Shown here piece by piece: positions 1-64,000 of a DNA stretch of 64,000 nt; the stretch's first letter is position 1, and each line of letters begins with the position of its first letter. The position numbers and the translations under genes were made by a program. Under the pieces are notes generated by a model that saw only the letters and a list, made by a program, of their open reading frames with translations, did no database searches and had not been told where the DNA came from. This DNA comes from an uncultured Spirochaetota bacterium (GTDB lineage: Bacteria; Spirochaetota; Spirochaetia; SZUA-6; Fen-1364), in contig CAVTHO010000003.1 in assembly GCA_963734545.1 (NCBI GenBank), positions 192,001-256,000 of the forward strand, given 5' to 3'.

Positions 1-912
1 TACCTGAACGGATCCCTGCAGATCCCCTGCTATTGGGCAGGTACCCGCCGCATCGACCTCGCGGGAGACGGCGTGCACGACGCCAGGGCGCGAGCCTGCG
101 CTGTCTCGGAAGGGACAGTGTATAGCGCCGGGTGGTGGAACGACGGGGCCAGGGATACCGCCTGCTATTGGGCCGGCACCAGCCGCACCGATCTCACAGG
201 AGATGAAGCCCGCGGCTCCCAGGCCACCTCCATCGCGGTCTTGGGAGACACCGTCTACACTGGCGGGCAGTGGAACGACGGGAACCGGTGGCAGCCCTGC
301 TACTGGCAGGGAACCCGGCGCGTCGACCTTGACAGCACCGGTTCGCCGAACTCCGGGGTGTGGTCGATCGCTGTCTCGGGCGGTGTTGTGTACACCGCCG
401 GATGGTGGAACGACGGAACCCGCGACATTGCCTGCTTCTGGACGGGCACCCGCCGCACCGACGTCGACGGCGGTGCCAAGGGCTCGTACGCCAATGCGAT
501 CGCGGTTTCGAATGGGTTGGTCTACGCGGCGGGCGCGTGGGACTGGGACGGGAAGGCGTCGAAAGCCTGCTACTGGGTCGGCAAGAAGCGCACCAATATC
601 GCCAGCACGGGCGGAGCGTGGGCCATCAGCGTGTCGAAAGGCGTTGTCTCTGTCGCCGGTTACACGAATGAGCAGGACAGGTGGATTCCCTGGCTCTGGG
701 CGAAGGGCGCCCGGACCGACCTGGGGGACGGCGTCCACCCCGGATTTGTATGCTCCAGTTCCTTCACGGCAGGGATCTTCTGCCCTTCCGGGTTCTGCTG
801 GGACGGAACCAGGAACGTGGCCTGCTACTGGATGGAAACCTACCGCGTGGACCTGGACGGTGGCGACGGCGGTTCGATGGCAGGTGCGCCGGCCTTTTTC
901 ACCGGCAAATAG
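1..912 (+). CDS. Cys/Trp-rich tandem-repeat (probable beta-propeller) protein, 5'-truncated by window edge
   Basis: Frame is open from base 1 (YLNGSLQIPCYWAGTRRIDL...). About 7 repeats of ~45 aa with consensus vYxAGwWndG...ACYWxGtrRtDl. Confidence 0.75.
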   Translation, partial: YLNGSLQIPCYWAGTRRIDLAGDGVHDARARACAVSEGTVYSAGWWNDGARDTACYWAGTSRTDLTGDEARGSQATSIAVLGDTVYTGGQWNDGNRWQPCYWQGTRRVDLDSTGSPNSGVWSIAVSGGVVYTAGWWNDGTRDIACFWTGTRRTDVDGGAKGSYANAIAVSNGLVYAAGAWDWDGKASKACYWVGKKRTNIASTGGAWAISVSKGVVSVAGYTNEQDRWIPWLWAKGARTDLGDGVHPGFVCSSSFTAGIFCPSGFCWDGTRNVACYWMETYRVDLDGGDGGSMAGAPAFFTGK

Positions 913-976
913 AAACAGCGCATTTAAGACCCTGAGTGCTCGGACGAGGCGACTGACGGGTTAAGGAGGTTACATC

Positions 977-2302
977 TTGAAGAAGAATGCAACAATCCTG
1001 ACAGTCCTTGTCTTATTCATTGCAGGAGTATCTCCATTCGGCTGTACGACACTCAATAACAAGACCGATCCGTCCGACATTCCGGCCGCCGATTTCGACC
1101 GAGTCCACGCGGTTACGCTCGACGACACCAACAAGTTTCTCATTCTTGGCAAGGCTGAGGTCGAATCGCCGGCAACCGGCCTTTCAAAGGATCTGCAACC
1201 GTTCCTGGGAAGATGGGAGGGGTTCAATACGAATCCGCCGGTTAAGAACGATCTGAGAGTAGCCCTGGTAATCCGGAGCCTCAACTATAACAGGGGAGAC
1301 GGCGTAATCTATTACGGCTACAACTTGCAGTATCCGACAAGCATAAAGAATATTCATTTCGAAGTTTCAAGAAACGACGGGGTATCGCTTGAGGCGCCGC
1401 TGGAGTCCGGAATAAAGGCGGGAATGGAAAGCTACATCCGGCTTCAATACCAAGCCGAAACAGACCGGCTGACAGGCGTCATTGCACTTGGAAGCGGAAA
1501 GGCAAACTACGTCGGAAGCGCAGGCGTCGATTCTCTTGAGCTGAGCAGGGACAGGTCATTCTACGTCTACAAGGATTACCGGGCATACCTTGCCGGCCTC
1601 AGGATACATGCTGAGAGTTACAAGAATACGGAATTGAACAACTACGGAAATGGCTATTTGATATATCTTCCGGAAGGGTACGAGGATAACACCAGCCAAA
1701 CGTGGCCCCTGCTGTTCTTCCTCCATGGCATGGGCGACCGCGGAAACAATGTATTCATTCTTGCCAAGGCAAGCCCCTTTAAGATGATAAGGGAGAAGGG
1801 GCCGCTTCCCTTCATCATAGTCGCACCGCTCCTGTCTGATTCTCCAGACTTCTTCTCTTTTCCCGGGAAATACCTCGAAGGGGTTCTTGATGAAATTGCG
1901 AAGATCTACAGAGTTGATGAAAAGAGGGTCTATTTGACGGGATTGTCCCTGGGAGGCGAGGCGTCGTATCGCTTTGCCATGGAGCATCCGGAAAAGATCG
2001 CCGCGGTGGCCTCCCTTGGGGGATTGCTTGCGAAATACGCACCAGGTTTCTTCAGCAAGGAAGCCGCAGAGACGGCCGGCATCCCATTGAGCAGGCTCAA
2101 AGACGTCCCGTGCTGGCAAATCCACAGCGCGAACGATGCAATCGTCCCTCTTGATGTCGCAAAAAGAACGGTGGCAGATTTCGCCCAATCCGGAGTTAAA
2201 GTCAAGTTCACCGTTCTGGAGAACCACGATCACGATATCTGGAGCGACACGTACGCGGACCCCGAATTCTACAAATGGTTTCTTCAGTACAAAAAGGGGT
2301 AA
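977..2302 (+). CDS. Putative lipoprotein with C-terminal alpha/beta-hydrolase (phospholipase/carboxylesterase/peptidase-like) domain
   Basis: AAGGAGG RBS before TTG; signal peptide ending PFG-C; PLLFFLHGMG, nucleophile elbow GLSLGG, HSAND..VP and HDH motifs. Confidence 0.8.
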   Translation: MKKNATILTVLVLFIAGVSPFGCTTLNNKTDPSDIPAADFDRVHAVTLDDTNKFLILGKAEVESPATGLSKDLQPFLGRWEGFNTNPPVKNDLRVALVIRSLNYNRGDGVIYYGYNLQYPTSIKNIHFEVSRNDGVSLEAPLESGIKAGMESYIRLQYQAETDRLTGVIALGSGKANYVGSAGVDSLELSRDRSFYVYKDYRAYLAGLRIHAESYKNTELNNYGNGYLIYLPEGYEDNTSQTWPLLFFLHGMGDRGNNVFILAKASPFKMIREKGPLPFIIVAPLLSDSPDFFSFPGKYLEGVLDEIAKIYRVDEKRVYLTGLSLGGEASYRFAMEHPEKIAAVASLGGLLAKYAPGFFSKEAAETAGIPLSRLKDVPCWQIHSANDAIVPLDVAKRTVADFAQSGVKVKFTVLENHDHDIWSDTYADPEFYKWFLQYKKG

Positions 2303-2358
2303 GAAGCTTCTATTGCAGCGCGGGTCGCGCAGATGAAATCTCTATCGACGAGGATCAT

Positions 2359-2848
2359 ATGACGAAAATCGAATTGACGAGCCCTGCTTTTGAGAACGAC
2401 GGCAGGATGCCGAGGCGGTTCGCCCGGGAAGGCGGAGATATCGCCCCGCCCGTCTCATGGGGTCCTCTGCCGGCAGGGAACGAAGAGTCTTGTCCTCATT
2501 GTCGAGGACATCGATATTCCCTCATTCTTCAAGTTGCTCTTTCCCACATGGATACACTGGGTCGTTTTCGACATCCCGGCCGATTCACGCGGCTTGCCGG
2601 AAAACATCCCCGTCGGCGCTCCCATTCCCGGCGGCGGGACGCAGGGTTGGACCTCGTTCCGGCGCCCTGGATGGGGCGGGCCTGCTCCCGTCGGTGGCGA
2701 ACACCGCTACGTGTTCAGGCTCTACGCTCTGGATTGCCTTCTTGGCATCGAGGCGAAGCGGGCGACAAAGACAGCGCTCATGTCCGTAATGGCGGGCCGA
2801 ATTATCGGACAAGGCGAGTTGGTGGGGCGATACGCGAAATCAAAATGA
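2359..2848 (+). CDS. YbhB/YbcL (PEBP/Raf kinase inhibitor-like) family protein; +1 frameshift at ~2476-2480
   Basis: MTKIELTSPAFEND...PPVSWGPLP in one frame continues as TKSLVLIVEDID...WIHWVVFDIP...WGGPAP..GEHRYVFRLYALD in the next frame; removing one base in GGGAA joins them. Confidence 0.85.
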
Positions 2849-2861
2849 CAGGAGTGCGCTA

Positions 2862-4421
2862 GTGAAGATGTCCGGTATCAAGGATCAGGATTCTTCTGCA
2901 AAGTATTCCGGCCTTTTGCTGATAGGCATCATCGCTTCAATAAAATTGATTGCGCATCTGCTGACTGGAAACCAATACGGCTATTTCATCGATGAGCTTT
3001 ACACCATAGCGTGCGGCGAGCATGTGTTGAAAGGTCTGGTGGATATTCCGCCGCTGGTGCCGATCCTCTCCTGGCTTTCCGGCCATACGATGGGATACTC
3101 CCTTTTCGCCATCCATATCCTCCCGGCGATCACCGGATCCGCAACGGTATTTGTTGCCGGATTGATCACCCGGGAGCTGGGAGGAGGCCGTTTTGCTCAA
3201 GCCCTTACCGCGCTCTGTGTTGCGCTCGGACCAGTATGGCTCGCTTTCAACGCGATGTTCGCTTACGATGGTTTCGACCAGTTGTTTTCCATTCTATTCT
3301 TTTTGTTGATCATCCGTCTTCTCAAGACCGGAAATGCCAGACTCTGGATCGCGATAGGGATCATGGCCGGTATTGCGCTGATGACAAAATACACGATGCT
3401 GTTCATCGGCATTTCTCTGCTCATTTCGCTCGTCCTTACCCGGGAAAGAAAATACTTCCTGAGTCCATGGCTTTACCTGGGCGGGATCGTTTGCGGGCTT
3501 ATCGTCCTGCCCTGGATAATCTGGGAATTCAGCGCCAGGTGGCCTCTCCTGGAATACTGGTCCAATTATGCGAAATTCCGGACCTTTCATGCCTCTCCAG
3601 TCGAGTTTATCGTGATGCTGATTGTCAGCTACAATCCACTTGTCTTCCCGCTCTGGCTGGCAGGATTCTACTATTTCTTCTTTCATAAAGAAGGCCGGAC
3701 CTACCGCTTGCTGGGCTGGATTGGTGTTTTGTGCGTCGCGGTCTTGATCGTCACAAAAGCCAAGTTCTATATGGCTTCAGCCCTTATGCCCATGATGATC
3801 GCCGGAGGCGCGATTCTCATCGAAAGAAACCTGAGCAAAGGGTTTCTGAAATTCGCGCGGACAGGCTACGTGTTCCTGATTGTGTTATTGGGAATTTTCA
3901 TGATTCCCAACGGCCTGCCGGTATTTCCTCCGGATGGAATGGCCCGGTATTTTTCAAGAATTGCTTTCCTCAGCAGCACGGTGAAGACGGACAATTCCAA
4001 ACTGGACTCGCTGCCGCAGATATTTGCCGACCGCTTCGGCTGGCCCGAAAGGGTGAAAGCGGTGGCCGAAGTCTACAACAGCCTGACTCCCGAAGAGCAA
4101 TCAAGATGCATGATTTACACCGGGGACTATGGGAGCGCCGGCGCAATAGATCTTCTCGGCGGGCAATATGGACTTCCGAAAGCCGTTTCATCCCACTTAA
4201 GCTATTTCCTCTGGGGATACGGGAAGAATTCCGGAGAAATTGCAATTACCATTCAGGTACCGGGATCGAGCTTGCGCGGTATGTTCAAGGAAGTGAACCT
4301 GGCAAGGCAGTTGCACATGGACTATGTCATGCCCTGGGAAAATAATACGCCTATTTATCTGTGCCGGGGATTACGGTCTCCCATCGACCAGATCTGGATC
4401 AGAACGAAGCATTACGACTAG
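2862..4421 (+). CDS. Glycosyltransferase family 39/83 (PMT/ArnT-like) integral membrane protein
   Basis: YGYFIDELY, VDIPPL, multiple TM helices, ALMTKY, C-terminal DYGSAGAID..HLSYFLWG domain. Confidence 0.85.
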   Translation: MKMSGIKDQDSSAKYSGLLLIGIIASIKLIAHLLTGNQYGYFIDELYTIACGEHVLKGLVDIPPLVPILSWLSGHTMGYSLFAIHILPAITGSATVFVAGLITRELGGGRFAQALTALCVALGPVWLAFNAMFAYDGFDQLFSILFFLLIIRLLKTGNARLWIAIGIMAGIALMTKYTMLFIGISLLISLVLTRERKYFLSPWLYLGGIVCGLIVLPWIIWEFSARWPLLEYWSNYAKFRTFHASPVEFIVMLIVSYNPLVFPLWLAGFYYFFFHKEGRTYRLLGWIGVLCVAVLIVTKAKFYMASALMPMMIAGGAILIERNLSKGFLKFARTGYVFLIVLLGIFMIPNGLPVFPPDGMARYFSRIAFLSSTVKTDNSKLDSLPQIFADRFGWPERVKAVAEVYNSLTPEEQSRCMIYTGDYGSAGAIDLLGGQYGLPKAVSSHLSYFLWGYGKNSGEIAITIQVPGSSLRGMFKEVNLARQLHMDYVMPWENNTPIYLCRGLRSPIDQIWIRTKHYD

Positions 4422-4432
4422 CGATGCGTTTC

Positions 4433-5483
4433 CTATTTGCCTGGCCCGGCAAGCTCCTGCCAGACGCTGCCTTCCTTCTTGTGCAGCTCCTCCAGGCCTT
4501 TCACAACCGCCGGCACAAGCGCGCCCGGATTCGGCGCATCGAAGGCCCCCTGCGAGCGGCTTTGCCAGGGCGCGCCAGCCCTGCGCACAGGCATCCATGG
4601 CCCGGGCCGCCGCGGCATAGCCTGTGATGCCGGTCACTCCTGCCGCCTCCTCCAGGAACCGGGAATACATGAACCGGAACATTCCGCCGCCGGATCCGCC
4701 TATCTCGGAAAAGATGTAGAGGTTGAAGAGCGCCATTCGAAGCTGCTTCTTGTCCAGCACTGACGGCCACTGCTTCACGCGCGCGGCCGCTGTACGGATC
4801 CCTGCCACGCCGAGATTCTGAATCGGAGCGTCAAGCATGTCGTGCGCGCACTGGGAAATCGAGTCGCGTACGTCCTGTTTCGCGGGAGGGTGGGCCGCGC
4901 TGAAGTCGAAGGTGAACCAGCAGTTTGCCGGCGGGAAGGGTTTGAACTTGGAGCCGCGCGCCTTCGCAAGCTGGTCCATGCCCAGCGGTGCAAGGATGCC
5001 GTCCTTGTATCCGGTTTGGCGTGGAGCCATGTCAGAGATCAGCACCTGGCGCGCTGCCGCATCGTATCCGCAGACAACTACGACATGGCCCCCGAAATGC
5101 GCCTCTTCGGGCAGGCCGAGATAGGTCAGGAACGGCATATCAGCCTGGATCGCCACGGGCTGCCCGGCCTCCAGAAGTGAGACGAGCTCTTTTTCGGCGG
5201 TCTTTGCGCTTGACGTGCGGTGGTCCGTGATCAGGATTCCCGTGCGCCGCGACAGATCCTGGTGGAAGCTCTTGTTGTTGCCGCGGCCGCCCAGCATCGG
5301 GACCTGGCCCTTCATGTGCCAGTAGATGAATCCGACTCCGGCCCCCAGCCCGAGCAGCATCTCCTCGCTGACCGCGTACCCGTTGAATGCGCATATCTTG
5401 CGGAATGACGACGTGACGCAGTGGCACCCGGGGAGTGATGTGAATCCGGCTAAGGGCGTGACCTGGCTCAGTGTGGTTTTCAT
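4433..5483 (-). CDS. BtrH N-terminal/DUF4872-type papain-fold protein; probable +1 frameshift at ~4546-4553
   Basis: HCVTSS, SEEMLLGLGAG, DMPFL, HFGGHVVVVCGYD and GSGGGMFRFMYSRFLEEA motifs. Corrected C-terminus (...LEELHKKEGSVWQELAGPGK*) removes the overlap with the GT gene. Confidence 0.8.
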
Positions 5484-6037
5484 TCTTCCTTCCTTTCATT
5501 CAGGTATTTTTCAACCCAGGAGATCTCCGCGTCGATCAACGCGAGGCTTCGCTCAAAAAGGGCTTCTGCATGAGCGGGGAGGTGTGCGTCCGCCTGGCGA
5601 TCGCTTGCCCACTTGGCCTGCACCTGCCTGCGGCGGGCGTGCAGGCCATCCCGGTATGCGGAAATGGCTGCACGGGCCTCTATGGGCGGCAGGATCGGCA
5701 GATTTCCAAGCCCCAGGTCAAAGTCAGCGCTGCGCGATCGAGGCCGGGCCAGTCTCTGTTGCACCGCTTCCCGCAGCGCATCCCGGCCCGTCTCCGTCAT
5801 GCTGAAGACTTTGCGCGCCGGGCCGCCGCGGCCCGGTCCTTCCTGGGCAGTCGTCACCGTGCCTGCGATCCAGCCGGCCCCCTCGATCTTGTTGAGAATA
5901 TGATAGATGGAAGAGAATCCTATCTCTGTCCAGTTACGCATGCCGCGAGACTCGATGTCCTGCTCGATCTGGTACCCGTGCTTGGGCTGTTCGGCCACCA
6001 GTCCCAGGATGGCCAGCTCGTTGTTTGTCATCGCCAC
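5480..6037 (-). CDS. PadR family transcriptional regulator
   Basis: LAILGLVAEQPKHGYQI...SIYHILNKIE..G...ARKVFSMTETG; its TGA overlaps the ATG of the next gene. Confidence 0.92.
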   Translation of the reverse strand: MAMTNNELAILGLVAEQPKHGYQIEQDIESRGMRNWTEIGFSSIYHILNKIEGAGWIAGTVTTAQEGPGRGGPARKVFSMTETGRDALREAVQQRLARPRSRSADFDLGLGNLPILPPIEARAAISAYRDGLHARRRQVQAKWASDRQADAHLPAHAEALFERSLALIDAEISWVEKYLNERKEE

Positions 6038-6083
6038 TATTCTCTTATGAGAGTACTATAGCATGAGAATAGTGAGGTGTCAA
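6035..6083 (-). promoter_or_regulatory. Sigma70-type promoter with overlapping inverted repeat (likely PadR operator)
   Basis: Minus strand TTGACA (6083-6078), N17, TATAGT (6060-6055) with TG extension. Perfect 10-bp IR CACTATTCTC (6035-6044) / GAGAATAGTG (6065-6074). Confidence 0.75.
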
Positions 6084-6098
6084 GAACATTCCTGATGT

Positions 6099-6431
6099 TT
6101 ATTCAGATGACCAGAAAGGCCTGATTTCGAGCCTGCCGAAACGGGCCATCGGATGTTTTGCGGCGACCTCAATCGCTTCCTCAAGGCTTGTGCATTCAAG
6201 AACGTCGAAGCCCGCGATCCATTCCTTTGTTTCAGCAAAGGGGCCATCCGAGGTTATCACTTTGCCGTTTCGCTTGCGAACGGTCACAGCCTGGTCCAAT
6301 CCGCCTAGTCTGTTGCCAAGAACACGGACCCCCTTGCCGTCCATTTCTGAAACCCAGGACTGGATATTGTCCTGGGCGGGATCGTATTTCTCCGCCGAAG
6401 GGTCCGTGCATACGAACATCAGATATCGCAT
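6099..6431 (-). CDS. YciI-like DGPF-domain protein
   Basis: MRYLMFV...ITSDGPFAETKEWIAGF...LEEAIEVAAKHP...LEIRP. Confidence 0.92.
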   Translation of the reverse strand: MRYLMFVCTDPSAEKYDPAQDNIQSWVSEMDGKGVRVLGNRLGGLDQAVTVRKRNGKVITSDGPFAETKEWIAGFDVLECTSLEEAIEVAAKHPMARFGRLEIRPFWSSE

Positions 6432-6462
6432 GCCTCGCTCCTTATGCTTGCCCCGCACCTGT

Positions 6463-6639
6463 TCATGCCGCGGCTTCCGGGTCATCTTCGCTCAGAACCG
6501 TCTCCGCGCGAAGGAGAGCAAAGCGCAGCGGCCGCAACTCTTCCCGTTGGACTTTCCGGCTATCTTTCTGAACATGGATCGGTGGGATCAGCGACCTTGC
6601 AATATCGATAAGCAGCCCGTCTTGTTTTTGTGACTTCAT
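6463..6639 (-). CDS. Small hypothetical protein (58 aa)
   Basis: AAGGAG RBS 6 nt before ATG (MKSQKQDGLLIDIARSL...); lies between a putative ECF promoter and the DGPF gene. Confidence 0.4.
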   Translation of the reverse strand: MKSQKQDGLLIDIARSLIPPIHVQKDSRKVQREELRPLRFALLRAETVLSEDDPEAAA

Positions 6640-6705
6640 TCGGAACTCCTTTCGGCCAGTATGCCGTCGCCCCTCGGTGGTCGTCGGCCTCGTGCTCACA
6701 CCATA

Positions 6706-6732
6706 GTCGATCACGAAGGGCGAAATTCGACA
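6706..6732 (-). promoter_or_regulatory. Putative ECF42-type sigma promoter
   Basis: TGTCGA-N17-CGAC upstream of a DGPF gene, resembling the TGTCGA/CGWC consensus known for ECF42 factors that target DGPF proteins. Confidence 0.5.
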
Positions 6733-6780
6733 CACGGCAGAAGGCGCCCTCTATCCGCGGGCGCCCGGAATCTCCGAGTC

Positions 6781-7390
6781 TTACACGTGCAGCCGTCCAG
6801 ACGGATGCGGCAGCCGTGCAGCGGCGGCCTTCACCAGCTCGGCGTTGGCAATCAGCAGCGCGGTGCTGTCCCATGTCCCCTGGATCAGGGAGTTGCGCCG
6901 GGAGCCGGGCATTGCTCACCTTCACAGTCAAGTTGCCTGCCCGCACCACCATGGCCTCGAGGTCCACGACCAGCTCGGTCGCCGGGTTCTTCGCAACCAG
7001 CTTCTGGAGCGCGGCCACGTCGGCCTTCGACGCCGTCACGGCAGGGGTGCCGAGCATGGCGCAGTTGCCGGCGAAGATCTCGCCGAAGCTCTCCGCGACG
7101 ATCGCCCGGATTCCCCATCGCACAAGGGCTTGAGGGGCGTGCTCGCGCGAGCTGCCGCAGCCGAAGTTGACGTTTGCAACGAGGATCGATGCGCCCTGGT
7201 ATTCCGGCTTGTTGAAGGGGTGGTCCTTCATGCTCCCCTCGGCGGTGAAGCGTTCGTCGTAGAAGGGGTACTGGCCCATTTTGCTGAAGGTGATTTCCTT
7301 GAGATACCGGGCCGGGATGATGCGGTCAGTGTCGATGTCGTCGCCGACAACCGGCACGGCGCGGCCTTTTATCTGTATGACCTTAGACAT
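6781..7390 (-). CDS. leuD: 3-isopropylmalate dehydratase small subunit; +1 frameshift at ~6912
   Basis: [14 protein letters not shown] and [15 protein letters not shown] motifs. Deleting one T at 6912/6913 restores ...[22 protein letters not shown]...HV*. Confidence 0.92.
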
Positions 7391-8810
7391 GGGATGCTCC
7401 TGTGGGAGAGAATTCGCGTACATCGGTGACGTGGCCGGCAATGGCCGCGGCGGCTACCATTGCGGGGGACATGAGAAGGGTTCTTCCCGTCGGGCTGCCC
7501 TGTCGGCCGATGAAGTTGCGGTTGCTGGAGCTGGCGGAGATCTGATCGCCCTTGAGCTGGTCGGGATTCATGGCCAGGCACATGGAGCACCCCGCCTCCC
7601 GCCACTCGAAGCCCGCCTCGGTGAAGACCTTGTCCAGGCCCTCTGCCATGGCTTCCCGGCGCACGCGCATGGAGCCGGGGACCACGAATGCCTGCACCCC
7701 GGGGGCCACCCGGCGTCCTTTCGCGATTGCGGCGGCGGCGCGCAGATCGGAGATGCGCCCGTTCGTGCAGCTTCCCACGAATGCGACGTCGATCCTGATG
7801 TCACGCGCCCTCTGGCCGGGCGTGAGCTTCATGTGGCGATACGCGAGCAGGGCGGACTGTTTTTCCCCCTCGTCGGTGATGGCCTGCGGGTCGGGGAGGC
7901 TCTGCAGTATCCCCACGCTCTGTCCGGGGGTGACGCCCCAGGTCACCATGGGCTCGATGTCCCCTGCGTCGAACTTCACGACGTCGTCGTACGCGGCGTC
8001 CTTTTCCGAGGCGGCGGTCTTCCACCGGGTGACCGCTTTCTCCCATTCGGCGCCCGTCGGCGCGTGCTCGCGTCCCTTGAGGAAGGCGAAGGTCGTCTCA
8101 TCCGGATTGACGTAGCCGGCCCGTGCCCCGCCTTCGATGGACATGTTGCAGACCGTCATGCGGCCTTCCATGCTCATCTCGTCGAACACCTGTCCGGCGT
8201 ATTCGTACGCGTACCCGATTCCACCCTTCACGCCGAGGCGGTTGATGATGAAGAGCGCGACGTCCTTCGGGGTGACGCCCGGCTTCAGCCTGCCGCTGAT
8301 CTCGATGCGGCGCACCTTCATCGGGTCCATTGCCAGGCACTGCGTGGCAAGGACGTCGCGGACCTGCGAGGTGCCGATGCCGAACGCGAGGGTCCCGAAA
8401 GCGCCGTGCGTCGACGTGTGGGAATCGCCGCATGCGATGGTCATTCCCGGCTGGGTGAGGCCGAGCTCGGGCCCGATGATGTGCACGATGCCCTGGCGGC
8501 CGCTGGCGAAGTCGAAGAAGCTCACGCCGAAATCCTTCGTGTTGCGCTCGATGGCCTTCATCATCATCTCCGCCTCGCCGTCGGCGAACGGACGCTTCTG
8601 GCTCTTTGTCGGAACGATGTGATCCATCGTGGCGAAGGTCCGGTCGGGGTAGGCAACCGGCAGGCCGCGCTCGCGGAGCATGTCGAATGCCTGGGGGCTG
8701 GTGACCTCGTGCACGAGGTGAAGACCGATGAAGAGCTGGGTCTGACCGGTGGGCAGCACGGTAACCGCGTGCGAGTCCCAGACCTTGTTGTAGAGCGTTC
8801 CTACCGCCAT
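7383..8810 (-). CDS. leuC: 3-isopropylmalate dehydratase large subunit
   Basis: [42 protein letters not shown] and [10 protein letters not shown] motifs. Confidence 0.97.
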
Positions 8811-8872
8811 GAGAGGCCTCCTTCTGTATCCTCGGGCCGAGCATACCACCCGGATGACTATTTGTAAAAGAT

Positions 8873-8893
8873 ATGTTATCTATAGATAGCATA
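8873..8893. promoter_or_regulatory. AT-rich palindrome in the divergent leuC/LysR intergenic region (candidate LysR box)
   Basis: ATGTTATCTATAGATAGCAT with a perfect 12-bp core TATCTATAGATA (8877-8888); contains a T-N11-A motif. Confidence 0.5.
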
Positions 8894-8903
8894 GGAAAAA
8901 ACT

Positions 8904-9800
8904 ATGGAAATCCACCAGCTCCGATACTTCATTGCTGTTGCCCAGCATGGATCGTTTACCGCTGCCGCCGAAGCCTGCAATGTCTCTCAGCCGTCTCTTT
9001 CCGCGCAGATAGCGAAACTCGAGGCTGAGCTGGGGGGCGCGCTGTTCGAGCGTTCCCGCCGGGGCGCGCGCATGACCCCCCGCGGGCTCGTCTTTCGTCC
9101 CCGGGCCCTGGAGGCGCTGTCGCAATTGGAGACCGGACGAAGCGAGCTGGAGGAATTGTCTGGTCTCAAGCGCGGCGACGTGACGCTCGGCTGTCTTCCC
9201 ACCACAGGGGCCTATCTCCTGCCGCTGATCCTCAGGACCTTTCGCGAGTCCCACCCGCTCATCCAGGTGAAATTGCGCGAGGAATCCTCGCCGATACTCG
9301 GCAGGGCGCTTCGGGAAATCGAGGTGGATCTGGCGATCATGGATGAGGCGGGTCTGGGCCCCGGCCTGCGCGCGGAAACCCTGTTCCGCGAGCCGCTGCT
9401 CGTTGCCGTTCCTCCGGGACATCCCTTCGCGGCCCGGAAAAAGATCGAGCTCGGGAAGCTGTCCGGAGAGCCGCTTGTCATCATGAAGAGCGGGCACGGC
9501 TTCCGCACGATCGTCCTCGACGCGCTTGCCCGGGCCGGTGTCCAGCCCCGCGTGGTCTACGAGAGCGCCGGCATCGACACCGTCCAGACCCTTGTCGAAG
9601 CAGGCCTCGGTCTCAGCCTGGTTCCGAAGATGGTGCGCCGGGCGGATGGCCCCGCCTATGTCGAGATCGCGCCCCCGACTCCCTCGCGGACGATCCTGCT
9701 GGCCCGGAGAGATTCCCGGGCGCTGAGTCACGCCGCTGCCGCGATGAGAGAGGTCGTCCTGCGCTGTTTCGGGCATGGCATGCCGGGGGCATCCGGATAA
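8904..9800 (+). CDS. LysR family transcriptional regulator
   Basis: MEIHQLRYFIAVAQHGSFTAAAEACNVSQPSLSAQIAKLEAELG HTH plus substrate-binding domain. Confidence 0.97.
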   Translation: MEIHQLRYFIAVAQHGSFTAAAEACNVSQPSLSAQIAKLEAELGGALFERSRRGARMTPRGLVFRPRALEALSQLETGRSELEELSGLKRGDVTLGCLPTTGAYLLPLILRTFRESHPLIQVKLREESSPILGRALREIEVDLAIMDEAGLGPGLRAETLFREPLLVAVPPGHPFAARKKIELGKLSGEPLVIMKSGHGFRTIVLDALARAGVQPRVVYESAGIDTVQTLVEAGLGLSLVPKMVRRADGPAYVEIAPPTPSRTILLARRDSRALSHAAAAMREVVLRCFGHGMPGASG

Positions 9801-9857
9801 AGCGCGCGCGGGACGCCCCCTTTCGGCGTACGGCCAGGACGGCCTATATTTCATCCC

Positions 9858-11117
9858 ATGCAGGCCGTCAGACTGTGGAATCGTGATTTCACGCTGCTCT
9901 GGCAGGGACAGCTCATCAGCTCCCTGGGGAAGCAGGCTTTTGGACTGACCGCACTCCTCTGGATGAAAGAAGCGACAGGGTCAGGCAGCCTCGTCGGCCT
10001 CGTCATGACGGTTTCGCTTCTGCCGGCAGTGGTCCTGGGGCCCCTGGCCGGGGTGCTCGTCGACATCTGGGACCGGAAACGGATTATCGCCTGGACCGAC
10101 CTGGCCGGAGGCGTTTTCATCCTCCTCGCGGCATTCCTTTTCTTCTCCCTGCCGGGTGCGACCGGGCTCCTGATCGCGGCGGTATTCGCCGTGAGCCTTC
10201 TCACCGGCGCGCTCGATACTTTCTCCCAGCCTTCCATCGGCGCGAGCATCCCCGATATCGTGCCCAAGGAGAAGCTCGAGGCGGCAAACGGCCTCAACAT
10301 GGGGGGGCTGCAGGTGGCAATGTTCCTCTCCCAGGGCTCCTCGGGTTTCCTGTACCGTGTCCTCGGTGCTCCCTTCCTGGTCCTCGTCAACGCGGTCACC
10401 TACCTCTATGCCGGTGCCACCGAGCTGCTCATGCGCATCCCCAAGGTCCCGGCCCGGCCGGACCGGGAGGGCCTTCATCCTTTTCATCGTTTCCGCCTGG
10501 AGTTCGGTGAAGGCTTTCGGTTTCTCCGGGGTCACCGCGGCCTGTGGACCCTCATTCTCGTCTATGCCTTCCTCAACTTTTTCCTGAGCCCCATCATCGT
10601 CCTGCTTCCCTTCTTCGTGGAGGACTACCTGCGGCTCACGGCGGATTGGTACGGCTTTCTCATGGCCGCGTTCGGGATCGGCGGACTTGCCGGGTTTGCT
10701 CTTGCCGGCATGATCCCCACGCGCGGAAAATCGCGGGAGATCGCGGTCTCGGGAAGCCTTATCCTCCAGTCCGCGCTCATGCTCGTTGCGATCATCTGGC
10801 GCGTGCCGGGCGGACAACTCCTCCTCTTCGCGCTCATCGGGGCCCTCAACGGCGTGATGGGCGTGAACATCAACACCCTGGTGCAGGTAGCGACACCCCA
10901 GGAGTTTCGAGGCAGGGTACAGTCGCTCATGACGACCATCATCGCCGGCGTGATGCCGCTCGGCATGGCCCTCGGCGGGCTCCTGTTCGATCTCGCGGGT
11001 CAGAACGTGCCGCTCATATTCGGCGTGAGCGGCGGGCTGACCCTGGCGGTTTCGATTCTGAGCCTCGCGGTTCGGGACTACCGGGAGTTCCTTTCTTCGG
11101 AAGGGGCGCGGGGCTAG
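9858..11117 (+). CDS. MFS transporter (DHA3/MefA-like efflux type)
   Basis: NRDFTLLWQGQLIS, GVLVDIWDRKRII and PQEFRGRV motifs; about 12 TM helices. Confidence 0.92.
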   Translation: MQAVRLWNRDFTLLWQGQLISSLGKQAFGLTALLWMKEATGSGSLVGLVMTVSLLPAVVLGPLAGVLVDIWDRKRIIAWTDLAGGVFILLAAFLFFSLPGATGLLIAAVFAVSLLTGALDTFSQPSIGASIPDIVPKEKLEAANGLNMGGLQVAMFLSQGSSGFLYRVLGAPFLVLVNAVTYLYAGATELLMRIPKVPARPDREGLHPFHRFRLEFGEGFRFLRGHRGLWTLILVYAFLNFFLSPIIVLLPFFVEDYLRLTADWYGFLMAAFGIGGLAGFALAGMIPTRGKSREIAVSGSLILQSALMLVAIIWRVPGGQLLLFALIGALNGVMGVNINTLVQVATPQEFRGRVQSLMTTIIAGVMPLGMALGGLLFDLAGQNVPLIFGVSGGLTLAVSILSLAVRDYREFLSSEGARG

Positions 11118-11129
11118 AACCCGCCTGGC

Positions 11130-12629
11130 TTAGGCGGGCGGTGTGCTCTTCTCGTTGAGATCGACGAAGATCGTCTTGGGGTGCATGTACTTCAATACAC
11201 CCGCGTCCCCGAGCCCGCTCTCCTTCCAGCCCGCGCCCGGGGATTCCATCATTCCCCTGCTGTAGTACGAATTGATGTAGAGCTGGCCGGCATGGATGCG
11301 CGCCGCGACCCGGTGCGCGCGGGCCACGTCCCGGGTGAAGACCGCCCCGGCAAGTCCGTAGCGGACCGAGTTCGCAAGACGGACCGCCTCTTCCTCGGTG
11401 CGGAACTTCGTGACGCAGAGCACGGGCCCGAATATCTCCTCCTGGAAGATCTTCATGTCGGGGGTCACGTCGGCAAAGACGGTGGGCGGCACGAAATTCC
11501 CTTTCGCCAGGGACGGCTCGCGGTAGGGCTCTCCGCCCGTCACCAGCCGGGCCCCTTCTTTCCTGCCCTCCTCGATGTACCGCCACACGGCCGCGCAATG
11601 CTCGCGCGAGATGAGGGACTGGAAGTTGACGCCCTGCTCGAAATCGAACCCGTTGCCGGGGCGCAGGCCGCGGCATCTCTCCACGATCGCTTTCAGGAGC
11701 TCATCATGGATGTCTTCGTGCACGATCAGCCGGGTGCCTGCCACGCAGACCTGCCCCGCGTTCAGCGTGAAGGCGAATGTGGCCCACTGCGCGGCGCTCG
11801 GCACGTCCACATCGGGGAAGACGAGATTGGGGCTCTTGCCGCCCAGCTCCAGCGCCAGCTTCTTCACCGTCGGAGCGGCTGCCGCGAGGATGTGCTTTCC
11901 GGTCGCCGTGCCTCCGGTCATGGAAACCATGTCCACCGCCGGGCTTGCGGTGAGCGCGTCACCCACGACAGACCCGGGCCCGCTGATGATATTGACCACG
12001 CCGGGGGGGAAGCCCGCCTCGTGGAATACCGAGGCGAGCGCGAGCAGGCTCAGAGATGCCCAGGAGGAGGGCTTGATGATCACCGTGTTGCCGGCCGCGA
12101 GTATTGCCGACACCTTCTGGCAGCCCATCATCAACGGACCGTTCCACGGAAGGATTTCGGCCACCACGCCGACGGGCTGCCAGAGCACGTAGTTGAGACA
12201 GCGCGGTCCGTCACCCACGGGTACCACCCGGCCCTCGATGCCGCGCGCCTTGCCGGCCGAATACTCGAAGCCGTCGATGGCATTCGGGACCTCGAAGTAG
12301 CGGACGCTGGGGTATAGCTTTCCGCAATCGAGCGTCTCGAGGTGCGCGAACTCATCTGCCCGCGCCGCAAGCACGTCCCGGGCCTTCAGCAGGAGCCTGC
12401 TGCGCTCCAGGCCGCTCATCGAGCCCCAGGGACCTTCGTCGAAGGCGGCCCGGGCCGCGGCTATTGCCCGCTGGACGTCCTCGATTCCGGCCTGGAAGGC
12501 CCGGGCGAACGGCTCGTTCGTCACGGGGTTGATGATGTCGAAGGTCGTACCGGAACACGACGGGACGAGCTCTCCGCCGATGTACAATTTGTAGGGCTCG
12601 CGGTTCACGTACCGAGCTGGATCCGCCAT
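11130..12629 (-). CDS. NAD(P)-dependent aldehyde dehydrogenase
   Basis: PWNGP, IKPS, MTGGTATG, ELGGKSP, catalytic GQVCVAG and EEIFGPV motifs; start MADPARY follows AAGGAG. Confidence 0.95.
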   Translation of the reverse strand: MADPARYVNREPYKLYIGGELVPSCSGTTFDIINPVTNEPFARAFQAGIEDVQRAIAAARAAFDEGPWGSMSGLERSRLLLKARDVLAARADEFAHLETLDCGKLYPSVRYFEVPNAIDGFEYSAGKARGIEGRVVPVGDGPRCLNYVLWQPVGVVAEILPWNGPLMMGCQKVSAILAAGNTVIIKPSSWASLSLLALASVFHEAGFPPGVVNIISGPGSVVGDALTASPAVDMVSMTGGTATGKHILAAAAPTVKKLALELGGKSPNLVFPDVDVPSAAQWATFAFTLNAGQVCVAGTRLIVHEDIHDELLKAIVERCRGLRPGNGFDFEQGVNFQSLISREHCAAVWRYIEEGRKEGARLVTGGEPYREPSLAKGNFVPPTVFADVTPDMKIFQEEIFGPVLCVTKFRTEEEAVRLANSVRYGLAGAVFTRDVARAHRVAARIHAGQLYINSYYSRGMMESPGAGWKESGLGDAGVLKYMHPKTIFVDLNEKSTPPA

Positions 12630-12891
12630 TCCGATCTCCTTCTCCGCAAACGAGTGCGCTGTCCTGGTGGGCTGTGCCCGAATGGTACCACCATTGCCGC
12701 CCCGCGCGCAATGCGGCGCACGTGCGGCCCGGCACGCGGGGCTGCGTCCACGCGCACGCCCGCACCGACGCGCACGCCGCACCATAACAAATTCCAGAAT
12801 TTCGAACAAAATTCCTGTTTACGGCCCGCTCAAGCGCACGTACGATAAGAGACCGCTATATATGGATCCTGCCACCGGCTCAGGAGGGAAT

Positions 12892-14931
12892 ATGAAACGA
12901 AGAGTCCTGCTTTCCTTGACAGCGGCCGCCGCGTCGCTCGTGATGGTGTCATGTCCCAATCCCACAATCGACAACGCCCCGCCTGCGCGAACTTCGGCCG
13001 ATTTTTCAGGAGGGCAGGAAGGACGGGCAGACTGGGGAGACTGGGGAGACTGGGGAGACCGGGGAGAAAGGCGGGGACCCATGCCTTCAGACTTGAGCAT
13101 CACGGTCAACAAGATCAGGGGATTGAGCCCGCGCTTCATGAAAGGCGTGGACATCTCCATGCTGGCGCAGATCGAGGCCTCCGGGGGGCTGTTCTACCAG
13201 GAGGACGGCACAGCGCGGGACGCGCTTGAAATACTCCGGGACCACGGCGTGAACTGGGTCAGGCTCCGGATCTGGAACAATCCCGTCTTCCCACCGGGAA
13301 CAACGTTGTACCATGGAACTTCTGTCGTCCCCGGGCCTGCCGGGGGCGGGAACAATGACGAAAGCGTTGTCCGTGGATTGGCCAGGCGGGCAAAGGCGCT
13401 TGGCATGAGGGTCTACCTCGACTTTCACTACAGCGACTTCTGGGCCGACCCCGGCAAGCAGGATACCCCTGCCGCCTGGAGAAGCCTGACCGCTGCGCAG
13501 CTCGAGCAGGCGGTCTATGACTATACGAAGCAGGTCCTCAGGGATATGAGATCCGATGGGGCTGCTCCGGACCTGGTGGAGATCGGCAATGAGATCAATA
13601 ACGGCATGCTCTGGCCGATCGGCCAGAGATCGGGGGCGAAAACCGATCCCGCGGGGTACGTGGAGCTCAACAGGCTTCTGAATGCGGGCGCGAAGGCCGT
13701 GCGCGATACTTCCCGGTTCACGAAGATCATGATCCACATTGCGAACGACAGCGGTCTGAGCGGGGCCCAGTCGTTTTTCGACAACGTCGATCCCGTGGTC
13801 GATTATGACTGCATCGGTCTCTCCTACTATCCCTATTGGCATGGATCGCTGGCTGACCTGCAGACGATCATGAATACCCTTACTGCCAGGTATCACAAGC
13901 CGGTTATTATCGCGGAGACAGCGTATGCGTTCACCAGCGCGAACGGAGACGCGCAGGGCAATTCCTGGTCGGGTACGGACCCGATTTCAGGAGGCTTCGA
14001 GGTGAGCGTGCAGGGACAGGCCACCGCGATGAGAAACATCATGGAGGCAGTGTCAAAGGTTCCCCGAGACCGCGGCCTGGGCGTCTTTTACTGGGAACCG
14101 GATTGGATCCCCGTACCCGGGGCCGGCTGGATAACCGGTCAGGGAGACGGATGGGAAAACCAGGCCTGGTGGGACTTCAGCGGCAAGCCGCTTGAGTCCA
14201 TGTGGACCTACCGCCTCGTCTCGGAATCCCCGGGCAGGAAGGTCCCGACGACTATCACTTCAATAACGCCCACAGCCGTGCAGACCACTGTCGGCGTCGC
14301 ACCGACGCTTCCTGCCACGGTCGTGGCCTTCTTCAGCGACGCGTCTTATCGGCCTGTCTCGGTGACATGGAACGCCGTCGATCCGTCGCAGTACGCCTCT
14401 GTCGGCAGCTTTACGGTCGGCGGCACGGTGGCGGGAACCAGCCTCACGGCCACCGCAAACGTTTCAGTGGTCGAGATCAATTACGCGGTCAATGGCGGAT
14501 TCGAGACCGGATCAATGAGTCCGTGGACGACATCCGCGATGTCAGGAGGATCTCCGGTCAGCGTGTTCGGAGTGGAGAACAGCTCGCCTTCCGGGAACAC
14601 CCGGACCGGCTCCTACGTCGGGTCCTACTGGTACGGCTCTGCGTACACCTTCGACGTTCACCAGATCGTGACCGGATTGACCGCGGGGACGTATACCCTG
14701 CGCGCATGGGTGATGGGCGCGGGCGCACCGACCTCGCTGGACATCTATGCGGACAACGGAACCACCAAGGCCGTGTCGGCGGTCACCAACACGGGTTGGC
14801 GGGACTGGCACCAGTACACCATCTCCGGTATTGCGGTGGACGCTTCCGGCCAGCTTGTCATCGGGTTTGAAGGCAACATGTCGGGAGCGGATTGGGGAAA
14901 ACTGGACGACGTAGTCCTCACCCGGCAATAG
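12892..14931 (+). CDS. GH53 endo-beta-1,4-galactanase lipoprotein with Ig-like (Big_4) and C-terminal CBM-like domains
   Basis: Lipobox VMVS-C; KGVDIS, NWVRLRIWNNP, DFHYSDFWADPGKQ, IGNEIN, IAETAY, GVFYWEP and WENQA motifs; C-terminal NGGFETG..W module. Confidence 0.93.
   Translation: MKRRVLLSLTAAAASLVMVSCPNPTIDNAPPARTSADFSGGQEGRADWGDWGDWGDRGERRGPMPSDLSITVNKIRGLSPRFMKGVDISMLAQIEASGGLFYQEDGTARDALEILRDHGVNWVRLRIWNNPVFPPGTTLYHGTSVVPGPAGGGNNDESVVRGLARRAKALGMRVYLDFHYSDFWADPGKQDTPAAWRSLTAAQLEQAVYDYTKQVLRDMRSDGAAPDLVEIGNEINNGMLWPIGQRSGAKTDPAGYVELNRLLNAGAKAVRDTSRFTKIMIHIANDSGLSGAQSFFDNVDPVVDYDCIGLSYYPYWHGSLADLQTIMNTLTARYHKPVIIAETAYAFTSANGDAQGNSWSGTDPISGGFEVSVQGQATAMRNIMEAVSKVPRDRGLGVFYWEPDWIPVPGAGWITGQGDGWENQAWWDFSGKPLESMWTYRLVSESPGRKVPTTITSITPTAVQTTVGVAPTLPATVVAFFSDASYRPVSVTWNAVDPSQYASVGSFTVGGTVAGTSLTATANVSVVEINYAVNGGFETGSMSPWTTSAMSGGSPVSVFGVENSSPSGNTRTGSYVGSYWYGSAYTFDVHQIVTGLTAGTYTLRAWVMGAGAPTSLDIYADNGTTKAVSAVTNTGWRDWHQYTISGIAVDASGQLVIGFEGNMSGADWGKLDDVVLTRQ
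13030..13065 (+). repeat. 9-bp tandem repeat (GACTGGGGA)x3 + GACCGGGGA encoding DWG-DWG-DWG-DRG
   Basis: Read directly in the linker of the GH53 gene. Confidence 0.9.
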
Positions 14932-14958
14932 CCGGCGCGGGGAGGCGATCGGGGCCGC

Positions 14959-16261
14959 TCAGCTCTCCTCTATGATCAGCGGCCTTTTAGGGATGGTCAT
15001 GCCCGCGCCCTCCCTGACCTCGATGGATCGAAGAGGCGGTCTCTCCGAGCAGATCGCGTCCCGCGAGGGGAAAGGGGAGGGTGCATGCGCCGAACCGGTC
15101 CTCGAGGTTGACGATCGCCGTGCAGCGCGTATTCTCCGACGGGCGGCGCCAGCGGAGCGCGAGCACGCCGGCGCTGAGCTCGACCAGCTCGAAAGCGCTC
15201 TGACCCGACTTGACGCGCGTGCAGATCGGCAGGAGCCTGCGGAAAAAGGAAAGGAACTCGTCAGAGCCCTGCTCCCAGGGAACGGGGTCCTTCGCAAAGA
15301 GGTCGGGACGCCCGGCCATCGCGCGTTCCTGCCCCATGTAGACGAAGATCAGTCCCGGCAGAAGCTGGGAAAAGACGGTCCAGTTCATCAACCGGTCGGT
15401 CCCGTTGAGGACCGATGCCGCGCGCGGCTGGTCGTGGTTCTCCAGGAACCTTGCCTTCACCGCGTGCGACGGGTAGAGGGTCTCCTGTACCCGCAGGTGC
15501 CGCAGGTAGGCGTCCAGCCCGGTCGTGCCGCTGAAGTACTCTTTCAGATACCCGAAGCCGTCGTAATCATAGGTGAGGTCGAATGCCTCGTGCAGCTCGG
15601 GGTCGGAGGCGGCATCCCATCCCGCGCCGCGCAGGTATTTCACGAAAACGGGTTCCACGCTCTCCGCCAGCCAGAGGAGGGGGCGTTTTGAATTGAGCCG
15701 CGCCCGGGCTTCGATCCAGAAGTCGAGGGGCACGAGGCTCGCCACATCGCATCGGAAGCCGTCAAATCCGGTCTCTGCCCAGAACGTGAGCGTTTCGAGG
15801 AGGTACTCGCGCAGTCCGCGATGCGCAAAGTCGAAGTCGTACACGTCCGACCAGTCCGCCACCTTTCGGGTCGGCCTGCCCTTCGCGTCCTGCAGGTACC
15901 ATTCGGGGTGCGTGCCGAGGAGAACGGCATCGCAGGCACTGTGGTTGAATACAACGTCCATCAGCACCCTGAGCCCCTTACCGTGCGCTTCGGCGAGGAA
16001 ATGCCGGAGGTCGTCGATTCCGCCGAGCGCCGGGTCCACCGCCCGATGGTCCGCGATGGAGTACGGGCTTCCCAGCGGCCCTTTGCGATTGGCCACGCCG
16101 ACCGGATGGATGGGGGTCAGGCAGACGATGTCAAAGCCGAGATCGCGGATCTCCTTCAGTCGGGGAATTGCGGCCCGTATGGTTCCTTCCGGCGTGTAGT
16201 TCCTGAGATAGACCTGGTAGAGAGCTGCAGATCGAATCCAGGACGGCGTGTCTCGTGCCAT
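14959..16261 (-). CDS. GH13 alpha-amylase family glycoside hydrolase; probable +1 frameshift near C-terminus (~15040)
   Basis: GSPYSI, MDVVFNH, DGFRCDVA, LAES and FLENHDQPR motifs. The +1 frame gives a plausible terminus IEVREGAGMTIPKRPLIIEES*; the uncorrected stop is at 14987. Confidence 0.9.
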
Positions 16262-16486
16262 GCGTGCGTCTCCTGGTCGATTATAACACGTCATGCGTGA
16301 TGGCGCCGGATCCGCCTTGCAGGACGCGCATTTAGTATAACTCATTGATACTAGCAGAGCGCATTTTCCTTCCTGGTGACGCGGCTGTCTGCGTATTCAG
16401 TTTTCTTGCAGTTGCCTTCCCACGGTCCTATACTAGTTTTAGCTACTGATCGGGATGGCTCGGGTACTGTTCAGAAGGGGGATCTG

Positions 16487-18778
16487 TTGAAGAACCTGAA
16501 AATGGCGGCGAAAATCGGGGTCGGTTTCGGCCTGGTCATTGCGATCATGCTCGCCCTCGGCGTTCTCGTTTATATGAACATGGCAGGAGTCCAGGGCGAT
16601 GTCCGCAGGCTGGACCGGGAAACCGTTCCCCAGGTGGCTGTCGCCAACTCAATGGCGCGCGCGGCCGAGCTGACCAGCTCGAGCATGCAGGCTTATTCTC
16701 TCACGCTGGACGAGACCTATTTCAACCGCGCGCTCCAGTTTCTCGGTGACATGGGCAAATCCATTGTCGACGCGCAGGCGCTCTCGACAAAGTACGCGCG
16801 GCTGAACGTGCTGCGGAACAATGCGGCCGGCGCGAATGACAAGCTCAAGGAGCTCAACACCATCCTGGGCGAGGTCGAGCTCGCGGCAAAGGCGATACTG
16901 GCCGCGCGCGGGTCCCAGGAGGTGGCTGTCACTACCCTGCAGAAGATGACCCTCTCCTTTCTCGAATCGCAGAACCGCAAGCTGGCCGATGCGGTCAACA
17001 GGCGGGCAGGCAGCGCGGAGATCAATCGCAGGATCGCCGCCGTGAACACGATGGACGAGATCGATGCCATGGTGGACGACCTGGCGAAAGCAGTCTACAA
17101 GTCAGCGGCGGTCAATGACCCGGCGATCCTGCAGGCGGGGATCGACGGATTCTCCGGGTTCGACAAGGCGGTAGCCAGGCTCAACCAGGTGGGAGACTCC
17201 GAGGACAAGGAGGCTCTCCAGGCGCTCCCGTTCTCCGGCCAGGATCTTTCCGCGGCCTGCACCGATCTGCTCGAGAGAATGAAAAAAATGGCGGAGCTCG
17301 TCGCGTCGGCGCAAGCGGCGTCCCAGGCGGTGCTGGACGCCGCAACGCAGACGTCGGAGGAAGGGGTAAAGGATGCGGGGGCAATCGCCGGTCTCACCGC
17401 TTCCCGGCTGGTGACTTCCAATATCTTCCTGTTCATCGGCCTCGCCGCAGCGGTGCTCCTTGCCATCGCCATCGCCATGAGCATCACCCGCGCAATCACG
17501 GGTCCGCTTTCCAAGAGCGTCGCATTTGCGCAGACCGTGGCAAGCGGCAATTTCACCGTGAAGCTGGACATTTCCCAGCGGGACGAGATAGGAACACTGG
17601 CAAAGGCCCTGGAGGGCATGAGTCTCAAGCTGAAGACCGCCATTGCCACCGTGCAGAAGAATGCCGCCGCGGTGGCGGAATCGAGCGACCAGATTTTCAC
17701 CAACGCGCAGAAGCTGTCCGAAGGAGCGCAGAGCCAGGCGTCCACGCTGGAAGAAACGAGCGCTTCGGTCGAAGAGCTCGCCGCATCGGTGGACCAGGTG
17801 GCGGACCATGCGCGGGGCCAGGCGGAGGCGGTGGAACGCGGCTCCTCCGCGATGGCGCAGGTGCACGAGTCGATAGACGTCGTCACGAAGAACCTTTCCG
17901 AGATCTCGACGCTCGCCAGCCACTCGGTGGAAAACGCTCAGGAAGGGGCGCGCGCGGTCTCCGACGTGGTGGACGGGATCAATCTCATTGCCGGCAGCTC
18001 GGAGAAGATCAGCGGGATCGTGGACGTGATCAGCGACATCGCGGATCAGACCAACCTGCTTGCCCTGAATGCCTCCATCGAGGCGGCGCGCGCCGGTGAG
18101 CATGGGCGCGGGTTCGCCGTGGTGGCGGAGGAGGTCAGCAAGCTGGCGGATCGCAGCTCCTCGTCGACCAAGGAGATCTCGAGCCTCATCCGGGAAAGCG
18201 TGAAGGACGTGGCGAAGGGGGTGGAAAAGGCCAAGGGCTCGCAGCTCGCCATGGAGCAGATCCGGGCCGCGTCGCAGCAGGTCCAGGAAATGATCATGGG
18301 CCTCTCGAAATCCATGTCGCTGCAGGTGAGCGCGGCAAAGGAGATGGCAGGCTCCCTGACCAGCGTGAAGGAGATGAGCCAGAGCATCACGGCGGCCACG
18401 GATGAACAGACCACCAATGCGCGGCAGGTCTCCCGCGCGGTGGAAAACGTGAATGAGCTGACCCAGAGCGCCGCATCAGCCGCGGAAGAAATGTCGCGGG
18501 CAACGGAAATGCTGGCCAGTATGTCGCAGGAGCTTCAGAAGCTTACCGAGCAGTTCAAGATCGAGGACAGCGGCGCCGAACCGGAGGGGATCTCTATTCC
18601 AGCAGAAGATGTTCAGAAACCGGCCCTGCCCCCGCCGAGCGCGCAGCCGCAGCCAAATCCACCGAGTACGGTGGCGCTCTCGCCGGGCGGCGCCTATTTC
18701 GCTGCCAGGTACCCTTCCGCCTTCAGGAGCTCCGCGATCAGCACGGCCCCGCCGGCCGCGCCCCTGATCGTGTTGTGA
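16487..18778 (+). CDS. Methyl-accepting chemotaxis protein (periplasmic helical sensor, HAMP, signalling domain)
   Basis: Two TM helices, [14 protein letters not shown], and [33 protein letters not shown]; TTG start after AAGGGGG. Confidence 0.95.
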
Positions 18779-19803
18779 GAAAGACACACGAACCGATAGT
18801 CCAGCAGCCGGTCATCGCGAAGCCTTCCAATGGTGATGCCCATGCCCGCGGCGCGCGGGTTGTCCGCGCAGCCACCGGCGTCCCGGTCCAGCCGTGTCTG
18901 CGGCCGGTTCTCTTCGGCGAAATACTGCAGGAAGGGCCGGGGCGCGCTGGGCAGGCCGAGCTTCTGCGGTTTGCCTTCGAATGTCTTCCACAGCTCCAGG
19001 ATCCTCTCCCGGGAAGGCTTCCGCTCGAAAGAGACGAACACCGCGGCCAGATGACCGTTCGTGACCGGCACCCGGATGCACTGGCTGGTGATGACGGGTG
19101 AGCTGGTGTTCATGATTCCGTCGATCTCGACGGATCCCCAGACCTTCATCGGCTCGATCTCGCTCTTCTCTTCCTCCCCGCCGATGAACGGCATCACGTT
19201 GTCCACCATCTCCGGCCAGTCCTTGAAGGTCTTCCCCGCGCCTGAGATCGCCTGGTAGGTGCAGACGAACACCTTTTCGATGCCGAACTCCCGAAGCGGA
19301 TGGAGGGCGGGGACGTAGCTCTGTATCGAGCAGTTGGGCTTGACCGTGATGAAGCCGCGTTTCACGCCGAGGCGTCTGCGCTGGGCTTCGATGACGTCGA
19401 GGTGATGCGGGTTCACCTCGGGAAGGAGCATGGGCACGTCCGGTGTCATGCGGTGCGCCGAATTGGTGGACACGACAGGCGTCTCCGCCTTCGCGTAGGC
19501 GACCTCGAGGGCCCGGGTCTCCTCTTTGGGCATGTCGACGGCGCAGAAGATCAGGTCGACGCTTTCGGCAACCTCGCCGATCTTCGATGCGTCTTTCACC
19601 ACCAGCCCGCCGATGGCGGAGGGGACCGGGCTCGTCATGGCCCACCGTCCGCCGACCGCCTCGGCATAGGGCTTGCCTGCGGAGCGCGCGCTCGCCGCCA
19701 CGCTTACGACCTGGAACCAGGGGTGGTCTGCAAGGAGCGAGACGAAACGCTGCCCGACCATACCGGTGGCCCCGACGATACCTGCTCTCAATTTGTCCGC
19801 CAT
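18694..19803 (-). CDS. asd: Aspartate-semialdehyde dehydrogenase
   Basis: [37 protein letters not shown] and [11 protein letters not shown] motifs. Confidence 0.96.
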
Positions 19804-19872
19804 ACGTGACATTCCTTATATCGGGAGATCGTCATTCGATCAAGGGAGGGGTGGACAGATGACAATAATTGT

Positions 19873-20559
19873 CTATTCCACCTTGTAGGTTCCGCCCGGT
19901 TTGACCGCCACGGCATTGTATCCTTTTGCCTTGGCCTTGCGGACAAACTCCGCCGGATCCGCCTTGATGAGATCAAACGTTTCGTAGTGCATCGGGATGT
20001 AGACCTTCGCTTTCAGGAAGCCGGCCGCCCGCACCGCGTCGTCGATTCCCATGGTGAAATTGTCCCCTATGGGAAGCAGGGCAACGTCGAGGGGCCCCCA
20101 GGCGTCACCAATAAGCTGCATGTCGAGAAACAGACCGGTGTCACCCGCGTGGTAGACCTTCTTTTCCCCCATGGTCAGTATGAATCCCACGGGGTTCCCA
20201 AGCGCTTCCCCGTTCGGTCCCGTGGAGCCGTGATGCGCGATGGTGAGCTTCACGTGGCCGAATGGAAACTGCCGCCCGCCGCCGATGTGCATGGGATGCC
20301 CCTTGGCCCCCTTGGCTTCGAGGTATCCGACGATCTCATAGTTGGAGATCACCAGCGCACCCGTCTTCCTGGCGATCTCCGCCGCATCACCAAGGTGATC
20401 GCCGTGACCATGCGTCACGAGGATCGCGTCAAGCTTCGTGAACGAATCGGGTTTCACCGCGGCCAGAGGATTTCCCTGGAGGAACGGGTCAATGAGCACC
20501 CGGTGCGTTCCGTCGTCGATCTCCCAGCAGTCATGGCCGTGATAGCGAAGATTCAGCAT
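19873..20559 (-). CDS. Metallo-beta-lactamase-fold metal-dependent hydrolase (UPF0173-like)
   Basis: IDPF, THGHGDH, YHAGDTGLF, LPIGDNFTMG and PMHY motifs. Confidence 0.93.
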   Translation of the reverse strand: MLNLRYHGHDCWEIDDGTHRVLIDPFLQGNPLAAVKPDSFTKLDAILVTHGHGDHLGDAAEIARKTGALVISNYEIVGYLEAKGAKGHPMHIGGGRQFPFGHVKLTIAHHGSTGPNGEALGNPVGFILTMGEKKVYHAGDTGLFLDMQLIGDAWGPLDVALLPIGDNFTMGIDDAVRAAGFLKAKVYIPMHYETFDLIKADPAEFVRKAKAKGYNAVAVKPGGTYKVE

Positions 20560-20643
20560 TGGCCGTTCCTCCTTTCTTGAAAGGTACTCACTGATCCATC
20601 TTGCGGCACGGGAATTCAACGACGCCCGCGTGATCCTCTTCTT

Positions 20644-23559
20644 TCAGCGGGAGACTCTGATAGGGACCGGCGGAGCCTTTTCGAGCCCGCTGACGGTGCC
20701 CTCCTGCCCGACGGAGAGATACACGCCAAGGTCCCGTCCTGCATTGAAACTGCCCGGGGCTGATGTGTCGATGCGCGCCGCCACGCCGATCAGGAAGACA
20801 AACGGCACGGCATTGAACGCCATGTGAAGCGTGAAGTCTCCACCCACGTACACGGAGGGATCGATGCGGAACCCGGGCCGGGCGTCATCCCAGAGCCCGA
20901 TCCCTTCCGCGTGCACCCCGATTGCCGCCCCCGTGGCGGCAAGGCTGAAGATCAGGGGCTGATCGAAAAGGGCAATGGCCGCTACGTAGTCGACGCTCGC
21001 CAGGACCTGCCCGGATACGCTTCGGGACAGGGGCCCGGGAAAGCCCCGCGGCACCGAGAAGCTGTCCCTGTACGTCGCGAAAGGGCCGCCCAGGACGTCG
21101 GTCGCCTTCAAACCGAGTCTCAACACGTGGTGGGGGATGAGCGAGGGAACGTTCAGGCCGAGCCTGAGCAGAAAATCGCTCTCCGGAGCGTGAGAGTCGA
21201 GCACGGGCAGCGGGGTGGAGTTCTGGAGGAGCACGTCGAACGCAAGGGGAGGCGTGAAGTCGATCTGTCCGCCGCTGCGCCTCCATTGAAAAGAGACGCC
21301 GCTCGTGACAAAGAGCTTGTTCTGTCGGTCTGCCGCCAAAGACCCGAATGACTGCGAGAATGTGAATGGGGCAAGGGATTCGAGCTCCGCACTGTGAGTG
21401 ATCCCCAGAGACAGGGCGAGCATTCTCTGCCTGTCGAAGGCGATCTCGCTGAACAGGGGAAGCCCCAGGGCGACGGTGCTCACGAGAGACTGCACGTAAT
21501 CGTCCGCGTACTGGTAGGCGAGCCGGCTCTCCGCGGAAACGGTGAACGGTCCGGCTGTCGTGGAGAGGGAAAGAGCCGCGAGAGGCTGCTGGGACGCAAA
21601 GGACCAGGCCGCATCCGCAACCCATGTCGTGTTTCCCAGGAGAGAGGCGCCGTACGCGATGGCCCCGAGGCCGAGCTCGACTCCCGGCGCGTCCGGTCCC
21701 GTGCGCGTCAGCGTCGGGAACGGCAGCCACATCAGCGGTGAAGGCCAGTCCGTGTAGGGCTTCTGCGTCACCGACTTTCCCGTCCAATCGGGCTCGGCGG
21801 GATACTCCCGCGCCTCATTCTGCCCCTCGGGCAGGACGAATGCGGCGAGGTCCGCCACCGGGGTCCTTTTCAGGCACCAGCCATCGGCGGAATAGCTGGA
21901 GTACAGGATGCTGTCTCCGTCAGGGACCGCTGAGATTGCCGCCACCGGATCATCCTGGATCCGGGTGATCGTCCCCGACCCCAGATCTGCCCGGTACAGC
22001 GCGAGCGCGCCGCCCCGGTCCGACGAGAAAAGCACCGTGTCGTTGTCGAGGAAGGACGGAAAATACTCTCCGAACGGGTCGGGTCCCAGGAGGGGACGGG
22101 CGGCACCGGCGTTCGTGCTCACCACGGGAAGCCGCGGTTCGGCGAGCGCCGTGGACGCGTGTGCGAGACTGTCATACTCAGCCACATACACGTCCTGGTA
22201 TCCCCTCAGGTTGACGGTGAACGCCAGCCGATGGCCGTCGGGAGAGAAGGCCGGAGTGTACACGTTGCCCTCCGACAGGGCGTACAGGACCCGCAGGGCG
22301 CCGGATTGCGCGTCCACCGACACCAGGCGCGAATACGGTCCTGTCCCCTGGACCGCCACCAGCGTTTTGCCGTCCGGTGAGACGGCGGGCTGCCACACGT
22401 GCGCGTCGCGGGTGATCTGCTTTGTCGTGCCGGTGTCCGTGTCCAGCCTGTAGAGGTCGGAGACCAGCTCGGGTGTGCCCGGATCCGCCCAGGTCTGCCT
22501 CAGAGAGGTGAAGTAGATTGTCCGGCCGTCTCTTGTCGCGCTGAAGGAGACAGTGTCGTTCGTGACTGCATGCAGGACGTGCTCGCTCCTGTTCGCGGGA
22601 TCGTAGCGCACGATCGCAGGGAACGCGTACGGCGAGCTGCGGTACACGAAAAGGCCCCGGTCGGTGGGCTGCGGATGCACCCAGTTTCCCGGCCCCCTCG
22701 GAGTGATGCGCGCTCCCGAGGAGACGGAGAGGGATGGCGCGTACTTCTCCGCCAGGTACCGTTTCAGGTCATCGAATACCTGGGAGGCATTGCGGCCCGT
22801 GACCTTCTGAATCGCACCCCACGGTCCGAAAAAGGGAAAGCCGAGATACTCCTCCATGATGCGGCGGAAGCTGTCGACGCCGTAGGTGGTCAGGAGATGG
22901 TCGACGAGGATGTAGCCGGCAACGTAGATGCGATCCGGAGGAGGAAACGCGGACCCGTAGGCGCCCTGCTCGAGGCTGAACAGCCTTCCCTCTTCGACAG
23001 GGGCCTTGAATGACATCTCGAACAGGGGATTTCGTCCCCGGCCTCCCGCGGTGAACAGGGTCTCCAGGTTCGTGCTCGGTCCCTCGATCATCCATCCGGG
23101 AAGAAAGAACAATCCGGCCGCAGAGATTTCCCCGCCGAACAGCCGGGACAGCGTGAAAAAGAACCCCGTGTCCATGGAAGCGTGCACGTAGTGCGTGAGC
23201 TCGTGGGTGAGCAGGATCTTCAGCCAGCTTTCGGTGCGGGCTCCCAGGAAATGGTCGGTCGGCGCGGTGAGGTACAGCTCGATGCGCGCCGGCAGGAAAG
23301 AGGTGAACCCATTGGCCGCGTCGATCCTCCCGCGCACGATGACAGGGACCTTTTTCGGGTAGGAATGGAAGTATCCCGTGATCCTCTCGTACACCGGCTC
23401 GCAGAAAGTCAGGAGCTCGTCCACGGAGGGGCGGTCCCGGGGCTCGAAGACGAAGCGAAAGTGCTCGGTCTCCGCCTGTTCCCACCTCACCGGTTCCGCA
23501 CCCGCGGAGAAAACGGAGCAGAAGACCATGAGAGCCCAGACGACACGCGCGCGGTACAC
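20644..23559 (-). CDS. Exported protein with zinc-peptidase-like (HExxH) domain, PD40/TolB-like propeller and probable C-terminal beta-barrel
   Basis: Signal peptide; TEHF; THELTH...WMIEG; QPAVSPDG and TPAFSPDG repeats; alternating beta-strand-like C-terminal third. Confidence 0.75.
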   Translation of the reverse strand: MYRARVVWALMVFCSVFSAGAEPVRWEQAETEHFRFVFEPRDRPSVDELLTFCEPVYERITGYFHSYPKKVPVIVRGRIDAANGFTSFLPARIELYLTAPTDHFLGARTESWLKILLTHELTHYVHASMDTGFFFTLSRLFGGEISAAGLFFLPGWMIEGPSTNLETLFTAGGRGRNPLFEMSFKAPVEEGRLFSLEQGAYGSAFPPPDRIYVAGYILVDHLLTTYGVDSFRRIMEEYLGFPFFGPWGAIQKVTGRNASQVFDDLKRYLAEKYAPSLSVSSGARITPRGPGNWVHPQPTDRGLFVYRSSPYAFPAIVRYDPANRSEHVLHAVTNDTVSFSATRDGRTIYFTSLRQTWADPGTPELVSDLYRLDTDTGTTKQITRDAHVWQPAVSPDGKTLVAVQGTGPYSRLVSVDAQSGALRVLYALSEGNVYTPAFSPDGHRLAFTVNLRGYQDVYVAEYDSLAHASTALAEPRLPVVSTNAGAARPLLGPDPFGEYFPSFLDNDTVLFSSDRGGALALYRADLGSGTITRIQDDPVAAISAVPDGDSILYSSYSADGWCLKRTPVADLAAFVLPEGQNEAREYPAEPDWTGKSVTQKPYTDWPSPLMWLPFPTLTRTGPDAPGVELGLGAIAYGASLLGNTTWVADAAWSFASQQPLAALSLSTTAGPFTVSAESRLAYQYADDYVQSLVSTVALGLPLFSEIAFDRQRMLALSLGITHSAELESLAPFTFSQSFGSLAADRQNKLFVTSGVSFQWRRSGGQIDFTPPLAFDVLLQNSTPLPVLDSHAPESDFLLRLGLNVPSLIPHHVLRLGLKATDVLGGPFATYRDSFSVPRGFPGPLSRSVSGQVLASVDYVAAIALFDQPLIFSLAATGAAIGVHAEGIGLWDDARPGFRIDPSVYVGGDFTLHMAFNAVPFVFLIGVAARIDTSAPGSFNAGRDLGVYLSVGQEGTVSGLEKAPPVPIRVSR

Positions 23560-23678
23560 GGCTCGAATATAGCATGCCGCGGCGGCAGCGCGAACAGGGC
23601 ATGGCGCGTCGGTGATGCCGGCGCTTGCCATGCCCCTGCCATGGCATTATAATTTCGGTTCCCTACTACAATAGCACC

Positions 23679-25342
23679 ATGAATATCCGTCTGAAGATCA
23701 TCCTGATAGTAATTCCTCTCCTGTTCGCGACTCTTGTTCTCACCGGCTTCTCCTCGTTTTTTTCCGCCACGAATGCCATCACCCGGATCGCCAAGGATTT
23801 CCTGGGGTTCAAGGCCAGAGAGCTGCAGAACCAGGCAGAGAGCCAATGGAAGCTGCTCGTGGACAACAATCTGTCCGCCAACCCGGAGATGGTGTCTGCC
23901 ACCAAGGCGGCCGTGGAGGGCTACGCGGGGAGCATCCTCACGAGCCCCACCGAGGTCATTGCCGCCTTCGACGCGGAGGGCAACGTCGTCATGAGCACGT
24001 CCGACGTCACGCTCGCCGGCAGTGAGCGGGCCGACATTCGCCGGCTCGTCGCGTCGCGCGTCTCCGCGCTCGTGCCGAATCTCCGGCTGGGCGGCAGGGA
24101 CCGGGTGGCAAAGGGTTTCTGGTTCGCTCCATTTTCCTGGTACCTTGCGGTCACAGAGGAGCGCGCCGCCTTTTACACGGCGGTGAACAGGATGTCTTTC
24201 CGCACAGCGATCATCCTCCTCGCGTCGATCGGCCTCGGGGTCGCGCTCATCCTCCTGTTCGCCAGCTGGCTCACCCGGCCTCTCATCCGCGTCGTGGCCA
24301 CCATGAAGGGCATCATTTCCACGAACGATCTGTCCGAGCGGGTGCTCGTGGAATATCCCGACGAGATCGGCAGCCTGTCCCAGACGTTCAATATCATGGT
24401 CACGGAGCTTGAGAAGGCCCACGGGCAGATAAGAAAGTTCGCCTTCGATGCGGTCCTTGCGCAGAAGCGCGAGCAGAAGGTCAGGAACATCTTCCAGAAA
24501 TACGTACCGTCCGATGTGATCGATACCTATTTCAAGAATCCCGAGTCCTTCCTCGTGGGGGACAGCCGGCTGCTCGTCATCCTGTTCTCCGATATCAGGG
24601 GATTCACGACCATTTCGGAGGGCATGGCCCCGGACGACCTGGTGACCACGCTCAACCGCTACTTTACCGTGATGGTGGACACCATCGACAAGAGGAAAGG
24701 CGTGGTGGACAAGTATATCGGCGACGCCATCATGGCCTACTGGGGCGCCCCCATGAAACGGGACGACGACGCCGTGCAGGCAGTCATGGCCGGCATCGAG
24801 ATGGGCGAAGCCCTGGCCGTCTTCAACGAGCAGCTGGTGCAGGAGGGCAGGAAGCCGTTCCTGACCGGGATCGGGATCAACTACGGCTTCGTCACAGTGG
24901 GAAACATCGGCGCGGAGAAGAAGCTCAACTACACGGTGATCGGAGACCCGGTGAATCTCGCCTCCCGCCTGGAGGGGCTCACCAAGCAGTACCACCAGAG
25001 CCTCATCTTTTCCGAGAGCCTCCAGAGAAAGGTCAAGGAGAAGCTGCCCTGCCGCCTCCTCGACTCCGTGGCGGTGAAGGGCAAGAAGGGCGGCGTAAAG
25101 ATCTACACGGCAAAGCGCGCCCTGGAGACCGCGGAGAGTGAAGCCTGGAAGGCTGCACAACGCCGGGATGGAGGAGTACTACAATCGCAACTTCGACCGG
25201 GCGGCAGAGATGTTTCGCGGCGTCAGGGCCATTCTCCCCGACGACTACCCCAGCGGTCTTCTCATGAAGCGCTGCCTGGAGTACGCGAAAAACCCGCCGC
25301 CCGGCAGACTGGGACAAGGTCGAAGTCATGACGTCGAAATAG
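23679..25342 (+). CDS. Membrane-bound class III adenylate cyclase with HAMP and C-terminal TPR-like tail; two +1 frameshifts (~25151, ~25301)
   Basis: FSDIRGFT, DKYIGDAIM and YTVIGDPVNLASRLEG motifs. Removing two single bases gives ...AWKLHNAGMEEYYNRNF...NPPPADWDKVEVMTSK*. Confidence 0.9.
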
Positions 25343-25360
25343 GGCAGGCGGAGAAAAGAT

Positions 25361-27565
25361 TTGATCGGACTTCTTGCAAAGGCGAAGCAGCTCAGGGGGG
25401 GGCGCGAGGAGATCGTGTTCGACCCGGATTCGGGCATTTCCCGGGAAGACCAGAAGCAGGTCCTCCAGGAAATAGACCAGCTCGCCGCGCAGAATCGCCT
25501 GAAGGTCACACCCGAGATCTTCACCGTCCACGCGGTCAAGCGCGGAGTGCTCTTCCCCCTCGTCGTGATCGCGGCCGCCCTCCTTGCCTCCGGGATCGGC
25601 GTGCTCACTTTTTACCTCGCCTTCCAGCAGGGGGAAACACAGCTCACGTCGGAGCAGAGCGGCTCCATCACGGCGGAAGGCAAGCTGATCGAGCAGGTGA
25701 AGAAGGATTCTGCCGCGCGCCTGGAAGCGAAGAATCAGCAGATCAACGAGATCCAGGGTCGTCTTGCCGAAATCGACAGGGAGCGGCGGGACCTCCAGTC
25801 CAACATGGACGCGAAGGTGGGCCAGAGGGAGCAGGAGCTGCGCGCGGCCATGACCCGGGAGCTCGAAGCGGAGAGGGCGAATCTGCAGAAGCAGGGTCTG
25901 TCCGACCAGGCAATTGCCAGGAGGCTGCAGGACCTGGAGGCCCAGAAGAACGCGGAGTCCCGCCGGCAGCTGGAAAGTTACCGGCAGCAGGCAGAGGCCG
26001 ACCTCGCGAAGGCGGAGCAGAACCTGAAAAGCCAGGAGGCCCGGTTCAACGAAAGTCTCGCCCAGGCGAACGCGGAGCGCCAGCAGGTCGTGGCGGACTC
26101 CCGCAAGCGGGAAGAAGAGCTGCGCGGCCAGCTCGAGCAGAAGACCCAGACCCTGGAAAGCGAAAAGGCCAGGGCCCAGCAGGCCCTGAATGCGCTTGCC
26201 TCCCGGCAGGAAAAGGAGGATCTCGTCTCCGCCCAGCTCATCGGGCTGTACGCCGTTGCACGGGCCGACATCGCGCAGCGCAACTACCCCCAGGCTCTCC
26301 AGAGCCTCAAGGCGGTTGCCGACTACGTGAACAGCCAGGACGTGGCCGCCCTGCCCGGCATGGCCCGCAGGCGCGACTTCGACCTGTTCGTGGTGAATTC
26401 CCTCACGACCCTCGTGCAGGGGGAAATCGACAAGGGCAGGACCGACACGACGTCCCCGGCAGCCCCGCCGGACCGGATGGCCGAGCTCGGGAAGCTTGTC
26501 AGCGACGCGGATGGGCTCCTCAAGTCAGGCAAGGTCGAGGAAGCAGAGAAGGCCTACGGGCAGGCTCTTCAGCTCGTTCCTGAAATCGGCCGCGCCTATT
26601 CCTACTTTGTGACGCGCGATCATGACGCGGAGGCCGCCCGCCAGGCGCGCTTGCGCGACCAGCTTGCCAGGGCGGAGGCTGCCTTCGACGCGGGCAGGCT
26701 CTCGCAGGCGGTCGCCGCCTATCGGAACGCCTTCACGTATCTCCCGGTCACGCCGGAGCGGATCGACAGGATCCTTTCAAATGTGTCCGCCGCCGGGTCC
26801 GACGCGGAAGCGCAGACGTCCCGGCAGGCACAGGCCAGGGATGCCGCGGCCGCGCTTGCCAGGGCCAGGGGTCTGCAGGCCCAGGGAAGCTTCGACGATG
26901 CTCTCTCTCTCTACCTTCAGCTCATCACCCGCTACCCCCAGAGCGCCCAGGTGGAAGGCGCTGTCCAGGGGATCCAGGGTACGGTGAAAAGCATGAATGA
27001 AAAAGCGACCACGGACAGCGGGAAGGCGGAGGCCGCGCTTACTGCGCAGATTGCATCCCTCCAGGCTCAGCTGGCAAAGGCACGCGAGCAGGTTTCCGCA
27101 GCCGGCACGCGGCCGCCGGCCGCCGCGGCCGATCAGTCGGCTCCCGCGGCCTCCGTCACGATGCTTTCCGCCGCGGACGCCCAGAAGCTCAAGGACCTCC
27201 AGGAGCGATTCTCGGCGCTCGAACAGGCCTACACAACCTACACTTCGCGGGAGGACCCCATACTGTCCGACAAAGGGGAACGGGGCCTCGTGGACACAAA
27301 GACCTACCTCGACTCGTTCCTCGGCTCCTCGCCTCTGGAACGCGTCTTCCCCGGACTTCTCAACAGGATCAAGCGCTACAACGACGGCTTTCAGGCCGCC
27401 GGCCGGGTTGACGCGCTCCAGGACGCCCTCGACGTGGTCATCCAGCTCTCCCGGCAGAAAACGCCTGAGAAGAGACAGAAAATTCTGGACGACGAGTTCA
27501 AGTCATTCCGCAAAGACCCCGAGATGACCGGCTTCCTCAAGGAGCTGCAGGGGCTGCTGAAATAG
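25361..27565 (+). CDS. Membrane-anchored coiled-coil/TPR hypothetical protein
   Basis: One TM near residues 65-87, long Q/E/A/R heptad-rich region, TPR-like helices (AEKAYGQALQLVP; YLQLITRYPQS). Confidence 0.75.
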   Translation: MIGLLAKAKQLRGGREEIVFDPDSGISREDQKQVLQEIDQLAAQNRLKVTPEIFTVHAVKRGVLFPLVVIAAALLASGIGVLTFYLAFQQGETQLTSEQSGSITAEGKLIEQVKKDSAARLEAKNQQINEIQGRLAEIDRERRDLQSNMDAKVGQREQELRAAMTRELEAERANLQKQGLSDQAIARRLQDLEAQKNAESRRQLESYRQQAEADLAKAEQNLKSQEARFNESLAQANAERQQVVADSRKREEELRGQLEQKTQTLESEKARAQQALNALASRQEKEDLVSAQLIGLYAVARADIAQRNYPQALQSLKAVADYVNSQDVAALPGMARRRDFDLFVVNSLTTLVQGEIDKGRTDTTSPAAPPDRMAELGKLVSDADGLLKSGKVEEAEKAYGQALQLVPEIGRAYSYFVTRDHDAEAARQARLRDQLARAEAAFDAGRLSQAVAAYRNAFTYLPVTPERIDRILSNVSAAGSDAEAQTSRQAQARDAAAALARARGLQAQGSFDDALSLYLQLITRYPQSAQVEGAVQGIQGTVKSMNEKATTDSGKAEAALTAQIASLQAQLAKAREQVSAAGTRPPAAAADQSAPAASVTMLSAADAQKLKDLQERFSALEQAYTTYTSREDPILSDKGERGLVDTKTYLDSFLGSSPLERVFPGLLNRIKRYNDGFQAAGRVDALQDALDVVIQLSRQKTPEKRQKILDDEFKSFRKDPEMTGFLKELQGLLK

Positions 27566-27592
27566 CCCTTTGCGGGAACGCGCAACGCCGCG

Positions 27593-28714
27593 CTAGTACG
27601 ACAGCGTCTTCAGTCTGGATGACGGGATCGAGTAAAGCTCCAGGGAGAGAGATCCATCGGTCACGAAGCTCCGCGAGAGGAAGACCGTGGCCGTGCCGTT
27701 CACGTACGCTTCCATTGAGTAGCGCAGGGCTCCGAACGGAAAGGCAGTGAGCAGGTTCCCTTCCGGGTCGAAGAGCCTGCCTGCGCCATCCTGCGTGGAC
27801 AGGAGCTCCCCGGTCGTGAGGAGCGCGTCGATCCGGCACGTAATCCCTGTGAGCCGGCGAGCGTTTGCCCCTCCCGTCTCCCATCTCCAGCACTGCCATG
27901 CCCCGGCCGCGTGGAAGCTCGCGTAGCTCACGCCCGTTGCCGGGTCATGATAATAGAGACAGCGGTTCAGGCCGGAGAAGATGGAGGAGAATGTGGGAGA
28001 GAGCGCCCCGGTGGTGTCAGCAACCCCGGAGAACCCGGAGAAGTTGACCGTGTTGAGCGTCGCTTCGTGGATGGAGCCTCCGCTGTCCCGGGCAAGCCAG
28101 TACATCCCGTCACCGCCTATGGAGCTGGACGGGGCAAACTGCGCCCCGAGGACAACCGCGCCCCCGATTCCCGGAGACCCGGCCGCAAGGAGCCCTGTGA
28201 ACGGGTCCGGCGGGAAGAGCTGCGTGATGCTGCCGGGAGAATCCTGCCAGACAATAACCGCCGTGCTGTTGTCCGGCTGCAAAGAGTCGTACGAGAACAG
28301 CGCGGCATAGTCGCCTTCCCAGGCTGTCCGCATCTCGTAGCCGGGGTAGTTCGGGTCCCGTCCGTACAGCCCGCCTATTCCCATCGGTCCCGAACTGGAA
28401 GGATCCGGCGCGCGCACATATCCGCCGTACCCGTCGGGCCTGACGTACATGAGGCTGACTCCGTTCGAGGATGTGAGCAGGATGAACCCGCGGGAAGGGT
28501 CGATCGTGGACAGGGTGCCCAGGGAGGCTTTTACCGGCAGGAACACCGCATCGTATGCCGGGGAATCGGGCCAGATCCTGATGCCGGTATTCACCACGGA
28601 CTGGTATGTCAGCCGCGGCAGATTGATGGCGGCCAGGCTCAGGTCCGCGTCAAAGGGGGGCGAGCAGGAGACGCAGGCGAGCAGGAGAACGGCGAGGAAC
28701 CCGATCTTCCTCAT
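27593..28714 (-). CDS. Hypothetical lipoprotein
   Basis: MRKIGFLAVLLLACVS-C lipobox; ATGA overlap with the upstream gene. Confidence 0.75.
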   Translation of the reverse strand: MRKIGFLAVLLLACVSCSPPFDADLSLAAINLPRLTYQSVVNTGIRIWPDSPAYDAVFLPVKASLGTLSTIDPSRGFILLTSSNGVSLMYVRPDGYGGYVRAPDPSSSGPMGIGGLYGRDPNYPGYEMRTAWEGDYAALFSYDSLQPDNSTAVIVWQDSPGSITQLFPPDPFTGLLAAGSPGIGGAVVLGAQFAPSSSIGGDGMYWLARDSGGSIHEATLNTVNFSGFSGVADTTGALSPTFSSIFSGLNRCLYYHDPATGVSYASFHAAGAWQCWRWETGGANARRLTGITCRIDALLTTGELLSTQDGAGRLFDPEGNLLTAFPFGALRYSMEAYVNGTATVFLSRSFVTDGSLSLELYSIPSSRLKTLSY

Positions 28715-30795
28715 AGCAGCCACCTCACCCCAAAACGGATGTTGAGAAAGCTCACGGCCCCCGCGGAAGTGAAGATGTACCCGGCGGGGGGTTGATTTGC
28801 GGGGAACGACTGGGCAAGAAGATCGGGGAATGTCGAGAAGTAGAAGATCGGGGCGTATTCGAGGAAAAGGCGCGCACGGGCACCGACCCTCAGCTCTGCG
28901 CCGACAGCAGCCTGAAGGCCGCCGGGGGAAATGGGGTCCGTACGGAGGCCGGTCCCGGGAAGCAGCACAAAGCGCGCAAAGGGTCCCAGCGCTGCGTAGA
29001 GACGCACGGGAGAGTCCATGGGCAGGAAATACATGCCTGCCTGCAGGGACAGGTTCCACAGAGGGATGCTCTTCACCGCCTGGTTTTCATCCAGGACCAG
29101 GCCGAAGCCGAACGCGGTGACACACAGCCTCAGCCAGGCCGTTTCCGGAATGAAGGAGACCACTGCCGCAACCGAAGGCGAGAAGGCATTTTCGAATCCC
29201 GTTTCCAGGGACAGCAGCGACCGGGACTCCTGGGGAAAGTAGAGATCCCTGTCCGCGTCGACGAATACGGAGCGCTCTGCGGGGAAGTAGCCCACCCGCT
29301 CGGCGCGTAAGGCGCAGACAGCCGCTTCCGGCAGCGTGAGGCGTGCCGTCCCCTCAGGCCCTGCCGTTATCGGACCGCCGGGGCCTCCAGTGATGCGCGT
29401 GCCCGGCAGCGCGTGAAGAGTGAGGAGGATGGCCCGGGTTTCCTCGGGCAGAGGCGGAGCAGCGCTCACCGTCGGATACGTCTCCGACACGGAGTCCACC
29501 AGGTCGTACCATCGTTCCTGGGCAGCCCTCCTGGCGTCCAGGTCTGCTTCCAGCGGGACCGTGCGGTCCACGCGCATGGCCTTTGTCTCCACGTCATAGA
29601 GCTGGACCCGGACAACAGGGGCATCGCGCGTGCCGGAGAACTCGGCGCGCAGCCAGCAGTCCGCTCCCTGGGCAGTCGCGGCCTCTGTCAGGCCAATCGC
29701 GTTCTCCCGCGGGCGTGCCGGATCATTCTCGATCACCGTGAGCCCGTCTATCGAGCGCAGCGCGAGGGCAATCGACTTTTCAAAGCTCAGGGAGTCCATG
29801 GCGGAGTAGGCCGCGCCCCTGCTGTTCTCCACGGAGAGGAGAAGCCGAAGCTGCCGGGAGACCCCGGCGTTCAGGCGGGCGGCTTTCCTGCTCGCTTCCG
29901 ACCGCCGCGCCGCGGCCGAAGCGTTCCAGTGCCGGTCCACGATGGGTGCGAGGCCCCGGACAAACATCTGTTCGATCGCCTCCGAGGAAGGCGTGTAGGG
30001 AAGGGGATCCGCGGAGGGTGCGTCCATCGGGGGATGGGTATCGCGTGCTTTGCGGACCGAAATGAATGAGGCCGAGGAGTCGGCCCCAGGGCTGATCCAG
30101 ATCCGCGCGCCTTCCTCCCAGGCGGCGAGCAGGTCGCGCGCCGACGGATCAAGAGGAAGCCAGACAGCGCCGTCGCGCGGGATCAGGCCGGGAAGCCCCT
30201 GGAGGCTCGACTCCGCTTCGACCGGAGTCATATCGAGCCGGACGGCAAGCAGCACATGCCCGGGAACGGCGAGGATGGCGGTCTCGATCCCCCGTGACTC
30301 GAAAAGAGAAGCGCACAGAACCACGAGGTCGGGTTGGTCCCCCACGCGGGACTTCAGAGTCTGGCCGGGATACTTCAGCAGGCCGGCGCCGCGGGGATCT
30401 CGGGAGGCAACTGAATAAGGCACCTGCAGGTCCTGCGCGAAGAGGACACCTGCGGCCCGAACTGCTCCGAGAAGAGCAATTGAAATCTGGAGCGTCCGGT
30501 CAAGACCGGCGTCATGCAGACGCATGACCGCATCTGATGCCGATCCGGCGAGATCCCGAACAGCGCGATCCTCCGGTTGGATAAATGCTGCCAGGAATCG
30601 CGGGTCGCTCCACGGCACCCGGTTCCTGCCGGAACCCTGGAGCAGCGCGACCTGGCCGGCCGTGCTCCGCATTTCCCCCTGGTCGGCTGTGGCGAGCACC
30701 TCGGCACCGGGTGACGGGGCTTCCGCCGCGGTGGGCAGGACCGATACGGCGAAGAGGATGAGGAGTGGGGCAAGCGCGCGACCCCGGGTTTTCAC
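28711..30795 (-). CDS. Exported protein with degenerate transglutaminase-like, TolB-N/CsgG-like, PEGA-like and predicted beta-barrel domains
   Basis: Signal peptide after GTG 30795; KYPGQTL..RVGDQPDL..L.ASLFESRGIETA..VPGHV; C-terminus NIRFGVRWLL. Confidence 0.65.
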   Translation of the reverse strand: MKTRGRALAPLLILFAVSVLPTAAEAPSPGAEVLATADQGEMRSTAGQVALLQGSGRNRVPWSDPRFLAAFIQPEDRAVRDLAGSASDAVMRLHDAGLDRTLQISIALLGAVRAAGVLFAQDLQVPYSVASRDPRGAGLLKYPGQTLKSRVGDQPDLVVLCASLFESRGIETAILAVPGHVLLAVRLDMTPVEAESSLQGLPGLIPRDGAVWLPLDPSARDLLAAWEEGARIWISPGADSSASFISVRKARDTHPPMDAPSADPLPYTPSSEAIEQMFVRGLAPIVDRHWNASAAARRSEASRKAARLNAGVSRQLRLLLSVENSRGAAYSAMDSLSFEKSIALALRSIDGLTVIENDPARPRENAIGLTEAATAQGADCWLRAEFSGTRDAPVVRVQLYDVETKAMRVDRTVPLEADLDARRAAQERWYDLVDSVSETYPTVSAAPPLPEETRAILLTLHALPGTRITGGPGGPITAGPEGTARLTLPEAAVCALRAERVGYFPAERSVFVDADRDLYFPQESRSLLSLETGFENAFSPSVAAVVSFIPETAWLRLCVTAFGFGLVLDENQAVKSIPLWNLSLQAGMYFLPMDSPVRLYAALGPFARFVLLPGTGLRTDPISPGGLQAAVGAELRVGARARLFLEYAPIFYFSTFPDLLAQSFPANQPPAGYIFTSAGAVSFLNIRFGVRWLL

Positions 30796-30895
30796 CGGTG
30801 CGTTCCTGTGATCAGGATGTGCGCAGGGTCGACAAGCGGGGTGGGAAATGTCCCTGCTGGTGTCAGGAAGCCGGTGGCGGGATCCATGGAGATGA

Positions 30896-31909
30896 CTACC
30901 ACCATGTCGCCCTCCTTGAAAGCACCCGCGTGGCGCGGTCGAATGTGAAGTAGTGGGTCCCCGAGAGGCTGTAGGATACCTGCATGTCAGGAAGCTTCTC
31001 GAAATGGAGGGTCCCCGGGAGGGCCGCACCTGCCTGATCGAACCGGACGAAGTCACCCGAACCGCCGTCGTTGCCTGCCTGGCCGTAGGAGAAGAAGGCG
31101 CCGCCGGCATAGCCGAGGAACTCGGGCCGCTCTTTGTCTGATGGCTTCGCGAACAGCTCGTAGTTGCCCAGGAGGGGTTCCAGGAGGGTAGAAGGAGCCT
31201 GCTCCATGATATCGGTCCAGGGAATTCTGGCGAAGTGGTCCGTGCCCGTGTCCATGTCCGTGAACACGAAGAAGGCTGCCTGCTGCGCCGGGTCCACGGC
31301 ATTGGCATCGGAGAAGACGGCGCGCAGCGAGTACGCGGATGCCGGGCCGATGGCCGCCGTCCGGGTGCCCGTCGAGCTCCATGTGTCGTTGTACTTCTGG
31401 TAGTCCAGCGAGCTCCCCGTGACGGAGATCTGCGCGGCATTGTAGTTTCCCCCCGTGTGCACGGCGAAGTATTGCTGCCCCGGCCCCTGCGGGACCGACC
31501 ATCCGATCCATGCAAGCTTGTCCGTGACCGTGAAAAGCTGATTGCCGACCATCATGCGGTGCGGCTCCGCGGACCACGCGTCGAACCAGGCCCGGGAGCC
31601 CTGGAGGGGGAAGCCGCCGAGAATGAAGTCCTGGTACGTGAGCGTCTGCAGGACGTTCAAGCCGGCGTCCATGAGCCACAGGTGCGTGCCCTCATATGGC
31701 ATGTCGCTGGCAAGGACGACGTACTCCCTGCCGTAGTCCTCCACGACGCTCAGAGTGAAAGAGCCCGCCGCCGCCGCCGGAATGACTGCCGCCATGTCAG
31801 CCTGTGCCGTGATCAATCCCAGCGCCGGATCCGCCTTCGAGAAGATGCCGTAGATGCTGCAGGTGGACAAGGCCCCGAGCAGGAGGAGGAAGAAGAGGGA
31901 GCGCCCCAT
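30896..31909 (-). CDS. Hypothetical lipoprotein
   Basis: MGRSLFFLLLLGALST-C lipobox; 8 nt downstream of the upstream gene. Confidence 0.75.
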   Translation of the reverse strand: MGRSLFFLLLLGALSTCSIYGIFSKADPALGLITAQADMAAVIPAAAAGSFTLSVVEDYGREYVVLASDMPYEGTHLWLMDAGLNVLQTLTYQDFILGGFPLQGSRAWFDAWSAEPHRMMVGNQLFTVTDKLAWIGWSVPQGPGQQYFAVHTGGNYNAAQISVTGSSLDYQKYNDTWSSTGTRTAAIGPASAYSLRAVFSDANAVDPAQQAAFFVFTDMDTGTDHFARIPWTDIMEQAPSTLLEPLLGNYELFAKPSDKERPEFLGYAGGAFFSYGQAGNDGGSGDFVRFDQAGAALPGTLHFEKLPDMQVSYSLSGTHYFTFDRATRVLSRRATWW

Positions 31910-31917
31910 GCACCGTT

Positions 31918-33162
31918 TCACAGCTTGATGACGACCCCGAGCGTCAGCGGGGGAAATCTGGCAGAAACAGGGCTGCCGGAGGCTGCCGAGGTCGAGGCTT
32001 TCCATGTGAGGATGCCGCGTCCCAGCAGGTTGGTCCCGATCCCCAGGGTGTACTTCAAGTCGGAACGGAGGAAGAGCGACACCCGAGGCAGATTCCATTC
32101 CACCCAGAGGCTGGTGACATCCCAGAAAATGTCCGTGTACACGGAGGGTCCGGCCGCAGCCGCGGCGGTGAAGATTGTGCCGAATCCGGTTCCGATTCCG
32201 AGACGGAAGGGAGAGTCAGGAGGGAAAATGAGATACTGACCGACCGAGACCTGCGTGTCGAAGTGGGCGACCGTCCCCGCGTTCGAGAGCACGGGAGGGT
32301 CGAACGAGACATTGAGTCCTGCCGAGAGAAACAATGAGTCGGGGACGAGGTAGAGGCGCGCGGCGGCGCCGCCGCCAAGGAACTCGCCCGCGGTCCAGGA
32401 GGCTTCCAGCGCCACAGTAGTCTTTCGCGCCAGCGGTGTGAGGGCGATCTCGGACCCGGCGCGCACGCTCTGCCACGAGGTGTGATAGCCCGTCATTCGC
32501 TTCTCCACCAGGAGAGGAAAGCCGATCTTGAGCGCGCCGGAGGGCATGACGGCCTTGCCCTTTTCGATGGTGCCCACGCTGCGCTCACCGCCCAGGAGCA
32601 CTTCCATGCCTTCCTGCCGGGAGGTGAAGGTGATTTCCGCTGCCCCGCCTGTTTCAGGCCTCGGCCCCCGTGCTACGGGAAGGCTCAGCCGCGCAAGCAT
32701 GTCTTCGATTTCGGAGCGCAGGTTGTTGGAGAAGGTCAGGTTGTAGTGCCAGGACTTGAGGAATCCGGCTGCAAGGGCGCCTGTCTGCGCCTCGTAGCAG
32801 GAGAGAACGACCACGATCTGGTCATTTTCAACGGTGAAGGAGCCGCTCACCGCCACGTCCGCCTGCGTGCTTCGTGCCACAGCCGCTGCCGCAGGCCCGT
32901 CAAGGCGCTCCCGCTGTTCCGCGGGCCCGATTCCTCCCTCTCCGCCGGGGAGCAGGCGGAAACCCGCGGCCCGGAACTCGGCTTCCACTGCCGCGGACAG
33001 CCGGTCCTGCCGTTCAGTATCCGCACCTTTGGCGGAAAGATCGGTTATCGGGAAGATGACCGCCTTCTTGCCCGCGAATGCGGGATCTCCGCACCATCCG
33101 ATCGCAGCGGCGAAGAGCATAAGAGTGACGGGGAAAATGCGGCTCTCTTTTGAAATACTCAT
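31918..33162 (-). CDS. Exported protein with TolB-N/CsgG-like domain, PEGA-like domain and predicted C-terminal beta-barrel
   Basis: AVIFPITDLS...ADVAVSGSF..VVLSCYEAQTG; amphipathic strands; C-terminus LTLGVVIKL. Confidence 0.65.
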   Translation of the reverse strand: MSISKESRIFPVTLMLFAAAIGWCGDPAFAGKKAVIFPITDLSAKGADTERQDRLSAAVEAEFRAAGFRLLPGGEGGIGPAEQRERLDGPAAAAVARSTQADVAVSGSFTVENDQIVVVLSCYEAQTGALAAGFLKSWHYNLTFSNNLRSEIEDMLARLSLPVARGPRPETGGAAEITFTSRQEGMEVLLGGERSVGTIEKGKAVMPSGALKIGFPLLVEKRMTGYHTSWQSVRAGSEIALTPLARKTTVALEASWTAGEFLGGGAAARLYLVPDSLFLSAGLNVSFDPPVLSNAGTVAHFDTQVSVGQYLIFPPDSPFRLGIGTGFGTIFTAAAAAGPSVYTDIFWDVTSLWVEWNLPRVSLFLRSDLKYTLGIGTNLLGRGILTWKASTSAASGSPVSARFPPLTLGVVIKL

Positions 33163-33235
33163 GGGGAAGGTGTCGCTATATAGTATAGCATGTATGGAGC
33201 TGGTTTTCGACCCGCCGCACGCTCGAAAATAATTG

Positions 33236-33264
33236 TTGACAGCACGGAAAAGGGGGTGTAGACT
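33236..33264 (+). promoter_or_regulatory. Sigma70-type promoter of the LacI/sugar operon
   Basis: TTGACA (33236-33241), N17, TAGACT (33259-33264). Confidence 0.7.
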
Positions 33265-33269
33265 CCGTC

Positions 33270-33309
33270 TACGATATACGTATATCGTAATATTGATAAA
33301 CGTATATCG
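33270..33309. promoter_or_regulatory. Tandem LacI-family operators
   Basis: Perfect 20-bp palindrome TACGATATACGTATATCGTA (33270-33289) with central CG, plus near-copy GATAAACGTATATC (33295-33308) between promoter and LacI start. Confidence 0.8.
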
Positions 33310-33317
33310 GAGACGTC

Positions 33318-34382
33318 ATGGACAGGAAGACCGTTACCGCCCAGGATGTGGCCGACAGGCTCAAGCTTTCGCTGCTCTCCGTCTACCGCGCTCTGAACAA
33401 TTCCGGCGGGGTCTCCGAAAAGACGGTGAAACGGGTTCGCGCCACTGCCAAGGAGATGGGGTACACGCCGAACCGGGCTGCCCGGCACCTCTCGAAAAAG
33501 ACGAAGTGCACGATAGGAATCTCGTACTACCTGCCGCCCTGGTTCGCCACGCAGATCCTGGAGGGGTGCGAGCAGGCCTTTGCGGAGCTGAAGAGCTACG
33601 GGCTGTCCATGCTCGTGCGCGGCGAATGCGAGTCCTACGAGGCACAGGTGGCGCAGATCAGGGCACTGGCAAAGAAATGCGACGCCCTGGCGCTTTCCGT
33701 CTACGAGCCCCAGTACTTCGAGGGCCTCATCGACGAGCTCGTGGACGGCGGGACCCCCGTGGCGACATTCAACGTCGATGTGCCCACGAGCAAGAGGCTT
33801 TTCTACATCGGCCCCAACTATCTCGAATCCGGCCAGCTCTGCGGGGAGCTGATGGCAAAGCTGGTCCGCGGCAGATCAGGCAAGGTGGCCGTCGTCACCA
33901 AGAAGCAGAGCATATCGATCCTGGAGCAGCGCATCATGGGATTCAGGAACGTCGTGGCGCGTGAATCGTCCGTGGACATCGTCGGGCCCTACAAGCTCGC
34001 CGAATCCCCTGCCGAGGACGAGGAACAGATCGCGGCGATCATCCGTGAGAACCCGAGGCTGGTCGGAATCTACGTGGTCAACCAGTCTCTGGCGGCTGCC
34101 GGCCGGGCGGTGAAGCAGACGGGCGGCGCGGGGTCACTGGTCCTGATCGGGCATGATCTGAATGACGAGCACGGCGCGCTGATCCAGGACAACACGATCA
34201 CCGCGGTCGTGTGTCAGGAGCCGTTCTATCAGGGCTATTACCCCGTGAAGATCCTTTTGGACTACACGATCGACTCGATCATGCCTCCCACGCGCGAAGT
34301 CTTTACCCGGCTGGAGGTGGTGATGCGGGAAAATCTCGGCTACTACTCCACCAGCCACCAGGCGTTCATGAAGGAGAAGTAA
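33318..34382 (+). CDS. LacI family transcriptional regulator
   Basis: VTAQDVADRLKLSLLSVYRALNN...MGYTPNRAARHL plus periplasmic-binding-protein-like sensor domain. Confidence 0.95.
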   Translation: MDRKTVTAQDVADRLKLSLLSVYRALNNSGGVSEKTVKRVRATAKEMGYTPNRAARHLSKKTKCTIGISYYLPPWFATQILEGCEQAFAELKSYGLSMLVRGECESYEAQVAQIRALAKKCDALALSVYEPQYFEGLIDELVDGGTPVATFNVDVPTSKRLFYIGPNYLESGQLCGELMAKLVRGRSGKVAVVTKKQSISILEQRIMGFRNVVARESSVDIVGPYKLAESPAEDEEQIAAIIRENPRLVGIYVVNQSLAAAGRAVKQTGGAGSLVLIGHDLNDEHGALIQDNTITAVVCQEPFYQGYYPVKILLDYTIDSIMPPTREVFTRLEVVMRENLGYYSTSHQAFMKEK

Positions 34383-34386
34383 TACG

Positions 34387-36081
34387 TTGTATCGAGCGTC
34401 CGTCCTCGCCTTCTGCGCCGGCCTTGTCATCCTTCTGGGCGGCCGCGTGTCCGGCGATCCGCCGCCCGCCCCGGAAGGAAAGGCGGCCGAGCTCCAGAGG
34501 GCGCGGGCCGGCTTGCGCATCGCAGCGCCTGTCGCTCGCTCTTCGAAGCTGCCCCTGTTTCTTGCTCACTACATGCCATGGTTCCAGGCACCGCCCGTCT
34601 CCGACAATTTCGGCTGGCATTGGCACATGGGGTCCACCGACCCCTGGCAGAAGGACAGCCATGGTCTTTCGCGCATCGCGTCCCACTACTATCCCCTGAC
34701 CGGCCCCTACGACAGCGATGATCCCGACCTGCTCGAGTACCAGACCACGCTCATGAAGGTGAGCGGCGTCGACGGGGTGATCGTGGACTGGTACGGCACC
34801 AGCCCTTCATTCGACTACCCGCAGCTCCAGAAGAGCTCTCACGCCGTTTTCCTTGCGATGAAAAGGGCCGGCCTGAAGTTCGCCGTCTGCTATGAAGACC
34901 AGAGCGTGGCGAGACGGGTGGAGTCAGGCCAGATCGATCCCGCGGCCGCGGCAGACGCGGCAAAGGCGGACATGAGCTGGGCGGCCCGCACCTGGTTCAA
35001 GGATGAGGCGTACCTGAAATCAGGCGGCCGCCCGGTCGTCCTCTGCTTCGGTCCCCAGTACTTCAAGGACAGACGGCAGTGGGACGTGATCTTTTCGGGC
35101 ATGGAGCCTCGGCCGCTCCTGGTCACCCTGAATGAGGCCGGCGGGAGCGCGGCTGACGGCTCATATCCCTGGCCCCCCATGGAAGCATCCTCAGGAGGCA
35201 CGCTCTCTCCCGATCAGCTTGTACGGTATCTCAATGATTTCTATGCGAAGAACCTCGACAGCCCCTTTCTTGTTTCTTCGGCCTTTCCCGGGTTCCATGA
35301 CTTCTACTCCCAGGCCGGGGCGCGGCCGAGCTACGGCTATCTCGACGATTACCTCGGGGAAACGTTTGGCATGACCCTCGATGCGGCGGTGTCGGCGCGC
35401 GCCGACGTGGTGCAGCTCGTGACGTGGAACGACTACGGCGAGGGGACGATGATCGAGCCCACGGTTCAAAACGGCTACCGTGAGCTGGAGACCCTCCAGG
35501 AGCTCAGGCGCCGCCTGGATCCTTCTTTTGCCTCCACCCGGGAAGACCTTCGTGCGCCTCTTGCGGCATTCAATGCCCGGGTGGAGGCGCGGGCGGCGCG
35601 GAAAGCGCAGCCGGCCGCCGCAGGTTCGGCTGCGGCACGGGCAGCGGATCCGTTCGCATCGGCAGTCAACCTTGCGCTCCGCAGGCCCATCGCGTCCAAC
35701 AACCACATTTTCGCATTTACCGCCGACAAGGCGGTTGACGGAGACACGCGCACGTACTGGGAAGGTGCCGCCAATTCCTACCCGAACGAAGTGACGGTGG
35801 ACCTCGGCACGACGCGCGCCCTGGCGGCTGTCCGGGTCAGGTTGAATCCCCAGCGCATCTGGGGAGCGCGGACGCAGTTCTTCTCGGTCTGGGCAGGCGT
35901 CGAGGGAGAGCAGCTCGTCCTCGCGGCGGAATCCGCGGCCTGGAAATTCGATCCGGCAGCGGGAGACAACACGGTCACGATTCCGATCGCGGTCACGGCA
36001 CGATTCATCAAGCTGTCATTTACCGCGAATGACGGGGCCACGGCCGGACAGATCGCGGAGCTGGAGGTTTTTGCCAGATAA
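34387..36081 (+). CDS. Exported GH71/GH99-like glycoside hydrolase with C-terminal F5/8 (CBM32-like) domain
   Basis: AHYMPWF, YYPLTGPYDSDDP, DGVIVDWYG, VCYED and QLVTWNDYGEGTMIEP motifs; NLALRRP..AVDGD..TYW..VTVDLG..ARFIKL...IAELEVF. Confidence 0.85.
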   Translation: MYRASVLAFCAGLVILLGGRVSGDPPPAPEGKAAELQRARAGLRIAAPVARSSKLPLFLAHYMPWFQAPPVSDNFGWHWHMGSTDPWQKDSHGLSRIASHYYPLTGPYDSDDPDLLEYQTTLMKVSGVDGVIVDWYGTSPSFDYPQLQKSSHAVFLAMKRAGLKFAVCYEDQSVARRVESGQIDPAAAADAAKADMSWAARTWFKDEAYLKSGGRPVVLCFGPQYFKDRRQWDVIFSGMEPRPLLVTLNEAGGSAADGSYPWPPMEASSGGTLSPDQLVRYLNDFYAKNLDSPFLVSSAFPGFHDFYSQAGARPSYGYLDDYLGETFGMTLDAAVSARADVVQLVTWNDYGEGTMIEPTVQNGYRELETLQELRRRLDPSFASTREDLRAPLAAFNARVEARAARKAQPAAAGSAAARAADPFASAVNLALRRPIASNNHIFAFTADKAVDGDTRTYWEGAANSYPNEVTVDLGTTRALAAVRVRLNPQRIWGARTQFFSVWAGVEGEQLVLAAESAAWKFDPAAGDNTVTIPIAVTARFIKLSFTANDGATAGQIAELEVFAR

Positions 36082-36163
36082 GCTGCGGAAAGGAGCCCCC
36101 GTCTCCGTTGGGGATCAAAAGGGGCTTGCGTTCCAGTGAAACGAGCAAAGGAGGGTAGCGAGT

Positions 36164-37528
36164 ATGAAGAGAGTGATGTGCATCATCATGGCCGCGTGCG
36201 TCGCCTGGGGCGTGTATGCGGCTCCGGTCGAGCTCAAGGTGCCGATTCCCCGGGATACGCCGGAAAACAAGTACCGCATCGACGCCAAGATGGATCAGAT
36301 CAACCGGTTCGAGGCGGCGAATCCCGACATCAAGGTCGTGCCCGTGAACTTCGAGTACGACAACACGGGGCAGTTCCTCGTCATGCAGGCCGCGCGGCAG
36401 GCCCCGGACGTGATGAGCGTGTGGGCCACAGAGGCGCAGATGCTCGTTGCGAAGAAGTGGATCGTTTCCCTGGAAAACTATATCAAGACCTGGGACAAGA
36501 CCGCCTGGTACAACAAGGACGCCTTCCTGCCTTTCATCGTGGGCGGAGTACGCTATGGCGTGCCCGACCAGAACTACATCAAGCATGTGATCTACAACAA
36601 GCAGATGTTCGCGGCAAAGGGAGTGCCCGCTCCGAAGCTCAACTGGACGTGGACAGATTTCACGACCGCGATGGTGAAGTGCACGGACAAGGCGCAGGGC
36701 ATCGCGGGGTTCGCGCCGATGGGCAAGGGCGCGGAGAGCGGCTGGGGTTTCACGGACTTCATCTACATGGCCGGTGGCGAGGTCGAGCAGATAAGAAACG
36801 GCAAAGCCTACGCGGTCTTCGATTCTCCCGAAGCCATTGCCGCCGCGCAATTCTTCAAGGACCTGAAATGGAAGTATGATGCGATTCCCGCCAACTGGGC
36901 CAACGGATGGGGAGACGTTTACAATGTATTCGGCTCCCTGCAGGCGGCCATGGTGCTGGATGCGGACAACGGCCGCGCAATCGCCATCAATTCCCTGAAG
37001 ATGGATCCTGCAAACATCGGGCTCGCCCTGATGCCCCGGGGCCCGGGCTCCAAGGGCCGGCAGGCCGGAGTCCTTGGCGGCACGTTCCTGGTCACCAACG
37101 GTCTTGCGAAGAGCAAGGAGGTCCGGGACGCCGCGTGGAAATGGATCATCTTCGAGCGCTGGGACGACGCGGGACTCGCGGACCTGCAGGCCCAGATCGA
37201 GGACGCGCGGGCGAACAAACAGCACCGCGCCCAGTTCCAGTACTCTCCGCTGCTTCCGACCGCCCCGTACGTGCAGAAGGAACGGGCGATCCTCGTTGAG
37301 AACCCCGACGCCGCGGTGGCCTGGGGAGACGCTGCCTTCCTCGCCGCCCTGCCGGCCACGGCGCACATCGAGCCGCCGGTTGCCGCCCAGGACGTCTACG
37401 GAAAGTATCTGAACAACGTCGTGCAGGTGCTGTTCTCCGAAAAGAACGCGGATCCTGCCGCGATCATGAAGGACGCGAACAAGAGGTTCCAGGCAGAGGT
37501 GCTGGACCCGCTCAACGCCGGCCAGTGA
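36164..37528 (+). CDS. Carbohydrate ABC transporter substrate-binding protein
   Basis: Signal peptide; FEAANPDIKV, APDV, YGVP, IYNKQMF and WTWTDF motifs. Confidence 0.92.
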   Translation: MKRVMCIIMAACVAWGVYAAPVELKVPIPRDTPENKYRIDAKMDQINRFEAANPDIKVVPVNFEYDNTGQFLVMQAARQAPDVMSVWATEAQMLVAKKWIVSLENYIKTWDKTAWYNKDAFLPFIVGGVRYGVPDQNYIKHVIYNKQMFAAKGVPAPKLNWTWTDFTTAMVKCTDKAQGIAGFAPMGKGAESGWGFTDFIYMAGGEVEQIRNGKAYAVFDSPEAIAAAQFFKDLKWKYDAIPANWANGWGDVYNVFGSLQAAMVLDADNGRAIAINSLKMDPANIGLALMPRGPGSKGRQAGVLGGTFLVTNGLAKSKEVRDAAWKWIIFERWDDAGLADLQAQIEDARANKQHRAQFQYSPLLPTAPYVQKERAILVENPDAAVAWGDAAFLAALPATAHIEPPVAAQDVYGKYLNNVVQVLFSEKNADPAAIMKDANKRFQAEVLDPLNAGQ

Positions 37529-37545
37529 GAATCTGAATCACGGGT

Positions 37546-37585
37546 CGCCGCCGCAGGCGGATTATCGCGCCGCCGCAGGCGGATT
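37546..37585. repeat. Two direct copies of an 18-bp REP-like hairpin CGCCGCCGCAGGCGGATT
   Basis: Copies at 37546-37563 and 37568-37585; each folds as CCGCC-GCA-GGCGG. Confidence 0.8.
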
Positions 37586-37590
37586 TTCGA

Positions 37591-37623
37591 CGCCCCCCGT
37601 CTTCGGACGGGGAGCGCCTTTTT
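37591..37623 (+). terminator. Intercistronic GC stem-loop with U-tract (partial terminator or mRNA stabiliser)
   Basis: CCCCGTC-TTCG-GACGGGG stem with a cUUCGg tetraloop, followed shortly by TTTTT, between the SBP and permease genes. Confidence 0.65.
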
Positions 37624-37635
37624 GAAGGGGAATGC

Positions 37636-38556
37636 ATGGAACTGGCGGTGGGGAAAAGGGGCGGCCTTCGGCCATGGAGCCGGACGGGGAGAGGGAGGTA
37701 TGGAATAGGGCTCCTGTTCCTGGTCCCCGCCCTGCTCGTGTTCGCCGTATTTCAGTGGTACCCGATCCTGCAGAATTTCCTCCTCGCGTTTCAAAGCTAC
37801 GTCCCGGGCTTTGACAAGGAGTGGGTGGGCCTGAAGAACATCACTTACATCCTGCACGATCCCCGGCTGCCGAGGGCGATCCTCAACACGCTGGAGTTTG
37901 TCGGCATCTGCCTCGCAATAGGCTTTCTCGTTCCCATTGTCGTGGCCATTGCCATCATGGAGATCCGGCGGGGGCGCGGATTCTTCCGTCTTGCCATCTA
38001 CATCCCGAACATGATTCCCGGCATCGCCCTCTACATCATATGGAGATGGGTCTTCAATCCTGATTTCGGTCTTCTCAACCAGGTCATCGGTCTCTTCGGG
38101 GCGCCGCCGCAGCAGTGGGTGCTTTCTTCCCGCCAGGTCCTTCTCTCGCTGAGCCTCATGGCCACCTGGGCCAACTTCGGGGGGACCGCGGTTCTCTACA
38201 TGGCGAGCCTCACCACGGTCAGCTCCGAGCTCTACGAGGCGGCCGAGCTGGAAGGGGCGGGTTTTTTCCAGCGCGTCCGGCACGTGACCCTTCCCGGCAT
38301 TTCCGGCACGATCAACCTGCTGCTGGTCCTGCAGCTCATCGCCACGTTCCAGGTCCTCCAGGAGCCCTTTGTGATGACGGCCGGCGGTCCGAACAACTCC
38401 AGCCTCACCGTGATGCTCCTCACCTTCAACTACGCCTTCGAGGATATCGAGTTCGGCAGGGCGGGGGCGCTCGGCTCGCTCGCCTTCCTGGCCCTTCTCG
38501 GCCTGTCGTACGTCTACGTGAGACGGAGCGGCCTGGCCGGCGCGAAGGGAGCATAG
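37636..38556 (+). CDS. Carbohydrate ABC transporter permease
   Basis: WVGLKN, EAA loop ELYEAAELEGA and MTAGGPNNSS motifs. Confidence 0.95.
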   Translation: MELAVGKRGGLRPWSRTGRGRYGIGLLFLVPALLVFAVFQWYPILQNFLLAFQSYVPGFDKEWVGLKNITYILHDPRLPRAILNTLEFVGICLAIGFLVPIVVAIAIMEIRRGRGFFRLAIYIPNMIPGIALYIIWRWVFNPDFGLLNQVIGLFGAPPQQWVLSSRQVLLSLSLMATWANFGGTAVLYMASLTTVSSELYEAAELEGAGFFQRVRHVTLPGISGTINLLLVLQLIATFQVLQEPFVMTAGGPNNSSLTVMLLTFNYAFEDIEFGRAGALGSLAFLALLGLSYVYVRRSGLAGAKGA

Positions 38557-38558
38557 CA

Positions 38559-39449
38559 GTGGAGGCGAGAACGCGCGGGATCCTCTCGGAGCATGACTAC
38601 CGGAGCCCCGGCTATGCGATCGCGTACGGGCTGTTCTTTCTGATCGCCCTCCTTCTGTCCGTCGTCATGGTGTACCCTTTTTTCTGGGTCTTCGTTTCGG
38701 CGGCCAAGGAATCAAGCGAGATCACCCGGATGCCTCCCACCTTTCTGCCCGCCACGTGGCGGTGGGAGAGCTTCCCGGAAGCGTGGAAGAGCTACCAGAT
38801 ACCCCGCATGTTCCTCAACACGGCCGTGGTGTATGTCGGCTACGTCGTGTCCCGGCTGCTCGTGATCACGCCGGCGGCCTACGCCCTGTCCCGGCTGCGG
38901 CTTCCGTTCCGGCGCGTCTTCTACATGCTCTTCCTGGCCACGTTGATCCTTCCCGAAGCCGCCTACCTCGTTCCCAAGTACCTGGTGATCCAGGAGCTTC
39001 CCCTCGTCAAGGTGAGCCTGTATGACACGTGGTGGGCGCTCTGGCTGCCGGCCGGTGCCAGCTCATTCCAGCTCCTGTTGATGAAGGGCTTTTTCGACGA
39101 GATCCCCCGGGAGATCTCGGAAGCGGGCAGGATCGACGGCGCATCGGAGCTGCGCATCCTCAGGAACCTGATCTTTCCCAACGCGAAGCCGATCATCGCG
39201 GTCGTGTGCATCTTCGCCTTCATGGAGGTGTGGAACAACTTCTTCTGGCAGAGGCTCATCCTCCCCACGCAGGCCCGCTGGACGACGGCCGTCATGCTCT
39301 GGTACAGGACTTTCGCAATCGGCGGGAATCCTCCCATGAACGTGCAGCTCGCCGGCATGTTCATCTGCATCATTCCCCCGCTCCTGCTGTTCCTGCTCTT
39401 CCAGAAGTACATCACGCAGGGAGTCACGATGACGGGCTTGAAAGGGTAG
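38559..39449 (+). CDS. Carbohydrate ABC transporter permease
   Basis: GTG start 2 nt after the previous stop; AAYALSRL, EISEAGRIDGASE, WNNFFW and FQKYITQG motifs. Confidence 0.95.
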   Translation: MEARTRGILSEHDYRSPGYAIAYGLFFLIALLLSVVMVYPFFWVFVSAAKESSEITRMPPTFLPATWRWESFPEAWKSYQIPRMFLNTAVVYVGYVVSRLLVITPAAYALSRLRLPFRRVFYMLFLATLILPEAAYLVPKYLVIQELPLVKVSLYDTWWALWLPAGASSFQLLLMKGFFDEIPREISEAGRIDGASELRILRNLIFPNAKPIIAVVCIFAFMEVWNNFFWQRLILPTQARWTTAVMLWYRTFAIGGNPPMNVQLAGMFICIIPPLLLFLLFQKYITQGVTMTGLKG

Positions 39450-39498
39450 CGGGACCCGCTCGCAAGCCTCGCATCGAATCACGATCCGGAGACACGGC

Positions 39499-42400
39499 AT
39501 GGCGAAGACCCCAGACAGATACCTCGTAACGCATCCATGGAAGATAGTGGAGGAGGGGTTCCATCCGGAGAGGAGCCGTGTCTCCGAATCGCTCTTCTCC
39601 CTGGCAAATGAATACCAGGGCGTGAGGGGATATTTCGAGGAGGGATTCACCGGAGACAGCCTTCGGGGCTGTTACCTGGGAGGCGTCTTCGAGGAGCACA
39701 CCCTCAAAGAGCCGCTGGGGTACAGGGGGATCTCCAATCGCATCCGATTCATGGTGAACACGGTGGACTGGCTGTCCATCCGTCTCGAGGTGGACGGCGA
39801 GACCCTGGACCTGGGCCGCAGCCGGTTCTCCGATTTCCGGAGGGAGCTGGATTTCTCGACCGGCCTGCTTCGCAGGGAGCTCGTGTGGCACACGCAATCG
39901 GGCGCTGACCTCCGGGTGGAGTTTCTTCGGCTGCTGAGCATGCGCACCAGGGAGCTGGGCGTGCAGCGTCTTTCCCTCACGTCCCTGAAGGGCCCGGCCG
40001 AGGTATCCGTGACCCCGGGCCTGGATTTCTCCATGGCGCACGAGAGCTACGGCGAGAGCTTCTGGGAGTGCCGCCGCCGATCGGCGGAAGACCGGGCCTG
40101 CGCCATGCTGGGAGCAAGCAGGAACCTGGGCCGGAAGCTCTTCGTCGGATTCATTCCGCCTTCTCCGGCACAGGGCAGGGTGCGATACCTGGAGGGGGAC
40201 CGTTTCATCGGGTGCCGCCTGGAGAGGAAGCTCGAGAAGGGACGGGAGTGGATCATCGACAGGGGCTGCGTCCTGGCGGCGGACAGGGAGCGAAAGGAGA
40301 GCGCGCAGGAGACCTGGGAGCGGGGGATGATGCTCCTGTCAGAAGCAGAGGGCTTCGACCAGGTCCATCGGGAGAACGTCGAATGCTGGAAGTCGATCTG
40401 GGATGCGTCGGACATCACGATCGACGGAGATCCCGAGGCACAGCAGGGAATCCGTTTCTGCATCTTCCAGCTCCACCAGACCTGTCGCGGGATCATGGAC
40501 GGCTCGAACGTCGGCGCCAAGGGCCTTACCGGGGAAGCCTACAACGGGCACGTATTCTGGGACACGGAGACCTACTGCCTTCCCTACTACCTGTTCAACA
40601 ACCCCCGCGCCGCGAAGGCCATGCTCGACTTCCGGCACAAGACGCTCCCCCAGGCCCGGGAGCGTGCGCAGGAGCTCGACTGCGCGGGCGCCTGTTTTCC
40701 AGTGGCCACGATAGACGGAAGCGAGAGCTGCACCCTGTGGCAGCACGCGAGCCTCCAGCTCCAGCCCACCACGGCCGTGGCGTATGCAATAAGCCACTAT
40801 GCCGCCGTCGTGGGCGATCTGGATTTTCTCCACGGCAGAGGAGTGGAGCTGCTGGTCCAGATATGCAGGTTCCTCGCGAGCCGTGCGCAAAGGGCACCGC
40901 GCGGCCGGGGGTATGGCTACTACGGAGTCATGGGCCCCGACGAGTTTCACATGATGGTGAACAACAACTGCTACACCAACTACATGGCGAAACGCGCGTT
41001 CCTCTTCACGCGGGAGGTCCTGGACGGCATGGCGCGCACGTGTCCGGAAAAGAGATCGGCGGTTCTGAGCGCCCTGGAGTGCGCGGAGGAGGAAGTGACG
41101 GCCTGGGGCGAGATCGCGGAGCGCATGATCATTCCCCGCGATCCGGATACGGGCCTCTACGAGCAGCACGACGGCTACTTCGATCTCCCCCACATGGAGG
41201 TCGATTCGATACCTCCCGACCAATTCCCGCTTTACGCGCACTGGTCCTACGACAGGCTGTTCCGCACCGACATGATCAAGCAGCCCGACGTGCTGATGCT
41301 TATGCTGCTCTGCAGCGGGTCCTTCAGCGCCCGGGAGAAGAGCGTGAATTACGACTACTACAATTCCCGCTGTATCCACGAGTCCTCTCTGTCCCCCTCG
41401 GTGCACTCGATTCTCGCATCGGAGCTGGGCCGGCAGGAGGATGCGTTCGATCTATTCAGGTTCGCCACCCGCATCGACCTGGACAACTACAACAGGAACA
41501 CCTCCGAGGGCCTGCACATGACCTCGATCGCCGCCGCGTGGATGAACATCGTCTATGGGTTCGGCGGTCTGCGCTCCGACGGCAAAGGGATCTCGCTGGA
41601 TCCGCGCATTCCCGCCCGGTGGAGGGCGTACCGTTTCCCGCTCGCCTACCGGGGCTCCGTGATCCGTGTCGAGGTGGACCAGGTGCGCGCCCGCATCTCC
41701 CTGGTGAGCGGGCCGCCTGTCGAGATGACAATTGGGCAGCGGGTCGAAATGATCACGGCGGAAGGCGCCGAGATCAGAATGCCGCCAGGAGCGGCCGGCA
41801 AAATGCCGCAGGAGCGCCGGGATGCCGCCAGGAGCGGCCGCAATGGGGGCGCCATGCAGCGCCTCGGAATGAACCGGGCAGCCCGCCGCGAGGGCTGGCG
41901 CATTACCGAATCGGAGTGTACCGGCGAGCGGATGATCGATCGACTCGGAGCCGCGTTCCTCATGGGAAACGGCTGGCTCGGATACCGCGGGACGCTCGAA
42001 GAGGACACCCGGGGGCGCATGACCGCGACGATCGTCTCGGGTGTGTACGACAAGGCAGGGGACGGCTGGCGCGAGCCTGTCAACCTGCCGAATGGGCTGC
42101 ACGTGCAGACCGTGTATCAGGGAAGGCTGCTCGATGCGCGGACAGGGAAGATCGAGAGCCACCGGCAGACACTCGATCTCTTTCATGCTGCCCACGAGAG
42201 GCGCACCGCCTTCAGGACGGAGGACGGCAATACCATCACGGTGAGCGCCTTGAGGTTCGCGAGTCTCGCTTCCCTGCACCTGATCTGCCTGCGCTACACC
42301 GTGGAAGCCGCGCACGACTGCACACTCGTGATCCGGGCCGGCATAGACGGAGACGTGTGGGACGTCAACGGCCCGCACCTCGCGGCGCGCGACGCATCTG

Positions 42401-44181
42401 ACGAGGACGGCATCGCCTCGCTTGCCTGCCGCACCGTGGAAGCGGGGCTGCCCGTCGCCGTCTCGCAGTGCGTGTCCGCCCCCTGGGGAAAAGGGCATTT
42501 CAGGAGGGATGACGGCCGCATTGTCCGGGAGATCGAGGCCGCGCTTTCAGCTCAGCCCCGGACGATCGAGGTATACGCGGCCCTGTTCACCGGTCTGGAC
42601 AGCCGGGACGCCCTTGCCGAAAGCAGGGACCTGTGCCGCACCGCCCTGCGCGCAGGGTTCGACTCGCTTTTCGAGGCACATCAGGCCCTCTGGGCGTCGC
42701 GCTGGAAAAGCTGCGACGTGAGGATAGCGGGAGATGCGGAGGCCGAGCGCGCCCTCCGGTTCAACATGTACCACCTCCTTGCCGTGTCGCCCGCGCATAC
42801 CGAGACCGTTTCCATCCCGGCCAGGGGGCTCTCGGGACAGATGTACAAGGGAGCGGTCTTCTGGGACACGGAGATCTTCATGCTTCCCTTTTTCACGCAC
42901 GCGTTTCCGCGGATTGCGAGGAACCTCCTGATGTACCGCCGCCGCACGCTGGACGGCGCCCGCCGCAAGGCGCGCGCCTACGGCTTTCGGGGCGCGTTCT
43001 ATGCCTGGGAGAGCCAGGACACCGGCGACGACGCCTGCACGCTGTTCAACGTGACCGACGTGTTCACCGGCCGACCGATACGTACCTACTTCCGTGACAA
43101 GCAGATTCACATCAGCGCCGACGTGGTGTACGCGGTCTGGCAGTACTTCTCCTCCACGGGAGACTATTCCCTCCTCCTGGACGGCGGGGCGGAGGTCGTC
43201 TTCGAGTGCTGCCGCTTCCTCCTGAGTTATCTCTATTTCAGCAGGGAAAAGGGCAGATTCGAAATCCTGGACGTGACCGGACCCGATGAGTACCACGAGA
43301 GGGTGCACAACAATGCCTACACGAACTGGATGACCGCCCGCGCCTTCGACGCCTGCCTGAAGGTGTCCGACCTGCTGGAGGAGAAGTTCCCCGTGAAGCA
43401 TGGCGCGCTCATGGAGGCGCTTGGCTTCCGCGCGGACCGGGACGCCATCCGGGAGGCGCGCCGCCTCATCTTTCTTCCTGCTCCCGACCCTCGTTCTTCG
43501 GTTGTTCCGCAGTTCGACGGGTACTTCGGCCTGGAGGACGCTTCCGTCGAGGAGGTTCTCGGGCGGAAGCTGCATCCCCACGAGTATCTGGGGGGCGCCA
43601 ACGGGCTTGCTTCATCCACGCAGGTCATCAAGCAGGCGGACGTGGTGCTCGGGCTCTCCCTCTGCGGGGAGGATCTTTCGCGCGAGGTGAAAGCCGCCAA
43701 CTGGGAATACTACGAGCCGCGCACCGAGCACGGATCGAGCCTCAGCGCCTCCGCGTATTCCCTGGCTGCGGCGGAGATCCGCAGGACCGGGGAGGCATAC
43801 CGATACTTCATGAAGGCCGCGACCGCGGACCTGAACGGCGGCACGAAGAACCACGTCGGCACCCTCTACATCGGCGGAACGCACCCGGCCGCGAGCGGGG
43901 GAGCCTGGATGGCCGCCGTCTTTGGTCTTTGCGGGATCCTTGTTTCGGGCCGCACGGTCTCGATCGATCCGCGCATGCCCGACCCCTGGACCCGGGTGAC
44001 CGTGCCGCTTGTGGTCCGCGGCACTGAGCTCCTGGTCACCATTTCCCGCGAACAGGTCCGGGTCCAGTCGCGCTCCCTCTCTGCAAATGAGATCGAGATC
44101 AGGGTCGGCGGACGGGTCTGCCTTCTCCCTGAGAACGGCGCGCTGTCGATGCCGCTTGCGGTCCCGGGGGACCGGGCGTGA
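39499..44181 (+). CDS. Two GH65 alpha-glucoside phosphorylase modules in one 1560-aa ORF (second module could start at ATG 41869)
   Basis: Both halves have the full GH65 motif set: FWDTE (twice), GPDEFH/GPDEYH, IKQPDV/IKQADV, HESSLS/HGSSLS. Confidence 0.9.
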   Translation: MAKTPDRYLVTHPWKIVEEGFHPERSRVSESLFSLANEYQGVRGYFEEGFTGDSLRGCYLGGVFEEHTLKEPLGYRGISNRIRFMVNTVDWLSIRLEVDGETLDLGRSRFSDFRRELDFSTGLLRRELVWHTQSGADLRVEFLRLLSMRTRELGVQRLSLTSLKGPAEVSVTPGLDFSMAHESYGESFWECRRRSAEDRACAMLGASRNLGRKLFVGFIPPSPAQGRVRYLEGDRFIGCRLERKLEKGREWIIDRGCVLAADRERKESAQETWERGMMLLSEAEGFDQVHRENVECWKSIWDASDITIDGDPEAQQGIRFCIFQLHQTCRGIMDGSNVGAKGLTGEAYNGHVFWDTETYCLPYYLFNNPRAAKAMLDFRHKTLPQARERAQELDCAGACFPVATIDGSESCTLWQHASLQLQPTTAVAYAISHYAAVVGDLDFLHGRGVELLVQICRFLASRAQRAPRGRGYGYYGVMGPDEFHMMVNNNCYTNYMAKRAFLFTREVLDGMARTCPEKRSAVLSALECAEEEVTAWGEIAERMIIPRDPDTGLYEQHDGYFDLPHMEVDSIPPDQFPLYAHWSYDRLFRTDMIKQPDVLMLMLLCSGSFSAREKSVNYDYYNSRCIHESSLSPSVHSILASELGRQEDAFDLFRFATRIDLDNYNRNTSEGLHMTSIAAAWMNIVYGFGGLRSDGKGISLDPRIPARWRAYRFPLAYRGSVIRVEVDQVRARISLVSGPPVEMTIGQRVEMITAEGAEIRMPPGAAGKMPQERRDAARSGRNGGAMQRLGMNRAARREGWRITESECTGERMIDRLGAAFLMGNGWLGYRGTLEEDTRGRMTATIVSGVYDKAGDGWREPVNLPNGLHVQTVYQGRLLDARTGKIESHRQTLDLFHAAHERRTAFRTEDGNTITVSALRFASLASLHLICLRYTVEAAHDCTLVIRAGIDGDVWDVNGPHLAARDASDEDGIASLACRTVEAGLPVAVSQCVSAPWGKGHFRRDDGRIVREIEAALSAQPRTIEVYAALFTGLDSRDALAESRDLCRTALRAGFDSLFEAHQALWASRWKSCDVRIAGDAEAERALRFNMYHLLAVSPAHTETVSIPARGLSGQMYKGAVFWDTEIFMLPFFTHAFPRIARNLLMYRRRTLDGARRKARAYGFRGAFYAWESQDTGDDACTLFNVTDVFTGRPIRTYFRDKQIHISADVVYAVWQYFSSTGDYSLLLDGGAEVVFECCRFLLSYLYFSREKGRFEILDVTGPDEYHERVHNNAYTNWMTARAFDACLKVSDLLEEKFPVKHGALMEALGFRADRDAIREARRLIFLPAPDPRSSVVPQFDGYFGLEDASVEEVLGRKLHPHEYLGGANGLASSTQVIKQADVVLGLSLCGEDLSREVKAANWEYYEPRTEHGSSLSASAYSLAAAEIRRTGEAYRYFMKAATADLNGGTKNHVGTLYIGGTHPAASGGAWMAAVFGLCGILVSGRTVSIDPRMPDPWTRVTVPLVVRGTELLVTISREQVRVQSRSLSANEIEIRVGGRVCLLPENGALSMPLAVPGDRA
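41779..41842 (+). repeat. Imperfect triple tandem repeat (core ATGCCGCCAGGAGCGGCCG) at the GH65-GH65 junction
   Basis: Units of 24, 19 and 21 nt starting at 41779, 41803 and 41822. Confidence 0.8.
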
Positions 44182-44245
44182 GCAGGAGCGCGGATCGCAT
44201 TGCGGAAGGCGGGGAGCATGCAGACCAGGGCTTGCGCCTTTCGGC

Positions 44246-44953
44246 TCAGTCCGCGGGCCAGGCTTCCCGCATTTCCGTAACGGCCTCGGGAGCCACGACC
44301 GCCACGAAGCGCTGGATGTCCTCCAGGTGAGAATGAACGCGCTCGATCGCGATGCCGGCAGGGGCGTAGACCGTGAAAAGGAGGTCGTGCGTATCAGGGC
44401 TGATCGCCGTGCGGTTGTCCGGGCCGTAGATGATGCTCGAGATGATTCCCCCGGCCTCCGCGATCATCATGTCTCCCTCCTTGGCGACACGCTCCTCTCC
44501 GCCCATGCTGACGTAGCTTTCAGCGCCGGTTGCCGCGGCGATCCGTACGGGAAGGACGACCCGGGCAAGGTCGTGCCCGGCGGTCAGGAGCCCGTTCTTC
44601 AGCTCTGCCATGGTCATGGCCAGCACGAGCGCTCCGTGGGAGGGAATCCTGCGGTCTTTCCAAACCACTGATTCTATCTGGAGCTCGACGTGATAGGTTT
44701 TCCGAAAACCCTTGTAGTAGCTTCGGTAGGCAGCCATGACCGGCTCGGTTCTGAGAGCTTCCCTGCCTCCCGCGAAGAACCTCGCGCGCAGTTCCTGCTC
44801 GACTTTCTCTCTCAGTTCTTCAAGCCTCCCGTGCGTCGGGGGATTGCGCGCGCCCCTCATGACGAGGACTCCGACCGCTGCCCCGGGGAACCGCTTTCTC
44901 CAGCTTTCCGATATTTCGATCACCGGCGCGGTACTCCGCGCATTCTCTTCCAT
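44246..44953 (-). CDS. Stand-alone B3/B4 (PheRS beta editing-like) domain protein
   Basis: PVMAAYRSYYKGF, AELKNGLLTAGHDL, EGDM and SIIYGPDNRTAI motifs; AGGAGG RBS. Confidence 0.85.
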   Translation of the reverse strand: MEENARSTAPVIEISESWRKRFPGAAVGVLVMRGARNPPTHGRLEELREKVEQELRARFFAGGREALRTEPVMAAYRSYYKGFRKTYHVELQIESVVWKDRRIPSHGALVLAMTMAELKNGLLTAGHDLARVVLPVRIAAATGAESYVSMGGEERVAKEGDMMIAEAGGIISSIIYGPDNRTAISPDTHDLLFTVYAPAGIAIERVHSHLEDIQRFVAVVAPEAVTEMREAWPAD

Positions 44954-45903
44954 TTTTCTCCTCCTCCTGCGGCACGCGTTTCCCCCCTATCAGCATACCG
45001 GCAATCACGGCCGCGCAGCCCGCGAGGTGCGCAAGCCTCAGGGGCTCGCCCAGCACAAGGGCGGAGAGCGCGAGCGCGCTGACCGGGCAGCGCAGCGGTG
45101 GCGATCCCTGTCCTGCTCGCGGGGATGCGAAGCGCTCCGTCGCCCCAGAGTATATAAGCAATGACCGTGGCGAAGGCGCCGTAATAGATCACGGACAGCC
45201 AGCCCACGATCTCGATCCTCCCGATGTCGAAATGTTTCAGGTCGACGAGCGCAAGGGGAAGCATCATCACCGCGCTCATCGCCACCAGAATGGTCGTATT
45301 GGTCACCGAGCTGATGCGGCCTCCCGATGTCTTGCGAAAGATCGTCAGGAGGGCCTCGCACACCGTGGCGGCAAGGACGAGCAGGTTGCCCGCGACGTGA
45401 CCCGGCTCCGCCCCGCGCGCGGGCCCGAAGAGATTGATGAGGAGGAGCCCCGCCACCGCCAGGAAAACCCCGAAACTTCCCGCCCTGCCGATGCGCTCAC
45501 CGAGGATGACCCTGGCAAGCACCGCCATTACGGCGGGCGCGGCGCTCGTGATGACGCCCGCATTCAGCGCCGAGGTGAGTCGCAGACCTGAGAGGGTGAA
45601 AGCCCTGAAGAGAACGATGCCGAACAGGGCCTGGAGGAACATGAGAAAGAGCTCGCGGGCACCCAGGAGACGGATTTCCCGGCGCCGGGCGATCTGCGCC
45701 GGGAGGATTGCCGCGAGAGCCGCGCAGAGGCTCAGCTCCACGGAGAGAAACACGGGAATGCGGACGGAAAGGAGCTTCCCGACCACGACGCTGCTGCCGG
45801 CCAAAGCCATGGCGAGCACGACTTCCACCATGCCGCGTGCCTCGCCGCGGGAGTCCACCCGTGTCTCTGCCTGTGTCTCTGCCCGTGATCCATCCGCGCT
45901 CAT
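44820..45903 (-). CDS. DMT/EamA family transporter; +1 frameshift at ~45085 (3' end uncertain)
   Basis: GSSVVVGK, LRLTSALNAGVITSAAP and ILGERIG motifs; after removing one base it continues LPVSALALSALVLGEPL..HLAG. Confidence 0.85.
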
Positions 45904-45921
45904 GCCACGAATGTAGGGGCT

Positions 45922-45974
45922 GAAAGGTGGTTTACAAAAGAGCCACTTTCATGGATATTTTATGGTACCACTCT
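45922..45974. promoter_or_regulatory. Candidate MocR-family binding sites in the divergent intergenic region
   Basis: Inverted GGTGG (45926-45930) and direct CCACT boxes (45943-45947, 45968-45972); mixed direct/inverted layout is typical of MocR operators. Confidence 0.4.
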
Positions 45975-45984
45975 GGAGGAAGCC

Positions 45985-47397
45985 ATGTCCTTCATCACCG
46001 TCGACCGGGGGCTGCCGGCGCCTCTCACGCGCCAGATCTACGAGCGCCTGCGCGGCCTCGTCCTTTCCGGCGACCTCTCCACGGGGACCCGCATGATCTC
46101 CACGCGGCGACTTGCCGGAGAGCTGCGCGTGTCGCGCCACATCGTCCTGGACGCATTCGACCAGCTCCTGGCTGAAGGCTACATCGAGACGCGCGTCGGC
46201 GCAGGGACCTTCGTGGCATCGGGAGCGGTTTTCAGCCCCCGTGATCTGCCCGGCCTCTCAGCCATCCGCCGCGTGGGCTTCAGACCCTTCCACACGGAGC
46301 TGGTGGACTTTCGCTCGGGCCTGCCGGACCTCACGCGGTTTCCTACGGGGACCTGGCAGCGTCTCAGCCGCGAGGTATGGGGATCACTCACGCCGCTGGA
46401 TCTCGCCTACAGCCAGCCGGAGGGCAGGCCCGAGCTGCGCGCCGAGATCGCCCGCTATATCGCGGCCTATCGGGGCGTGCGCTGCCACCCCGAGCAGATC
46501 CTCGTCACGGGAGGCACCACGCAGGCGGTCGGCATTGTCAGCCGTCTCCTCCTGCGCGGGGCGCGACGCACCTGCGTCCTGGAGGATCCCGTCACCCTGG
46601 ACATCCAGCAGATCACGGCCGGTTTCGGCGGAAAGATCCTGCCGGTGCGCGTGGACGGCCACGGGCTGGATGTGGATGCGCTCCCCCCGCGCGCCCGGCC
46701 CGGCTTCATCTATGTCACCCCCTCGCACCAGTTCCCCCTCGGCGTGACGATGCCCATCCAGAGACGGGCGAGGCTGCTGGAGTACGCGCGGGCGCGCGGT
46801 GCCTTCGTGGTGGAGGACGACTATGACAGCGAGTTCCGCTACGACTCTCCGCCCATCAGCTCGATCCAGGGGCTCGACCCCGCGCGCGTCGTGTACGTCG
46901 GGACCTTCAGCAAGACACTCTGTCCCGCCCTGCGCGTGGGATACATCGTGTTCCCACCCGAGTTGGTCAACCGGGGCAGAGAGGCGAAGTGGTTCACGGA
47001 CCTGCACAACTCCTCCGTGGAGCAGCTCACCCTCGCGCGGTTCATGGCGGGAGGCTATTTCGTGCGCCACGTGCATGCATTGAAAAAGGCCCACCGCGCG
47101 CTGCGCGAGGCACTCGTGGAATCCCTCGAGCGGCATTTCGGCTCCCGGGCGGAGGTCCTGGGAAGCGCGGCGGGGCTGCACCTCTGCGCCCGTTTCCGCG
47201 GCCGGCGTTTCACCGCCCGGCTGCTGGCACGCATCGAGAAGGAGGGCGCGAAGGTCTACCCGGTGGAAGAGCACGCGATCCGCAAGGGGCGGTGGGAGGA
47301 TACCCTCATCCTGGGCTACGGGATGCAGAGCCCTCGTCGTCTGGAGGAAGGGATTCGCGCGCTCGCGCGCGTCATCTCGCGGGCCGCGCCCGGCTAG
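45985..47397 (+). CDS. GntR/MocR (GabR-like) PLP-binding transcriptional regulator
   Basis: GntR wHTH plus aminotransferase domain with YVTPSHQFPLG, VEDDYDSEF and GTFSKTLCPALRVGY. Confidence 0.95.
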   Translation: MSFITVDRGLPAPLTRQIYERLRGLVLSGDLSTGTRMISTRRLAGELRVSRHIVLDAFDQLLAEGYIETRVGAGTFVASGAVFSPRDLPGLSAIRRVGFRPFHTELVDFRSGLPDLTRFPTGTWQRLSREVWGSLTPLDLAYSQPEGRPELRAEIARYIAAYRGVRCHPEQILVTGGTTQAVGIVSRLLLRGARRTCVLEDPVTLDIQQITAGFGGKILPVRVDGHGLDVDALPPRARPGFIYVTPSHQFPLGVTMPIQRRARLLEYARARGAFVVEDDYDSEFRYDSPPISSIQGLDPARVVYVGTFSKTLCPALRVGYIVFPPELVNRGREAKWFTDLHNSSVEQLTLARFMAGGYFVRHVHALKKAHRALREALVESLERHFGSRAEVLGSAAGLHLCARFRGRRFTARLLARIEKEGAKVYPVEEHAIRKGRWEDTLILGYGMQSPRRLEEGIRALARVISRAAPG

Positions 47398-47486
47398 ACG
47401 GACAGCTCTTTCAGCTCCCGGGCCTTGTCGGCGAGCTTCCGCGGAGACGCCGTCCAGGAACACCTTTTTTCAGTAAATTCGGGCAC

Positions 47487-50162
47487 ATGACCGCAACCCA
47501 TGCTCACTCCCGGCAGATCCCTTCAAGAGTTGCCCTGGCCGTGTCGCTCTTCCTCCTGACCCTCGGCCCCGGAGCCAGCGCCCGCGTGGACGCCCAGGTC
47601 CGCCCCGTGTCCAGCACGGGCGCGGCCGGCGTGCTGCAGCGGATCATGAAGCTGCAGACAACCGCGAGCGTCCTCGAGGTCGGCGCCCACCCCGACGACG
47701 AGGATTCGGCCTTCATGGCGCGCGCGGCGCTGGGCGACCATGCGCGCGCCGCCTATCTTTCCCTCACCCGCGGCGAGGGCGGGCAGAACGCGATAGGTCC
47801 CGAGCTCTTCGATGCGCTCGGAGTCATTCGGACCGAGGAGCTGCTCCAGGCACGCACGCTCGACGGCGGAGAACAGTTCTTCGCTCGTGCGTACGACTAC
47901 GGGTTCTCCAAGACGCGGGAAGAGGCATCGCGGCTGTGGGGGGACCGCGAGGTGCTCCGCGACATGGTCCGCGTCATTCGCCTGTTCCGCCCGCTGGTCA
48001 TCTATTCGATCTTCAGCGGAACCCCGGCGGACGGCCATGGGCACCATCAGCTTTCCGGCAGTCTGACACCGGTGGCATTTCACGCGGCGGCGGACCCCGC
48101 TCAATTTCCCGAGCAGGTTGCCGAGGGCCTGCGGCCCTGGCAGGCGAGAAAGCTGTACAGGAGCACCGGGTTCAGCGCTTTCGGCTTCGGCCCCGGGACA
48201 ACGGCGCGCATCGAGGTCGGCCAGGTCGACCCATTGCTGGGCCGCAGCTACGCCGAGATTGCCGCCGAGGGCCGCAGTCAGCACAAGACGCAGGCGATGG
48301 GCACGCCGGAGATGCGCGGGCCCCTCGAATCCGGTCTGGGCCTGATCGAGGCTACTGTGCAACCCCCCGCCGGTGAAACGAGCGTTTTCGATGGCATCGA
48401 TACCTCGCTCACCGGCCTGGCAGCGCTTGCCGGCCTGCCTCCGGGCGCGCTGCAGGGCGAGCTTGCTGCTCTGGACCGGGCTGTCCGCAAGTCGTTGTCC
48501 GATTACCGCCCGCTGGAGCCGGGCAGGGCAGTCCCGGCCCTTGCAGACGCCCTGGCAGCCATTCGCACCGCGCGCGTGTCGGTGAAGGCGCTTGCCGGTG
48601 CCTCCGAAGATTCCCGGGAAGAAGCGGACTTCCTGCTGGCCGCAAAAGAGCGCGACGCGGCATCGGCCCTGCAAGGGGCAGCGGGCGTCGTGATCGACGC
48701 CGTCTCCGACGTGGAGACTGCCGCGCCGGGAGAATCGTTTGGATGCACGGTGCGCGTTTTTCTTGCCCGGCCCACGGCAGCAGCCATCACTTCGGTGACC
48801 GTGCGGGCGCCGGACGGCTGGCGCGTGGCGCCTGTGCCGGGGCCCGTTGTCGGGTCTCTCCCCGAGATTGCCGATCGCGCGGAAACTTTTGCGCTCGCGG
48901 TCGCGCCCGATGCACCACCGACGCAGCCGTACTGGTTGCGCGCCGCCCGGGAAGGACAGCTCAATTCGTGGCCATCGGACGCGCCCCGGGGGTCGGCCTT
49001 CGAAGGCCCGCTTGCCACGGCGGTGGTGGGGCTGGAGATAAGCGGGGTGCCTGTCGCGCTCACCCAGCCGGTGCAATATCGACTGATCGACCCGGTGCGG
49101 GGAGAATTGCGCCGCAACGTGGAGATCGTGCCGGCCGTCACCCTTCTGCTGGATTCCCCGCTCGAGATCGTGCCGCTCGAAATGCGCGGAAAATCCAGGC
49201 GGGTGTCCGTGGTGCTGCAGGACAACTCGCAGGCTGCCGTGACGGGAGTCCTGAAGCTCGACCTGCCGAAGGGGTGGAAAGTCTCCCCTGCCGAATCGCC
49301 GTTCAGCCTGCAGCGGAAAGGGGAGCGCGTCACGCGTGTCTGCAATGTGACGCCGCCCCGTGATGCCGCTCCCGGGCGCTACCCGCTCACGGCCGTGGCC
49401 GTCTCCGGTGACCGGATCTTCGATCTCTCCCTGCGCGTTGTTTCCTATCCCCACATTCAGACGCACCGCATCTACACGCGGGCCAGCGGGCAGATCTGCG
49501 TCCTGGACCTGAAGGTGGCGCCGGTCAAGGTGGGCTACATCATGGGAACCGGTGATCAGGTGCCCGAGGCACTCCGGCGCATGGGCCTCGAGGTCACCCT
49601 GCTCGGAGAGGACTCACTCGCCGCAGGCGACCTCAATCGGTTCGACACGATCGTCGTGGGCATCAACGCGTCCGCCGCCCGGCCTGATTTCGCCGCTGCA
49701 CAGGCCCGAATGGACGAATACGTACGAAACGGCGGTACCGTGATCGTTCAGTACCAGCATGATGACTACGTCCGGCGGAACCTTCCGCCTTTCCCGGCGC
49801 AGATGGCCTCCCGCGTGACCGACGAAACGGCGGAGGTGAAGATACTCGTGCCTGATCACCCCGTGTTCATGAGGCCCAACCGCATCACCGCGGGGGATTT
49901 TTCCGGCTGGGTCCAGGAGCGCAACCTCTACGCGTTCCGCACATTCGACCCCCGCTACACGGCGCTGCTGGAATCCCACGATCCGGGTGAACCTCCGCAG
50001 CCTGGCGGTGAGGTCTACGCACGGCTGGGCAAAGGGCAATATGTCTACACGGCGTATGCCTGGTTCCGACAGCTGCCGGCCGGCGTCCCCGGTGCATACA
50101 GGTTGTTCGCGAATCTCGTGAGCCTGGGTGCGACGAAGCAGCGGGAACCCGGGTCGCGCTGA
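47487..50162 (+). CDS. Exported PIG-L family deacetylase with NEW3 and C-terminal GATase-like domains
   Basis: AHPDDED, TRGEGGQN, RTEELLQAR, HGHHQ, SQHKTQ, YPHI, GWVQER and RQLPAGVPGAYRLFANL motifs. Confidence 0.9.
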   Translation: MTATHAHSRQIPSRVALAVSLFLLTLGPGASARVDAQVRPVSSTGAAGVLQRIMKLQTTASVLEVGAHPDDEDSAFMARAALGDHARAAYLSLTRGEGGQNAIGPELFDALGVIRTEELLQARTLDGGEQFFARAYDYGFSKTREEASRLWGDREVLRDMVRVIRLFRPLVIYSIFSGTPADGHGHHQLSGSLTPVAFHAAADPAQFPEQVAEGLRPWQARKLYRSTGFSAFGFGPGTTARIEVGQVDPLLGRSYAEIAAEGRSQHKTQAMGTPEMRGPLESGLGLIEATVQPPAGETSVFDGIDTSLTGLAALAGLPPGALQGELAALDRAVRKSLSDYRPLEPGRAVPALADALAAIRTARVSVKALAGASEDSREEADFLLAAKERDAASALQGAAGVVIDAVSDVETAAPGESFGCTVRVFLARPTAAAITSVTVRAPDGWRVAPVPGPVVGSLPEIADRAETFALAVAPDAPPTQPYWLRAAREGQLNSWPSDAPRGSAFEGPLATAVVGLEISGVPVALTQPVQYRLIDPVRGELRRNVEIVPAVTLLLDSPLEIVPLEMRGKSRRVSVVLQDNSQAAVTGVLKLDLPKGWKVSPAESPFSLQRKGERVTRVCNVTPPRDAAPGRYPLTAVAVSGDRIFDLSLRVVSYPHIQTHRIYTRASGQICVLDLKVAPVKVGYIMGTGDQVPEALRRMGLEVTLLGEDSLAAGDLNRFDTIVVGINASAARPDFAAAQARMDEYVRNGGTVIVQYQHDDYVRRNLPPFPAQMASRVTDETAEVKILVPDHPVFMRPNRITAGDFSGWVQERNLYAFRTFDPRYTALLESHDPGEPPQPGGEVYARLGKGQYVYTAYAWFRQLPAGVPGAYRLFANLVSLGATKQREPGSR

Positions 50163-50242
50163 TGAAAAACGGGCTCAAGGCCGGTCCAGGACCTCGCGCA
50201 CCTTCTGCAGCGAGGCGGGGCAACATCGATGCGCGCCCCGTT

Positions 50243-51376
50243 TCAGGGATCAGGCCGGCTCTGCGATGATTTCGACCTCCGTGACCACGCCCCCCCGGTC
50301 CGTGGATCGGCGAACGGCGTGAACCCGGGCGCCGCGTACCTGCGGAGTGTGCGGGTGTATGTCCAGCCCATTGTCCGCCGCAGGGCAGGCGCATGCTCGG
50401 CCCCGGTTGCCGCTGCGTCCATGAGGAAGAACAGCAAAAGGTAGATGCCTCCATAGAGAATCACCGCCCCGCAGCAGGCCAGGGCCGCCGAGAGACCGGC
50501 GGCAAAGCTCCCGGTCCCGGACAGAAGCGCGTTGAGCAGCCCCGCGAGGGGCGTGAACGAGGCGACTGCAGCAGGGAGGGGCGCCACCGTGGCCAGGAGA
50601 AGCATGAGCAGGCGCGGGATCGATATCTGGATTGCGCGTACGGGACACGTGTTGAAGCAGCCGAGGCAGCACATGCAGTGCACGCCCCAGCGCGGACGAC
50701 CGCGCGCCAGGCGGATGGACGAACCGGGGCATGCTTTGACGCACAATCCGCATGAGGTGCAACTGCCGTCGGCGATGTACAGCTTGCCGCACTGCCAGGA
50801 CGCCAATCCGTTGAAGAAGATGCGGCCGACGAGGGTGAGGAGGCGCGCGCCGATGGGGAGGCGCCGTGGCGGAGAAGCGGCCGGCGCCTCGAGGCTCCGC
50901 GCGATCCTTCGCATGACCGTGTCACCCGCATCGATGACCTCTTTCGAGATCTTTTCGGTCAGGGCGTCTGCAAATATGGTCAGGTTTTCGGGATATCCGA
51001 CTCCTGCGGTGAAAGCTATGCGATAGCCTTTCCGTCTCAGGATGGATGCCGCCTGTTCTGCGGAAGCGGCCCCATAGCCCGAATGAGCTCCTCCCCTCAT
51101 GGAAAGCATGCCGTGATTCTCGATCACGGCCGCCCTGCCCTCGGTCACGCGCGGCAGGCGGCGGAGGCGCGAAAGAAGCGTGCGGGGCGGAGCAAAGGCA
51201 TAGACGGGAAAAAGGACCACCAGGACATCCAGGGGGGGAAGGGGATGCGCATCCAGCCTCCGCACGCGCCTGAGGAAGACACGGCCGCCGTGCTGCCTGA
51301 TTTCCGAGGCGAGCACCTCTGCCGCATGCGCCGTGTTCCCCGTCCCCGTAAAATACAGGATAACGTATGTTGACAT
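50243..51376 (-). CDS. EFR1-type flavodoxin-4Fe4S ferredoxin fusion with C-terminal membrane hairpin
   Basis: YFTGTGNT, FPVYAF, YPEN, CTSCGLCVKACP and CMCCLGCFNTCP motifs. Confidence 0.88.
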   Translation of the reverse strand: MSTYVILYFTGTGNTAHAAEVLASEIRQHGGRVFLRRVRRLDAHPLPPLDVLVVLFPVYAFAPPRTLLSRLRRLPRVTEGRAAVIENHGMLSMRGGAHSGYGAASAEQAASILRRKGYRIAFTAGVGYPENLTIFADALTEKISKEVIDAGDTVMRRIARSLEAPAASPPRRLPIGARLLTLVGRIFFNGLASWQCGKLYIADGSCTSCGLCVKACPGSSIRLARGRPRWGVHCMCCLGCFNTCPVRAIQISIPRLLMLLLATVAPLPAAVASFTPLAGLLNALLSGTGSFAAGLSAALACCGAVILYGGIYLLLFFLMDAAATGAEHAPALRRTMGWTYTRTLRRYAAPGFTPFADPRTGGAWSRRSKSSQSRPDP

Positions 51377-51384
51377 GTGACGTC

Positions 51385-51972
51385 CTAGGGCCCCATGCCG
51401 CGCCAGAATACGCCGAGGCAGTCTCCGACGATCCTGCGGGCATTCACCCCGGGGCAGAAGGCGAGTGTCATCCCCAGGCCCATGACGAGCTGGTAGAAAG
51501 CCATCGAGACACTCTCCGCGTTCTGGCGCTTCAGCTCTCCGCTCCTCATGCAATTCTGAAAGAAGCGGGTGAGACGTTTCACGAACTCCATTTCCACCTC
51601 CATGGTCTTCCGGGCGATCTCCTTCTTCATAAAGGCAGGGGGCATCGTGGAAACCCTGAACCAGAAGCTCATGGCGTCCGTGTTCGTGAAATAGCCCGCG
51701 TATGCAAGGAGGAGGGAAGCGAGACGGTCCTTCAGGGCAGCGGGCGGGCCGGCGGGATCCATGATCCGCGCAAGATGGCGCGTGTACTCGTCCAGAACGG
51801 ATTCGAAGACCTCGCGAAAGATCGCTTCCTTGCCGCGGAAGTGGGCATAGAGTGAAGCCTTCCGAATGCCGACCTGCCGGGCGATGTTCTCCATGCTGGC
51901 CGCATCGAACCCGTCTCGGGAAAAGAGAACGCGTGCCTTCTCGAGGATGCGTGCCCGTGTTGCCTTCGCCAT
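51385..51972 (-). CDS. TetR/AcrR family regulator
   Basis: TRARILEKARVLFSRDGFDAASMENIARQVGIRKASLYAHFRGKE. Confidence 0.95.
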   Translation of the reverse strand: MAKATRARILEKARVLFSRDGFDAASMENIARQVGIRKASLYAHFRGKEAIFREVFESVLDEYTRHLARIMDPAGPPAALKDRLASLLLAYAGYFTNTDAMSFWFRVSTMPPAFMKKEIARKTMEVEMEFVKRLTRFFQNCMRSGELKRQNAESVSMAFYQLVMGLGMTLAFCPGVNARRIVGDCLGVFWRGMGP

Positions 51973-51985
51973 CGAGATCTTCCTA

Positions 51986-52030
51986 CCTACCGTTCGGTAG
52001 GAACATATCACGGGGCGGTCCCCCTGTCAA
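51986..52030 (-). promoter_or_regulatory. Sigma70 promoter and TetR operator
   Basis: Minus strand TTGACA (52030-52025), N17, TG-n-TATGTT (52007-52002); palindrome CCTACCG-TT-CGGTAGG at 51986-52001. Confidence 0.75.
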
Positions 52031-52089
52031 GCTGCGCTTGCCGGAGGCGGCGCAATTGCCCATGATAAGGGGGAGGAGACAGGCCGAAG

Positions 52090-52470
52090 ATGATTGCCCA
52101 CGTCGCATTTCTGGTGAGAGACTACGATGAGGCCGTCACCTGGTTCACGGAGAAACTGGGCTTTACGCTTGTCGAGGACACGGTGACGGGCGCGGGCAAG
52201 CGCTGGGTTCTTGTCGCGCCGCCCGGCGCTTCCGGCACCTCGCTTCTCCTTGCCCGGGCAGCGACCGAAGAACAGGTGCGCCTCGTAGGAAATCAATCCG
52301 CCGGCCGCGTGTTCCTTTTCCTTCGCACGGAGGACTTCCCGCGTGAATACGCACGCATGCGCGCGCGGGGGGTCGTGTTTCTGGAGAACCCGCGTGCAGA
52401 AGCCTATGGCACCGTGGCGGTTTTTCAGGACCTCTACGGCAACAAGTGGGACCTGCTGGGCCCGAAATAG
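52090..52470 (+). CDS. VOC/glyoxalase family protein
   Basis: IAHVAFLVRDYDEA..WFTEKLGF, RWVLVAP and EAYGTVAVFQDLYGNKWDL motifs; GGAGG RBS. Confidence 0.93.
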   Translation: MIAHVAFLVRDYDEAVTWFTEKLGFTLVEDTVTGAGKRWVLVAPPGASGTSLLLARAATEEQVRLVGNQSAGRVFLFLRTEDFPREYARMRARGVVFLENPRAEAYGTVAVFQDLYGNKWDLLGPK

Positions 52471-52549
52471 CGCAGGGCGCCGCGTGCAGCGCCTGTCGTG
52501 CGCGCCGGGCCGCGGCTGTCCCGACAAGGAACGCCGTGGCCCGCGCTGT

Positions 52550-54241
52550 TTACCTCAGACCCGCCGTCACCAGATCTATGGCCTGCCTCGGGAGGTAGAC
52601 CTTGTCCAGCTTCTCTGCAAGAACCACGATCCCCTCCAGGGGAATGGTTTTGTCATTCATGATGAGGAGGTTCTTGGACAGCGGAAGGGTGGCCCGCGCG
52701 GAGCCCTTCCGAACCACGAGAACCGGGTTCGCGGGGTCTGTCCGGTCGAGTGACGTCTCGAAACCCGCGGCCGAGAAACCCGCGGCCGCTTCCACGAACA
52801 GCCGCGCATTGAGATCATCGAAATTGAATCCCAGCGCCGCGGCCACGTGTCGTCCGACTTCAGTGTTCTGAACCAGCCCCGTGGGCCGCCCGGGTCCGTA
52901 CGCGAACAGGAATACATCGACACCGGTGTGCCCGCCCGTGGTCCACCCGATACGGGCCCGCTTCGAGAGTATCGGACCCACAACGCCGCTCATGGCACCC
53001 TTGGCCGCCGCGGCATCCTGGATGGCTTTGAGCTCCGGGGCGGACAGGTCTTCGATGCCGCACTCCTCGGCGATCACCGTCCTGATCCGCGGCTCGGAAG
53101 AGTCGCCCGCGAGGACCTTCTCAATTCCTTCGCCGGTCAATTTCACCCTGCGCATGGGTACCACGAGGGAGTCGTCGTCCGTCTGGGAATAGTTCTTGTC
53201 CTCTTTCGTGCCAACGGAAATGCCGCCCGTTCCATGGTCCGCCACCACGATGACGAGGGTATTCCTGTCCCTCCTTGCGAAATCGAGGGCGACACGTACC
53301 GCATCATCGAACGCCAGCAGATCGTACACCTCGCCTGCCGGGTCGTTCGCATGGGCGGCCCAGTCCACCTTGGATCCCTCCACGAAGAGGAAGAAGCCCC
53401 TGTCTTTTCCTTTTTCTCCCGCGGAGAGGAGCTCGATTGCCTTTGCGGTCATTTCGGAAAGAGACGGCTCCCGGGGGGCCAGCCGGGCCCGGTCCCGCTC
53501 GAAGGCCATTGCATCAGGCGCGAATCCCCCCCAGACGCGCCCGGAAGAGACAGATGTCAGCTCGTCCCGTGTGGTGATGTACGTGTAGCCGTTCGCCTTC
53601 AGCACGTCCAGCAGGTTCTCCCCGTCGGTCCTCTTCCCGCCGCTCACTTCTTTCGGAATGAGGTATTGAGACCCTCCCGACAGCACGACATCCATGCCTT
53701 GATAGACCTGCTGTTCTCCGAGCTCATTGTAATTGTTCCGATCCTGCCAATGGGAGGAGAATGCGGCCGGTGTTGCGTGCTGAACGTTGGAGGTGGCAAT
53801 CAGTCCGACCGCGCGTCCGGTGAGCTTCGCGCCTTCCAGCAGCGTCGCAAGAGGGACATATTTGTCTGTGAGGTCGGACCTTGCGGCGTCTATCGTCACG
53901 TTCCACGGCCCGACTGAAATCCCCTTGTCCGATCCCTTGTGCCCGGTTGCATAGGCAGTTGCGCCCGGGGCGGAGTCCGTGATGATCGAGTCCGCGCCAT
54001 AGGTCCTCACTGCCCCGGTGAGGATCGTGTCCACCGCCAGGGGGGCCCCTTTCACCCAGCGGACCGCTGCCCACGCTTCGGGCCCGGTCCCGTCGGTGAG
54101 AAGGAAGATGACATTCTTGACCTTTTGCGCGGCCGCCGGGCTGTCCCTGTCACTCCCCGCCTGAGGAGCAGTGGCACAGCTCCCCAGAAGAAGGGTCATG
54201 ACGACGAACAGCGCGATGAAACCGATATTCCGCTTCTTCAT
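52550..54241 (-). CDS. Alkaline phosphatase (PhoA-type) lipoprotein
   Basis: Lipobox LLGS-C; NVIFLLTDG, ITDSAPGATA, HATPA, FVEGSKVDWAAHAND, ADHGTGG and HTGVDV motifs. Confidence 0.95.
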   Translation of the reverse strand: MKKRNIGFIALFVVMTLLLGSCATAPQAGSDRDSPAAAQKVKNVIFLLTDGTGPEAWAAVRWVKGAPLAVDTILTGAVRTYGADSIITDSAPGATAYATGHKGSDKGISVGPWNVTIDAARSDLTDKYVPLATLLEGAKLTGRAVGLIATSNVQHATPAAFSSHWQDRNNYNELGEQQVYQGMDVVLSGGSQYLIPKEVSGGKRTDGENLLDVLKANGYTYITTRDELTSVSSGRVWGGFAPDAMAFERDRARLAPREPSLSEMTAKAIELLSAGEKGKDRGFFLFVEGSKVDWAAHANDPAGEVYDLLAFDDAVRVALDFARRDRNTLVIVVADHGTGGISVGTKEDKNYSQTDDDSLVVPMRRVKLTGEGIEKVLAGDSSEPRIRTVIAEECGIEDLSAPELKAIQDAAAAKGAMSGVVGPILSKRARIGWTTGGHTGVDVFLFAYGPGRPTGLVQNTEVGRHVAAALGFNFDDLNARLFVEAAAGFSAAGFETSLDRTDPANPVLVVRKGSARATLPLSKNLLIMNDKTIPLEGIVVLAEKLDKVYLPRQAIDLVTAGLR

Positions 54242-54358
54242 GGATACCTCCTTCTCAATGAGACGTTATGAGGAAGATCGTATCATCCGCCGCGCGGGAC
54301 GTCAAACTTTTTCCATACCGGGCCGGGGAATCTCAGCGCGCATGAATTGCCGGCCGTC

Positions 54359-55078
54359 TCACGGGAGCGCCCGGCGCATGCGATAAGCGTTCATCGCCGT
54401 GGCGCCGAGCCTGTCCGTGAATCGGTAGTTCACGACGGCTCCCACGGCCGCGCCGATCCCCGGCACGAGCTGGAGGAGCTTGGCGACATCGATCGAGTCC
54501 CGGTACTCCTGCTGGAATGTGCGCCAGTCGAAATCGGCGATGGTGAAGCCGACGCGCTGTTTCCCGCTTTCCCGATCCGACAGGAGAGCGAACACCTCTC
54601 TCCGATGCGCCGGGTGGGAGAATGCGAGCTCGAATACGCGCAGGATGAAGATCCGCTCGCTCTGCTCATCCACGTCACAGCCGTAAAGCGATGCGATCTC
54701 GAACAGCATTTTGATCTTCAGCGTCAGCCACAGAGAGAAATCGGCAAGACCGAGGAGGATTCCGCCCCCTCCGGTCACGGCGCCTTCCGCGGCGGCCGCC
54801 GTCCGATAGAACTCGATCCTCCTGCGCACCCTGAGCTCCCGCTCCTCCAGGTCGGCACTCTCGAGCCGCTCGGCGGTGGTGATGCCGGCGCCCGTGAGCA
54901 CGGCGCGCGTCATTTCCCTGACAGCGGCCGTGATGACCTGGTGCACCTTGTCGGGAATTGCCCGGTTGATGCGAAGCTGCAGCCTCCTGATCAGCAGGCT
55001 TCCGAATGAGGGCGCGCGCTGCATCCGCCGCTTCCATGATTCGAGTTCTTCCCCGGCCGCCTGCTCATAGGACGTCAT
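54359..55078 (-). CDS. EcsC family protein
   Basis: AAEGAVTGGGGILLGLADF, IASLYG, FQQEYRDSID and QLVPGIGAAVGA motifs. Confidence 0.88.
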   Translation of the reverse strand: MTSYEQAAGEELESWKRRMQRAPSFGSLLIRRLQLRINRAIPDKVHQVITAAVREMTRAVLTGAGITTAERLESADLEERELRVRRRIEFYRTAAAAEGAVTGGGGILLGLADFSLWLTLKIKMLFEIASLYGCDVDEQSERIFILRVFELAFSHPAHRREVFALLSDRESGKQRVGFTIADFDWRTFQQEYRDSIDVAKLLQLVPGIGAAVGAVVNYRFTDRLGATAMNAYRMRRALP

Positions 55079-55144
55079 TTCATTGACGATTGTGCAACCG
55101 CGGCGGGCGCAAGGTGAAGCCGCGCCTGCAGGCTCCCCTTTCGC

Positions 55145-57427
55145 CTATTCGATTTCCAGAATGAAAAGAGCGTGGTGACCCTCTTTGTCGTCATTCCATT
55201 TCAATGGGTTTCGAAGGTATCGATTTCTGCTGTCCTGCCAGATCAGGGCATAATCCTCAACGCCACCGGCATTGTCAGGCTGATTCACATCCCAATAGGT
55301 AAAATCCGATTTCTCGCCCGTTACCCACTTCCACCCCCGATTCTCATCGGTAAATCCGATCCAGATGTCATCCAGAATGTTTTTCGGTTTTATCGCCTGC
55401 ATCAATGCCTTGTTTTCGGAATCCGAAGTGATGGTGACGAGATGCCCGCCGTTTTTTGCACAGAGGGAAAAGGCGTCTTTCCATGCGAGGCTGCTTTTCG
55501 AAAGGAAGTATTGATGCCCTTCGAAAGCGGCCAGAAAAACAAACTGATCTTCCGGCAATTTGATTTTCTGTATGGGTTCAACAAGCGGCGCACTGCCGGC
55601 CGCCGCGGCTGCCGGGGCTGGAGGTATGAGATCATTCTCCGCGAAGGTGAAAGAGCCAACTTCAGTTTTCCGCAGGTCATTGAAGATATTCGCGTTGCCC
55701 GTCGACTTCTCCCGCGAAGAAGAGCTTGTTGTCGTCCACCCGTATGCTCTCCAGAGCCTCGTGGGCCCCAGGTCGCCAAGACGGCTCTTGATCAAGGCGA
55801 ATGGAACGGCTATTTCAACGGAAGACCCTTTCATGACATATTGTTCCATAATTTCTATTGTCCGAAAGACTGTCTTCTCCCAGACACCAATGAGAACTTG
55901 CCACTTATAGGGGTGACGATCCCAATGCAGTATCCCCACGGAAACATTGTGTTGGCTCTCGCCGGTGTCTATGCTGATGCCGTAGAACGGATTGCCAGGG
56001 TTTTCACTGAAATTGTGAGCATGAAGAAAGGAGCTTGGAGTTTTGTCCGCAATATCAAGCTTGATGCAGAAGCTTTCTGCATCGACAGCCACGCATACCT
56101 TGCTGATGCTCATTTTGTCTGTCGCATCCTGAGAGCCGACTGCTACGGGAGGGACATTCCCCCAATCATCGAAATTCCCATCGATCTTGATCGACGCTTT
56201 GGGCAATGGGGCCCCATTCAGCAGGCTTGAGGGCGGCAGCGTGTTCTTCGCGGCCGCAACAGAAGGAGTCTGACCGGCTTCCGTAGGGAGGTTCTTCGAA
56301 ACCGCTTTTGCGGAACGGCTGAATTCCACGGCTGATGTTTTTCCCATCTTGATCGCGACGGTCTGAGCTGCTTTTTCGCCATCCTCATAGAGCATGACCA
56401 TTTCATGAGGCCCCGCAGCGAGGTTTTCTATTGTCGCGAAAGACCCCACGGGAACCTGCCCCTGCGAGATCCCATCCAGGAACAGCGTCCCGATTGCGTC
56501 GGTCTCCACGGTGGCCGTTCCATATGCCTTTGACACCTTCACTTTGGGGGAGAGCCCTTCTTCACCGGAGGGGTTCTTCGCCGCCAATGCGTGACCGCCA
56601 TCGCTCCTCAGAAACAAGAGGAAGCTCGATCCTTCCTGGTGACCTGAATCTTTCAGGTCCCCGAACAGAGGGGTGGTTTTTGTCACGCCCAGCCGAATCT
56701 GGTTGTAGAGCATGAGCGGGTCCAGATAGGGAGAAGTGTTCCCCTCGAGGGCAAGCTTGAGCTGGCGGATGAAGGGGGACTCGTCGGGAACGGACTCGGA
56801 GGATCCTGAAGTGAGCACCTGCCGCGAGATTCTGGCATATGCATTCTTGAAATACTCGTTTGTGATCGCAGGGGCCATCCCGCGAGTCGGATTCAGGAAA
56901 TCTCCCGAGAAACACGCATCAGCGATCAGCGCGACATGACGGGCCTTCATGTTGCCGATGAACCCTCGAATCTGTGCGTTGGGAAGCCAGTTCGCCTGCG
57001 CGTAGACGTCCGTGCCTCCATCGACAGGGATCCAGAAGCCGGTATTGGACGTTCTGTCCAGCTGCCCGTGTCCCGCGTAGAATATCAGGATGGAATCTTC
57101 AGGCCGCGTGTCTTTGATCAGCCTGTCAAAAAGCTTGATGATGCCGGCTTTTGTCGCCGCTCCGTCATAGAGTTCCATGAAGTCGCTGACGTAGTATCTT
57201 CGGAAAAGGATGTCCTTGATTTCTTTCGCATCCTTGACGGGATTCCGAAGGGCCATCCACGAATCATACTTGTCGATGGCGATCAGCACCGCATACTGCC
57301 TCCCCACAACCGCCGTTTCGCCTTCGAGCTGGCTCACCACGGTTTTCAGGCCGCGAAGATCCGTGTTTTGAGCGAAGAGGGGGAGAGCCAGGAGCGGAAG
57401 GAAGACAAGGGAAAACGATTTTTTCAT
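55145..57427 (-). CDS. Secreted caspase-family (C14) protease with PEGA-like, DOMON/CBM9-like and C-type lectin domains
   Basis: Signal peptide; YAGHG and DACFSG dyad; IKIDGNFDDW; CTLD motifs GGHLVTITS..WIGF..WKW..QPDN..WND. Confidence 0.85.
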   Translation of the reverse strand: MKKSFSLVFLPLLALPLFAQNTDLRGLKTVVSQLEGETAVVGRQYAVLIAIDKYDSWMALRNPVKDAKEIKDILFRRYYVSDFMELYDGAATKAGIIKLFDRLIKDTRPEDSILIFYAGHGQLDRTSNTGFWIPVDGGTDVYAQANWLPNAQIRGFIGNMKARHVALIADACFSGDFLNPTRGMAPAITNEYFKNAYARISRQVLTSGSSESVPDESPFIRQLKLALEGNTSPYLDPLMLYNQIRLGVTKTTPLFGDLKDSGHQEGSSFLLFLRSDGGHALAAKNPSGEEGLSPKVKVSKAYGTATVETDAIGTLFLDGISQGQVPVGSFATIENLAAGPHEMVMLYEDGEKAAQTVAIKMGKTSAVEFSRSAKAVSKNLPTEAGQTPSVAAAKNTLPPSSLLNGAPLPKASIKIDGNFDDWGNVPPVAVGSQDATDKMSISKVCVAVDAESFCIKLDIADKTPSSFLHAHNFSENPGNPFYGISIDTGESQHNVSVGILHWDRHPYKWQVLIGVWEKTVFRTIEIMEQYVMKGSSVEIAVPFALIKSRLGDLGPTRLWRAYGWTTTSSSSREKSTGNANIFNDLRKTEVGSFTFAENDLIPPAPAAAAAGSAPLVEPIQKIKLPEDQFVFLAAFEGHQYFLSKSSLAWKDAFSLCAKNGGHLVTITSDSENKALMQAIKPKNILDDIWIGFTDENRGWKWVTGEKSDFTYWDVNQPDNAGGVEDYALIWQDSRNRYLRNPLKWNDDKEGHHALFILEIE

Positions 57428-57604
57428 GGTCGAGCCCCTGCGGCACGAGAGGTGCCCTCAGAATTCCGTGCGGTCTGGTTTTATATTCCTGTTTCAGTTG
57501 CCATGCTATTGGCACAAACAACTATTGTCAATGGTTCGCGTGCCGATCGCACCCTTCATGGAATCGTGGACCGGCGCGCTCACCAGAGCACCGTCTCCGG
57601 GCGC

Positions 57605-58606
57605 CTAGAGGTCGGTCACGCCCTTCACGGCAGCCTCGATCTTTTCGATCACCGGGGGCGTCAGCCGGGGCAGCAGATCCATGGCTTTCATGTTCTCTTT
57701 CACCTGCTCGGGCCTGCTCGCGCCGGTGATGACGGTGCTCACATTCGGGTTGTGCGCGCACCAGGCGAGGGCGAGCTGCGCCGTTGTGGCCTTCAGCTCG
57801 TCCGCGATGGGCTGCAGCTTCTTGACGGCCTCGACCAGCGACGGGAGGTAGTCTTTGGCGCCCCCGCCCTTCTGGAGAGGGTCGGCGCGTAGTCCTTCGT
57901 ACCCGGGGAGGGCCAGGCGCGAGTCCTTCGGGACACCGGCGTTGTATTTGCCCGTCAACACGCCGGCGGCCAGCGGGCTCCAGATCGTGAGCCCCAGCCC
58001 GATGCCGGAGTAAAGCCGGGAGTACTGTCGTTCCACTTTGCGCCGCACGAACAGGTTGTACTGGGGCTGTTCCATCTGGGGCTTGTGCAGGTGGTGCTTT
58101 TCCGCGATGCCCCACGCCTCCATGATCTGATCCGCGTTCCACTCCGAGGTGCCCCAGTACAGCGCCTTTCCGGACTCCACCATCATGTGCATGGACCAGA
58201 CCGTCTCTTCGATGGGTGTCTCCGGGTCCGGCCGGTGGCAGAACACCAGGTCGATGTAATCGAGGCCGAACCTCTTGAGTGCGCCGTCGATTCCCTCGCG
58301 CAGCTTCTTGCGGTTGAGCGTGAAACGCTCATTCACCCCGTCGAACATCCCGAAGAAGATCTTGGTGGACACCACGTAGCTTGCGCGCCGCCATCCCAGC
58401 TTGCGCAGGGCGCCGCCCATGACCTCTTCCGACTTGCCCGCCTCGTACGCCTCCGCATTATCGAAAAAGTTCACCCCGGCGTCCCATGCCGCCTTCATGC
58501 AGGCGGCGGCCGCGTCCACGTCGATCTGCTTCCCGTAGGTGACCCACGAGCCGTAGGAAAGGACACTCACCTTGAGACCCGCGCTCCCCAGTCGGCGATA
58601 CTCCAT
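57605..58606 (-). CDS. Aldo/keto reductase (Kv-beta-like)
   Basis: [39 protein letters not shown] and WSPLAAG motifs. Confidence 0.95.
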
Positions 58607-58712
58607 CTTATTTCCTCCTCACCTTCTCACCAGAATGTATTTCTCCCGTTCGGCATTGAAAAGGGAAAAATGGATGGGATGGACGATCACGCGCCGCGGC
58701 CCCTGCGGCCGG

Positions 58713-59705
58713 TCAGGCGCGGCCCACCGCCCTTTTGCGCTTCTGATAGCCGATTTCGAGGAGAACGCCCATGCCGCCGGGGATGAGCGTGAGCAGGATG
58801 CCTCCGAGGATCCCTTCGCCCGCGCCCTCTGGCGAGTCCGGAAATGCAAGACCGATGACAAGGAGGATCCAGAAACAGGCACACGCGGCAAGGAGAAGCC
58901 GGGAGACAACGGCCATCCATACGGGTGCCTTGCCTCGGACCGGGGCACCAGTATGAGGCGCCAGCCCGGAGGGCGGAGCAACGCGCGCTGCAGGGCCGGT
59001 CGTGTCCGCTCCGGTCCTGCCCGTCCAGCGCAGGAGCGAAGCTGCCCGGCCCTTCCTCAGCTCGACGATTCCGAAGCCGGAAACACCGACGATGAGGGGA
59101 AGCAGCAGGAGCGCGAGGGCATTGCCTGACTGCGCGAACGTGTCATAGAGGCCATGGAAGAACCAGACAAGGGCGAATCCCTTCAGGATGAGGAGCGCCC
59201 GTGTCCTGTCGTCAGCCGCGAATTTCGCCCGGCCGACATACATGCCGAGTATGATTCCCGCGAAGACGTGCAGCGGAATGGAGGTGAAAGCCCTGAGCAC
59301 ACCGGTGCCGATCCCGTTCTGCGCGACATACAGGATGTTCTCGAGCAATGCAAAGCCGATGGCGCTCGATCCGACGTAGACGATCCCGTCGTTCTCCTCG
59401 TTGAACTGGGCATTCTGCCAGACGAACAGAAGAACGACGCCGAGCTTGCAGAGCTCTTCCACCGGCGCGATCTGGATGAAAGACGACGCAGCGGCGCCGA
59501 GCAGCCCCGGGGCATGGAACAGGAATACGCCGTCCAGGGCCTTTTCGACGAGGGCAGCGACGATGCTGCCTGCCGCTCCGAGCGCGATGACGCGCAGCAC
59601 GAGCCCGAGTGGTTCAGGCTCCTGCCGGTCCATGCGCAGAATCACGAGCAGGAAGACGAGCGCGGGGGCTGCAGACACGGCGAAGACCGCGATCGGGTAT
59701 ATCAC
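58713..59705 (-). CDS. prsW: PrsW family glutamic-type intramembrane protease with C-terminal extension
   Basis: EPEP, APVEELCK, GFALLEN, PLH and HGLYD motifs; start is GTG 59705 or ATG 59714. Confidence 0.88.
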   Translation of the reverse strand: MIYPIAVFAVSAAPALVFLLVILRMDRQEPEPLGLVLRVIALGAAGSIVAALVEKALDGVFLFHAPGLLGAAASSFIQIAPVEELCKLGVVLLFVWQNAQFNEENDGIVYVGSSAIGFALLENILYVAQNGIGTGVLRAFTSIPLHVFAGIILGMYVGRAKFAADDRTRALLILKGFALVWFFHGLYDTFAQSGNALALLLLPLIVGVSGFGIVELRKGRAASLLRWTGRTGADTTGPAARVAPPSGLAPHTGAPVRGKAPVWMAVVSRLLLAACACFWILLVIGLAFPDSPEGAGEGILGGILLTLIPGGMGVLLEIGYQKRKRAVGRA

Positions 59706-59790
59706 GGCGAGCATTATAGCCGAGGCGATTCCCGGTGCAAGGCGTGTCGGAGGAGATTTCCGCCTGAGATGCGCGTTCCCGCCGCACGGC

Positions 59791-60102
59791 TCAGTCAGGC
59801 AGGGTCGGCGGCGGGGATGACTGACCGCGCGCGCCGGAGGTGAATCTCCGGATTGCTCTCTCACGGGCGCGGGCTGCTTCGATTTCGCGATTGTGAGGCA
59901 CGGCGCTGGTGGCGAGCGACATCAACAATATCCGGACGGCCGAGGCAACCGCGTCAACGGCGCGGTCAAAGGCTGGTTCATTGACTTTCGAAGGCGTGGT
60001 GAATCCCGAGATCTTTCTCACGAATTGCAGAGCGGCGCCCTGGATCTCCGGTTCCGTGGCGGGTGGATCGAAATTGTACAGGGTCTTGATGTTTCGGCAC
60101 AC
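59791..60102 (-). CDS. DUF2277 family protein
   Basis: (M)CRNIKTLYNFDPPAT..EI..AALQFVRKISG; GAGGAGG RBS. Confidence 0.88.
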   Translation of the reverse strand: MCRNIKTLYNFDPPATEPEIQGAALQFVRKISGFTTPSKVNEPAFDRAVDAVASAVRILLMSLATSAVPHNREIEAARARERAIRRFTSGARGQSSPPPTLPD

Positions 60103-60229
60103 GTGCAAAGCCCTCCTCGCATTCTGATATACCGCTCACGCGCGCAGTCGGCAATCGATGAATCCGGGAGGACCGGGCCTGGCAATTCCGCGCTTGATAG
60201 AAACGTCGAATAGTTATTCAAATAAAGCC

Positions 60230-61666
60230 ATGAAGACTCTTGGAATCGGACCCACCATCAGGAAACGTTCGACGCATCCCTACATCGGTCATGAGCCGGT
60301 TTCCACGCCTGAGCAGTCGCGCGAGGCGGTTGCGCTTCTGAACAAGGGGCGGGAGAACGGCCGGGCGGAGGCGGTGGAGGTCACGTACTGGTTCGAGGTG
60401 GTGCACGACGGAAAGCCGATGGCGGGCCTGGTGAACGCGGCCAGGATGGTGCTCGAGCACGGAACGCTCAAGCCGTGGCACCAGGAGGGGGATTCCGCCG
60501 TCCGCAAGCCGGATGGCTACGACGACTACATGAGCTGGGCCACCGACGTGCGCCTGCTGGGCTGGAACGGGACGGAGGGCATGGAGAGCGGGCTGGTGTC
60601 GATTGCCTATCCGTTGAGGTTTTTCGATACAAGGGACGACGGCGGGGTTCCCCTTGCGCCGCTGTTCATGGCCATGGCGAGCGAGCCGTTCTCGGCGTTC
60701 TCCTTCACGCAAGGGGCGCGCATCGTGGACGTCGCATTTCCGCCTGCCCTGCTCGCGCGCTTCCCCCGGCGGCCCTGGCCCCATTCACGAGTCCGCGAGT
60801 ACCTGGGGCTGCAGGCCGATGAGCCTGTCATCGGGACCATCGTGAAGCCCAAGACAGGGCTTACCCCCGAGCTGTTCTCCCGTTCGGTCGTGGAGGCCGC
60901 GCGCGCGGGTGCCCGTTTCACAAAGGCGGACGAGAACATGCATCTCACCCTCGCCGATGTTCCCCGGTTCGTCGGGCGCGTGGTGAAGGACCTCGAAGCG
61001 GCTGGATTCGACCTGGGAAAGTCCGCGTCCCACGGACGGCGGAGGTTCCTCTTCGCGCCTCACATCACGGCGGATGCCGACCGGATGCGCGACTATGCGC
61101 GGGCCGCGGTGGAAGCAGGGGCGAACGCGCTCATGTTCTCCCCCTACTACGGAGGCGGTTTCCCTCTCATGGCCGAAATCGTCGCGACGCACGACGTTCC
61201 CGTCTACGCGCACACGGCGGGCATGAACGTCGCCACGGGCTGCGCGACGTGGGGGCTGGACCCGCGCGTCACCTACTCCCTGGCCGCCCTGTACGGCGCC
61301 GCCTTCATGCAGCTCACCACAATGGGCGGCTACCTCAAGCCGGATGACACGGAGAAAGGGGTTGTTCTGGCCAAGCTGAAGGCTTTGGGGCTGGAGGGCG
61401 ATGCCGGAATGACGCTGGCCATTGCCGGAGGCCTGGGGCCGTCGAATATCGGGCGGAGCATGGAGCTCCTCGGCAGGGAGGGCCGGATGTTCCTGGCAGG
61501 CACGTCGGTCTACAGCCACCCGGACGGTCCTGCCGCAGGCGTGCGGGCGATCATCGCTGCCTATGCGGCATACACGAAAGAAGGGATCACCGACCCCGCG
61601 CAGCTCAGGCAATACGCGGCCGGGCGCGGGGCCGAGGGCAGGGATCTGATGCGGGCGCTGGGATGA
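60230..61666 (+). CDS. RuBisCO-like protein (form IV), divergent
   Basis: GTIVKPKTGL, RFTKADEN, YAHTAG, IAGGL and YSHPDGPAAG motifs; several carboxylase residues substituted; no small subunit or PRK nearby. Confidence 0.88.
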   Translation: MKTLGIGPTIRKRSTHPYIGHEPVSTPEQSREAVALLNKGRENGRAEAVEVTYWFEVVHDGKPMAGLVNAARMVLEHGTLKPWHQEGDSAVRKPDGYDDYMSWATDVRLLGWNGTEGMESGLVSIAYPLRFFDTRDDGGVPLAPLFMAMASEPFSAFSFTQGARIVDVAFPPALLARFPRRPWPHSRVREYLGLQADEPVIGTIVKPKTGLTPELFSRSVVEAARAGARFTKADENMHLTLADVPRFVGRVVKDLEAAGFDLGKSASHGRRRFLFAPHITADADRMRDYARAAVEAGANALMFSPYYGGGFPLMAEIVATHDVPVYAHTAGMNVATGCATWGLDPRVTYSLAALYGAAFMQLTTMGGYLKPDDTEKGVVLAKLKALGLEGDAGMTLAIAGGLGPSNIGRSMELLGREGRMFLAGTSVYSHPDGPAAGVRAIIAAYAAYTKEGITDPAQLRQYAAGRGAEGRDLMRALG

Positions 61667-62655
61667 GCGGACGCCCGGGAACGCCTGAAAAGAGAGAAAG
61701 GCGCATGCCGGACCCCATCGATATCCTGGGGCTCGGCGCCGTCGCGGTCGACGATATTCTCTTCCTGGAGGAGTTCCCGAAGCCTGACGGCAAGTATCGG
61801 GTGATCAGCCGGGAACGACATCCAGGCGGGCTCACGGGTACCGCGCTGGTGGCCGGTTCCCGGCTGGGCAGCCGCTGCGCGTACGCGGGCACGCTGGGCT
61901 CTGACGAGCTCTCGAATTTCGTCAGGGAGAGCCTGTCCGCGGAGGGAGTGTCCGTGGAGCACGTGGTCAGGCAGGAGGGGGCGCTGCCTTTCCGATCGAC
62001 GATAGTGGAAGACAGGGGAGGGAAGACGCGCACCATCCTCTGGGACGCATCCGATGCCATCGGCGCGCACGACTCGCTCCCTGATGAGCGGCTCATCCGA
62101 AGGGCCCGCGTGCTGTTCGTCGACCACGTGGGCGTTGCCGGAATGCTCCGCGCGGCCCGAATCGCCCGGGAGGCCGGAATCCCCGTCGTGGGAGACTTCG
62201 AAGTGCGGCATCCCGCGCCTTTCGACGAGCTCGTCGCCCTGGCAGACCATCTCATTCTTTCGCGGGAATTCGCGGCCGAGCTGACTGGTTCCGTGGACGC
62301 GCGGGCCGCGGCCGAGGCGCTCTGGGATGGCGCTTCTCGCGCGGCAGTGGTCGTGACCATGGGAGCCGAGGGCGCATGGTTCGTGTCGAAGGACCAGCCG
62401 GGAAAGACGCGCTTTCAGCCCGCTTTTGTCGTGGAAGTCGTCGACACGAACGGATGCGGCGACGTGTTTCATGGCGCCTACGCTTCGTGTCTTGTCCGGG
62501 GAATGCCCATGGCCGAGAGGGTGCGGTTTGCCGCGGCAACGGCGGCAATCAAGGCGACCTGCGTGGGCGGCCAGAAGGGCATCCCCACGAGGGGGGAGGT
62601 GGAGCGGTTCCTGCGGGCGCGCAGCAGCGAGGCCCGGAGCTCGGAGGAACCATAG
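61663..62655 (+). CDS. PfkB/ribokinase family carbohydrate kinase
   Basis: HPGG..G, VVVTMGAEG and VVDTNGCGDVFHGAY motifs; ATGA overlap with the RLP stop. Confidence 0.93.
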   Translation: MSGRPGTPEKRERRMPDPIDILGLGAVAVDDILFLEEFPKPDGKYRVISRERHPGGLTGTALVAGSRLGSRCAYAGTLGSDELSNFVRESLSAEGVSVEHVVRQEGALPFRSTIVEDRGGKTRTILWDASDAIGAHDSLPDERLIRRARVLFVDHVGVAGMLRAARIAREAGIPVVGDFEVRHPAPFDELVALADHLILSREFAAELTGSVDARAAAEALWDGASRAAVVVTMGAEGAWFVSKDQPGKTRFQPAFVVEVVDTNGCGDVFHGAYASCLVRGMPMAERVRFAAATAAIKATCVGGQKGIPTRGEVERFLRARSSEARSSEEP

Positions 62656-62746
62656 TCGAGGATCCTCCGCCCGGTTCAGCAGGGCAGCGCGGATCGTTCC
62701 GGCCCGCTGCTTGTTGCGCATTGAGAGTGCCGCTATAATTCGGCGC

Positions 62747-64000
62747 ATGCCGCCCATCATCCGGATGTCTCGCGCCGTGACTGCCCTTATCGTGCTCATG
62801 ACAGCGGCCGCGGGACACGCTGCCGGAGACGCACCCTCGCTTCAGGCCGGCACGATCCAGGTGAGCGACGCGGATCTGAGGAAGACAATCGATCTGGCGG
62901 GCGAATGGGAGCTGTACTGGGGAAGGCTCCTCGACCCGGGGGACTTCAGCGACGGGCTCCCGGCAGGCGGCGGCGCGCCCTGGATCATTCGCGTTCCGAC
63001 ATCCTGGAACGACGTGAGCAACGGCTTCCCGGGAACCGGCTCCGCTACCTATCGCCTTCTCGTGAAGCTGCCGGAGACGACCACGGAGCCCCTGGGACTC
63101 TATCTGAAGAACATCGCCACCGCCTATCGCCTCTTCTGCAACGGCATGCTGATCGCGGAAAACGGCACGGTGTCTTCCCGCATCGACCAGATCCGCGGCA
63201 CGTATGCCGCGCGGACGGTTTTTTTCACGGCACAGGGAAGGCTCGAGATCGTTCTGCAGGTCAGCAACGCGGAGGAAGTCAAGGCAGGCGTGAACACCCC
63301 GCCCCGTCTCGGCTACCAGTCGGCAATCGCGCCCGTGGGAGCATGGGAGATGATTCTCGACGCCATCATCTACGCATTCGTTCTCGCCATGGGCCTCTAC
63401 CACATCCTTCTCTCCATCATCCACCCCGAGGAGAAAGCGTCTCTCTACTTCGGCCTGCTCGCCGTGGACCTCGCGCTGCGCGGCGCGCTGACCGGCTCGC
63501 GGCTCCTCCACCAGTTCGCGGGAAGCTTTGGCTTCCACACCCTCATTGCCCGCGGAGTTCATCACCGTCTACGTGGCAGGGGCCCTCATCTTCCTCTGCT
63601 TCCACCACCTGTTTCCCCGGGAGAGCCCCCATGCGGCACGGATCCCCGTTCTCGCCGTCAGCGGCGCCTACAGCCTTTTCGCCATTCTCGCGCCCATCCG
63701 TGCCATCGTGGCGGTGCACCTCTACTACGAGCTGTTCCTGCTCGCCGAGGGCGTGCTTCTCCTGGTGTGGCTCATCCGGTCCCTCGTTGCGCACCGCGAG
63801 GGCTCGGTTCTCATGCTGGCGGGACTTGTCATCATGCTCGGCGGCGCAACCTACGACATCATCATCGACCAGCTCCACACCTTCGGCATTTTCGTTACCT
63901 CCTATGCCGTGGTGGTATTCATCTTCCTCCAGTCAGCCCTGATCGCGCGGCGGTACGCGCGGGCTTTCACCTCTGCCCGGGACAATCTGAAGATCTCCGA
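62747..64000 (+). CDS. 7TM-DISM sensor protein (extracellular jelly-roll + 7TM), 3'-truncated; +1 frameshift at ~63550
   Basis: MPPIIRM...DLAGEWELYWG..VPTSWND...ATYRL...TAYRLFCNG, then TM helices (GLYH, SLYFGL). Deleting one C at 63549-63551 restores AEFITVYV and further TMs; no stop before the window end. Confidence 0.82.
   Translation, partial: MPPIIRMSRAVTALIVLMTAAAGHAAGDAPSLQAGTIQVSDADLRKTIDLAGEWELYWGRLLDPGDFSDGLPAGGGAPWIIRVPTSWNDVSNGFPGTGSATYRLLVKLPETTTEPLGLYLKNIATAYRLFCNGMLIAENGTVSSRIDQIRGTYAARTVFFTAQGRLEIVLQVSNAEEVKAGVNTPPRLGYQSAIAPVGAWEMILDAIIYAFVLAMGLYHILLSIIHPEEKASLYFGLLAVDLALRGALTGSRLLHQFAGSFGFHTLIARGVHHRLRGRGPHLPLLPPPVSPGEPPCGTDPRSRRQRRLQPFRHSRAHPCHRGGAPLLRAVPARRGRASPGVAHPVPRCAPRGLGSHAGGTCHHARRRNLRHHHRPAPHLRHFRYLLCRGGIHLPPVSPDRAAVRAGFHLCPGQSEDLR

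Follow-up and report, generated by a model that had tools for sequence, protein, structure and literature searches.

In the window, the 64,000-nucleotide stretch of DNA analyzed here, a gene for a RuBisCO-like protein (RLP) is followed on the same strand by a gene for a PfkB-family sugar kinase (Table 1), and, as the first-pass annotation of this DNA had noted, the start codon of the kinase gene overlaps the stop codon of the RLP gene. The longest open reading frame of the RLP extends from 60158 to 61666 on the forward strand; we placed the start at the ATG at 60230, because homologs of 478 residues aligned with 100% coverage of the query. The other open reading frames between 51.4 and 64 kb matched the following Pfam entries: TetR, glyoxalase, alkaline phosphatase, EcsC, C-type lectin protein, aldo-keto reductase, PrsW, DUF2277, and 7TMR-DISM sensor. 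Neither a methionine-salvage gene nor a DUF1537 kinase was found among these Pfam matches, in agreement with the earlier description of the neighborhood.

Table 1. Features of the RLP and kinase genes (positions in the window; RLP residues are equated with RuBisCO positions)
Feature	Position	Strand	Basis and remarks
RLP gene	60230..61666	+	478 aa; PF00016 match, homolog lengths, AF2 model
HPY motif (H16, P17, Y18), invariant	60275..60283	+	N-terminal stretch not aligning with solved RuBisCOs
E152 at the N123 position	60683..60685	+	Three HMMER alignments and hhalign
KPK motif: K206 = K175, K208 = K177	60845..60853	+	Alignments; invariant in 14 of 14 aligned clade members
KADENMH motif: K232 = K201, D234 = D203, E235 = E204; A233 replaces D202	60923..60943	+	Alignments; invariant in 14 of 14
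H328 = H294 (kept), T329 = R295, M332 = H298	61211..61225	+	Alignments
Q361 = H327; loop-6 Y368-L369-K370, Y368 = K334	61310..61339	+	Alignments
A399-G400-G401 = S379A, G380, G381; A423-G424-T425-S426 = G403A, G404, G405T	61424..61507	+	Alignments
ATGA overlap, RLP TGA stop with kinase ATG, 4 nt	61663..61666	+	Direct sequence read GGGATGAGCGG
PfkB-family sugar kinase gene	61663..62655	+	330 aa; PF00294; ribokinase / sulfofructose-kinase / ketohexokinase-like type
Kinase GKY motif; K44 = K27 of E. coli sulfofructose kinase	61789..61797	+	Alignment
Kinase DTNGCGD motif; last D (D267) = catalytic D244 of sulfofructose kinase	62443..62463	+	Alignment

The RLP belongs to the RuBisCO large-subunit superfamily (PF00016, E-value 4.4e-22, 79.1 bits against a cut-off of 30.1), and its AF2 model (pLDDT 84, pTM 0.85) has the two-domain fold of the RuBisCO large subunit. 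A Foldseek search with this model gave a probability of 1.00 to RuBisCOs and RLPs with TM-scores of 0.66-0.81 and did not discriminate between them; form III enzymes, such as Thermococcus 3kdo (0.69-0.75), and several RLPs fell in the same range. By sequence, the best solved chain was 6hun (76.8 bits, HMMER). The HMMER alignments to solved chains began at about residue 117, and the profile alignment to form III began at residue 46.

To map the active site, we used three HMMER pairwise alignments to solved RuBisCOs and a profile-profile alignment (hhalign) of the clade with form III. A MAFFT map misplaced the columns of the N-terminal domain (it put G at 'N123' in genuine form III enzymes); thus, positions 123 and 60 were taken from HMMER and hhalign instead. 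The KPK residues, K232 at the position of the carbamate lysine (K201), D234 and E235 at those of the Mg ligands, and H328 were all found where the first-pass annotation had read them, including its KADEN motif, and the HMMER and hhalign alignments agreed with its reading of N123E, R295T, H327Q, K334Y, and the change of SGG to AGG. Two further details were revised. The reported change of GGG to GTS is an altered site, but the site is better read as A423-G424-T425 (followed by S426), in which the middle glycine is kept; A at position 403 also occurs in some form III enzymes. The statement that E60 is kept (in LEHGT) was not supported: the alignments to solved chains miss residues 1-116, and the profile alignment, anchored at W83 = W66, places H77 in the E60 column and E76 one column before, so the E60 equivalent is uncertain.

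The full catalytic set of RuBisCO (forms I-III), taken here as N123, K175, K177, K201, D203, E204, H294, R295, H327, K334, S379, G381, G403, and G404, is not present in this protein, as N123E, R295T, H327Q, K334Y, and S379A are joined by H298M. The substitution pattern was present in 9 of the 11 clade members compared, and two divergent representatives deviated conservatively, with C at the R295 position (P0123) and F at K334 (P0122). E152, a candidate acid/base residue, was invariant in the 14 aligned clade members and was also present in these two representatives. In loop 6 of the clade, Y at the K334 column is followed two residues on by K or R (K370 in the window RLP). Judged from the aligned residues, R295T and H298M are predicted to neutralize the second-phosphate site and, together with H327Q and K334Y, to make neutral the pocket that holds this phosphate in RuBisCO, and the backbone phosphate-1 site, with its glycines mostly retained, appears largely kept. 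With its superfamily match, its fold, and its replaced catalytic residues, the protein is a divergent RLP, as first described, and by its sequence should be unable to act as a carboxylase.

None of the curated NCBIfam cut-offs was reached by the clade. The best-scoring model was form III (89 bits against a cut-off of 497); the scores were 79.4 against 700 for OiaX, 68.4 against 489 for form II, and 61.8 against 409 and 36 against 513.6 for the two MtnW models. In source records, the genes of the clade are automatically labeled 'ribulose-bisphosphate carboxylase large chain'. A working RuBisCO that fixes CO2 on ribulose bisphosphate seems extremely improbable to us: the Mg-carbamate triad and the equivalents of K175, K177, and H294 are kept and form III is the top NCBIfam score, but that score lies far below its cut-off and N123, R295, H298, H327, K334, and S379 are all replaced.

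In two trees, the window RLP was placed in a clade with 100% support, apart from the MtnW-like and OiaX-like groups; together with the unreached cut-offs, this supports the earlier suggestion of a possibly new RLP clade, as none of the characterized clades compared was matched. Relatives were taken as the best 80 of 343 matches in a metagenome scan and the best 80 of 282 in a genome scan. Among the matches listed, the clade is tight (45-92% identity), the next relatives have at most 36% identity, and the carriers, according to record titles, include Spirochaetota, Kiritimatiellota, Lentisphaerota, Omnitrophota, Planctomycetota, Clostridia, and Aerophobota. No close solved structure was found for the clade, nor for its sister groups sisA and sisB. 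The 2007 classification reportedly includes the minor RLP clades IV-Photo, IV-NonPhoto, IV-GOS, IV-AMC, and IV-Aful. The structures 1ykw/1tel, 2qyg, and 3nwr, which we take to be solved Photo and NonPhoto-type RLPs, scored only 45-66 bits against the window RLP in this comparison, which covered the Photo and NonPhoto types. In the open-access literature searched, we found no paper on the clade or on an RLP with MtlD, ManA, or PfkB partners.

The kinase is a member of the PfkB family (PF00294, E-value 8.1e-43, 147.3 bits) and the single copy of its subfamily in its own genome. Its best solved relative was sulfofructose kinase (7ag6, 136.5 bits), followed by ribokinase (114 bits), and ketohexokinases were also among the matches. 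The RbsK equivalog cut-offs were not reached (128 against 341 and 121.3 against 299.65 bits), and sugar-phosphate kinase models (1-PFK/hexose kinase) covered only the C-terminal third (47.8 bits). The report on sulfofructose kinase gives a ketose 1-phosphate as the product and K27-N109-R138 as the sulfonate-binding triad [PMC8006165]. The window kinase resembles E. coli YihV in the GKY motif, the equivalents of the sugar-binding residues D13, S95, and K27, and the catalytic Asp; unlike YihV, it keeps only K44 of the triad, with L126 and V156 in place of N109 and R138, positions that are hydrophobic or aromatic in most of the RLP-linked kinase subfamily. As only one of the three triad residues is kept, the window kinase is not a sulfofructose kinase. 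The margin of sulfofructose kinase over ribokinase (136.5 against 114 bits) is modest, so phosphorylation at C1 is a tentative assignment. A sulfoquinovose pathway, an idea that arose from the sulfofructose-kinase match, a weak SftI-like isomerase match (60 bits against 700), and split transketolases, was rejected, as two of the three triad residues are lost.

We then counted neighbors in 43 unique loci with at least 1.2 kb on both sides of the RLP gene. Greedy calling of open reading frames in high-GC loci hid genes behind frames on the opposite strand; thus, the counts were redone by tblastn with several representatives as queries (with the window kinase alone as the query, a PfkB gene was found in 7 of 33 loci). 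A PfkB gene was present within 6 kb of the RLP gene in 12 of the 43 loci, and in eight it was adjacent on the same strand. A PfkB or FGGY kinase adjoined the RLP in 10 loci, and in 16 a sugar kinase of any type lay within the 6-kb range. Of the 19 RLP-linked kinases, 16 belonged to one PfkB subfamily (SH-aLRT 100), with RLP identities of 45-100%. The link between PfkB kinase and RLP is real but partial. Coupling to a PfkB kinase as the defining feature, as the first-pass annotation had treated it, is only partly supported.

The surroundings of the RLP across the clade are those of sugar-phosphate metabolism, the setting originally suggested. A sugar kinase, dehydrogenase, aldose-ketose isomerase, or C-C cleaving enzyme occurred within 6 kb in 37 of the 43 loci, and none of the sugar genes searched for was found in the remaining six; by class, isomerase-like genes occurred in 30 loci, dehydrogenases in 25, and FBA-II/GatZ/transketolase in 18 (within 6 kb). 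One full operon contains, in order, genes for a GatZ-like protein, a split transketolase, two Zn-ADHs, an SDR, the RLP, a PfkB kinase, a URO-D-like protein, a class II aldolase, a FucI-like isomerase, and an FGGY kinase. Two partners were more frequent than PfkB (12 of 43): an MtlD-like dehydrogenase occurred in 17 of the 43 loci, and a ManA-type isomerase, always directly upstream, in 14. This upstream cupin gene exceeds the ManA NCBIfam cut-off (142.9 against 116.2 bits). Of the ten genome loci that have it, nine contain the MtlD-like gene as well, and nine belong to records of Spirochaetota or Kiritimatiellota. In the genome of the window itself (89% complete; tblastn, E-value 1e-6), no ManA-like, DUF4432, UxaC-like, GatZ-like, SIS, or FucI-like partner was found, and the only relative in the Mannitol_dh family is 26% identical.

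These counts could also mean that the overlap with the kinase gene is a local accident involving a housekeeping kinase, and that the RLP works with the MtlD-like and ManA-type enzymes on hexose or hexitol 6-phosphates. In the genus of the window, the kinase ortholog (56-61% identity) is single-copy, lies in varied and unrelated contexts, and is unlinked to the RLP in all five RLP-bearing relatives examined; it is also present in four of five relatives that lack the RLP. The kinase thus has a role of its own, and the frequent MtlD-like and upstream ManA-type genes point the same way. Against an accident, however, the RLP-kinase pair is intact in a relative with 92% identity although the flanks differ; the same kinase subfamily adjoins the RLP in Spirochaetales, Aerophobetes, and a subclade of 45% identity, and lies within 4 kb of it in Ratteibacteria; FGGY kinases occupy the same downstream place in loci L007 and L106; and in the window genome this type of ManA-like gene was not found, the Mannitol_dh relative being a distant one. 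We consider the accidental overlap unlikely, but it deserves more weight than the other alternatives. The first-pass annotation had named homologs not linked to PfkB kinases as an observation that would refute its reading; with 12 of 43 loci linked and the genus mostly unlinked, this was neither observed nor cleanly avoided.

The neighborhoods also bear on a second alternative, in which the RLP acts as a decarboxylase or transcarboxylase on a phosphorylated keto sugar acid, like the RLPs of apiose pathways, with a carboxylate in the place of the second phosphate. OiaX is among the NCBIfam matches, although far under its cut-off, and the MtlD-like partner belongs to Mannitol_dh, a family that includes fructuronate and tagaturonate reductases (weak matches). 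A second type of RLP-linked PfkB kinase matched 5-dehydro-2-deoxygluconokinase best and KDG kinases more weakly. A glucuronate-isomerase-like protein, so assigned by a feature score of 0.98 to clusters automatically given that name, is encoded in 6 of the 43 loci and adjoins the RLP in L017 and L019, but its gene is missing from the window genome. In addition, both trees separate the clade from the OiaX-like group, whose sequences keep R295, H327, and K334, all lost in the window clade; no DUF1537 kinase is among the window neighbors; and the residues of the pocket (T, M, Q, Y) bring in no positive charge that could hold a carboxylate. We therefore regard a keto-acid substrate as quite unlikely.

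Our preferred proposal, to which we give somewhat less than an even chance, is that the RLP is a Mg-dependent enzyme that enolizes a ketose 1-phosphate with an uncharged tail and so isomerizes or epimerizes it. The protein would be a dimer-type, Mg2+-dependent enzyme in which carbamylated K232 takes a proton from the carbon beside the carbonyl of a keto sugar monophosphate, just as the RuBisCO reaction begins. The residues that RuBisCO uses to add CO2, to hydrate, and to bind the second phosphate are replaced; the enediolate would therefore simply be re-protonated, giving an isomer or an epimer, through either 3-epimerization or a carbonyl shift like that of the Rhodospirillum RLP. The likely substrates would be ketose 1-phosphates whose distal end bears no charge. 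They would be made from the free sugar by the overlapping PfkB kinase, which is similar to kinases that phosphorylate free ketoses at C1, and a class II aldolase, transketolase, or hexose-phosphate enzymes could then carry the product into central metabolism. The family, the fold, the kept and altered residues, the separate clade, and the neighborhood counts are observations; we infer the carbamylation, the position of the phosphate, the order of kinase before RLP, and, by analogy, the reaction type. The commonest partners, MtlD-like and ManA-type, are 6-phosphate enzymes, which suits a ketose 6-phosphate no less than a 1-phosphate.

The remodeled pocket would also fit 5-methylthioribulose 1-phosphate or 5-deoxyribulose 1-phosphate, both ketose 1-phosphates whose tail is uncharged, and the RLP would then be an isomerase in the salvage of S-adenosylmethionine by-products, like the Deep-Ykr enzyme. 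The genome does encode a bona fide MtnA (TIGR00512, 387.8 bits against a cut-off of 279), and in many loci the gene before that of the RLP contains a cupin, as a cupin gene lies beside the Rhodospirillum RLP [PMC4958253]. However, mtnA lies on another contig, and an MtnA homolog occurred in none of 114 RLP loci; the upstream cupin gene is of the sugar-phosphate isomerase type, scoring above the ManA cut-off; the neighbors are sugar-catabolic; the clade falls outside the MtnW-like group, the group with matches to the NCBIfam enolase models; and seven class II aldolase/adducin family matches in the genome could serve the usual routes. A role in salvage is thus very unlikely.

RLPs offer the main view of the past and present functions of the RuBisCO scaffold other than CO2 fixation. 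To our knowledge, few RLP reactions are known: an enolase, a 1,3-isomerase, and a decarboxylase of the apiose pathway (as named by NCBIfam). The clade is conserved, occurs widely among anaerobic bacteria that degrade carbohydrates, and has a distinctive active-site signature. It is possible, but on balance doubtful, that it represents a new activity in the RuBisCO superfamily, a ketose-1-phosphate epimerase or isomerase that opens an undescribed catabolism of rare or deoxy-ketoses in anaerobic sugar degraders of many phyla, and that with sisA and sisB it forms a deep RLP branch outside the current classifications and curated models. RuBisCO mis-protonates its enediolate; if the new activity were true, this side reaction would have been turned into the main reaction. 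The kinase and RLP are a small testable gene set and thus a practical target for discovering a new reaction and, with it, a sugar pathway that is still missing. Their description would also correct carboxylase labels that can mislead surveys of carbon fixation in metagenomes.

Among known systems, the Deep-Ykr RLP of Rhodospirillum rubrum is our working model for the proposed mechanism. According to the report on it, this enzyme isomerizes 5-methylthioribulose 1-phosphate to 1-methylthioxylulose 5-phosphate [PMC4958253]. It would share with the window RLP the superfamily, a cupin-type neighbor, and the enolization, without carboxylation, of a ketose 1-phosphate whose tail is uncharged [PMC4958253]; in contrast, the context of the window clade is sugar-catabolic, and the search for MtnA homologs gave no methionine-salvage neighbor in any of the 114 RLP loci. 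The MtnW-like group of our trees, from which the window clade is separate, may include the Deep-Ykr RLPs.

MtnW/YkrW, the 2,3-diketo-5-methylthiopentyl-1-phosphate enolase, resembles the window RLP in its fold, its Mg-carbamate core, and the loss of R295 and H327; the substrate of MtnW-like RLPs has an uncharged tail. Unlike the window clade, the MtnW-like sequences form a separate group in the trees (support 99) and have other residues at positions 295, 298, 327, and 334, and the long non-aligning N-terminal part is a feature of the window clade. OiaX, named by NCBIfam as 3-oxo-isoapionate-4-phosphate decarboxylase, is likewise an RLP in a sugar catabolic cluster with a kinase and dehydrogenases; it differs in the three retained residues, in its tree group, and in the DUF1537 kinase that is not found near the window RLP. 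Archaeal form III RuBisCO shares the core residues and provided the top curated model and solved structures, but its identity to the window RLP is only 24-31%, six catalytic or phosphate-binding residues are replaced in the RLP, and the neighbors of the RLP are not those of a pentose-bisphosphate pathway.

Judged by sequence comparison, the RuBisCO-like protein (RLP) belongs to the RuBisCO superfamily but lies outside every characterised RLP family that could be tested. A word-indexed search returned 256 relatives, the best 120 of which were 58-92% identical, many carrying the source label 'ribulose-bisphosphate carboxylase large chain'. Among the matches listed from species-representative genomes, 33 loci had a gene 45-92% identical, and the next were archaeal form III genes (24-31% identity); an exhaustive search of 50%-identity representatives gave, after the clade, unnamed proteins at 33-36%. 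No NCBIfam model came near its cut-off, the best solved chain scored 76.8 bits, and solved Photo- and NonPhoto-type RLPs scored 45-66 bits. We found no published description of the clade in the open-access literature searched.

Trees were built with FastTree (124 rows) and IQ-TREE (LG+G4, short search, 60 rows); because they are unrooted, descent from form III cannot be judged. Both recovered the clade with 100% support and a stem about 0.95 substitutions per site long. The sister of the clade in the IQ-TREE tree was an unnamed group of six (support 96), and both grouped with an unnamed group of eight (support 98). All three lay apart from groups whose best NCBIfam match was MtnW, OiaX, or form III and II. 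The sister groups, sisA and sisB, for which no close solved structures were found, share with the clade Q at the H327 position and the loss of R295; A-G-G occurs in sisA and some of sisB. The first-pass annotation had suggested a possible new RLP clade; the separation from the MtnW-like and OiaX-like groups in both trees agrees with this, in a comparison that covered groups labelled by their best NCBIfam match rather than named Deep-Ykr, Photo, NonPhoto, GOS, AMC and Aful references.

To map residues, the RLP was aligned with solved RuBisCOs by HMMER (three alignments) and the clade was compared with form III sequences profile to profile; the two approaches agreed. Retained residues (classical numbering in brackets) are K206/K208 (K175/K177), K232 (K201), D234/E235 (D203/E204), and H328 (H294). 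Substituted are A233 for D202, T329 for R295, M332 for H298, Q361 for H327, A399-G-G for S379-G-G, A423-G424-T425 for G403-G404-G405, E152 for N123, and, in loop 6, Y368 for K334, with K370 two residues further. The residue list read earlier by eye was correct overall, with two amendments: G404 is retained, and the counterpart of E60 is uncertain, as the profile alignment matches it with H77, directly preceded by E76, and the pairwise alignments omit residues 1-116. The signature (KPK, KADENMH, E at 123, HT, Q at 327, Y-x-K/R in loop 6, AGG) was invariant in 14 aligned members and nearly unchanged in the most divergent representatives, P0122 and P0123. The AF2 model had a RuBisCO fold (pLDDT 84, pTM 0.85), which form III enzymes and several RLPs matched about equally well (TM 0.67-0.81).

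Features of the window and genes near the RLP across the clade
Feature	Position	Strand	Result
RLP gene	60230-61666	+	478 aa; RuBisCO large-chain catalytic domain, E 4.4e-22, 79.1 bits (cut-off 30.1)
PfkB kinase gene	61663-62655	+	330 aa; PfkB match 147.3 bits; directly downstream of RLP
Aldo-keto reductase	57605-58606	-	
C-type lectin protein	55145-57427	-	760 aa
7TMR-DISM ORF	62426-64000		profile 1-44
7TMR-DISM ORF	63528-63998		profile 70-204
MtlD-like dehydrogenase	within 6 kb of RLP		17/43 loci
ManA-type isomerase	always directly upstream of RLP		14/43 loci
URO-D-like	within 6 kb of RLP		14/43 loci
PfkB kinase	within 6 kb of RLP		12/43 loci; adjacent, same strand in 8
GmhA-like SIS isomerase	within 6 kb of RLP		9/43 loci
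Split transketolase	within 6 kb of RLP		9/43 loci
GatZ-like	within 6 kb of RLP		8/43 loci
Glucuronate-isomerase-like	within 6 kb of RLP		6/43 loci
FucI/AraA-like isomerase	within 6 kb of RLP		6/43 loci
Class II aldolase	within 6 kb of RLP		5/43 loci
FGGY kinase	within 6 kb of RLP		5/43 loci; directly downstream in L007 and L106
Any sugar kinase	within 6 kb of RLP		16/43 loci
Any isomerase-like gene	within 6 kb of RLP		30/43 loci
Any dehydrogenase	within 6 kb of RLP		25/43 loci
Any C-C cleaving enzyme	within 6 kb of RLP		18/43 loci
None of the sugar genes sought	within 6 kb of RLP		6/43 loci

The listed RLP start was favoured, many homologues being 478 aa with full query coverage from that Met; the longest ORF runs from 60158. 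Direct sequence reading confirmed that the kinase ATG overlaps the RLP TGA (GGGATGAGCGG). A site search found no promoter-like sites, and two terminator-like matches (the first 75 nt inside the kinase gene, the second on the other strand) were no more than the shuffled expectation of 1.5. The other neighbours within 51.4-64 kb are TetR, glyoxalase, alkaline phosphatase, EcsC, a C-type lectin protein, PrsW, DUF2277 and a 7TMR-DISM sensor. The pair stands alone, since none of these genes is sugar-related; the sole exception is an aldo-keto reductase on the other strand, 1.6 kb upstream of the RLP. The RLP is the only RuBisCO-family gene in its genome (5.14 Mb, 10 contigs, 89% complete).

The aldo-keto reductase has a relative fused to a 4Fe-4S domain in another locus (L026 8696-9838), directly upstream and divergent; its cluster also occurs, farther off, in L002 and L006, possibly by chance. 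A C-type lectin domain, unusual for bacteria, forms the C-terminal part of the secreted-looking lectin protein, and GC around its gene falls to 0.53-0.56 (about 0.63 nearby). The 7TMR-DISM gene, 3' of the kinase, runs past the window end; its split over two reading frames suggests that the sequence has a frameshift, or was misread, near 63.5 kb.

For the neighbourhoods, 34 genome loci and 80 metagenome loci (the best 80 of 343 metagenome relatives) were merged at 97% nucleotide identity into 89 unique loci, 43 of them flanked by 1.2 kb or more on each side, and neighbours were counted by tblastn with several representatives. The RLP genes clearly sit in sugar- or polyol-catabolic surroundings. 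The MtlD-like dehydrogenase scored 218-245 bits, under the cut-offs of the MtlD models, and the ManA-type gene scored 142.9 with TIGR00218 (cut-off 116.2). A low-GC metagenome operon (L165) encodes, in order, GatZ-like, transketolase N and C, two Zn-ADHs, SDR, RLP, PfkB, URO-D-like, class II aldolase, FucI-like isomerase and FGGY kinase; its aldolase (9482-10305), in this fullest operon, is in two ORFs (146 and 116 aa). The glucuronate-isomerase-like label is based on an ESM Atlas lead alone: in Clostridia, a 440-aa protein directly upstream of the RLP (L017 8624-9973, L019 4348-5661), with no Pfam/NCBIfam match, has language-model features resembling clusters auto-named glucuronate isomerase (score 0.98). 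Another L017 neighbour (7519-8619, 366 aa) had no match. URO-D/MtaA-like proteins are often several per locus (L017 5059-6120, L165 8394-9494, L028 11381-12490); no corrinoid protein was noticed near them.

By record title, Spirochaetota account for 12 of the 33 genome loci; other carriers are Kiritimatiellota, Lentisphaerae, Omnitrophota, Verrucomicrobiota, Planctomycetia, Clostridia/Oscillospiraceae, Ratteibacteria, Aerophobetes, Firestonebacteria and Smithella. The gene is patchy within the window's own family (10/24 relatives; 8/20 within the genus) and did not turn up in any of 36 genomes representing the order's remaining families. In one same-family relative (L032 10001-11439; G021:C7:109854-111292), the match to the RLP gene is broken into three segments that differ in frame (61-79% identity), owing either to gene decay or to misassembly.

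The coupling of RLP and PfkB proposed earlier proved recurrent but non-exclusive. RLP-linked PfkB genes are of two types, and a single subfamily takes in 16 of the 19 (SH-aLRT 100 relative to four own-genome paralogues) and spans loci with RLPs 45-100% identical to the window's. The pair is kept in the window and its 92% relative despite differing flanking genes. Against exclusivity, the subfamily is single-copy in the genus, in all five RLP-bearing relatives with an MtlD-ManA-RLP operon the kinase (56-61% identical) lies elsewhere in varied contexts, and it is present in four of five relatives without RLP; ManA-like, DUF4432, glucuronate-isomerase-like, GatZ-like, SIS and FucI-like partners were not found in the own genome (tblastn E 1e-6; 89% complete). 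Most simply, the kinase would serve a general function which the RLP extends, both genes having been brought together in the window's lineage. A chance juxtaposition, with MtlD/ManA-type enzymes of 6-phosphates as the real partners, is unlikely, though how common such partners are is the best argument against a 1-phosphate substrate. In three relatives, the kinase orthologues at G009:C13:71968-72912, G010:C343:1724-2674 and G019:C25:34089-35051 have an in-frame TAG or a piecewise match.

Among solved structures, E. coli sulfofructose kinase matched the kinase best, at 136.5 bits; ribokinases came next (at most 114 bits), and ketohexokinases were also listed; models for sugar-phosphate kinases covered just its C-terminal third. 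The product of sulfofructose kinase is a ketose 1-phosphate, according to PMC8006165. D13, S95, K27 (GKY motif) and the catalytic Asp are all kept, whereas the sulfonate-binding N109 and R138 are replaced by L and V; hydrophobic or aromatic residues fill both sites throughout the RLP-linked subfamily, the one exception being L018, with Arg at the R138 site. As a lead, these matches suggest a kinase of a free ketose whose far end carries no charge, C1 being the probable site of phosphorylation.

By analogy, the RLP may be an enolising epimerase or isomerase of a ketose 1-phosphate, a reading we hold at slightly under even chances. Such a substrate would be equivalent to the P-O-CH2-C(=O)-CH(OH) half of ribulose bisphosphate, for which, with C3 proton abstraction, the RLP retains RuBisCO's tools (carbamate lysine, Mg ligands, K175 and phosphate-1 glycines). 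The second-phosphate site is neutralised (T, M, Q, Y) and the CO2-addition residues are lost; a true carboxylase is scarcely credible. A keto-acid phosphate decarboxylase is rather unlikely, somewhat more so than the chance juxtaposition. Salvage of methylthio- or deoxy-ribulose-1-P is improbable: the own genome holds a true MtnA (S-methyl-5-thioribose-1-phosphate isomerase), over cut-off, but it is unlinked to the RLP, and MtnA occurs in none of 114 RLP loci. This gene (G000:C9:172014-172904; locus L178 1471-2691, minus) lies beside an acyl-CoA ligase and a BshC-like gene apparently split over two frames. In the epimerase/isomerase reading, the enediolate would be re-protonated to the 3-epimer or a carbonyl-shifted isomer, with E152, at the N123 position, as candidate acid/base. 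RuBisCO itself forms xylulose bisphosphate through mis-protonation. A model for the window RLP is the Deep-Ykr RLP, which, as PMC4958253 describes, isomerises 5-methylthioribulose-1-P by a carbonyl shift.
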